The notes under the pieces are model-generated. The model was not told the origin of the DNA, did no database searches, and saw only the letters and a program-made list of their open reading frames with translations. A stretch of 62,194 bases of DNA, the filler included, from Collodictyon triciliatum (Eukaryota), in assembly GCA_043381765.1 (NCBI GenBank). It is 6 parts of 6 records of this genome, joined end to end, with 100 filler letters (N's around TTAATTAATTAA, not from the genome) between each part and the next. Parts side by side here need not be neighbours in the genome. Positions count along the whole stretch, not along the records: positions 40,571 to 62,194 come from JBHJMP010000045.1; 5 more parts are not named here. One strand, written 5' to 3'. This document shows, piece by piece, positions 1 through 62,194 of this stretch. The position numbers and the translations under genes were made by a program. Each line of letters starts with the position of its first letter. Positions within the stretch are counted from its first letter, which is position 1.

Positions 1-21
1 AAAACCTCACAAAAATGAAAA

Positions 22-53
<32 letters not shown>

Positions 54-97
54 CTCGGTAGTTCTCTAAAGGAAAAAAATAAAATAAAGACTTTCAG

Positions 98-2066
98 ATG
101 AAGAAAAGAAAACGCCTTGAGTCTAAGAATCTAAAATTCATAAAACCACACTATGGAAATGTGAAAACATCCCTAAAGTCGGATGTAAAGAATGCAGATG
201 ACTATTACAAAACCAACGATACAGTTTTATTGTGCCATAACTTGGTTACTGACACTTTTCTGTTTGCAAGATGTTACATATTGAAATCACAACAACTCCC
301 AACAATCAATGAAAGTTTTTTTTTTTTGTGCGCTTTAAAGACAGTCAGAATTGTTTCACAAGATAGACCTGCGAGATTAAAAAAAAAAAAAAAACATCCA
401 GGTTTGAGAGATGACATGATGACCTTTTAACTTATTTATTTTCGATTCCTTTTGTCCCGAGAAGAACGCTTTCCGTTGGTTGAACTGTCTCTTGCATTAC
501 GTACTTGGCGAAGCAAATGCTAAAATCTTATCGTAATAACATTAAGATACATTTTGTGAAGAGGCTATTGCGCTTTACAAATCAAACAGTTCCTAAAGAT
601 GAAGAATATGTCCTAAGCTGTTAAAAAGGCAGAGCTTCGAAAGTTGAAAAAAAAAAAGCCATCTTCAAGAAGCTCGAAATACCGGAACAATATAAAGGAT
701 GGGCTAAAATACATTTGCATCATATCATAACCAGCGATATTGTAAATGGTATCGAATATGACGTCAAAGTCAATCCGGATAAGTGCATTCCATGTCTGAT
801 TTACATGTATCGAATTTTTGAGGACATTGAAACCAAGCTGCTTCAACCAATCTATATAAGATCTAACAATATACCGTGTCATAATACTCTAGATACTGCA
901 TGTTTGATAGTTCTATTAGTATTATCTGGGAAAACATTATTAATGAAGAATATATCAGGATGCAAAGAGACCCTATGAGATAATTTCTTTGAAATGAAGA
1001 AGGGGGTCTGTCATCGAAGGGACTACAATTTTAAATACATGATACAAACAGACAGTTTGGCGGTGTCATTATTATTTGAAAAGAAAGGTATTTCAAATTC
1101 AAAATCCAAACATAATCCAAAAGAACCAAGAATATGTTTATATAGATGAACTTTCCGAAGAGCAGCTATCTTTATTAGTGAAAAAATATGTAGTTGGAGT
1201 GGACGCAGGCAAGTTTAATTTGGTTTACATGGTGGATGAGGCAGGTAAGAAATTACGTTACACGGCACACCAAACAAGACACGATAGCAAATCTCTTAAA
1301 AATCACAAAATACTCTTGCGCGAGAAAAAAAAGTACAATGCTTCAGGGATATGCATGGCAACAGATTTACAAAGTGCTGTTTCTTTTGGTCTCAGGACTT
1401 TTGAAGAGAATCAGCAGTTTGAGACATCAAGAGTATCTTTAAACGATTTAGAGACAGAACTGAGTAAACATAACCCATGCACGGTCGATTATAAATAATT
1501 TCGAAAATATGTATCTATGAAATCAAGATGCCAGATAGAACTATCCAGATTTCATGAACACGGAAATTTTCGAAAGATGAGATGGAGACAGTATGTTAAT
1601 ACAAAAAGAAGTGAACAGTTGTTTATGGACCGAATCGAAAAGACATTTGGTAATGATGTTATACTGGCGTATGAAAACTGGAGCAGAAAATCTCCGATGA
1701 ACCATTTTATGCGAACAATCGGAAGAGGGTTACGAAAAATACCATCCAAATGTTTTGAAACAGTTAGTGTAGATGAATTTAGAACCTCCAAGATGTGTCG
1801 CCACTGCGAAAAAGAACTGGAATATATGACACTGAAAGGAAATTCAAAAAAAAGGTGTATATAAATGTCTCATATGTGAAGAATGCAATCGCCCAGAAAG
1901 CAAACAAAGTGTATTATTGACAAGGGACTTTAACAGCGCTAAAAATATAGTCAACAAAGTTCTTCTAATCCTACAAAATGTGCATACACCTTCCTCTAAA
2001 AAACAGGCTGTCGGGTCTTTCCCTGGCAGCCTTCACCACTACACAACCTTTGTGAAAAAGTGGTAA
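98..2066 (+). pseudogene. Disrupted Fanzor1-type (TnpB/Cas12-related) RNA-guided endonuclease
   Basis: Collinear fragments across frames: VKTSLKS (N-term), YLAKQMLKSYRNNIKIHFVKRLLRF (~503-577), YDVKVNP...KLLQPIYIRSNNIPCHNTLDTACL, FKYMIQTDSLAVSLLF (~1030-1077), RuvC-I VVGVDAG (Asp codon 1202-1204), AYENWS, RuvC-II VDEFRTSKMCRHC (Glu 1775-1777), CEEC, RuvC-III TRDFNSAKNI (Asp 1926-1928), stop TAA 2064-2066. In-frame stops (428-430, 976-978, 1496-1498) and several frameshifts; no introns. Confidence 0.88.
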
Positions 2067-2126
2067 GACCTTGGATACTAGCGCACCGAGTTTACCAATC
2101 GACAGATGGTATACCCCTTCTAGTAT
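2005..2126 (+). ncRNA. Putative Fanzor omegaRNA scaffold overlapping the nuclease 3' end
   Basis: Hand-found pairings: hairpin 2005-2032 (11 bp with two G-U); ACCACT 2035-2040/AGTGGT 2059-2064 enclosing CACAA/TTGTG; GGTCTT 2014-2019/AAGACC 2065-2070; ATACTAG 2075-2081/CTAGTAT 2120-2126 enclosing TACC-A-ATC[GACA]GAT-GGTA (GNRA loop). The position matches TnpB/Fanzor omegaRNAs. Confidence 0.55.
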
Positions 2127-2465
2127 TTACAAAGTTAATTTGCACGGTCATCAGAATACAGGAATTGTGTTTTACAACTTTCCAGCTGTCCTCGCCATCT
2201 GTTCTCTGTCTCCTTCATTCAATTGTTGGACTCTAATCATTTTTCATATTTTTACGAGATTCTAAATTCTCAACGCGTAGCACGAGTCACCATTTCTGAT
2301 AAACAGCAAACTGACTCGCAGCAAGGCACATAGCAAGATTGAGTACATTTCTTTCTTTTTATTATGATTTTTTTCCCTTTATTCGTTTTCTTTTTATTAT
2401 GATGAGTTCCGGGTCTTGCGTGGACGACGGACATGATTGGCGATAGAACAGGCCACAACCACGGC

Positions 2466-3649
2466 TTAGCGGTGATTTGTGCTTCCCATCTTCCGCTTCC
2501 CAGCGAAAAGATGCTTCGGCATCTTTGTGAGAATGACGCGGTCGGCTTCTCCTGACTTGGCCAGGCGATTACGGAGCTTCTGCTTCTTTCTGGCGATCTT
2601 GATGGCCTCGGTTTTTTGCTATAGAGGGCAGAGCGAAAGCAAAGGCGAATTAAGCGCAAAGGTTTTGGCTAAGACCGAGTTATCTCATTATTTTTGTTAA
2701 ATATATTCATTATCATTCATGCTTCTCATATTTTCTCCATGACGAAATATCGCTGGTTGTCTCTTTCCAGGTGGTTTCTACCTTGACGTTTCTAAAGCCG
2801 GGAGTGACACTGTTTTCATCTTCTGGTGCTGCACTTCTGGATCTTAGGAGAGAAATCAAACCGCAGAGAAGTTAACAATAGGCTGATAGTCAAAAGCTTG
2901 CTTGCCGCTTCTCGTGTACACACTGTATTCTCATGATAAACTATTTTGATCTCACGGAAAAGAGAACATATGTAGTTTTATAATGAATAACAGAACGCAT
3001 CCACGGTACTGGACATACCTCGATCTCTTGCGACCAGCAGGGCCCGTGCTTCCAGTGCTCTCCATTGCATCCTGTGTCGTTCACAGGAAAAAAGAATCAT
3101 TATTAAACGCTATAAAGCCCAAACTAGATGCGAGCTATTGATTGAATTGAAATAATTGGACAATTTCGTTATAAAATGCCATAATATATTTCTCTGAATC
3201 TCAGTTTGATTTTCAGCAACTGAACCTTGTCACGAGAGAGAGATTTGGATCGGCTTCTCCTGGGTGCGTGGGAAACAACTGAATCTACTACTGCTTCGCT
3301 GTCTGGTACACGCATCGATGAAAGTTGGCTCGAGAGAGCTTCTCGTGACTTTCTCTATATGACACGAGCATTGATTAGTAAGACAAAGGCTTTCAGAATA
3401 TATCCGTAGTGTTTAACTTCGAGATTTACGAATCAACAAAGCAAAATAGAATCTTCAGCGACCGACTTGGTTCATGAAGTTTTTTTCTTTCTCATAAATG
3501 ATTTGGAACAGTATTTTTCTTTCCAGAAAACAAAAAACAAAAAACAAAANNNNNNNNNNNNNNNNNNNNNNNNNNNNNNNNNNNNNNNNNNNNNNNNNNN
3601 NNNNNNNNNNNNNNNNNNNNNNNNNNNNNNNNNNNNNNNNNNNNNNNNN

Positions 3650-3723
<74 letters not shown>

Positions 3724-6231
3724 AGCGATTGAAGTGGGTCTTACCATCAACTTCACTCTGGGGATATGTGTCTTTCCACTTTTCTTCCAATTGTGCTCTT
3801 CTTTCATGACAAACTTCTTGTGTCGAATCTCGCGAAGAAGCTCTTCTTCATCAGAGTCGAGATCTTCGACATCTTCCTGTTAAAAACAATCAAAACGAAA
3901 CAAAAGACGCTAAATAAATGTATTGCATTTTTCTCCGTTTGTTGTGTAGAACTCTCTCTCCTCTTGTAATAGACAGGGACTGGGGCTGACTGCCCTTCTG
4001 TTGTTACAAGGTTTGTCGAGAGGTAAAAATAATCATTCCAAAATAGATAGTAGGAGCAAACCTCATCAGTTGCCTCGGTTTCCAACTCTTTAAGTCTAAT
4101 TTCTTCATCTTTCTCGAGCTCTGCAAGCTTTGCCTCGATGTCTGGATCGATAAAGTCTGCGATGTTCTTACCATCCATGATTTCCGGGATAGTGTCATAT
4201 TTCCATTCATCTCTCTTCAGAAGATATTGCTCTAGTTTTTTTTTAATAATAGTATATGAATTTTAAGAAAAGAGAGAGGAAAAATGCAAAGTGGTTTGAG
4301 GTTGACTCTTTTTTTTTCTTCATCTCTTAGAGACTTTTAAAGTGGTGATGGTGATATGAAAATAATCGTGCATACTTCGTAAGTCAGCGCTGTAAACACC
4401 GGGGCCGCCTTCCTCCCACATCACGTCTTTTTCGAGTTTGCGCCCTTCAGATGATTCAGCCTCACCCATATTCGACCTAGCACGGATAACAGACTCTGGG
4501 ATGGTGACTTCTCTAACCTATTATATGTGGTCGTGACTTTTCATACACATGCACATTCTTGTATGATATTCATGTATAGAATAAGGCATTTACAGTCGAA
4601 TTTAAGGGTGTCATTATTTTTTTTTGGCGATATAGATTAAGCCTCACCTTGTTATCTCTCGGTTTCGGCTCTGCAAGATGGAGCCGGTTGAGCACATCGT
4701 TCGACTGGAGGAGAGAAAAGTAGATTCGGTCAACAATTCGTCGTATTATAAATGTTATTCGCCTTCTTCTGGAGGTCGTACCTCTTTTTTTGTCTTGAAA
4801 TTAAATTAAAAATCGTATGCAACCTTTTTGCTTCGCAACTTCTGGTCCACACGAGACGACAGAAGCTTCTCGCAAGCAGAGTTGCGTACAGTCATGACGC
4901 CTTCCTCACTGATGTTACTCATGTGGAGGATTTCGACATTTTCTTGTTGAGCAAGGGAAGCAATAAGGGACTTATCATCTTCTGGAATGTCTTCAAATCT
5001 ACGGATGTCAATTTTGTTGACTACAACAAGGAGTGGCTTATTGGCGAATAGTGGGCGAATGTTGTTGAACAAGGCGCACTAGATATAGTCACGGTAGTAG
5101 CAGTTAGTGCACAATATCTGAAGTGAGTGTCCAAGTGTTGTTTCCTTATACTGACTTTAGAATAGAGAAGAAAAAGATCGACAATAAAAGAATAATGAGC
5201 TTACTTGCTCGCGAATAGTGTAACCGCAACGCTCGGAAATGTCGATAATGTACAAAACAGATGCACGTAGATGGGCCAGAGCAGTGATTGATTGCATCTC
5301 GATAGTATTTCTTTCTTCTAAAGGGTGGTCTAGAATACCAGGGGTGTCGATACACTGCCAGCGCAGATAGTTGAAGTCAAAATGACCAACATACAAAGAC
5401 TTTGTGGTAAAAGCGTAAGGTTGAACCTATGATATAAGCAGGAAATGTGATAATGTGGTTTAACAGGAATGACACCCGTGAAGTTATTCGATCATTAAGC
5501 ATAAAATATTCCCAAGTTTTGATGACTAAGATGATGAAATTGATGAATATACCCACCTCTACATTTGCACGACTGATAATATTCATGAAACTACTTTTAC
5601 CGACATTGGGATACCCGCAGACAAGAATCGTGCGTGTATTGGGATCGATGGACGGGAGACGAGACAAGTGTTGACGCACCTGCGGGTTAAGCACAGAGTG
5701 TGATTACTATTTTGCAAAGAAAATAAAATAAATAAAAATACATTGTTATTTAATGAGGGACACGAAGAGTGAAAGGAAGCACAGGACGCTTTTGCAAGCG
5801 AAGCTGTGATAACGACCAACCTGCTCCAAATATTCCAGGCTGGACTTCATTCCTTTCACCACTGTGCACATTCTATGAGAGGTTTAATAGTTAACAGAAT
5901 TAATATTGACCATGCCAAAACCCTCGGGAAGAGGGTTCGTGGCGGTAGTAATACGAATGCCAATACTAATAACTAGAATGATAATGATAGTTGGAGGGAG
6001 AGGCAGTAAGGATAACGGGGGGAGAGAGAGAGGATCAGGCACCTTCCCAGTGCCGCACGCTTCAGTTGTTTGCAGCGGTACAAAGAGTCTCCGTACTTCA
6101 GCAGCTTCACGTAGTCTTTACCAAGTGTATCAACCAAGTGCAGCGAAGTGTTGACGTGGCCAAGAGCCAGTTTGTAGTGGTCGCGGTCGTACAGAACATT
6201 CATCAGGTCAGCATAGAAAGGGTGGATTTCC
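2466..6231 (-). CDS. NOG1: Nucleolar GTP-binding protein 1 (60S biogenesis GTPase), multi-exon, 5'-truncated at scaffold end
   Basis: Spliced GT-AG exons give [25 protein letters not shown]-loop [57 protein letters not shown] and C-terminal [28 protein letters not shown] (TAA 2466-2468). Confidence 0.96.
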
Positions 6232-6548
6232 TAGTTGTCGCACGCATTACAAAGTTTAGAAATTGGTAAAGAAACTGTAGTGTTCAACTGCATTCTGAAA
6301 GCTGTATATTCGGTATTGCTTCATATATATTGAAAGAGTGTTGCTACAGATTTCAAGTTAGCAACTTGAGGAGTCTTCAAACAGCAACATAAGGGTCGAT
6401 AGCGACCCCTATTCTCTGAAGAATAATACTGATAATGATAATAAAAGGAGAGACTCGAAAACGCAAGGAAAGTATAAGGCTAGCTCAAGTGTGTGTTTTT
6501 TTTTTTTTTTGGTGTTTCTTTTTTTTGCTTCAGTTTTTTTTTTTTATT

Positions 6549-6648
6549 NNNNNNNNNNNNNNNNNNNNNNNNNNNNNNNNNNNNNNNNNNNNTTAATTAA
6601 TTAANNNNNNNNNNNNNNNNNNNNNNNNNNNNNNNNNNNNNNNNNNNN
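6549..6648. other. Artificial scaffold-join linker (N44-TTAATTAATTAA-N44)
   Basis: 12-mer with stops in all six frames at 6593-6604, flanked by 44 N on each side; the identical unit recurs five times. Confidence 0.95.
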
Positions 6649-8554
6649 AAAAAAAGCCAAAAAAACAGAGGGGGTGGCAACGAATAAAGGAATAAAAAAA
6701 AAAAAAGGCAGAGAGAGAGGAGAGTAGGAAAAGACACACGTCTTTATGTGGAGTTTTTGTTAAAAAGAAAAATGGGAATGAAAGAAAAGCGGGCTGGCAT
6801 AAGGTCGTGGCTCGTCCCTTCGGGTGTAAGGAGGTTAGTGAGAGGACAAAAAGAAGAAAAGAGTGCCGTATCGATGGATGGTGTGTATTGATGTACGATT
6901 CTTTCTCGAGGTGTGAATCTCATTGTAGTTGAGAGGATAATTTTTATTAAAAAAAAAAAAAAAAAGGCTGATTGTGCATTATGTTTGTTCGGTATGTAAG
7001 CCTGTCCTTCAGCTCATGTTTCATTCGAATTGACAAAATAGACATTGAACAAAAGAGCCGCAGGATTCTTGCACCCGAGAGAAGCGCAAAGGAAAGCCAC
7101 GTAAGACGTGTTCGTGACGCATTTGTGTTAGATTGTCGCACAAGTTATAATGGCAATGCGTCGCGATTCTGTCAAACACGCCACCGTCTTTTATGCAGGC
7201 TCTTTTATCTTCCCAGCTATCAAATACTTCTGCTTCGTGAAACACAGGCGACGGAAGAACCCCGAGTACTCAATCAAGACCCCCAACGCGAGTTTTTTAT
7301 CTACCGAGTCTATAAGTACGTGCCTCTGCTTCATATTGGAAACAAAAAGTAAATCAATAGGTCCGAGTTTCCGTGGCAATATATCTAGTTGGAAAGGAAA
7401 CGAAAATGTTTGCAGACAGGCCAATGCGCTATGTGATTCGTGCTTGTGATTGCGATGTGATTGGCAGGGAAACTCCGAAGCTCCTTGTCTGTTTGCGTCC
7501 AGATGGAAAAAAAAAAAGCAAAAACGGAAATGAAACGCACCGAAGAAAATCAATTTATTGGCGCTGAAAAAAAAGTGTGAGTTTAAAGCGAATTTTTAGT
7601 ATTGGGAATTATGAATTTCACAAACCAATTAGCTCTACGTTTATCTAATGAAACAAAACACGTTTATTTCGGCAAAGACGATTGTGCGGAAGTTCATACC
7701 TTTCTGGAATTTCACTCACTTTTTTGTTTTTATTCTTTGAATTTTATGGGAATATACCTAATAAAGACGTCCTTATAAGGCAAGTTTAATGGATTTATAT
7801 GGTCATTGGTGATTCCTCTCTGGGACAGAGTAACGGCTTTTCCTCCATAAAGTAACCCTTTTTACCGCATTCGACCAAAATCGCAAAGAGATTGGATTGA
7901 GATTACGGTCAATCCGCAGCAGAATTGTTTTTTCCGTCATATATAAGTATATTATATATAATGTATGAAAAATAATCTTCATAATGACTTAAAATACTAT
8001 TATATCATATTTTCCAAATTATCTGAATACCGTATTATATCAACCGTATATCTCCAGACAAATGTGGGCCTTTGCTTGTCTTTTCATCGAAGCAATCCTG
8101 CTGGCCAATCTGTCTTTCCCTGCTTCGCCATCAAAGGGCAGCCCTCCTGCGAGATGTCTCAGTCAGCCTTTACTTACGTTTTCTTTTTGCACAAATACAA
8201 AGCTTCGAGCGTCATGCGTACCGTGGGTCAACCTTGACTGCTCTGCCTTTCTCACTTCCTGTTCATTTTCATTCCTTTTCTTTTCTTTCCCTTTTTTTTT
8301 CCTTTTCCCCTTTTTTTTCCCCTTTTTTTCCCCTTTTTTTCCCCTTTTTTTCCTTTTTTTTCTTTGTTCTTTTGTTTCTTCAACTGTTCACCTGTTCATC
8401 TATTTTTCCTTACTCGGTTCTAACTGCATTTAGTTTGTTACATTTTAGAGTCAGCAAGAGGCAAGTCCAGGTGATTACCCAGCCGGCGCTATACTTGCAG
8501 TTATTCTTTTTATTAAAAGCAAACAAACAACTACTTCACAGAACAAAAGGAAAG

Positions 8555-8848
8555 AAAGAGAAAGAGAAAGAGAAAGAGAAAGAGAAAGAGAAAGAGAAAG
8601 AGAAAGAGAAAGAGAAAGAGAAAGAGAAAGAGAAAGAGAAAGAGAAAGANNNNNNNNNNNNNNNNNNNNNNNNNNNNNNNNNNNNNNNNNNNNNNNNNNN
8701 NNNNNNNNNNNNNNNNNNNNNNNNNNNNNNNNNNNNNNNNNNNNNNNNNAAAGAGAAAGAGAAAGAGAAAGAGAAAGAGAAAGAGAAAGAGAAAGAGAAA
8801 GAGAAAGAGAAAGAGAAAGAGAAAGAGAAAGAGAAAGAGAAAGAGAAA
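8555..8848 (+). repeat. (AAAGAG)n microsatellite spanning a 100-N gap
   Basis: Perfect hexamer array on both sides of the gap, just upstream of the HSF start. Confidence 0.95.
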
Positions 8849-8895
8849 AGCTAATAACAGGAAACCTATTATCTCACACTAACCCATAGTTACAG

Positions 8896-9810
8896 ATGGA
8901 TCACAAGAACGCGCGCTATGTCCCGCCAAAGACACAGCCAGATCATGGCAGCCCGATCAAAGCCGCAGTTGACCATGCAGAAGACAATGGGGACAATTCT
9001 TCCGAGGATTCTGGGGCGGGTGGAAAGCGAGACTGCGAGGCCAAGAGAGAAGAAGCGAACGCCAATACACCTTTCCCATTCGTTCAGAAGCTGGAAGAGA
9101 TCTTGAAGGATCAGCGGTGGAACGGAACAATTCGGTATGAAGACGACGGAAAGAGTATTGTCATCCAAGACTCTGCGCGTTTCACACAAGACGTGCTGCC
9201 GCTCTACTTTAAGCACCAAAACCTTCCGTCGTTCATTCGCCAGCTTAACATCTACGGTTTCCACAAAGCGTCGCATTCGCTACTACACTTCTCGCACCCT
9301 TCCTTTATTAAAAATCGGCCAGAGCTCCTCTCCCAGATATCCCGACGTCGCTCATCAAGAATTCTGAATTCTCCATACACCCATCCAACTCATTATGATT
9401 CCCATCACCTCCATCACGCAGAAGGGAAAGGACAACCAAACAGGTTAGAGTCAAGTACATTTCTGAAAGACAACCAGTACAACAGAAGGGAACACAGCTC
9501 GCCTTTTGAATCCCCAAGTCAATCTCCAAAAGCTGGAATGTCCAATCCGTCTTCACCAGACTCTCCTTCGGCACACGTTGATGATGAGGAAGCATCACAT
9601 AGGGCTCAAATATCGTCTTTGTCTGCATCATTTCGAGATTTGCATTCCAAAATACACGAAATACGAGAAGGCTACGAAAAAATTAAGGAAACGTTGTCTC
9701 AATTGGGAGAAGATATGACAACACTCCAAAAGCTACAAGATTCCATGCAGACCAATGCCGATCAAATTGTCGACCATCTTCATAGTATCGTTCCAGTTGG
9801 TATGGTTTAC

Positions 9811-9909
<99 letters not shown>

Positions 9910-10913
9910 ATTTTTTATCTTTTTATCTTTTTATCTTTTTGATTCACCTCCACCGTATCCAATTTTCTTACTCATTTCTTTCCCTGTTTGCCCCTCCCAA
10001 ATTGAACTCATTTGATACAAATTTCAGTCTTTTGAAAAAAAAAGGTAGAAATTAGAAAGTAAAAAAAGTGCGCCAAAATGATTCTTCAATATTTTATCAC
10101 ACCTTCTGCCTGTATATTTGCTTGCGGCTTACACATTTCTTGTGTGTATTTTCAGATATCCTCAATCAGATCAAAGGAGTTTCTCCTCAGAACCCTCTTA
10201 CTTCCCAGCCAAAACCACCGCCGTTTGAAGTACATGAAAACAGAACAACACATATTCCTCCAATTCACTTATCAAAGCCGAATAGTACTGATCTAATTGA
10301 AATGTACAAAGAACATGGGGATAAACATCAGCAGAGAATCTTTGATGACAATCGTATTACCGACCACCCTAGTGATAACAAAATAACTTCATGCCAAATC
10401 GCGACGTTAGGGGTGGTTGCCTCAGTAAATCAGTTCCAAACTCCGTCTAACAAGTATATGAGGCGAACTCAAAGTCACAAGTGGAATGCATTGAAACCTA
10501 AAACACAACAGCCAAAAAAGATATATGAAATCTTTGTTCCTGAGCGCCCTTTCCCAATACCTCTGTCATCCTTACCAAAGAAGCAGAATATTGTACTCTT
10601 AGGTTCACTAAGAGATATGCGTGATAATGGTAAGTAGTGCGATTGTCTTTCTCATGCTAATCGATGCAGTGGAGAATTATTGTCCACAACCCCTTTTAAA
10701 CGTTTCAATGTTTCTAATTTTGAAATCTTTGTAAAAGCAATCGACCCTGATTCATTACTGGTGCAAACTGCAATATCCGGTCTACAATCTTTGAGCAACT
10801 CAGACGATGTTCCAAAAATCACCGAGACTAAGATAACAGAGACAATACGTGATTTTAGAGCTAACCCGACGCCAAGAAGAATATACCAGTTTTTTCAAGG
10901 TATTTTCAAATGA
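8896..10913 (+). CDS. HSF-type DNA-binding transcription factor (multi-exon; 3' exon structure uncertain)
   Basis: HSF domain PFVQKLEEIL...IRYEDDGKSIVI...VLPLYFKHQNLPSFIRQLNIYGFHK...FSHPSFIKNRPELLSQISRR followed by a heptad coiled coil. GTATGG donor ~9800, TTCAG acceptor ~10156, and a further short intron near 10630-10669. Confidence 0.85.
9811..9909 (+). repeat. (ATCT)n intronic microsatellite
   Basis: Tetramer array immediately after the HSF intron donor. Confidence 0.95.
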
Positions 10914-11751
10914 TGTTGACGTAACATANNNNNNNNNNNNNNNNNNNNNNNNNNNNNNNNNNNNNNNNNNNNNNNNNNNNNNNNNNNNNNNNNNNNNNNN
11001 NNNNNNNNNNNNNNNNNNNNNNNNNNNNNNNNNNNNNNNNNNNNNNNNNNNNNNNNNNNNNNNNNNNNNNNNNNNNNNNNNNNNNNNNNNNNNNNNNNNN
11101 NNNNNNNNNNNNNNNNNNNNNNNNNNNNNNNNNNNNNNNNNNNNNNNNNNNNNNNNNNNNNNNNNNNNNNNNNNNNNNNNNNNNNNNNNNNNNNNNNNNN
11201 NNNNNNNNNNNNNNNNNNNNNNNNNNNNNNNNNNNNNNNNNNNNNNNNNNNNNNNNNNNNNNNNNNNNNNNNNNNNNNNNNNNNNNNNNNNNNNNNNNNN
11301 NNNNNNNNNNNNNNNNNNNNNNNNNNNNNNNNNNNNNNNNNNNNNNNNNNNNNNNNNNNNNNNNNNNNNNNNNNNNNNNNNNNNNNNNNNNNNNNNNNNN
11401 NNNNNNNNNNNNNNNNNNNNNNNNNNNNNNNNNNNNNNNNNNNNNNNNNNNNNNNNNNNNNNNNNNNNNNNNNNNNNNNNNNNNNNNNNNNNNNNNNNNN
11501 NNNNNNNNNNNNNNNNNNNNNNNNNNNNNNNNNNNNNNNNNNNNNNAACACTGTTTTCTGATTTATCTTTCAAGTTTATTTTAAGTCAAACTCCTTTCTG
11601 AATGTAAGGACATCGATCGACAAAGAACGTAAACAGAAATAAGAGAGGGGAAGAAAAAGGGGAGGAAAAAAAAAAGAAGAAAAGGAAGACGAGGGGAAAA
11701 TATGCATGTGTGCCGGACAATAAACAGCAAGGAATCAAGAAGCAGGCCAAG

Positions 11752-33842: not shown

Positions 33843-36800
33843 ATGGACGACACGGCTTCTTCGAGTTCCTATATTTCCCGCACGAAGCGGACGAGGATGG
33901 AGGCTGAAAGCAAGCAAGTTTCTTCCTTTGAGAAAAATGGCGCCTTCCATTTTCCTTCCAAACAAAAAAACAAAAAAACAAAAAAACAAAAAAACAAAAA
34001 AACAAAAAAACAAAAAAACAAAAAAACAAAAAAACAAAAANNNNNNNNNNNNNNNNNNNNNNNNNNNNNNNNNNNNNNNNNNNNNNNNNNNNNNNNNNNN
34101 NNNNNNNNNNNNNNNNNNNNNNNNNNNNNNNNNNNNNNNNAAAAAAACAAAAAAAAAAACAAAAAAACAAAAAAACAAAAAAACAAAAAAACAAAAAAAC
34201 AAAAAACAAAAAAACAAAAAACAAAAAAATAAAAAACAAAAAACAAAAAACAAAAAGCAAAAAAAAAAAAATGCGTCGTCTCTCGAGAGTATGTATACTT
34301 ATGGCCTTACTGACGAGAGCAGATCTGCCGCCCAAGCAGCCACGCACATTCTGGCCACATTTGCTTCTGCAGAGAATGAGACAGTTGGACCGGCACTTGA
34401 TCTTCCTGTCGATGTATCCACGCCTCAACTCGAGCTAATTCTGAATCAGCTTTTATCAAATGTAAGAAATCGTTGTTTCAGCGATGGATGCAAAAATACA
34501 ATAGAAAAGAAAGCACAAAGGGAACTCAGTTGCACTATGCAATGTCTTTCTTTTTTTTTTTGTATGTCTATAATTGACATAAAATACAGATTTTGACTCG
34601 TTGATATCATTATACGCCTTCCGATATTTTCCTGTAATAGACCATAGAATCACACGACATGTGATACATTCATGATTTTTATGTTTGATTTTGTGATTAA
34701 TATATATATATATTTCAATAATGCAGGATGAACCCAAACCGTACGTCTTTTTCATAAACGATACTGAAATCCGCACAAATGTCAGAGAGACACTTTTAGA
34801 ACTTGGTGAAGCGATTTCCACAGGCAAGATTTTTTTCATTATTTGTGATATTAAAACTAGAATGACTCACATCAAATGTTGCATATAAGTTGAAATTGAA
34901 ACACCAACAAAAAAAAAGTTTAATCAGATATCGCTTGATTGTGATATACGCAACTTGATATAATCGAATTCATTCATTACAGAAAATAACATCCAAATCA
35001 CGTATCGACCTCAGAACGTATTTCGTGTTATGTCTGTGACGCGTTGCTCCAGTACATTAGAAGGCTTGTTCTTTCTTTTAGTTCCTTCTTTTGGTTCCTT
35101 CTTTTCAAGAAATAAGATGTGACAACATTTTTTTTTATTATTATTTCGCATTTTACTGCCCAACGAATTCTATGGTTTCTTCTGTTCATCATTGTTTATC
35201 TTACAGGACACACTGATGCCATTCTTTCCGGTAATTCACTACCTTTGTCGTGGATGGTCCAGTTAAAAGAAAATATTGTGCCTTGTTTTCTTCTCAATTT
35301 GACGGCTATTGAATGAAAATGAGCATCACTATTCAATTTCCATTTTTTTTTTCATTAAAAAAGTCAGCTTTAGTCCTGATGGTCGGAATCTTGCAACTGG
35401 CTCAGGAGATAAAACAGTTCGCTTCTGGGATGTGGATACACAAACGCCTCTTTTCACAGGAAAAGGTTCTTTTCAATTTTTGGAAAAAAAATGTGGTATA
35501 TTGGTCAATAAGAATTCCTTGGATTCTATTTAAAAAAAATCTACATTTGCGAAGGCACTCATTTTTAATAAGGCTCTCCCTTAAATGATTATTATTCGGT
35601 AGGTCATAATGGCTGGGTCTTGTTTGTTGCATGGTCACCAAACGGCCAATACCTGGCATCTGGAAGCATGGACAATGATATAAGAATATGGGACCCAAAA
35701 ACTGGAAATCAGATGGGAAGAGTAGGCATTAATCAAAAGAATCTCTATAAATTCTGACTTTGACCAACGGCGGTATTATAACAAGAATAAAAAAAAAATA
35801 CCGATAATAATCTTAATGGAAATGTATTTTGATTAAAAATTACTGATATGGTTCACTCAGCCCTCTTTACTCGCGAATTAATATCTTATTTTCAAGCCAC
35901 TCAAGGGGCATAGTAAATGGATTACTTCCATATCGTGGGAGCCAATGCATCGGTATGATGTATAACAAAAAAAAAAATGCGCAAATTTATTTCAATTTCA
36001 CGATAGTAACTATACGCGCCCAGCAACACGGACAAGAGAATATTTTTAAAAGGTACTTTTATAACCCACTAAAAATTCATGTTAGCAATATGAATTGTAA
36101 TCGTCTAGTGAGCTCCTCAAAAGATGGTACGGCTAAAGTATGGTAAGTCTTACTGATACTCAATAGTGATATCACCTTCATTTTGATGGTTATTCTGCGA
36201 AAATGCAGACATATTATCAGCACGATCTATTTTTATACTGTGGAAAATGAGACCCTGCTTCACACTCTTAATAGTTTTTTTAACATGACTTTATCAGGGA
36301 TGTTGTAATGGGTAGCTGTCTGCTTTCCCTATCGAGTCATACACTGAGTGTTACCTGCGTTCGGTGGGGTGGGGAAGGGTTCATCTACACTGGCAGCCAG
36401 GACCGTACTATTAAAGTGTGGGCAGCCGACAATGTAACTCGAATCATTTTTTAATTGTTAAGAAAACAGAAAAAAATCAAACAAACTGAATTTGCACAAA
36501 TAAGAGATGTAATTATACATTCATATTTTGTGTTTTCGCATTTTAATACCTATATCTTATTTTGAATTCGTCGTAAACTAGGGAAAATTAGTACGCAATC
36601 TTGAAGGACATGCTCACTGGGTGAATACATTAGCTCTGAGCACTGACTATGTGCTACGAACGGGAGCATATACAAATGGTAGACGAAGCTTTGAAACTGT
36701 TGAGGAGGGTTTGTCTGAAATACATTTTTTTTTTTGGAAGCTTTTAATTGTTATGAGCTCTCTGGTTGATAGATAAATCAATTAAACTAAAAAAAAATTA

Positions 36801-38155
36801 TTTTTTTCTTTTTTGTAGAAATTTAAACCTGACCTTCTTTTTTTATGATAGAGTTTGCTGCAGCAAAGAAAAGGTATGAAGAAGTTCGCCAGTTGAATTC
36901 ATCGAAACCAATCCCAGAAAGACTCGTTTCTGGAAGTGATGATTTCACCATGTACTTATGGGACCCAGCAACATCAAAAAAGCCTATAACACGCTTGACG
37001 GGCCACCAACAACTTGTAAATCAGGTATTCACCTATTCAGTAATTTGTAAAATAAGATTATTTTTTTTTATAAAAAAAAACATCTACAGAACGGAACTCG
37101 ATTATCAGAATTTTTTTTAATAGTAAAAAACTTTTCTTAATCCATGAGTACGTTATCTTAACTGCATAGGTTTCATTTTCTCCTGATGGACGAACCTTCG
37201 CCAGTGCATCATTTGATAAAGCAATCAAAATATGGGAAACGGCTACTGGGAAGTAAGTCATGCAATCAGACTCTGTAATCTTTTCAAAACTCAATATACG
37301 ACATTTATCCGTATGAATGGCAACGCTCTATTCCACATTAATAAGTAGATGCGCTTCATTTATTTGCCCTCTATATATATTTAACGAACATGAATGACTT
37401 AACCATCAAAATGCAATATTTTAACTTATTGGATTTCTCTCTGACACTAATTATTGCGTAGATTCCTTACGACTCTTCGTGGGCACGTTGGTTCTGTATA
37501 CCAGGTCGCGTGGTCGGCAGATAGTCGATTGCTTGTCAGTGGTAGTAAAGATTCAACGATGAAGGTTGCTTTCCATCTACCTATACATTATATATATATA
37601 ACGATATGTTAATGATTGGAATTTCTTAAATTGTATTTTTATATGGATTTACTTTTCGTCTATAGGTTTGGGACATGAAAACATTTAAACTTAAACACGA
37701 CTTACCTGGTCACGCAGATGAGGTATTGTATCGCAAAATGCCTCTTATATAATCAAGCTCGTTAATATATATTTATGAATATATCAATAATATTCTACCC
37801 TGGGCTATTATAACATCATTTTTATTTAAAAAAATCATGATTATATATTCTATTCTTAAACATGAAAATATAGGTTTATAGCGTGGATTGGAGCCCAGAC
37901 GGAGAGCGTGTTGCCTCTGGAAGCAAGGACAAGTGTCTGAAGATGTAATTATTATTGTTATTATTATTACGATCATGTCTTTTTATGTAATTTATCCCGT
38001 TTTGCTTTCGGAGAGAATATTATTTTAATCAACCAAAGAAATTGAATCATCATTTATGAATATCTACCGTAAGGAATTATTTTAATTTTCACACAACCAA
38101 CTTTAATTGACCTAAAAAAAAAACGTTTTCACAATTCGACAGATGGAGACACTAG
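33843..38155 (+). CDS. NLE1: Notchless/Rsa4 (NLE domain + WD40) ribosome assembly factor, multi-exon
   Basis: NLE domain [132 protein letters not shown] (TAG 38153-38155). The ATG at 33843 is inferred through a GC-AG first intron. Confidence 0.95.
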
Positions 38156-38887
38156 CCCTTCCCAATCTGAAGCAAATAAAGTCGTATCTGCACACATGAT
38201 AACATTCCAAAAACTGTTCCTGCTTATTGGGGTGGAGTGTAGTTACATTGGCCATTGAAAAATAATTTGATAGTGATAGTAATAATAATAAATAAGGGAG
38301 TTGTGCTTCATTTGTCCATATGTCATTTTTGGAAACAAAAAACAAAGACGAAAGCGTGGGTATTGCAAATCCGCATGCGAATATCGAAAGATGTAAGATC
38401 GAAGAGTGCGCTTATCTTCAAGCATTTTGTTAATAACGATGTCTGCATTTATTCACCGCGTTCGAGGCTTTCCTCCTCTCCCAAAGCACTGCTTTTCTCG
38501 GCTAATGGAGGAGTTGATGGTGGGAAGAAGAAAAGAAAAAAAAAATATGCAGACTAAGGAAAAGAAGTAAGACATTGAATATGGCAAGAAGATATCTCTG
38601 GGGAACGGGAAAGCAAGCACAAGACGGATGAGCAACAAAGAAGCAGGCGAATGGAGATGGCTTGTGGAGTGAAGCAAATCATCACAGTAGGCAGAAGCGA
38701 TCTGTCAAGAAGGGCATCGCGTTGGGGCCTTGAGCGCGATACCTGAAGCGAGAAAAAGGAAAGATAGAGAGAGAAAAAATAGAAGAAAAGAAAGTCTGTG
38801 TGTGTGTTTCTATTGGCAGAGCACAGACAATAAGACGGATGAGGAAAAACAACAGGGTCGAGGCAGAAAGAGCCACGACTTTGTTTC

Positions 38888-39094
38888 TTAGCAGCAGCCG
38901 TCCTTCTTTTGCGGGGCGACCCAGGGGTTTTCTTGGGGAGCACTTCTGCCGGGAAACAAAGGATCGTCCGTGGTGGTCACGAAGCGGATCAGATCTCCAC
39001 CAGACTGGGTCACTTTCAGGATCTTTGTGCTGCGCTCCAGCTCGCGGCGAAGTTGATCCACCTGCTCTTGCAGCTTCTTGACAGAATCGGCCAT
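38888..39094 (-). CDS. Heterotrimeric G-protein gamma subunit (GGL domain)
   Basis: 68 aa with N-terminal coiled coil, ERSTKILKVTQS, DPLF, ENPW and a terminal Cys pair; resembles the Dictyostelium G-gamma as I recall it. Confidence 0.88.
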   Translation of the reverse strand: MADSVKKLQEQVDQLRRELERSTKILKVTQSGGDLIRFVTTTDDPLFPGRSAPQENPWVAPQKKDGCC

Positions 39095-40138
39095 GGGGGC
39101 AAGGGCGGGGGTTTCTGTGTCTCTGAGGGGTCTTTGGGTGAGTGGGTTGGATCTAATTCTTGTCCCAGCTATTCGATTCTTTCCTTTCCAATTCTTCTGG
39201 CGCGTTTCGAAAACAAAAAGGAATCTGACGATGCAATAAAAAAGAAAAAGAAAAGAAAAAGAAAAGAAAAGAAAAAGAAAAGAAAAAGAAAAAAAGAAAA
39301 AAGAAAAAAGAAAAAAAGAAAAAAAAGAAAAAAAGAAAAAAAGAAAAAAAGAAAAAAAGAAAAAAAGAAAAAAAAGAAAAAAAGAAAAAAAGAAAAAAGA
39401 AAAAAATAGAATAAAGAGGACAATTGGATGCGTGAAGTTTTGTCAGTAGTATCGACGGGGACACAGAATCGAGCGGCCGATGCAGGCGTGGTATGTGGGT
39501 GTTTCGGTGTGGGATTCCGGCTCGTCTGACTTGTCCGGGAGAACCCGCGATCATTTGACACGTTTGCTTGGTTTGTTCTGAAAGGAAAGAGAAACTTCTG
39601 CAGAAACGGGCATGTTTCCTGGAATTCAATTTTTTTTCCCACCTTTGTTGCGTTCGGAGGGCACAACAATCATTCCCACTGCTATATCATAGAATTATGC
39701 GAATCAGATTCTCCGCCCTCAAATACCCAACACGAAGGGAACATCGCGGTGTCTGGTGCTGTTGCAGGATTCTGGGTGCGCAATCGCCCACCAGCAAACA
39801 GAAGGAACATTCGCAGAGGCGGAGCATCTCTAGACACCCTCTTTACAGAAGATAAACATGTCTTTTAAAAATTAACACATGCATAAAATTTAAAGTAAAC
39901 TATGATGCAGTACACCGAGCGCTCGGATTTTCATCTGCATTATTATTATTATTATTTTCGCCTCATCCATCACAAAATTAGCATTTAAATCGTTCCTACT
40001 TCACCCAACCACATTAAAACATTGATTTTCATTTCATAAGAGATTTTGTAAGATGAAATCCATAGTGGTATAGTTTGAAATATGCTCGCATACGGTGCGA
40101 GGTGTTCTGTCAATTAGTAAACATTAAATTGTGTGCTT

Positions 40139-40231
40139 GTTTGTTTGTTTGTTTGTTTGTTTGTTTGTTTGTTTGTTTGTTTGTTTGTTTGTTTGTTTGT
40201 TTGTTTGTTTGTTTGTTTGTTTGTTTGTTTG
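40139..40231 (+). repeat. (GTTT)n microsatellite
   Basis: Perfect tetramer array. Confidence 0.95.
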
Positions 40232-40398
40232 TGCACCAAGGTCCTCACAGAAAATGTCACCAATAAATCCGACAAACACCACTGGCTTGCAATAAAAAGT
40301 AAGGTTTTTTATTTTTGACTTATGATAGCTGTTATTATAATCAAGCTCCTATGATAGTTGCTCAGCCTTAATACCGAAGAGACAGTCAAAATCTTGAC

Positions 40399-40470
<72 letters not shown>

Positions 40471-40570
40471 NNNNNNNNNNNNNNNNNNNNNNNNNNNNNN
40501 NNNNNNNNNNNNNNTTAATTAATTAANNNNNNNNNNNNNNNNNNNNNNNNNNNNNNNNNNNNNNNNNNNN
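40471..40570. other. Artificial scaffold-join linker
   Basis: N44-TTAATTAATTAA(40515-40526)-N44. Confidence 0.95.
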
Positions 40571-40660
<90 letters not shown>

Positions 40661-40709
40661 GGCTAATTAACTTTGATTCGTCTCATGGTAATAAACATTT
40701 AATCAACAA

Positions 40710-42049
40710 GCAGCACAAAAGGCTTTGCAAGTTGCAGCCAGCTCTTCTGGTTCCAACGCTGGTGCGGAGTAACCCCGAGTCGCACGTAAGTCCAGGAAGA
40801 CCCGTGCAAGGAAGCCGCCTACAAGTCTGTCTGAGCGGAGAGTATTATTGCACGGGGTCGAGCAAGTCGTTTACAACAAGAACACGGCCCGCAGGCTCAC
40901 AGATGCGCTCGACTCCTTCTTGAAAGCGAACAAACTTTGGTAAGAGTCCATCCAATTGCACTTACTGGACGGCGAAGACCTTTGTCTGATTGCCTTCTGC
41001 ACTGCAGAAAACGCCCGAAAGCTTCTGGAGCTGAAGCAGGTTAGTTTGATATATATATATATATATTCTGCTTCAGCAGAAGTAAACCAACAGAGACCTC
41101 GGTAATGCTCTACCAACTACCGCTGGGCGTGTGGCCGCAACTCCTTCATGAGGAGCTGAAGCCGTTCAAACCGACCCACGTGGACATCAAAAAGGACAAA
41201 GGCTTCTTCACAGACACGTCCATAGTGAAGCTTCTTTGTCACAAGAACCAGCTCCCTGCAAAGTTTACGGGCATGGGCAAAAGTGTCCAAAGCGCATCCT
41301 CAAAGAGCGTCCGCCAGCCGCGAACAACGAACGACAAGTAAAAGCCCCGCAAAAGAATACACCTACAAAGCAGACAAGCAGCAACGGGTTCAAGGAAGCC
41401 AAGGTCAGGCAACAACAGAGTCCACAAGACCCACAGCAGATACGCGCATACAGCGACAGCGACGACGACATGGAAGGAAATCTCGGTTCCTCTTCAGAAT
41501 CCTCGCACTCGAGCCCTCCAACGCCAAAGCTGGACAAGCCTGCACATCGCAAGACCCAAGAGCAGCACATCTCTAAACCCCGAAAGAAATCCCCCTTTAA
41601 ACTTCCCATTCAGACTGACGTGAATTTGGTTAACATAGGAGGCCTCAAGGAAGTCTTTGTCACTTATCCGAAAGGATACCAAAGCGAAGGCAACACAAGA
41701 ACCAGCGCCCACCAAAGATAGTCCGTTTACCCAGCCCCAACCCGTCGCACCGAGAACCAAGGAGCAAGAGCAAACAGCACAAGTCGAATCCAAGATTGGA
41801 GCTTCACACACTCAAGACAGTCCGAGCAAGCAGGAGCGTATGTTTCTAAAACCACAAACGCGTATCCATACTCCGGTTAAGCAAAGTCCACTGCCGGCTA
41901 CACATGGTTCCGAAACCAGAGGACGGTCAAGCGCCACTTCCGATAATGCCAGACAAACAATGATGTATCGCTTTTTGTCTGAGTCGACCAGCAAGAAACG
42001 CAAGGAAAGTGACCCGCTGTCCCCTCAAAAGACTCATCCAGTGGAATGA
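40710..42049 (+). mobile_element. Degenerate intronless ORF, probable non-LTR retrotransposon ORF1 relic
   Basis: GC-richer island. One frame is broken by TAA stops, a (TA)n insertion and frameshifts. It reads two RRM-like blocks (RRVLLHGV...LIAFCTAENARKLLEL; VMLYQLPLGVWPQLLHEELKPF...FTDTSIVKL...LPAKF) and then a disordered K/P/S/Q-rich tail. No RT or endonuclease is visible. Confidence 0.45.
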
Positions 42050-42545
42050 AATAGGATGTAAAACCTTGTCTGAGACAGATGGTTGAAAGGACTCGTCGGA
42101 ATCGCTTATCGAAGTAACTGCCATGTGCATACTTTCATCGATTCCTTCTATGCCTAGCTGCACCTAATCTTTTACCCCTTTCTCCAAGAGAGAACATTTA
42201 ATCACCTTAGTTTTTCGAATCACTTATCTCTTATCCTTAAGATAAAACACTAATTTCACTTCTATTTCACCATCTCATTTATTCATTCTTTCTATCTAAT
42301 ACCTCCTTTTTTCTTTTTTCTTTTTTTTTTACCTCTATCCGTGTTTAAGAAAACGCAGACAGAACATAGAGAGAGATTAAAATCAATATCTTAAAGTCGA
42401 ATTCGTTCATGCCACCTATGTATGCAGTAGTGGAGAAGATGAAATTTTGAAGATTCGGATGAAAAGGGGGGTTTTTTTTATTACGTTTTGTAAGTTGTTT
42501 GATTTGTTTGTAGAAATCTGACCAATAGGAACGAAAGCATTTTAT

Positions 42546-45500
42546 TTATTGGGACATTGGGTCGAATGTAGATTTCCTTTCGGTGATTTTTTTCAATTCA
42601 TAAATTTTTTTCTGTATTGTGTTATTTTGGAAAAGTGGGACGACAAAAGCCACACCGATATAAAAAATCACCCAAATGGAATTTATCCCGACCAAAATAA
42701 CAGTAACCCACGCCTCAGAGCCAAGAAAACTCGACAAAAGAGCCAAGAAAAAGGAAATGAAAATGACATACAAGCTAGAGAGTTCCATTTGATTTTCAAT
42801 TTTTGAATTGTAAGGTCTGTACTCTTTCTGCATCCAAATGGAGCCCTGCATGTATATTCCTTCTTTTAAAAAAAAAAANNNNNNNNNNNNNNNNNNNNNN
42901 NNNNNNNNNNNNNNNNNNNNNNNNNNNNNNNNNNNNNNNNNNNNNNNNNNNNNNNNNNNNNNNNNNNNNNNNNNNNNNNNNNNNNNNNNNNNNNNNNNNN
43001 NNNNNNNNNNNNNNNNNNNNNNNNNNNNNNNNNNNNNNNNNNNNNNNNNNNNNNNNNNNNNNNNNNNNNNNNNNNNNNNNNNNNNNNNNNNNNNNNNNNN
43101 NNNNNNNNNNNNNNNNNNNNNNNNNNNNNNNNNNNNNNNNNNNNNNNNNNNNNNNNNNNNNNNNNNNNNNNNNNNNNNNNNNNNNNNNNNNNNNNNNNNN
43201 NNNNNNNNNNNNNNNNNNNNNNNNNNNNNNNNNNNNNNNNNNNNNNNNNNNNNNNNNNNNNNNNNNNNNNAAACATAAAATTACGAATAACGAACTTTAA
43301 ATAAAAATAAAAATAATTATAAACCTCTTTGTAAGGCAGATACAGAAATCCGTATCTGGCCCCGGGTTCATATCCAGGCTTCTCGACCATAATTTTCACT
43401 TTTTTCCAGAGGAATACAGGCAGTCCAACCAAAAATAAGATGAAAATAGGGACCGAAATGGCCAATAATTTTCGATACTCATCTGAGGCCGGGCTGCATG
43501 GTATCCATGGGGCATAATTTAGGTACCAAACATGCTCACCTTTGTCATAAACTGTGCACCCAAAGACACCAAAAACCTCGGTTGCGACAGAATAGTATAT
43601 AAGAAACAAGAGATTCAAAGTGATAAAGACTGCCTATAATAGTAATAGAAAAGTATGTTAAAATGGTGTCTTATAGATATCCATAAATCATATATTGTAC
43701 CTTATTCCTTCTGTGGCCGTATCCAAGATGGTAGACAGCAGTACCAATAAGAATAAATATTGGTATTCTTGAAAAACTAAATATTAATGACCCAAGCATA
43801 TCACCTTGAATGCGCGCACACGACAGGTTGGGAAATTGTATTGATCCAACAGAAGACGAAATGTCGAGAAATCTGTTTGCCTCATTCGTTTGCATCAATC
43901 CAGAAGAAAAAATTGACAAGGTTTGCATGTGAAACATGATGATTCTAAGCTTTGCTATTATTCATAAAAAAAAAACATTAAATAAGCATCTGATATCAGG
44001 TTTTTTATATGTGTTTCATCAAATACAATAAAAATAAACCAACCTGATTTTGATGTTTCCAAAAAGTAAAGATGGCATATGAGCAAAAAGAATCCGATAG
44101 AACATAGAATGATCGATGAGTAAACTGCCGAATTATTGCATTTTACGCATGACCTACCCTGAGGCACATACCCATCAACACATTTTGAGCAAGCATGACC
44201 TTCATATCCCTCTATACACAATTCAGTAACCTCCATCGTTTCGTTGGAATGAACGAGTTTACTTGGTATTATAGAATGACATGATTGTGGCCTTGGACAG
44301 GGTAGAATTGATTTAAGGTCATATAAAGTAGGAGAAGCATGACACTTCTCCAACGTAACCCCATTGACGCATTCACAGCCTCTTGGACATTGGATACAAT
44401 TGCTTCCATAACCAAAATAACCAGGCAAGCACTTACAATATTCAAAATCATAATAATGAGGATTTAAACCAACTTTTAGTTGAACAAGTCCTAGTTCTGA
44501 ATAAATTGAAGGGCACATGTAAAGCCTCGATTCATCTTCTAAGTTAAAGGGCGCAGAGTAGTTCATAAAATCTGGGATGAAATTAGATTTACCATGGTTC
44601 ATGAATGTTCCATTCAATCCCAAGTACTCTAGCTTCGAAAATTGGCTGTATGATTCAGGTATGCTCCCAAAAATTGGATTGCCAGACAGTTCCAGATAAC
44701 TCCACTTCAGGAGATTTGTTAGTTCCCCAAGTTTAGTTATCTTGTTGTTTTTTAGAATAAGAGTTTTTAAATTCTCTACAAAATTAAAAATTCTCCAGTT
44801 CATTTCCCCAAAAAGGTGGTTATCTCCGAGCAAAAGGATTTCATAACTGTAATTAAAGTATCCTGAATCAGGGACTAAGAAAACAACAACATCTCCAGAG
44901 AAAGAATTGTTTGTCAAATCTATAGAAATGAGGTTTGGTAAATTCCAAAAGAGGTTCGGCATACTTCCTGAGAATTGATTGTGCGATAAAGTCAGTGATT
45001 TTAGATGAAACATTTTTTGAAAGTATTCCGGAACTGTATCATTCATTTGATTTCTGGACAAATCGATGTATTTTATCAAAGGCACGTTCCAGTATCTAGG
45101 AATAGATCCAGATATACTATTTTCACTAACATCTAATTTAGACAAGTTAGGCAACTGGAAGAGAGGTAAACTTCCAGTAAAATTGTTTCTAAATAGGACC
45201 AACTCCTTCAACTTCAGGCAATACTCAAAACTTGGAACAAGCCCTTCCAAAAGATTGTCATAAAAAGATATATATTCCAAGTTTGGTGTATTTCTGAAAC
45301 TAGGAACAATACCTGTATTTTTAAAATTAGGGTATCGTATCATACAACATGTAAAGATGTGTTCAAATCACCTTCCAATTTATTTCCATCCAAGTAAATG
45401 CTTCGAAGCTCAGATATGTTGCTGAAATCCGGTATAGTTTCTGAAAACCGAGACAATTTCAGAAAATAGTATATTGTTTATGCATGAAAGAAAACTCACC

Positions 45501-47909
45501 ATTTAGTTTATTTCTAAAAAGATGAATTTCTTTCACAGTTTTAATCCACCGAAAGTTTGGCACAGAACCTGAAAATTACAACATTACCATACATGTATCC
45601 AAATGAATAAATTGGTAAATGAAACTGACCAATCAACTCATTACTGAAGAAGTAAATTCCTCGGATACTGGGTATTCTTCTAAAGTCTGGTATCGTTCCT
45701 ATATTCGATGTTATATGAATGGGCTCTCTCTTTTTCTATAAAAGTGTTTCTGCTATAGAATTGAACTGACCATTCAACTTATTGCTAAATATTCTTATAT
45801 ACTCTACTTTTGGCATCCCATCAAAGTCAGGTATGGTCCCTGTTAACTTGGAATTAGTAGATATTATTTTTTTAGGAAAAATTTCCTGCATCAACATACC
45901 ACTCAATTGATTGTTGAATAGGTACAACTCCTTGACGTTTGGAATTTTGCTAAAGTTTGGTATTGTCCCTACGTTTTTATTATTTTTTTCAGCACTCAAG
46001 ACTAATTTCATGAGAATTTTTTAATTTGTCTTACCACTAAATTGATTACTAAAAAGTCGAATGACTTCTACTTTTGAAATTTCGCTAAAGTCTGGGATTG
46101 ATTCTGCATTTATTATTTCAGTGAAAGTCCAAATTGCATTTTTTTTCACAAACTTAGATTAATCTCACCCTCAAGTAGATTTCCCGATATTACCATCCAC
46201 TTTAAATTTGCGATGTTGATAAAGTCTGGTATCTCTCCTATTGTTATTTAAAAATCAGCACTTATTTTGCTCACAATAAAAAAAATCAAGTACATACCAC
46301 TTAGTTGATTGCTGTACAAGAAAATATATTGAACGTTTGGAATTCTGCTAAAGTTAGTGACGGTTCCTAAAAAAAATTATGAGATCGAATTCATAAAATG
46401 CGTATGCATTTATTATTACCTGTTAATTTATTGTTTGAAAGGTTAATGCGATTAAGATTTTGAATTCTATTAAAATCCGGTATGGAGCCTGTGAACATTA
46501 TTATAATTAGGAATACGCTCAATTTTCATTAATCTAGAAAGAACAAATTATCTGACATAATTTACTCACCACTGAGTTGGTTATCGCTCAAATTTATCAC
46601 ATTAATATTTGGAATATTGCTGAAATTGATAACGGTCCCTGAAAGACAAATGATTTTTTTTTGTTAGCATGCATGAAAAATTTTGAAAAAAAAAACACAT
46701 ACCGTTGATTTTAGAACCGTATATTGCAAGAAGTTGTAGATTTGACAGCCTAGAAAAATCAGGAAGGGTTCCTGGTTTCATTTTTAGTAAGGTATGCTGT
46801 TTTTTAATCAAACGAGTATTTTTTTTTGACAATTTAATCCTTAACACACCGATTGAAAAGTAAACATACCAATGATTTTTTCACTCCCTCCAATCCACAA
46901 CACTTTAAGAAATGCAAGACCTGAGAAGTCGGGAATGGTCCCTTCCATATTGTTTCCATCAATTTCCAAATAGTAAATGGATGGAATGTGCTTAAAGTCT
47001 GGAATTTTTCCTGTTATTTTGTTCTTGTAAACACTAAATAATAGCAAGTTTGGAAGTTTGAAGTCGTAAAGTCCCCCGTAAATTGAATTGTAACTCATGT
47101 CCAAGGATATAATATACTTAAGCTGTTCAATATATGAGAACGCTACTTCGATGTTTCCAAAAAGATTGTTTTTTACCATTTCCAATCCAGTAATCGGGCA
47201 TAAATTGGCCTATTAATATAATTAACATAAATTTGATATTAGAAAAATAGAAATGTATCCTACCTTGTAATCATCTTCTAAGCAGCTATCATAGCAGCTG
47301 ATTCCATACCATTCGCATATCGGAATGCTGTAATTTTTCCATCCATAAGAATTAAACCAATAATCACCGTCGAGTAAATCATAAACTGCGACAAGAGCAT
47401 CGTATTGACCAGAGAAAATAGATGTAGGTGTTGTTTGATCTAGGGAACCTAATTTTTTTTCAACTGATTCATCTCTGACATCATATTTCGGGTCCCTTTC
47501 AAGTCTTATATGTGTTTCAAACGAAAAATTTGCATTTGAGTTAATTTGGTCGACGCTTTCGGCAATCAGTTCAGAATCACTGAGGTATTTTCTGTCCGCT
47601 CTTGGGACTCGATGATCTTGAAAACTAAGACTTGGATCAAGGCACACTTCTTCGTAGAGATTCATCAGTATTTGAAAAGAGTCTTCAATTCTCATCGTCA
47701 AAAGTTCATCTTTTGAATAGCTCAAACAAATCCTGTTTTTTTATTTTAAAAATGTAAAAAACAATAATAAAAAACATCAAATTTGTGATTTTCAATGCAG
47801 AAAATTTTTCTGATGGTTTAAACCTCTCTGATGATTGAGCGAAGGAGAAGAGAGAAATTAAAACAAGTGCGGAGCCAATTGTGTTCTTGAAATTTAGCCT
47901 TATATGCAA
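42546..47909 (-). CDS. LRR / Cys-rich / multi-pass transmembrane receptor-like protein (start approximate; internal 392-N gap)
   Basis: Hydrophobic leader, LRR N-cap (ALVAVY...W...GW...ICEWYGISC), >20 LRRs of GxIPxF...LxxNxLxG type, Cys-rich region (CKCLPGY..CIQCP..CIEGYEGHACSKCVDGY..CVKC), then several TM helices with YGFLYLPYK and RPYNSKIENQME motifs; stop at 42546. Confidence 0.88.
45372..46771 (-). repeat. Array of eleven 69-nt single-LRR exons (all phase 1-1)
   Basis: Exons 46703-46771, 46570-46638, 46420-46488, 46298-46366, 46169-46237, 46035-46103, 45900-45968, 45771-45839, 45630-45698, 45500-45568, 45372-45440. Each is bounded by AG and GT; introns between them are 53-81 nt. Confidence 0.92.
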
Positions 47910-50900
47910 AATATCGATTCAGTATAAATGATAAATTAATCATACTACAATCCTGTTCGTTATAAAATGAAAATATGACAGCATCAAATCGTGATAATTA
48001 TTTATACTATATTGATATTGGTTTTATTCTTATGTTCATTTTTCTTTAGAGCATGCTTTTGCATTTTATATCAAATTTTAATCAAACGGACTATGGTCAA
48101 TAATAAAGCAATCAAATGCAAACTTTATCATGCAGCCTCTCATCTTTTTCAATTTCAGAGTCAGTGGGTCGAGATAAAGAGTAATAACAATCACCCTCGT
48201 CTGATTGGGATGCTGATTTATTTCTTTTCCTAATTTTTGTGGATTAAGATGAAAATGATAGTTGAAACCATCCATATTAAAAACTGTATGAAGCTAAAAA
48301 ATTGAGGCAAATAAAAAATTCAAATACTGATCCAATTTAATGAAAAAATTATCGTTTTCAACTTTAAATAATTAGCTCTTGAATATTTTAATCATTATTT
48401 ACATATTTTGTAATCAATTAGTAATAAAAGCTTTAATATTTTAGAAATTTATATTTAATTTCAATTCTGTAATACAGCATGGAGAATTTTCATCAGAATT
48501 ATTGTTATTTTAAATATGGAATTATATTGGAATTAAGGTAATTTTAATATGTTTTTGGTCTTAAAGGTGATTGATAATCATCTGAATTATTGATTCAATA
48601 TATTTATGAACAAAAAAAGTTCTACTGATGGTATCGCTTTGATTAACTCACATGATAAAAAGTTTATATGATAAATTTATTTTAGGAGAAATCATCTCAA
48701 TAGAATAGAAACGTTCAAAGAGTTACATATATGTTTGGGTTTTTATACACTTCATATTGGCTTGATTAACTACTTTGGAGAAAATGGACGCACATCATTA
48801 AAAATTTTGATAATAATTTTACGTTCTATTCTTCAATTAAACTATAAAAAATTATTGAAAATAACTGATACAAATATAATCATCAATATTAGTTAAAGAA
48901 ATCGTATCAGTTGGTCTTGCTTTAATGAATAGTTGATTGTCAGGGTTTTCAATAGGCTTTTTCAATATTGACTTGTTATTGAGACATGCATTTATCATAT
49001 TTAATATATTAAAGTAATACAGAGATATGGTGATCAATTATATATGGTTTTTGAGGTACATTTTTTTCTGTTAATTTGCCGAATCCTTGATTTTATAAAA
49101 AAAAAAAAAGAAAAGTGAACTTCAGTTATTCAAAAACTATTCCCATAGGACTTTATTATCACACAAAATTAAGAATATTATCCAAGGATTTAAAAAGTAG
49201 ATAAACTCAATATTTCGGTACCATTATATTTAGATTAAGGTAATTTTCCTATATGCAATTTAGTAATTGTTTATTTTATAGCTCATTGCATGGCATTGAA
49301 TATTGTGAGGTTGATGTATTATCATAAAAAAATTTGTTCGTGAGGAAAATGAGTGAAGTGCCTTTATATTCAAACATAAGAGGAACGATAGAAATCGATA
49401 TTTATTTATCTATGATGGAAATATTCCTCCATAATTTTATACAAATACATTGCGTATAAATTTCATATACAGTCATAATTATAGAATTTTTTGTGTGATT
49501 GCAAACATAAATATTGATATATCTAAAATAAAAATATTATATTTGATTTTAATTAATCAAAATTTTTTACTTAATTATTTTTACTATTCTGATATTTTTG
49601 AATTAAATCGTTTAACCGACGAAAATCTATTTGCCTTTTTTATATTGGCAAAGCATTTTCTTCTGATAGTTATTTATTTTAAAAGGTAGTTTGAGTGTTT
49701 GCCTGGTCATTTAACCTGCTCTTATTTATCAAATAGCTGATAACGGCTTGAATTTTGTACGATATATTTCATAAGTAAAAACCCCATTTTTTTTCATTTT
49801 TGATGACCCTCAAATCTTAAAGAAAATTGCGACCCCGTTACCAAAAGGCTTTCTTGCACCTCTGATGCTGCAGGTAGAATGTTCATTTCCTTAAAAATAA
49901 AAAGCTCTTTTATAAAAAAAAAATTAATAACAATAATAATAACACAGTTTCATATTGATAGGAAACTTCCAACAATTTTTATCGAATTCTATGAGCCAAT
50001 CATTTTACTTACGAAAAGGGGTAATTCAATATCACATAAATAAACCAATATGATAAAAATATTGTTGGCACGGGCGCCAACAGCTAAGTCTGTCGTGTAT
50101 AAAAAAAATAAACCAATATGATCTCTATGAGGCCGCCTCGAATACGCACAAGAAACCTCCCTTATAAGAAAACTATCGTTATTCTATGAATAAAAAACTG
50201 TATGTGCCATCCTTTAATTTTTAATTGCTGCACGATGACGATTTTCAGAACCTCATAATAGACTCTTAAAAAAATAAACGAAGAGCATGTAGGATATTGA
50301 AAGGGTTTCTGGGTAAGCTTGAAGAGGGTAAAATAGATCTGATAGTTTCGTTTAGACCACTTAAAGGGGATCAAAGATAGTCTCGTTTCCACTCTTCTGC
50401 GCTTGTAAACCTTCATTCCAACTCCAAAACGATTATAAAAAAATAATTGATCAAGCAATGAGAGAAATGCAAATGTTTGACTTCACCCATCCCTGAAGAG
50501 TGTTTATAACCGGCTTCCAGTGGATTATTGAAGTTTCTGAGCGCTCGACCAGACATAGTACCTTGCTCAATATTTGGAGTCCCTCTTTCGAGAGCGTTGT
50601 TGGGACGGGTGCTGAGCTTTTTTACTTGGAACTTCAGGAGACTGTGTTGATCGCTGCTCCTTCGCGGACATAGTCCGATTTAGTTGGCCATCCAATCTCC
50701 GAATCAACATAATTTTGCTTTCGTTTATCACTCCTCCCTTTGTCAAAATATACTCCACCGCCTTTGACACCAAAATCGAGGGCCTTGTTTGATGAAAGGT
50801 CTTCAGGCACACCAATCCACAAATCAAAGAGCGCCCAAGAGCAGAACCTGCACGGAACCGGCTGCTGCATCCGCCTTCAATGTAATTGCAGGCTGCCACT

Positions 50901-52321
50901 GGACTGCCATACCTGCAAACAGGCAAATGAAGAACTCGCCCAAGTCCAAATGGCCTAGCAGTGCCATGGAGAGAACGTGATTACCCAACTCTAAGGCTGA
51001 CCCCAGCGATGCATAGTAGCTCCTCTGCGTAAATAAAATCCCGAAGAACTCGCCAAGGCGGTAGATTTTAGAACACTTCGCCTTTTTTGTATTGCAAATA
51101 TCAAATAGTGACTTCTACCTTCATCTCTTGTTACACGAGACATCCCCTGGGCTTCACAAATGGCACCATCCAAGAGCCTGCAAACAATATTCTCATCGGC
51201 CACTGTTACCTTCGATGGTGATTATGAGTTCTTGAATAATAATACTTTGGTCAACTTTTGGGTATCAGAGTTCTCCAATGAAGGAGAGGGTAAAAAACCA
51301 ACTTACAAGGATAAACCTTCCCTTCATGCTCTACCTCAGGCGTAAAGAGAAAGCCAAAGGGAGATAAAGTCATAGTAAATCCCCGCTGAAAGTCCTCGTT
51401 AACCGCGCAGTCTGGTGTGGAAAGGCAAGTCCAACTCGCCCAGATACAACCGACGGGAACTGTGGAGGAAGAAGAACCAGCCCTCTCCACTCATCGCCAG
51501 CATCCGGTCAAGAGGACCTCACAAAAGGGTTCCCCAAAGAGAGTCAAGCAGCTATCGGAAAAGTTCATCATCCTTTATCAACATGTACAAACAGACGAAG
51601 AGCGTGGCTTTTGCGAAGCTGCATCAAATTCAGCAATACCTATCTGAAAATTGTAATCGAGTAACATAGACCGTAAGAACTGGCTGAAGGCAAAGCGCAA
51701 ATCATCGTGTACCGGAACAAATGCCGCTCTATCTTCATCTGTCTCCGAAACGAACCTTTTAGCCCCGTGTGCAAAACAACAACTGGAACCCGTTAGTCTG
51801 TTGGTACCCTGATATGATTGATTGGTTTTTTTTTTTTTTTTGTTGTGGTTAAGAAGAAATCCCTCGTTTTTTTTTATGTAAAGTCTTTCCTTTCTTTTTT
51901 TGCTTGAGCTATTGTTTTCTCGAAATCATGCGAAGGGTTAGGGATATCCCAAGAAAGATGGTATGATATTGAAGACGCAGATGCTGGTTTATAGAGTTGT
52001 TCTTCGAGCTTTTCGTCGCGTAAGAAATCAGGTCAATCAAAGATTAATTTTTTAATCAGTGATATTGTAGCTTTATACTTATAAGCGATCATAATATTTA
52101 TCCTAGATTTGTTTAATTGGATCATGTATGTAGTTTTTTACTTAAGACTTATAAATTCCAATATTGGATAAAGGTTGAATCTGATTCTTGTGTCCTTCGG
52201 CCTGATTGTATCAACAAGCGCCCGAAGACAACAAGAGAGTTCGCTGCTGTTGCAATCCTCCACAGCCAGCATTTGCCCAGAGCCTTAAGGATTTACTTTG
52301 CATCTTGCAGGTCAGGGCACG

Positions 52322-55300
52322 ATGGAAAAAAGATTGAGATCGACAGATATTGAGTCGAAAAACATTCCAAACTTTTTTGATAAGGGCTTTCGCATCGCCA
52401 CGTTCGAGGATAGTAGAGTGCTCGGCGTAAGTACTCTTTTCTCACCCCAAGCTTTATCTGATCACTGGCGCGGTATTCTCAACGCTTGTTGTGAATTATA
52501 TATCTTATCATTACTATTCTTTCTTCTCTCTTTTTCTTCTCTCTTTTTCTTCTCTCTTTTTCTTCTCTCTTTTTCTTCTCTCTTTTTCTCTCTCTTTTTC
52601 TCTCTCTTTTTCTCTCTCTTTTTCTCTCTCTTTTTCTCTCTCTTTTTCTCTTTCTTTTTCTCTCTCTTTTTCTCTCTCTTTTTCTCTCTCTTTTTCTCTC
52701 TCTTTTTCTCTCTCTTTTTCTCTTTTAGTTTTGTATTACTATTATTACTATTATTACTATTATTACTATTATTACTATTATTACTATTATTACTATTATT
52801 ACTATTATTACTATTATTACTATTATTACTATTATTATATCCGTATGTTCTTAAAATCACTTCGTATGCTTTATTCAGTCTCATCCCAATTCGCTTTAAT
52901 TGCAAAAGTAGCAAAAAAGTTTATTATTATAATCGGTGAATGCTATATTGACTGTCGAGTACCATCGACTGAAAATTATGATTCTTAGAATCCGCCTGAT
53001 GAAGCTATATTCCTTGGTAATTTTTTGGCTGCTTCTAAACTGCATGGCGTTGCCTTTATGTGTTCAAATGGTAAATTTTTATTCAAATTTATAGAACATC
53101 CTTTTATAAGTATTTACATATAAAATAATTGAATAGGTGTATAATTTTTGTTTTAAAATTATTAATATGTTAATAATCGAATATTGTTAAAGCCAGAGAC
53201 AAGAAAGGTGTCATCTGTATCAAGACGAGTAATATCCTCTCACAAATTGAATCTCAAAAACCGATGAATGTAAAGCCTGATGCAAGCGCCTATATTTTCG
53301 ACCAAAATCTCAAACTACGAGCGAATCACACCTCACCAGACCCAACTTTCCTGAAATGCGATACCACACCTTTAAATCTGCAGATAGACCCCTCAGATAA
53401 TTTTTTGGTCGTTCCTCAGCTAAAGGATGTATCCATCTATGATATTGGTCGTGTTATGCAAGGAAATCATACACCTATTAAGACTATCCAACTGGATTCC
53501 CCCTTGTTCTATCTCACAATTGGATTCAACGCTGTTAGAAACGAGCTCGGATTGCTATGCACCTACGAAGACAATACAAAACTCTATATAGGAGATTCAG
53601 TTTCAAGTGTTGATCTGCCTCCATTATCTTGTAATAAAACTATATTTGATTAAAATTCCAAAAATAATACAAATCAGATCATTCCCTATTACCATTAAAC
53701 TATTTTGTTTCGTTAGTTCTATCATTACCCAATGAGAAAGAAACGAATGGATGTATTTCGCCCAGAATCCTTTTTTGATTAACAATATTTATGTCTGACC
53801 AATTATTTTATAGCTCCTGCTCTTAGTGATGACTGCAAATATATCATGTATGCAGACGCAAAAGGATTCAATAAAATCAATGTTTCAACCATGAAACTGG
53901 TGAGCTATTGGATTCGATTCTAATACATTTTACATTTTGGTATAGACTCTATTGTAAAGACAATAATAATCGACAACAAATTTTGTTACACTAGGAAACC
54001 ACATACACCATAGAGCACCCTACAAGTGATTTCTCTTATATTGCTATGGAGTTTCTAAAATAAAAATATGATGCAAATTCAGATACCAAAATCTAACTGT
54101 ATCTACACTCCCGAAATTTAGAAACATATGATGAGCCTCCATCCTGCTTTGTCTCGAAAGTTTCTAAAGATACATATTTAACCTACCTTGATTTTGAAAA
54201 TGATTATAAGTACCTCCTTATTGATTTAAGCGACAGTGCTCGGGTAATCAATTATCGATTCTATTCACAGTAAAAAAAAAAATACAGACTAAGTGGTCAT
54301 GTTGCTTTTGAGTTGTATTCGCCATCTCACTAAGTATACCTTTCAAAAAAAAATTGTGTAGGAAGCCTATTGGAGGTTTGATCCACTCAATTCTCGTGAA
54401 AGAATTCCTATCGCTCACAGAATTCAAAATGGGTTAGTTTCAATTTTTATTGTTTTTCTTTTATCCAAAAAAAATCCATTTACTTATAATCTGATACATC
54501 TATATTGTTTTAATATTAGGTCATTCCTCTTGGCTGATAACTTAAGTTCTGTCATCCGCCTTTTAAGTAAATCAGCTCAAGGAGAATGGAATGTTTATGA
54601 GCTGAAAAATTTTGATGTCTGCATTGACGGTAGCTCAAAAACTTTATTGTTTCTAAAATTGAAAATTTACTTGACTTTTACTTTTACTTTTACTTTTACT
54701 TTTACTTTTACTTTTACTTTTACTTTTACTTTTACTTTTACTTTTACTTTTACTTTTACTTTTACTTTTACTTTTACTTNNNNNNNNNNNNNNNNNNNNN
54801 NNNNNNNNNNNNNNNNNNNNNNNNNNNNNNNNNNNNNNNNNNNNNNNNNNNNNNNNNNNNNNNNNNNNNNNNNNNNNNNTTTTTACTCTTTTTTTTACTC
54901 TTTTTTTTTCTCTTTTTTTTTCTCTTTTTTTTACTCTTTTTTTTTCTCTTTTTTACTCTTTTTTACTCTTTTTTACTCTTTTTTTACATTTTGGATTTAT
55001 TTTGGCGTTTTGCATAATGTTTTTGAGTATTTAGTAATTAATATATTTCTCTATCAGTTATATCAGGATTGGCTTATTTTTGTTCAACCAATGGAAAACA
55101 TGTTGCCGTAGCCACAGACTCGTCAGATTTTCTTACCGTAGTGTGCTTTTCTGGAGGATTTAATGACTTATGTAATCCTCCTCACTCTATTTTAGTAAAT
55201 CTTTTTGAATATGAATGATTCAATTTCATCTTACGGCTCCTTTACTCTGATATTTATGGATGCTTGTCATCTAATTAGAATTTTTTTTTATCTTTTGTTT

Positions 55301-56494
55301 AACAAATAGAATATGACAAACAACTTAAATAGGAAAACCTATTTGTAGTAAGTCCGCGTGTCCCCAATGTCGATGGAATGTCGAAGACACAGCCGCAAAT
55401 GCTAACAACGAATTCACTCCCGTTGCAGTCACAGTCAACACCTAAACCCATTGCGGCATCAAATGCAACACCGTCGAAATCTGTGATTTCTTTTACACCG
55501 AAATCCGTCAATATATCTCGCCCAATACCAGACGCATCGAGGTAATAGTTCATCTAATATATGTAATAGATCATGCTTAATATACCACTTTACTGAAATT
55601 CAATCAATTGAAACCATATCATCGGAACAAAGAATCAGCATTCCTGATTGGTAAGCTTTTCTATCATCGCGATTATTGAATCATGTGTAAATAGATTGAA
55701 GACATCTATTAATGTGCATATTTACTGTTCATCAGGGAGATAGGGTTTTCCAGCATCCTGACCGATTCTATCGAAAGTTACATAATAAACTTTGAAGAAT
55801 GGGCTTCACCAAATATGGAGTCACTGGTTAGAAAGGCTTCTCCTTTTCGTCTGATATATTTAAATATGTTATTATCATATTTTTGTTTGTTTATTTTTTA
55901 TGCAATATAATTTCATTACATGATAGAACGTCAGTGACATTTCAAGAATCAGCGATCAAGGTTTGGTTTACACATAACATGGAGATTTAACTATTCTTTA
56001 ATAATTAGTACAATTTTGTATATATGTTCTTCTAAAAAATAAATAGAGGGAGGAAAAGAACTGAAATCGTTGAGTAGTCAAGTCTCTCTAAAGTTTCAGG
56101 AGGCCAGCAAAGTCATCAACACCTGCAAATGTTTGTTTTTACATTCCTCTCACAAACCCAATTTTCGATTTCGGCGTCGTTTGTTAGGCTTGCTAACTAA
56201 ACTCTTTTTCTTTTTCTTTTTCTTTTTCTTTTTCTTTTTCTTTTTCTTTTTCTTTTTCTTTTCTTTTTCTTTTCTTTTTCTTTTTCTTTTCTTTTTCTTT
56301 TCTTTTTCTTTTCATACTCCAGCCATATTATCGTCAGACCAAGAATACGAGGAAACGTACGGTGTCAATTACTTTACTAGTGTCTTGATTGTATAATCCA
56401 CACTTTCTCATCCAATCAATTTATGGTATTCAACCAGGGATCATCAAATATCAGATAATTGTCGACGTCTTCTGGAAAAAGCTGATGTTTGCAA

Positions 56495-56528
<34 letters not shown>

Positions 56529-57313
56529 TGCACGTACAGTTTGCAGGGTTTTACAATTTATATCATATTGTAATATTTTATAATTGTCCAACAAATGCCT
56601 AAACCGTAATATCTGAATAGGGTTTGAAAGCAAGATATCTGAACCTCCGAAAATCGTTGTTCGAGGAATCATCCAAACCTCGAACACACATGAAGTAACA
56701 TAAACACTAATTTTCTTCTCTTAATCATTTCTTTATCACATAAATTCAAACAATTATCACTATCCAACATCTCAAGATATATTTTTAATGTATATGAAAA
56801 GGGATCAAGGCCACATTGACCTGTATCTGAGAAATAAAGAATACCCATACACTAATCGTACGTTTTTGTTTTCATTTGTACCAACAACCCAAAGAAAAGA
56901 ATGAATTCTATTATACTGTAAATTAGAATATATTAAAGATAAAAAAAAAATATAATATTAGGTCCGGATGAACCAAACGAGCAAGGTTTTTCGTTTTCAT
57001 ATTTATCTCATAGACATCATGCTTACATCGCCGATAAAATGAAGGTCATAGAGGAATATCTGCGACGCCTTCACAGCCACAAAAAACATTTAAATATTCG
57101 AAAAACATCTTCACTGTAAGAATTATAATGCCGAAATATGGATTCAGATATATTTTCTTTTATGCATTTGTGCCAGTATATTTAACGGACTCTTTACAGC
57201 CCCAGAGAAAACAAGCTGCTCTGATAAATTCGTAAGTTTGTGGATAAGACATATTCCTTTCCCATACCCCCCCCCCCCCCCCCCCCCATCTTTTTTTTTT
57301 TTTTTATTTTTTT

Positions 57314-57367
<54 letters not shown>

Positions 57368-60300
57368 NNNNNNNNNNNNNNNNNNNNNNNNNNNNNNNNN
57401 NNNNNNNNNNNNNNNNNNNNNNNNNNNNNNNNNNNNNNNNNNNNNNNNNNNNNNNNNNNNNNNNNNNCTCTTCTCTTCTCTTCTCTTCTCTTCTCTTCTC
57501 TTCTCTTCTCTTCTCTTCTCTTCTCTTCTCTTCTCTTCTCTTCTCTTCCTTTTCATGGCCAAGAACTAATTTTCCTCCTGCAATTTTAAGCATCGATGAG
57601 AGACAGGAACCAATAATGAGCTCCGAAGATTCATATGTGGAAATGAAAACTACCAGACGCAAGTCCAGAACGAAGGTATGAATATTGGACCAAAGTTCTT
57701 GAAATAACTAACCTCCAAATCTATTTAATACTATTATTTATTTATCTATTTATTTATTTTTACATTCTACTTTAAGCTTAATAAAGAAGTAGACCATCCG
57801 ATGTACCGAGGTTTGTCCAACAGTTTATCACCACTCGAAGACGTTAATTTACGAACTCTTCTTTTATTTTATTTTATTTTATTTTATTTTATTTTATTTT
57901 ATTTTATTTTATTTTATTTTATTTTATTTTATTTTATTTTATTTTATTTTATTTTATTTTATTCTTGATTATCTGCCTCATAGTCCTCCCTATACAGAAC
58001 CACAAAACAAGGAAAGATACCACACGCGGTTCTCGGAAATGGGGACCAAATGCAGTCATGTGATTGAATACGGCAATCTTACCATATCCCTTGAAGGGCT
58101 ACTGTCGCCCACAAACGAGGAAGATGAAACTCCTGGAGAATACATGGCTGTAACAAAACTTTTCATCACTATGCTGCCTCCAAAGTCAACAGATGGAGCA
58201 CAAAGAGATGATAGCACCAAAGGACAGTCTTTGGCTATCCTTGATTTTACCAGTCAGGTCAGAATAGATGATAGAGTTACCGTAGTGAGTGAACTTCGTA
58301 AAGAGGGACTCTTCAATGGACTTGCATTGGATTTCACTGACGGTCCTCACATCAAGACGCGGTCGTCTCTCCTCAGATCTCCAAGATTATTCAGTGCTCA
58401 GGGTCAACCAAACCCAGCAATATTTTCTCATCCACCACCGCCAACAGTCACGCCAAACCCGCCACCACAAGAGCAAAGCAACTCTGCCAAACAAGGAAGT
58501 GGCTTTCCTTTCTCAAGTGCTACGACTCCGTCTGCTCCTCCGAATTTATTTATGTCATCCACAAATCCTGTGCCCATCACAGCATCACAAACTCAAAAGC
58601 AGGAAGCCTCTCAATTCAACTTTTTTTCGGTCAGCGCTCCAACCGCACCTGGCTCGGCAGTAAACCCTCAGAAAACACCAGGGATTGGTTCTTTTACTGC
58701 ACCAATATTTCCAAACGCATCGGCAACCCAAACGCCGGTAGGCCAAGGACAGAGCATTGCTGGTAGTAGTAGTAGTAGTACTAATACTACTAGTAGCAGC
58801 AGCTTTACTATCCCAAAAACAGAACCTACATCTATAAAGAAAAAGGAGTCACACCCCATACTATCGTCTTCACAGACTCAGGATGAAGAAGAGGGTAAAG
58901 AAATAACATCACAATCAAACAGTAATCCTCTTGTGTCGAAATTCCCATCAATTTCCTTTTCGGCCTTGAAACAAGGTAATTCTGAGGCTGGTGTGTTGCC
59001 AACTCAATTTAACACGCTGACTTCATCAAAAGCAAACACACCGGCTGCAACAAATTCACCATTTCAAATAAGCGCATCATCTACAACAAATCCACCTGCC
59101 AAACCAAACCCACCGGCCACAACAAATTCGCCATTTCAAATAAGCGCTTCATCTACAACAAATCCACCGGCCACAACAAATTCACCATTCCAAATAAGCG
59201 CATCATCTACAACAAATCCACCTGCCAAACCAAACACACCGGCTGCAACAAATTCACCATTTCAAATAAGCGCATCGTCTACAACAAATCCACCGGCTAC
59301 AACAAATTCACCATTTCAAATAAGCGCATCGTCTACAACAAATCCACCGGCTACAACAAATTCACCATTCCAAATAAGCGCATCATCTACAACAAATCCA
59401 CCTGTCAAACCAGACACACCGGCTACAACAAATCCACCATCTCAAATAAGCGCGCCGTCTACAACCAACCTGCAGAATCCAATTGCATTCACAGCAGCAC
59501 CACAAACCAGCCTCAACCTTGGTCAAAGCAATCCCGCCAATCCTTTCCAGTTCACGCAATCAAGTACCACCCAACCTCCCAGCATGTCAGGTTTCCAGAA
59601 TAAACAAGCTTTATCCGGTTTCTTCGGGGGTGTTGCCAGCGTCTCACTTTCGGACCCAAATGCACTCACTTCAGGAACACAGACTACAAAACAACCCACC
59701 AACTCAAACTTTCTTTCATCTACGCCTGTTCTTCAGACAAACGCACAGGCTCCTGCGTTTCCGTTTGCCACACCAGCAGCTTTTGTAAACCCTGCGCCAG
59801 GTGTTAATCCCATGGCAGGCTTTGCACCTTCAGGCGCGAACGCAACCTCGAATCCTCCCTTGTTTAGCACGTCGACAACAAACTCTGCTTCAGGATTCGG
59901 TTTTACCTTCGGGAAAAGTGAGAGTGCCACAACTTTGCCGACTTTTCCATCCGCGACAACAGCTGCTCCAGGAGCAACCAATCCGATGACTGGATTTGCA
60001 GCTCCGGCAAGTACGCAATCACCTGCATCAAATATCTTTGCAGGGTTTGTCCCCGGGCAAGGTCAGATTGGCCAAAGCGGTGCCCCGCTTTCCACTTCAG
60101 CATCTGGCTTTGGTTCGATGAGTGGCTTTGGTTCAATGGGTAGCTTTGGTACGACTCCAGCACAGAATCTAGCAGGTTTGTCTTCTCTATTTGTTCTTGA
60201 CTGGAGGCCAGTCCGAAACATACAGAAAGAAATTTAATGGCTTTTCCTTCCTTTCTTTTACTTTTTTTTCTATTTAATTATGTTACTTATTGTTTGTTTC

Positions 60301-60485
60301 TGCTTGTTTCCGATAAAAAAAAAGTCTTCATAACCTATTTCATGTCAAAGTGCATTAATCTAGAGGCCACTTCTGAAACATACAATGAACAGGGAAACCA
60401 ACGCAACAAGCCGCATTCCAATTCAACTCTGGAACCTTTGGTAAGCCTCCTGGCAAATGTGAGTTACTCTCATTTGATTATATAA
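52322..60485 (+). CDS. Nup214/Nup159-like nucleoporin (N-terminal propeller, central helical region, S/T/P-rich Phe/FG tail); 3' end uncertain
   Basis: N-terminal GNFLAASKLHGVAF resembles the first-blade motif of Nup214. Many short GT-AG exons follow, then a ~2.2-kb low-complexity exon with spaced Phe and FG motifs (GFFGG, SGFGFTFG, SGFGSMSGFGSMGSFG). Confidence 0.65.
52518..52839 (+). repeat. Compound intronic repeats (TTCTCTCTCTTT)n + (TACTATTAT)n
   Basis: Two adjacent tandem arrays in the first intron. Confidence 0.9.
54676..54779 (+). repeat. (TTTTAC)n intronic microsatellite
   Basis: Perfect hexamer array before an N gap. Confidence 0.95.
57862..57963 (+). repeat. (ATTTT)n intronic microsatellite
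   Basis: Pentamer array. Confidence 0.9.
59041..59469 (+). repeat. Coding minisatellite, 54/72-nt units (PATTNSPFQISASSTTNP)
   Basis: Six near-identical copies plus one degenerate copy; some carry a PAKPNx extension. Confidence 0.93.
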
Positions 60486-61181
60486 TTTCTTGCTTTCCGT
60501 GTCTTAAGTGTGTCTGTTTATTTTGTTTATTATGTGTATTTTGTTTATTTTGCTCTTCTCTGTACCAGTTTTTGTTTCGTGATATGCAAGATTTCTCTAG
60601 AGGAAAAAGAAGAAAAGAAATGGAAAGGACGTTGTGTGAATCTTGCAATCAAATATTTGAACAAATAAAATAGATTTTCTCGAATGCGAATGATCTTTTT
60701 TTTTCCCTCGACTAGGATTGTGTAATTGCACGATTAAGACCAGAACTACATCTTAAAGGAGGATATATCCAAAGACAACAAGCGTGAAGGACACTAACCA
60801 CTAAAATACGATAAAACTGAAAACCAAACATTGGGTGCTATCATTGGGTCGTGTCTCGTTTTACATGCTCGAATCCAACAAAACAAAAACAAAAAAAATT
60901 CAGTCAGACTCTTTTGTGTGTTTCGTTGATGGGGACAGAGTGGACTGGATGATGGAGTAATATGAGTTTCTGACAGAATCCACCACAGTATGCAGTGTCA
61001 CTACCTAACAGACAGAGTGATTTAGATTAAAAAAATAAAATAAGAAAATAGCAAGGTTAAAAAGAAATGTATTGTCATCTCATTCATTACAAAAGAAACA
61101 TAGGGTCGAGATGGCTCAATCATTCAATCGTAGGACAAACTTATTCATACAAGACTAGAGAAATGCCAACAGGTAGGTTCG

Positions 61182-61931
61182 TTATTGAATGTATCCAAGA
61201 TTATGTTTGGTGAAGGAAATCAATAAAATATAATTATTCCCATCGCAGTCACAATCTGACGAGGAAAGGGATGGAAAAGAGAAAGAGATGGCATAATCAT
61301 AAGCAAGTGCAGAATTGACCTCATCGCGCAACGCTGTTCGTTCCAAGAGCAAGTCCTGAATCTGTGACTCGTGTAGCACGGTTTGCGACCTCAGATGATC
61401 CAACTCCTGCTCCTGCTCCTCCGCTATCTGCTGCCACATGCACAACATCTGATGGATATGACCCATCTGCGCCTGAAGAGACTCTCTTTGTGTGGCATCG
61501 CCAGCCTCATTCATCACCGCCCTCGCACGCACGAGTCTGCGGTGATTCTGGCAACAACGACTCAGACGCCCCTCCAATCGTCCGAGCTGCTGATTCAAGA
61601 CTCTGTCTGTCTGGTTGACTTGCTGCATCATGTCCATGGACCAAGTCTGAATCCACACTTCGAGCGGGCTGCTTTTCGGTATCTGATTCAGGCTGCCACA
61701 AGTATCTGAGCTGATGCTGGAAAGCGAAAGAATGGTTTCGTCTCGGTGCAGATTGGCGCTTCGTTGGGTGCTGCTGCGCATTTGCGTCGAGGTTGTTTGT
61801 GTCTGTGTTTGGCTTTGGCTTTGCGTTTGAGTTTGGCGTAGGTATTTGCGACGAAGGGAGAGCGCAAGTTCCAGAGCGGCTTGTGTTTGTGACGGGAAAG
61901 TTGTATCTGGTGCGATTTTGCTTGGGTCCAT
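61182..61931 (-). CDS. Unassigned coiled-coil protein (probably spliced at its 3' end)
   Basis: 249-aa ATG-initiated GC-richer ORF with a Q/T-rich linker and heptad-rich middle; sequence beyond it shows splice-like signals. Confidence 0.6.
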   Translation of the reverse strand: MDPSKIAPDTTFPSQTQAALELALSLRRKYLRQTQTQSQSQTQTQTTSTQMRSSTQRSANLHRDETILSLSSISSDTCGSLNQIPKSSPLEVWIQTWSMDMMQQVNQTDRVLNQQLGRLEGRLSRCCQNHRRLVRARAVMNEAGDATQRESLQAQMGHIHQMLCMWQQIAEEQEQELDHLRSQTVLHESQIQDLLLERTALRDEVNSALAYDYAISFSFPSLSSSDCDCDGNNYILLISFTKHNLGYIQ

Positions 61932-62038
61932 CGCGTCTTCCTTTCACCTTTTTTTTGTTTTTCCTATTTCTGTTATCTCTGGCTGTTTGATTGGGTGCCT
62001 CAGCCAACAGATTTTTCACTCTTTTATCTTTTCTCTTT

Positions 62039-62194
62039 ATTCTTTTTTTATTCTTTTTTTATTCTTTTTTTATTCTTTTTTTATTCTTTTTTTATTCTTT
62101 TTTTATTCTTTTTTTATTCTTTTTTATTCTTTTTTTATTCTTTTTTTATTCTTTTTTTATTCTTTTTTATTCTTTTTTATTCTTTTTTTATTCT
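62039..62194 (+). repeat. (TTCTTTTTTTA)n tandem repeat
   Basis: 11-bp unit array running to the window end. Confidence 0.9.

Follow-up and report, generated by a model that had tools for sequence, protein, structure and literature searches.

A candidate omegaRNA scaffold remnant at the 3' end of a decayed Fanzor1 gene in Collodictyon triciliatum

Introduction

The omegaRNAs of the known Fanzor1 nucleases are described, in the parts of PMC11423790 and PMC10432273 that deal with them, as RNAs of 75–150 nt in which a conserved stem-loop comes first and is followed by a freely variable portion. This first stem-loop has 7 bp and contacts RuvC/TNB, according to the structural passages of PMC11423790. 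The omegaRNA of GtFz1 from Guillardia theta (PDB 9cer, among others) is given in the same two accounts as about 150 nt long with several stem-loops, encoded by a sequence that extends over the last 17 codons of the gene (PMC10432273, PMC11423790). For SpuFz1 from Spizellomyces punctatus, the relevant section of PMC10432273 places the scaffold at the right end of the element, with the next 14–15 nt as the guide, and it also describes 'ghost' omegaRNAs, i.e. scaffold copies without a working Fanzor gene that guide the nuclease in trans. Orphan fRNA copies are likewise mentioned for Chlamydomonas in PMC10530073. In the TnpB system of ISDra2 (IS200/IS605), as outlined in PMC10432273, the 3' part of tnpB is overlapped by the omegaRNA, which stops where the element does on the right, and the flank serves as the guide.

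Here, we analyze the 3' end of a decayed Fanzor1 gene located in a 62,194-nt stretch of DNA from Collodictyon triciliatum (called the window throughout). An initial annotation had proposed that a multi-stem omegaRNA-like structure with a possible pseudoknot or switch is found at this place. We will argue that positions 2001–2126 of the plus strand probably encode an omegaRNA scaffold and form the 3' terminus of one dead copy of a Fanzor1 element that exists in multiple copies. The omegaRNA-like character is favored by the position at the Fanzor1 3' end and by the fit of the first two hairpins to a model of relatives, while the pseudoknot or switch finds no support and the proposed GNRA loop is of another type.

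The locus compares as follows with the described systems. Like the GtFz1 omegaRNA as described, the candidate scaffold in the window has several hairpins and overlaps the coding end; its length is about 122–126 nt, its hairpins number three, and the overlap is some 20 codons. The SpuFz1 scaffold, on the other hand, has 75 nt and two stems, and is located after the stop codon and within a 3' inverted repeat, whereas in the window the ORF contains two of the helices, and a search for an inverted repeat between positions 1–150 and 2050–2130 found none. The combination of a dead gene with a candidate scaffold is shared with the SpuFz1 ghost loci, which provide a model for what the window copy could still do. 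The arrangement at the ORF end is of the ancestral type represented by the ISDra2 TnpB omegaRNA, although the latter is prokaryotic and has a scaffold unlike that of the window. Three stems are candidates for the 7-bp first stem-loop (SL1 in GtFz1): hairpin 1 with 11 bp, the lower tier of hairpin 2 with 6–8 bp, and the outer stem of hairpin 3 with 7 bp.

Results and Discussion

The hairpins are carried by a decayed Fanzor1 ORF at 98–2066 on the plus strand, recognized from the alignment of residues 1–633 of the intact homologue P0001, from in-frame stops and from RuvC motifs. The alignment is broken into blocks at 98–499 (frame 2), 496–1065 (frame 1), 1118–1861 (frame 2) and 1851–2015 (frame 3), and the damage amounts to at least three frameshifts and four in-frame stops (428–430, 622–624, 976–978 and 1496–1498). 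The RuvC motifs GVDAGKFN, AYENWS and RDFNSAKN can be recognized, as can CxxC pairs, and the stop codon TAA of the ORF is at 2064–2066. P0001 shares 62% identity over 89% with a 140-aa fragment from the window, and among proteins of solved structure it has matches to GtFz1, PpFz1 and SpuFz1 (E 2e-28 to 4e-23), of which GtFz1 is the best (E 2.1e-28). With these matches, and with P0001 aligning to 98–2015 in four frames, the identification of the gene as a Fanzor, made in the initial annotation, is supported, and the gene is a Fanzor1 relative. A single Fanzor locus is present in the window by tblastn, and a search of the 62,194 nt for further copies of the element returned poly-A matches only. 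The hairpin interval consists of the last ca 20 codons and 60 nt past the stop, on the nuclease's own strand, which is the location from which Fanzor and TnpB omegaRNAs derive.

Hairpin 1 (2005–2032, plus strand) lies inside the codons KQAVGSFPGSL and has 11 bp, including the two G–U pairs T2011–G2026 and G2013–T2024, and a TCTTTC loop. It was recovered as originally drawn, with an energy of −18.9 kcal/mol for the hairpin alone, a z-score of −5.31 and 0 of 200 shuffles as good. The two-tier hairpin 2 (2033–2066, plus strand) can pair 2033–2040 with 2059–2066 and 2042–2046 with 2050–2054, and it includes the motif GAAAAAGT (2054–2061) and the stop TAA. In the window copy it folds as 2035–2064 with 6 + 5 bp, again in agreement with the earlier description, and its energy alone is −8.3 kcal/mol (z −1.93, matched or beaten by 11 of 200 shuffles). 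Hairpin 3, the terminal domain (2075–2126, plus strand), is composed of the 7-bp outer stem ATACTAG/CTAGTAT (2075–2081 with 2120–2126), an inner TACCA/TGGTA hairpin and a GACA loop, and has an energy alone of −11.4 kcal/mol (z −2.47, 4 of 200). The outer stem and the inner hairpin are thus found as claimed, but the cap is not a GNRA tetraloop: the loop at 2101–2104 reads G-A-C-A, with C instead of a purine at the third place, and is of the GNNA type. With the stop at 2064–2066, hairpins 1 and 2 do overlap the coding end, as had been noted.

Taken together, 2005–2126 folds on the plus strand with −39.9 kcal/mol (z −3.49, matched or beaten by 1 of 200 shuffles), and the wider interval 1960–2170, which the initial annotation had put forward for folding against shuffles, has a z-score of −3.00. 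The excess stability is mostly due to hairpin 1, which is the sole hairpin that is strong by itself; when it is removed, the remaining 2033–2126 has a z-score of −1.84 (12 of 200). The minus strand of the same interval reaches −40.5 kcal/mol (z −2.17, 7 of 200), and a scan of 61–2862 in 122-nt segments gave z ≤ −2.5 for 4 of the 136 segments (both strands), two of the four being elsewhere on the minus strand. A z-score near −3 is therefore not unique within the element, and the folding overall is not strand-specific. Since the minus strand folds nearly as well, the argument from G–U pairs for the plus strand is good for hairpin 1 only.

These energies alone would fit a situation in which chance palindromes have arisen at a decaying gene end, that is, one strong and two ordinary hairpins with no function. 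Hairpin 1 is the only one individually unusual, and z-scores of −2.5 or below recur in the element at the frequency just given. This possibility has to be weighed against the comparison with relatives.

The nearest loci compared are Fanzor1 genes from giant-virus MAGs and freshwater metagenomes (L001–L160), with about 40–55% protein identity to the window fragments. A metagenome scan with an alignment gave 423 relatives, of which the best has 49% identity; a metagenome scan with P0001 gave 184 stretches, none of them confirmed. All of the 127 non-redundant 3' ends from the viral and metagenome loci have a common non-coding similarity past the stop, which ends at a sharp boundary ca 85 nt downstream of it. 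No sharp edge was seen on the 5' side of the viral clade within 210 nt upstream of the start codon. Over 36 representatives, pairing in three helices amounts to 87.7%, compared to 71.6% in shuffles, with both-side changes in 14 of 19 pairs; none of 500 shuffles reaches any of the five measures, and slid controls are 36–58% paired. For the seven loci closest to the window, RNAalifold yields 43 pairs, 15 of them with compensatory changes, and hairpin 0 of these loci has UG or GU in 6 of its 12 pairs, which fit the plus strand only. The relatives' helices reach into the coding sequence, the farthest being about 110 nt ahead of the stop. By these alignments, the relatives have a covarying multi-stem RNA structure across the ORF end.

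A covariance model consisting of hairpin 0, stem A and hairpin B (R2) was constructed from the seven closest loci, with an effective number of 1.41, and used with the filters off to search all 62,194 bases on both strands; the E-values are rough. The top match is at 2001–2085 on the plus strand, at full length, with 22.9 bits and E 5.4e-5, while the second-best match in the window has 12.7 bits and E 0.099. In the alignment, hairpin 1 is matched to the relatives' hairpin 0, which has the corresponding position, with 11 of the 12 model pairs canonical, and hairpin 2 is matched to stem A and hairpin B, the lower tier corresponding to the former and the upper tier to the latter. Altogether, the window has canonical pairing at 21 of the 25 model positions. 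Compared to the relatives, both bases are changed in 10 of these pairs, one base in 3 and neither in 8; the counts lean towards the model because the window alignment was fitted to it. When the parts are scored alone, hairpin 2 has 3.7 bits and hairpin 1 nothing. On the reverse strand of L085's own hairpin 0, R2 scores 22.6 bits.

With default filters, R2 misses the window match. The models are narrow, given that R2 finds only 5 of 84 other loci. The R1 model, for which most of the sequences came from the larger 'typical' clade, scores no more than 3.0 bits at the hairpin interval (E 2.1 in 701 nt) and nothing there in a window-wide search, and nhmmer with the R1 alignment has no match at the interval. 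The model of the relatives' 3' domain, R3, finds nothing at 2060–2200, and hairpin 3 is thus without a detectable counterpart; the best R3 matches elsewhere in the window have 21.3 bits and E 0.011, so a small model is able to reach scores of about 20 bits in a window as AT-rich as this one. No Rfam match was obtained in 1–4000. An exact pattern from 2052–2070 has no matches in viral contigs, and its three matches in prokaryote genomes, 19–20 nt long and with no wider similarity, were set aside as chance.

The silence of R1, nhmmer and R3 at the interval is in line with chance palindromes. The R2 match, however, is the sole significant one in ca 124 kb, and it falls at the place and on the strand expected beforehand, with 21 of 25 pairs kept and 10 changed on both sides. 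Furthermore, the majority variant at position 2065 repairs a model pair. The mispair C2034–A2065 of the window copy is one of the four mispairs in the R2 alignment, and most related contigs have G at 2065 (44.3 of 67.3 depth in X2, 24.2 of 28.8 in X5, 5.37 of 5.37 in X1 and 10.5 of 10.5 in X3), which gives UCACC/GGUGA in comparison to UGACC/GGUCA in the relatives, i.e. a flipped pair. This mispair in the conserved stem, lacking in most other copies, bears on the initial suggestion that the scaffold may be better preserved than the ORF. A chance origin of the hairpins is on these grounds quite unlikely, and the R2 match of hairpins 1 and 2 would reflect homology.

At the ORF end, the window resembles the giant-virus/freshwater clade in having putative counterparts of hairpin 0 and, after it, of stem A enclosing hairpin B, and it shares with that clade the motif GA(A/G)AAAGU before the 3' strand of stem A. 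The 3' domain of the clade (TTGATTTTAC, a long stem around hairpin D, and a terminal GGTGTAAA) was, on the other hand, not found in the window, where the candidate scaffold instead ends in its own hairpin 3 and is about 40 nt shorter. The first two scaffold helices would then be common to a eukaryotic copy and the giant-virus MAG/freshwater clade, with compensatory changes between them, and the guide-proximal domain would have been replaced.

We now turn to the proposed long-range pairing. GGTCTT at 2014–2019 (plus strand) is complementary to AAGACC at 2065–2070, and hairpin 1 and this pairing were suggested to replace one another, as a regulatory switch or pseudoknot of the RNA. The 6-nt complementarity does exist, hairpin B of the typical clade is enclosed by a GTCTT/AAGAC stem with covariation, and the window has one instance of the pattern GTCTT..TCAC..GAAAAAGT..AGAC, which is also present in 1 of 400 shuffles, with gaps chosen after seeing the data. 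However, forcing the pairing raises the energy from −39.9 to −27.3 kcal/mol, a penalty of 12.6 kcal/mol, its pair probabilities in the ensemble are close to 0, and the 6-nt loop of hairpin 1 leaves just 4 nt free for it. There is also no match in the window for the R1 model, of which the GTCTT/AAGAC stem is a part, and the significant R2 alignment places the relatives' stem A at the lower tier of hairpin 2 (2033–2037/2062–2066) and not at GGTCTT/AAGACC. A switch is hence extremely unlikely, and the sequence is unsupported as a partner in long-range pairing. Equating the GTCTT/AAGAC stem of the typical clade with GGTCTT/AAGACC of the window had also been considered, and was dropped in favor of the R2 alignment.

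Another option is that the hairpins act as DNA, as subterminal hairpins or palindromes for recognition of the carrier transposon's right end, either bound by a transposase or folded in single-stranded form, and that the likeness to the relatives is one of conserved ends. The structure does sit at the putative end of the element, hairpins 2 and 3 are almost pure Watson–Crick palindromes, and the minus strand has the considerable stability reported above. In addition, CTAG at 2120–2123 adjoins the boundary and resembles a Helitron 3' end. Helitrons terminate in CTRR at the 3' end, with a GC-rich hairpin about 10 nt before it, and begin with TC at the 5' end. What precedes the CTAG in question, however, is just the 8-nt palindrome GGTATACC, and neither the 5' (left) end of the element nor a TAM can be made out in the window. 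Helitron-borne Fanzors are described for Chlamydomonas in the pertinent part of Jiang et al. (PMC10530073). Against a DNA role, the G–U pairs of hairpin 1 and those in 6 of the 12 pairs of the relatives' hairpin 0 can form on the plus strand only, the relatives' helices extend into coding sequence ca 110 nt before the stop, far from the terminus, and the two ends of the element (1–150 and 2050–2130) are linked by no inverted repeat. The Fanzor end regions studied in the corresponding part of PMC10432273 are moreover transcribed into guide RNA, so that the two roles are non-exclusive. Overall, we regard a DNA role as unlikely.

The helices could also be a cis element of the Fanzor mRNA only, concerned with 3'-end stability, termination or translation control at the last codons, with no guide RNA released. 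They overlap the coding end, and there is no sign here of processing or of a guide. In every Fanzor or TnpB system covered by the parts of PMC10432273, PMC11423790 and PMC10530073 on this subject, on the other hand, the structured region conserved at the 3' end serves as the scaffold of the guide RNA, which makes a purely cis-acting element very unlikely.

The preferred reading is thus that of an omegaRNA scaffold. A working copy would be transcribed through the ORF end into an RNA with three folded parts: hairpin 1, equivalent to the relatives' hairpin 0; the two-tier hairpin 2, equivalent to their stem A enclosing hairpin B; and hairpin 3 as a lineage-specific terminal domain. Near 2126, where the element would have its right end, the scaffold would stop, and the Fanzor nuclease would take its guide from the 15–20 nt of flanking DNA that follow. 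We infer that RNA from 2001–2126 is, or formerly was, made and bound. The guide would be positioned past 2126, and the putative guide-supplying flank at 2127–2146 (plus strand) is drawn by analogy to the transcripts that extend 14–15 nt past the scaffold in the account of PMC10432273. By the same kind of analogy, activity in trans may persist today.

Most likely, the locus is an ordinary feature of a known family and the working picture of Fanzor systems is unchanged. It would add one more lineage to the known rule that the guide-RNA scaffold of Fanzor1 spans the ORF end, and can be of use in annotating Fanzor ends and in picking compact scaffolds. It is a speculative and rather improbable scenario, suggested by the ghost loci, that dead Fanzor1 copies are still transcribed through an intact scaffold and loaded in trans by the few intact nucleases of the family. 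If true, hundreds of decayed copies would constitute a dispersed guide library, each aimed at its own flank, and thereby a eukaryotic, array-less analogue of guide diversification.

The multicopy nature of the element and its right end were considered by means of family contigs. Four runs from three studies have 214, 227, 44 and 76 contigs on 900–2400, with 80–99+% likeness, and in all four runs they cover the hairpin interval up to 2123–2126. The depth is 0.4, 1.11, 0 and 0 at 2124–2174 and 0 at 2175–2225, where the uncovered part is to be taken as no finding, and in one contig (record 30 of X5) the match ends at 2126 and is followed by 27 unlike letters. The right end of the element is on account of this coverage and this one contig tentatively placed at about 2126 (2124–2126 being the last bases covered, with no strand assigned), and a truncation of a single copy is also possible. 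The contig sets X2 and X5 are marked 'RNA?' as a guess only, which is no basis for a claim of transcription, and 15 sequencing runs, each with at most 0.09 of the sampled words, are silent on expression. Among the indels listed for the contigs, the commonest is the loss of a single base at 2021, within or next to the hairpin 1 loop, and with this base missing the fold is intact, at −40.2 kcal/mol.

Results and Discussion

The interval 2005–2126 (+), which overlaps the end of a decayed Fanzor1 gene (98–2066, + strand; stop codon TAA at 2064–2066), most likely represents the scaffold of a Fanzor1 omegaRNA, and is predicted to work like one. Its position, its strand and the nuclease family are those of an omegaRNA, and it probably shares a covarying 5′ core with its relatives.

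The gene itself can be traced with P0001, an intact 648-residue homologue that is 62% identical to a 140-aa fragment from the window over 89%. Residues 1–633 of P0001 align across four different frames (98–499, 496–1065, 1118–1861 and 1851–2015, all +), with in-frame stops at 428–430, 622–624, 976–978 and 1496–1498. In a comparison with solved Fanzor1 proteins, P0001 was matched to those of Guillardia theta at E 2.1e-28, of Parasitella parasitica at 2.7e-24 and of Spizellomyces punctatus at 3.7e-23. A full HMMER scan with a 115-aa window fragment as query returned 1027 proteins with an E-value of 1e-3 or below, and lengths of 600–700 aa are common among them. No second Fanzor copy was found within the window, and the present one cannot produce its own protein. 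The window begins merely 97 nt upstream of the start codon, and the left end of the element and the TAM are thus outside the view.

Folding of 2005–2126 (+) gives exactly the three hairpins described in the initial annotation, at −39.9 kcal/mol compared to −28.0 ± 3.4 kcal/mol for shuffled controls (z −3.49, 1 of 200 shuffles as good). Hairpin 1 (2005–2032, +) is the most pronounced, with −18.9 kcal/mol and z −5.31 (0/200), followed by hairpin 3 (2075–2126, +; −11.4 kcal/mol, z −2.47, 4/200) and the two-tier hairpin 2 (2035–2064, +; −8.3 kcal/mol, z −1.93, 11/200). The stretch without hairpin 1 (2033–2126, +) has −20.9 kcal/mol and z −1.84 (12/200). The Fanzor element was also scanned in 136 windows, each 122 nt long. 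Four reached z ≤ −2.5; two of these hold hairpins 1 and 2, and the other two are on the minus strand near 1461–1622.

The minus strand of 2005–2126 folds too (−40.5 kcal/mol, z −2.17), and the predicted folding by itself is therefore only suggestive, being strand-specific for hairpin 1 alone. The G–U pairs had been taken as a sign of a plus-strand RNA, which holds for hairpin 1, where both become A–C on the other strand, and fails elsewhere. A switch or pseudoknot through GGTCTT/AAGACC was rejected, as forcing this pairing costs 12.6 kcal/mol and its ensemble probability is about zero. The supposed GNRA cap reads GACA, which is not a GNRA loop.

We now turn to related Fanzor1 loci. The best 80 of 456 viral-contig matches and the best 80 of 423 metagenome matches, 37–49% identical to P0001, were used; most of the viral contigs come from giant-virus MAGs. 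Searches of viral contigs, metagenomes and prokaryote genomes yielded no DNA of close copies of the window element. Scored against the window's own fragments, the top loci are L085/L082, L081/L001, L093 and L002/L003/L083/L084. A C-terminal tblastn match on the plus strand was present in 146 of the 160 loci, a stop codon in 141 of these and at least 150 nt past the stop in 135, which left 127 distinct sequences.

Similarity of the post-stop DNA links all 127, and in 89 of them the stop codon falls in the same alignment column. Conservation across the ORF end is 70–99% and drops abruptly ca 85 nt beyond the commonest stop, directly after the motif GGTGTAAA. The conserved region thus delimited, from within the last codons to the sharp edge just past GGTGTAAA, is ca 165 nt long (e.g. 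L009:4265–4445 and L085:2930–3093) and contains the near-invariant words CGTCTTTCAC, GAAAAAGTNAGAC, TTGATTTTAC and GTTTTAAATGT as well as covarying helices. This region appears to represent an uncharacterised family of omegaRNAs, carried by a large clade of Fanzor1 elements from giant-virus MAGs and from freshwater metagenomes.

From the 95 distinct 5′ modules, 38 representatives with less than 93% mutual identity were selected, and 36 were retained after removal of L019 (mis-anchored) and L027 (aberrant insert). Three helices were read from their alignment, namely stem A, hairpin B inside it and a variable hairpin C. They are 87.7% paired compared to 71.6% in column shuffles, with changes on both sides in 14 of 19 pairs, and 0 of 500 shuffles reached any of five pairing measures. 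Sliding the partners by 1–3 columns lowers the pairing to 36–58%, a comparison that favours the structure since it was derived from the same 36 sequences. For the seven loci nearest to the window, RNAalifold predicted unaided five elements with a total of 43 pairs, of which 15 show compensatory changes: a 12-bp hairpin 0 (UG or GU in 6 of 12 pairs), stem A directly after it, hairpin B, a small hairpin and a long stem around hairpin D. On these two grounds, the clade has a covarying plus-strand multi-stem RNA that begins ca 110 nt upstream of the stop codon and reaches the end of the element, as expected of an omegaRNA scaffold.

A probable counterpart of the 5′ core of this RNA is recognised in the window by R2, a covariance model of hairpin 0, stem A and hairpin B from the seven nearest loci (87 positions, 25 pairs). 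With filters off, the whole window on both strands contains a single significant match, at 2001–2085 (+), full length, with 22.9 bits and E 5.4e-5; the second-best score is 12.7 bits. The model is built from few sequences, and its E-values are rough. Hairpin 1 is aligned with hairpin 0. Of the two tiers of hairpin 2, the lower (2033–2037 with 2062–2066) corresponds to stem A and the upper to hairpin B, and GAAAAAGU falls on the relatives' GAGAAAGU. In this alignment, which is fitted to the model, 21 of the 25 pairs are canonical; relative to the commonest pair of the relatives, both bases are changed in 10 of these, one base in 3 and neither in 8.

The halves of R2 searched apart gave 3.7 bits and nothing. 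The reverse strand of hairpin 0 of L085 also receives 22.6 bits from R2, since a perfect hairpin has the same arm sequences on either strand. With default filters it recovers 5 of 84 other loci, and misses by these models thus carry little weight. R1, built mostly from the relatives' typical clade, has no match at 2005–2126, with just 3.0 bits at 2030–2095 (E 2.1, 701 nt searched), and neither has nhmmer. R3, the model of the relatives' 3′ domain, has no match near hairpin 3, in agreement with the free variation of Fanzor1 omegaRNAs past the first stem-loop described in section 5 of PMC11423790. The nearest relatives with a readable structure form an unnamed clade, found in giant-virus MAGs as well as freshwater metagenomes, from which the window element differs in its guide-proximal domain.

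Frame 2 of the window is open across 79 codons at 1999–2236. Over 2052–2072 it reads EKVVRPW, like the (E/G)KV(R/G)(P/Q)S of the relatives from the 3′ strand of stem A. The window's Fanzor frame and the P0001 tail read differently here, so that the shared nucleotides look conserved as nucleic acid, not as protein.

Contigs from four public runs of three studies, two single-organism (their RNA label is a guess) and two metagenomes, were placed on the window at a likeness of at least 80%. On 900–2400 there are 214, 227, 44 and 76 contigs per run, with likeness from below 90% to above 99%, which makes the element a member of a large multicopy family. Cover extends to the bin 2073–2123. One contig, record 30 of run X5, matches 1998–2126 and continues with 27 letters unlike the window, weakly suggesting that the right end of the element is at or near 2126; a truncation of this particular copy may also account for it. 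Position 2126 is the final base of the outer stem of hairpin 3.

Four variants within 2005–2126 are among the differences listed. A>G at 2065 is the majority in all four runs and turns the C2034–A2065 mispair into C–G, so that stem A becomes UCACC/GGUGA, compared to UGACC/GGUCA in the relatives; this change is independent of all model building and goes in the direction that the model predicts. The base at 2021, at the loop of hairpin 1, is absent in ca 40% of the depth. This deletion leaves the fold intact (−40.2 kcal/mol) and restores a reading frame, with a tail SFLAAFTTTQPL that resembles the P0001 tail YSSTALTVTHKR. G>A at 2063 is a minority variant, and G>A at 2088, in every contig except one of the two from X1, affects just an isolated pair that is absent from the centroid structure. 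In X1, a subsurface metagenome, some contigs with loose ends diverge from the window upstream of 1999 and downstream of 2032 and continue into long, GC-rich sequence unrelated to it. What is matched in that run may thus be hairpin 1 alone in some other sequence, perhaps a palindrome that arose by chance.

In the proposed working, drawn from analogy with studied systems, a transcript through the ORF end would fold into the scaffold and be bound by the nuclease, and 14–21 nt of flank transcript beyond the right end would act as the guide. In those systems, the guide is 14–21 nt transcribed from the DNA past the right end, according to PMC10432273 and PMC10530073. The RNA predicted here would extend from about 2001–2035 to about 2141–2147, with the guide starting at 2127. 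The window copy may still be transcribed and loaded in trans, as are the ghost omegaRNAs of S. punctatus (PMC10432273); 20 orphan fRNA copies are described in Chlamydomonas (PMC10530073).

Elsewhere in the window there are two marginal matches, 5135–5204 (+), the sole one of R1 window-wide (18.1 bits, E 0.19), and 48906–48983 (+) with R3 (21.3 bits, E 0.011). They may be orphan scaffold fragments; no Fanzor-like ORF was found near either, and they are probably noise from AT-rich DNA.

The remainder of the window looks eukaryotic. It contains an ORF for a protein with an HSF-type DNA-binding domain (8896–9942, +), an LRR protein with LRR repeats (43958–45343, −) and a weak match to the NOG1 C-terminal domain, below Pfam's cut-off (3804–4178, −), which are ordinary eukaryotic genes surrounding the Fanzor element. 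The GC content is 35%, and long poly-A/T runs and N blocks, with a total of 2250 N, are present (17–52, 366–385, 3540–3720 and others).

Follow-up and report, generated by a model that had tools for sequence, protein, structure and literature searches.

In the genome of Collodictyon triciliatum, eleven consecutive exons of exactly 69 nt, each encoding one leucine-rich repeat (LRR) of 23 amino acids, occupy positions 46771-45372 on the minus strand of the window, by which we mean the whole stretch of 62,194 nt analysed here (six genome parts joined with filler). Such uniform exons, hereafter cassettes, raise the question of whether they are exchangeable modules of a diversifying receptor, as a sequence-only reading had proposed, or constitutive parts of an ordinary gene. 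Plant kinases of the ERECTA type also carry LRR arrays with one repeat per exon. Comparable arrays have been described in brown algae, ciliates and animals; the brown algal and ciliate precedents invoked in the earlier reading are borne out by the literature, and the portions of it drawn on here describe those arrays as having arisen by duplication.

Architecture of the cassette gene

Between 43800 and 47800, a scan for 69-nt stretches preceded by AG, followed by GT and free of stops in a frame, together with inspection of the split codons, confirmed the eleven consecutive exons and their phase 1-1 boundaries. On the minus strand they are cassette 1 (46703..46771, GTLPDFSRLSNLQLLAIYGSKIN), preceded by a 98-nt intron (46869-46772), cassette 2 (46570..46638, GTVINFSNIPNINVINLSDNQLS), cassette 3 (46420..46488, GSIPDFNRIQNLNRINLSNNKLT), cassette 4 (46298..46366, GTVTNFSRIPNVQYIFLYSNQLS), cassette 5 (46169..46237, GEIPDFINIANLKWMVISGNLLE), cassette 6 (46035..46103, ESIPDFSEISKVEVIRLFSNQFS), cassette 7 (45900..45968, GTIPNFSKIPNVKELYLFNNQLS), cassette 8 (45771..45839, GTIPDFDGMPKVEYIRIFSNKLN), cassette 9 (45630..45698, GTIPDFRRIPSIRGIYFFSNELI), cassette 10 (45500..45568, GSVPNFRWIKTVKEIHLFRNKLN) and cassette 11 (45372..45440, ETIPDFSNISELRSIYLDGNKLE), which is followed by a 59-nt phase-1 intron (45371-45313). 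Every cassette is bounded by AG and GT and has G as its last base. This G opens the split codon, which reads Gly in nine cassettes and Glu (G/AA) in cassettes 6 and 11, a point absent from the earlier reading; the next exon supplies the remaining two bases, so that each of the twelve flanking introns is of phase 1. The ten internal introns measure 64, 81, 53, 60, 65, 66, 60, 72, 61 and 59 nt, in agreement with the range of 53-81 nt given earlier. The splicing pattern is based on GT-AG sites, reading frame and homology.

The eleven-exon pattern is not a product of chance, since a DNA profile of the cassettes recovers each of them at E ≤ 1e-12 when run over both strands of the 62,194 bases; the only other matches at E < 0.5 are four, all to LRRs of the same gene (E 3.7e-4 to 0.076). 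The proposal that any cassette could be lost, duplicated or swapped in frame also holds in silico, the frame staying open after 11 of 11 single deletions, 11 of 11 duplications and 55 of 55 pair swaps. The beta-strand octamers quoted in the sequence-only reading are exact and correspond to cassette residues 13-20. However, that this face differs between cassettes is normal in any LRR protein and does not signal diversification.

The gene as a whole extends from about 47984 to 42546 on the minus strand, to which all of its exons and introns belong. Its spliced exons maintain an open frame of 1129 aa as far as an assembly gap, and it can be aligned over its whole length with homologues derived from transcripts. 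In order, the gene encodes a signal peptide and LRR N-cap, a solenoid of about 28 plant-type LRRs, a Cys-rich stalk and a membrane domain of about nine helices. The earlier view of an extracellular, receptor-like LRR gene in which each symmetric exon holds one repeat is supported. The probable first coding exon (47946..47984, ATG at 47984) is a gene model only, picked by intron length and donor as one of 13 open-frame combinations of ATG, donor and acceptor; in this model a 60-nt intron (47945-47886, GTATGA...AG) would link it to the signal-peptide exon (47824..47885), whose hydrophobic core (..NTIGSALVLISLFSFAQSSE) agrees in position with the signal peptide of the transcript-derived homologue P0001. 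A 91-nt phase-2 intron (47823-47733) separates this exon from that of the N-terminal region and LRR N-cap (47264..47732), which contains the Cys motif C.W.G.xC and has no Pfam match of its own, LRRNT_2 being matched weakly in homologues.

After a 54-nt phase-0 intron (47263-47210), the exon 46870..47209 (340 nt; Pfam LRR_1 and LRR_4) encodes roughly the first five LRRs. Its final two repeats share the GxIPDF type of the cassettes and have no intron between them, and the cassette profile matches this exon at 47013-46944 (E 3.7e-4) and 46943-46866 (E 2.3e-3). Beyond the cassettes lies a long exon of 1269 nt (44044..45312), encoding about ten membrane-proximal LRRs whose lengths vary irregularly (22-29 aa), together with the Cys-rich stalk and membrane helix 1. 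As the earlier reading had it, the LRRs on either side thus sit in longer exons lacking inter-repeat introns; by the DNA profile, three of these flanking repeats are of the cassette type. Across the gene Pfam identifies LRR_8 (4.2e-20, in the long exon), LRR_4 and LRR_1, and in the stalk weakly VSP (8.5e-4) and DUF7630 (7.3e-3), both below cut-off. The 917-aa ectodomain carries 20 N-x-S/T sequons, nine of them in the cassettes.

Introns of 89 nt (44043-43955) and 67 nt (43700-43634) border the exon for membrane helices 2-3 (43701..43954). The following exon (43325..43633) is the most conserved of the membrane domain and encodes a helix, an extracellular hairpin and a further helix, the hairpin bearing two conserved Cys (EVFGVFGCT..D..WYLN..PWI.C); structure models of relatives agree with this arrangement. 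A run of N within the gene (42879..43270) conceals about 37 membrane-domain residues by comparison with P0001. The last coding part (42546..42848, QGSIWMQ...MSQ, stop at 42548-42546; acceptor provisional) supplies the final two or three membrane helices, and its C-terminal likeness to P0001 was judged by eye, the global alignment ending at the gap.

Relatives and membrane domain

P0001 and the cassette gene are collinear, with 37% identity over 1124 columns; their alignment is gap-free through the cassette zone, and the sole whole-repeat indel (23 aa) lies outside it. The closest relative found, P0131 (63% identity in the comparison with 44044..45312), spans the conserved part only. The closest relatives are transcriptome proteins, and the only named relative with the full architecture is a distant protein of Dictyostelium discoideum. 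A search with the membrane domain against 1.84 billion representatives, each standing for a cluster of 50% identity, identified 64 relatives at E ≤ 1e-3, and LRRs are present in 22 of the 30 long relatives; a search for related metagenome loci found none.

The membrane domain of about nine helices appears to be a remote relative of the 'TRP-like' domain PF06011, which is of the fungal Pkd2/Flc type. Of 24 further relatives, 10 match PF06011 over this region at E ≤ 0.01, and one of these, P0189, exceeds the 28.5-bit cut-off, with 28.9 bits; the membrane exons of the cassette gene itself have no Pfam match, and the link to PF06011 is transitive and mostly below cut-off. P0123, a member of the family, has an AF2 model (pLDDT 83.3) with an arc of LRRs, a Cys domain rich in beta structure and about nine long helices. 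The LRR part of this model resembles the ectodomains of the plant receptor kinases ERL1 (Z 21.4, rmsd 2.8, 221 residues aligned) and TDR (Z 21.2), and in the fold comparison of the membrane domain no solved structure was matched.

Age and common origin of the cassettes

The cassette duplications are old. Pairs of cassettes share on average 54% of their nucleotides (range 42-70%), with 37% identity at third codon positions against 62% at first and second; third codon and synonymous sites are near saturation. The longest exact match common to cassettes is 13 nt, the repeat family is 60-73% identical, and Tandem Repeats Finder detects no array at the cassettes. At the amino acid level the cassettes are 40% identical among themselves, 32% to the four flanking units and 28-34% to the repeats of homologues (among the six listed), and five of the eleven have their nearest neighbour within this gene (pool share 0.11).

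We regard it as probable that the cassettes are constitutive parts of one ordinary gene, derived from old tandem duplications and subject to no active exchange. Exon anatomy, domain composition, divergence, the lack of relics and the pattern across the family are observed; that the cassettes arose by duplication, that their splicing is constitutive and what the protein does are what we infer. A single ancestral unit of LRR exon plus intron, its intron splitting the Gly codon of GxIPDF behind the first base, would have been duplicated in tandem, leaving the 69-nt phase-1 pattern as a fossil. The copies would then have diverged to their present identity, the introns preserving position and phase alone. 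Three flanking repeats are of the cassette type and lack introns, and therefore intron loss, or intron gain followed by amplification, would also be required.

Shuffling, skipping and intron gain

Active germline exon shuffling, as proposed for brown-algal ROCO genes, would make the cassette zone a hypervariable module in a receptor repertoire specific to the lineage, in which unequal or ectopic recombination among paralogues adds, removes and swaps 69-nt exons and so yields novel binding surfaces under diversifying selection. Apart from the symmetric, interchangeable exons and the precedent described in the available accounts of Ectocarpus and other brown algae, several properties of the multigene family are consistent with this. 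Among 15 members, including the cassette gene, the stretch between LRR cap and Cys-rich stalk ranges from 260 to 857 aa, or about 11-37 repeats, and 23-residue spacings number 13 to 22 in the larger members and 14 in the cassette gene, in runs that differ between members. Furthermore, the LRR units of the long exon (44044..45312) show one-to-one orthology with those of P0001, P0122, P0002 and P0127 (z 5.7-6.1; 0 of 20,000 permutations reach the diagonal), whereas positional orthology of the cassettes with P0001, P0121 and P0122 is nil or marginal (z 0.99, 0.64 and 2.18; p 0.16, 0.26 and 0.016), in a test that has less power here because one scaffold is common to all cassettes. Missing positional orthology is also expected from repeated turnover or diversifying selection. 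Identity to homologues is likewise lowest in the cassette zone, at 33-38% against 39-44% in the other repeat, stalk and membrane regions.

The present array, however, offers no substrate for homologous exchange, with pairs at no more than 70% nucleotide identity and exact matches of at most 13 nt. In Ectocarpus ROCO genes, relic or antisense LRR exons within introns are, in the published text drawn on here, the key evidence for shuffling; the introns of the cassette gene (53-98 nt), by contrast, contain neither. Cassette-like DNA or peptide was found nowhere outside the gene's own LRRs on either strand of the 62,194 bases, nor did these contain relic exons, antisense exons, a cassette bank, a second LRR gene or a loose cassette. 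The membrane-domain family is also small in public data (the 64 clusters above), and the conserved part alone is spanned by P0131. We thus hold active shuffling to be unlikely, and nothing indicates ongoing, somatic or regulated exchange at the locus, although paralogues elsewhere in the genome with shuffled or near-identical cassettes, if present, would alter the picture. Of the proposed variable-receptor system, the multigene family, its range of 11-37 repeats and the lack of positional conservation in the cassette zone stand, while the age of the cassettes and the lack of relics or a bank tell against it.

Diversity could also be generated at the RNA level, if skipping of symmetric cassettes gave isoforms with varied LRR number, and any subset of the cassettes could be skipped in frame. 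Short introns are spliced by intron definition, a mode in which retention is likelier than exon skipping. All twelve introns here are short, with standard G/GT...AG sites, nine of the twelve carry an in-frame stop if retained, and the transcript-derived P0001 has the full repeat run. Both Ectocarpus ROCO genes and human NLRP3 are reported to splice one-LRR exons alternatively, and the closest homologues are Trinity isoforms with high numbers, up to i20, which hints weakly at isoform diversity but can also result from repeats by themselves. Exon skipping seems to us very unlikely.

Independent insertion of introns at the proto-splice site G/G of an intronless LRR array would account for junctions that are all G/G or G/A inside the conserved GxIP codon, for three adjacent same-type repeats without an intron and for introns with no similarity to each other (mean pair score 15.0 against 14.7 for shuffles; the 99th percentile of shuffles is exceeded by 1 of 66 intron pairs, as against 14 of 55 exon pairs). 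But the cassettes resemble each other more than they do the flanking repeats, and twelve insertions at an identical position and phase in contiguous repeats of equal length are far less parsimonious; the cases of this arrangement documented in the literature drawn on here arose via duplication. Parallel gain is, in our judgement, if anything harder still to credit than skipping.

Lamprey variable lymphocyte receptors start from an incomplete germline gene that is completed by copying flanking LRR cassettes. Somatic assembly of this kind deserves almost no credence here: the product is an LRR protein, and the P0123 model resembles a hagfish VLR (2o6q_A, Z 18.1) as one of many similar LRR proteins, but the germline gene is complete and open, and the window, which reaches about 42.5 kb and about 14 kb past the gene's ends, is free of cassette banks.

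The explanation that we prefer, old duplications within one ordinary gene, would leave room for change on a longer time scale. Comparison with homologues favours long-term variability, to which both the lack of positional orthology in the cassette zone and the range of 11-37 repeats point. It is probably in the 23-residue zone of the ectodomain that repeats are gained, lost and reshaped over evolutionary time, while the membrane-proximal LRRs, the stalk and the membrane domain are conserved position by position. The outward LRR surface most likely contacts an extracellular ligand or surface, such as prey, matrix or other cells, and this contact would then be relayed through the multi-pass membrane domain.

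The cassette array and its surroundings

The gene carrying the cassettes lies on the minus strand of the window. Based on a scan for 69-nt segments with AG/GT bounds and an open frame, eleven consecutive exons of this length run from 46771 to 45372, numbered here in gene order as cassettes 1 to 11, and each leucine-rich repeat (LRR) of this zone occupies an exon of its own of identical length, as expected of an exon-per-repeat LRR array. All 12 introns touching the cassettes interrupt a codon in phase 1, with G before the junction and GT..AG at the intron ends; every cassette ends in G and the next exon gives the other two bases of the split codon, which encodes Glu in cassettes 6 and 11 and Gly in the other nine. 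Inside the array the ten introns measure 53–81 nt, and the two bordering ones 98 and 59 nt. F6 is invariant among the cassettes, and N20 is kept in 10 of the 11. A DNA profile of the eleven exons, run over the whole window on both strands, recovers each of them at E ≤ 1e-12, and its other matches below E 0.5 are four LRRs of the same gene (47013–46944, 46943–46866, 45315–45243 and 45075-40; E 3.7e-4 to 0.076). The array is far beyond chance.

A sequence-only reading of this DNA had described eleven 69-nt exons of common phase as a candidate variable-receptor system, and the exon scan, the 12/12 phase-1 introns and the profile at E ≤ 1e-12 bear out every particular of the exon description; the eight-residue strings that it quoted are cassette residues 13–20. 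Its statement that the cassettes are interchangeable in frame also holds in silico, where all deletions (11/11), swaps (55/55) and duplications (11/11) stay open. This interchangeability, however, follows from the array's mode of origin and is not evidence of ongoing exchange. Nor can the differing beta-strand face of the cassettes be taken, as it had been, as a sign of diversification, since every LRR protein varies in this way from repeat to repeat.

Positions 16 and 18 on the concave face are mostly aromatic in cassettes 4 and 6–10 (46366–46298 and 46103–45500). Position 18 is Phe in cassettes 6–10 and Tyr in cassette 4; position 16 is Tyr in cassettes 7, 9 and 11, Phe in cassette 4 and His in cassette 10. 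This aromatic strip could be a ligand groove or merely packing. The 60-nt intron between cassettes 7 and 8 (45840–45899, minus strand) is without an in-frame stop, and its retention would add 20 residues with the frame intact. Two further introns, of 64 and 61 nt, are likewise free of in-frame stops, and their retention would shift the frame.

The remainder of the window holds several unrelated features. Four adjoining open frames of 115, 117, 151 and 121 aa at 83–1864 (plus strand) carry a GVDAGK motif and a C-terminal CxxC...C motif; their sole Pfam match is a sub-threshold one to DDE_Tnp_ISAZ013 (E 2.2e-3, 17.5 bits), and they look like a degraded or intron-split transposase, a TnpB/Fanzor-like element having come to mind as a candidate only. 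A heat-shock-factor-type DNA-binding domain (PF00447, E 2.4e-26) followed by a coiled coil lies at 8890–9942 (plus strand), in a frame that runs into a (TATC)n-like simple repeat. At 3804–4262 (minus strand), a NOGCT domain (E 4.1e-17) identifies the C-terminal exon of a nucleolar GTP-binding protein of the NOG1 type, which would be usable as a taxonomic marker of the organism. An 814-aa open frame at 57793–60237 (plus strand), with many near-identical Ser/Thr/Pro-rich repeats (..TTNSPFQISASSTTNPPA..) and terminal FG/GFG motifs, resembles an FG-nucleoporin; it has no Pfam match, and at 46% its GC content exceeds that of the LRR gene (about 34%). The window gave no match in Rfam and tRNA scans. 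The window is draft assembly, with 20 N runs that are mostly exactly 100 nt or paired 44+44 nt and often sit inside microsatellites, among them (GA)n, (AAG)n and (TTC)n, and its GC content varies between 25% and 50% from one 2-kb block to the next.

The predicted protein and its family

Joining the exons by GT-AG borders and reading frame gives an open frame of 1129 residues up to the N run at 42879–43270, a gap that breaks into the LRR gene; about 100 more residues follow, with a stop at 42546. The signal-peptide exon (47885–47824) has no in-frame ATG, and a small upstream exon starting at 47984, one of 13 frame-compatible start models, is a plausible beginning of the gene. In the long exon 15 (45312–44044), which encodes the membrane-proximal LRRs and the Cys-rich stalk, Pfam recognizes LRR_8 (4.2e-20), LRR_4 (4.8e-18) and LRR_1 (1.4e-16), and the repeats fit LxxLxLxxNxL(x)GxIP. 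Over the gene, Pfam returned LRR families only, besides sub-threshold matches in the Cys-rich stretch to VSP (8.5e-4) and DUF7630 (7.3e-3). The ectodomain contains 20 N-glycosylation sequons, nine of them within cassettes, and several hydrophobic segments come next. No kinase domain was matched by Pfam in any exon of the gene, nor in the homologous database proteins P0001, P0003 and P0005; multiple membrane helices stand where a plant-type LRR receptor kinase has a single helix and a kinase.

The best database relatives are four transcriptome-derived EukProt proteins, which match 98–100% of the length of the long exon at 31–41% identity, and the remaining ones match the LRRs alone. The whole model aligns end-to-end with P0001, a transcript-derived homologue, at 37% identity over 1124 columns; the cassette zone is free of gaps, and a single 23-residue indel lies further downstream. 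What support homology lends to the predicted splicing pattern comes through this collinearity with mRNA-derived proteins. The product is predicted to be an extracellular plant-type LRR protein set on a multi-pass domain of the Pkd2/Flc kind, with no kinase.

A search with the C-terminal third of P0001 added eight more transcript proteins, one JGI protein (P0129; E 1.1e-6, 31% coverage, no Pfam record) and one distant Dictyostelium discoideum protein, and all of these relatives except P0129 combine LRRs with the membrane region. The most conserved membrane exon of the window, exon 17 (43633–43325, 103 aa), was then used as an exhaustive HMMER query against 1.84 billion representatives of clusters of 50% identity, of which 64 were found at E ≤ 1e-3 and 37 at ≤ 1e-10, none above 51% identity; its matches to the homologues P0121, P0122, P0001 and P0123 lie at 3e-28 to 6e-24. 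LRRs are present in 22 of the 30 longer representatives scanned, accompanied in four of these by FG-GAP repeats and in one by NIDO. The membrane domain at 43325–43633 (minus strand) and its relatives P0151–P0207 form a small eukaryotic family that is nearly always fused to LRR ectodomains. A closer relative, P0131 (63% identity over 291 residues), covers the conserved proximal part only and ends within three residues of the window's exon border.

The Pfam family PF06011 was sought among the relatives found with exon 17, and it matches the membrane region in 10 of 24 further relatives at E ≤ 0.01, at profile positions of about 225–414. P0189 reaches 28.9 bits, above the cut-off of 28.5, and nine others of the 24 lie between E 3e-4 and 0.01; P0168 scores 3.8e-5 (23.1 bits). 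Among 13 close family members, two match at E 0.07 or weaker, and the Pfam scan gave no PF06011 match in the window gene's own exons. A protein-atlas feature search also pointed to PF06011. These profile matches suggest that the membrane domain is distantly related to PF06011, the fungal Pkd2/Flc 'TRP-like' domain.

An AlphaFold model of the family member P0123 (pLDDT 83.3, pTM 0.65) has three parts: an arc of LRRs, a Cys domain rich in beta structure, and some nine long helices. The best fold matches of its LRR arc are ERL1 (Z 21.4, rmsd 2.8, 221 residues) and TDR (Z 21.2) by VIA-align and PSKR (4z64_A; E 2.9e-10) by Foldseek, which is consistent with a curved solenoid like those of solved plant LRR ectodomains, as modelled on P0123 rather than on the window protein. 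The first fold searches, with a 730-residue model, were filled by LRR matches. The model of a membrane-only relative, P0159 (pLDDT 87.0, pTM 0.81), gave no convincing match to solved structures: the best Foldseek E was 0.22, and the best VIA match (Z 7.7) falls on a 68-residue helical hairpin within the helical-protein background. The fold searches with the membrane domain brought up no TRP or polycystin structure, and phmmer of P0189 against PDB sequences returned 0 matches at E ≤ 10. LRR_ComC (PF24141) matches the LRRs of 6 of the 13 family members, in the LRR part only. In the literature searched, no mention was found of DUF7630, PF24633, LRR_ComC or PF24141, and the protein family, the more novel by-product of this analysis, appears undescribed there.

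Plasticity and age of the cassette zone

The window protein and its homologues were cut into repeat units, and the collinear pairing of units was scored against permuted pairings, with gapped units left out (P0002 and P0127 for the cassette test, P0121 for the exon-15 test). The nine irregular membrane-proximal units of exon 45312–44044 pair collinearly with those of P0001, P0122, P0002 and P0127 at z 5.7–6.1, and 0 of 20,000 permutations reach the diagonal. For the eleven cassettes, collinear pairing reached only z 0.99, 0.64 and 2.18 with P0001, P0121 and P0122, respectively, and a separate test of repeat-by-repeat orthology with P0001 was not significant (p 0.15). The pairing test is weaker for the cassettes because all of them share one scaffold, and the excess per unit from collinear pairing is about 2 score units for cassettes versus about 40 for the proximal units. 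Identity to the homologues is 33–38% in the cassette zone, compared to 40–44% in the proximal LRRs and 39–42% in the stalk and membrane domain. Among 15 members including the window gene, the stretch between the LRR cap and the Cys-rich stalk is 260 to 857 residues long, or about 11–37 repeats, and the number of 23-residue spacings is 13 to 22 in the larger members and 14 in the window gene. The lack of collinear pairing, the lower identity and the variable repeat number indicate that the cassette zone is the part of the ectodomain that is plastic in evolution. The same pattern would be expected from ordinary repeat turnover or from relaxed constraint.

The cassettes themselves are far apart in sequence. 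Their pairwise nucleotide identity averages 54% (range 42–70%), so that no near-identical exons occur within the gene. At third codon positions the identity is 37%, near saturation for this AT-rich DNA, compared to 62% at the first two. Tandem Repeats Finder reported no array; a repeat finder groups 7 of the 11 units at 60–73% identity, and no exact match between any two places exceeds 13 nt. The twelve introns, taken without their splice sites, have a mean local score of 15.0 versus 14.7 for shuffled sequence, and 1 of 66 intron pairs lies above the shuffled 99th percentile, compared to 14 of 55 exon pairs. Searched with DNA and peptide profiles of the cassettes, neither the introns nor the opposite strand nor the rest of the window showed LRR exons in relic, inactivated or antisense form; at 53–98 nt, the introns are too short to hold relic exons. 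None of the markers of recent shuffling sought in the gene and the window was seen.

Traces of common descent are nevertheless still visible in the cassettes. Identity among them is 40%, versus 32% to the four flanking units and 28–34% to the repeats of six homologues, and the nearest neighbour lies within the gene itself for 5 of the 11 cassettes, against a pool share of 0.11. Some homologues are similar in this respect, with 5 of 12 units in P0127 and 6 of 16 in P0128.

The earlier proposal of a variable-receptor system is left with one supported element, the plasticity of the cassette zone across the family; it is opposed by the age of the cassettes and by the absence of relics or banks of cassettes from the window. 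We consider it probable that the array goes back to an old tandem amplification, followed by divergence and constitutive splicing into one receptor-like protein with a Pkd2/Flc-like domain. The starting point would have been one LRR exon whose phase-1 intron lay in the Gly codon of GxIPDF; it would have been amplified in tandem long ago, and the copies would have diverged under the usual LRR constraints. The cassettes would now be constitutively spliced into a single protein, in which a ligand-binding arc may be coupled to the Pkd2/Flc-like membrane domain.

Ongoing germline shuffling among unseen paralogues would fit the plasticity of the zone, but the gene that we read shows divergent copies throughout, and we regard this explanation as unlikely. 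Related loci were sought in JGI metagenomes, where 591 pattern matches with the family alignment and 41 with the exon alone were obtained, none of them confirmed. The freshwater-metagenome contigs on the window, from the four DNA runs X1–X4, are short pieces of at most 259 nt; of the listed ones, those of at least 151 nt from X1, X2 and X4 carry no more than 1 mismatching letter and 1 gap relative to the window. A 259-nt X1 contig spanning 46480–46739 runs from the last part of cassette 1 through cassette 2 into cassette 3, arranged as in the window, and X1 may be the very run from which the window derives. A single 'joint', in which one X3 contig links 44457 to 45729 (side 21, likeness threshold 85), belongs to an unreliable kind and was set aside.

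Exon skipping among the cassettes would leave the frame open for any of them, and the transcript-derived P0001 aligns through the zone without a gap; we consider skipping very unlikely. Parallel intron gain, in which introns would have entered existing repeats independently, could be reconciled with introns that are hardly more alike than shuffled sequence, and the closeness of the cassettes to one another over the flanking units speaks for descent from a shared exon; this is the least likely of the three. VLR-like somatic assembly is contradicted by a complete open germline gene and by the lack of cassettes outside the gene in 62 kb.

Comparison with known exon-per-repeat arrays

Single-phase arrays with one LRR per exon are already documented in brown algae, Tetrahymena, gonadotropin receptors and NLRP3, and the precedents in brown algae and ciliates named by the sequence-only reading were confirmed in the respective papers (PMC3341825, PMC11378527, PMC6564038). 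In the ROCO type I genes of the brown algae Ectocarpus and Saccharina (Zambounis et al. 2012, PMC3341825; Teng et al. 2024, PMC11378527), as in the present gene, each LRR has one exon of fixed length, a single intron phase permits in-frame interchange, and the exon of a plant-like repeat begins at the Gly of GxxP and finishes after NxLx. The exons described there, however, are of 72 nt in phase 2, whereas those reported here are of 69 nt (23 aa) in phase 1. The central evidence for 'highly dynamic' shuffling in Ectocarpus (PMC3341825) is the presence of LRR exons, both intact and inactivated, within introns and opposite-strand sequence; none occur in the present gene or elsewhere in the window. 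The brown-algal proteins are cytosolic LRR-ROC-COR proteins, unlike the predicted extracellular LRR protein with a multi-pass membrane domain, and their study had a near-identical paralogue pair and alternative isoforms as comparison material, where we read a single gene from DNA.

Tetrahymena has arrays of 90-bp LRR exons (Xiong et al. 2019, PMC6564038) that share with ours the tandem exons of equal length, the single intron phase and a junction codon linking neighbours, and which their authors interpreted as exon duplication and shuffling. Each species has tens of thousands of these phase-2 exons, many of them young, spread over more than 1000 genes; here one gene is known, with old 69-nt copies in phase 1. 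In animals, the LRR exons of the gonadotropin (LH) receptor are in phase 2, as cited in PMC11378527, and modular LRR exons with in-frame skipping are reported for NLRP3 (PMC6642158). Such symmetric exons are taken as evidence of growth from a prototype exon, and in-frame skipping is possible in both settings; exon length and phase differ here, and NLRP3 skipping is known from transcripts, whereas here the gene alone was read. No paper combining 69-bp or 69-nt exons with leucine-rich repeats was found in the literature searched. The present array differs from the documented ones in its length of 69 nt, its phase 1, its protein context and the lack, in this gene and window, of the markers of recent activity that were sought.

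The LRRs are of the plant type, with the consensus LxxLxLxxNxLxGxIP and an N-cap C.W.G.xC as in plant receptor kinases and receptor-like proteins (ERL1, TDR/PXY, RGFR1, PSKR, FLS2, MIK2, PGIP), at about 30% identity over the LRRs. Genes of the ERECTA type have one LRR per exon. Compared to plant LRR receptor kinases, the predicted protein has no kinase and no single-pass anchor, a 23-residue rather than a 24-residue repeat, and an output module of about nine helices.

Pkd2p of S. pombe (PMC6727746) shares the plan of a signal peptide followed by an extracellular part and a multi-pass membrane domain of the 'TRP-like' kind, with an ML-like domain in place of the LRRs and Cys-rich stalk; the fungal Pkd2/Flc family is also treated in PMC9727806. 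PF06011 covers the C-terminal half of the membrane domain in the relatives, mostly below the Pfam cut-off, and a channel role of this domain is putative. The D. discoideum LRR protein P0130 likewise has a signal peptide, an LRR N-cap, LRRs, a Cys-rich region and about eight hydrophobic segments, and matches the C-terminal part of P0001 at E 5.9e-5 (87% coverage, 23% identical). The adhesion receptor SadA, with EGF-like repeats and nine membrane helices (PMC2173991), may be likened to the predicted protein, by analogy only, in having nine helices after a Cys-rich ectodomain.

It is conceivable, if improbable, that the one-exon-per-repeat zone is the specificity module of a protist receptor repertoire, in which the gain, loss and exchange of exons between paralogues would vary LRR surfaces wired to a Pkd2/Flc-like, possibly ion-conducting domain. 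Such an LRR-gated channel-type family for the recognition of prey, pathogens or self would follow the shuffling logic of the brown-algal ROCO genes, though in a different protein context and a lineage unrelated to brown algae.

Taken at face value, the gene represents one more independent lineage that built an LRR domain from a single symmetric exon, with the exon boundary at the Gly of GxIP as in the brown-algal ROCO genes but with another length and phase. This bears on how often the exon-per-repeat architecture arises, and on whether exon symmetry alone predicts diversification, which here it does not. The small eukaryotic family to which the protein would belong couples plant-type LRR ectodomains, sometimes together with FG-GAP or NIDO, to a putative nine-helix domain distantly related to Pkd2/Flc. 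If the cassette zone proved polymorphic or alternatively spliced, the locus would offer a tractable model for how receptors diversify in organisms other than animals, plants and brown algae.
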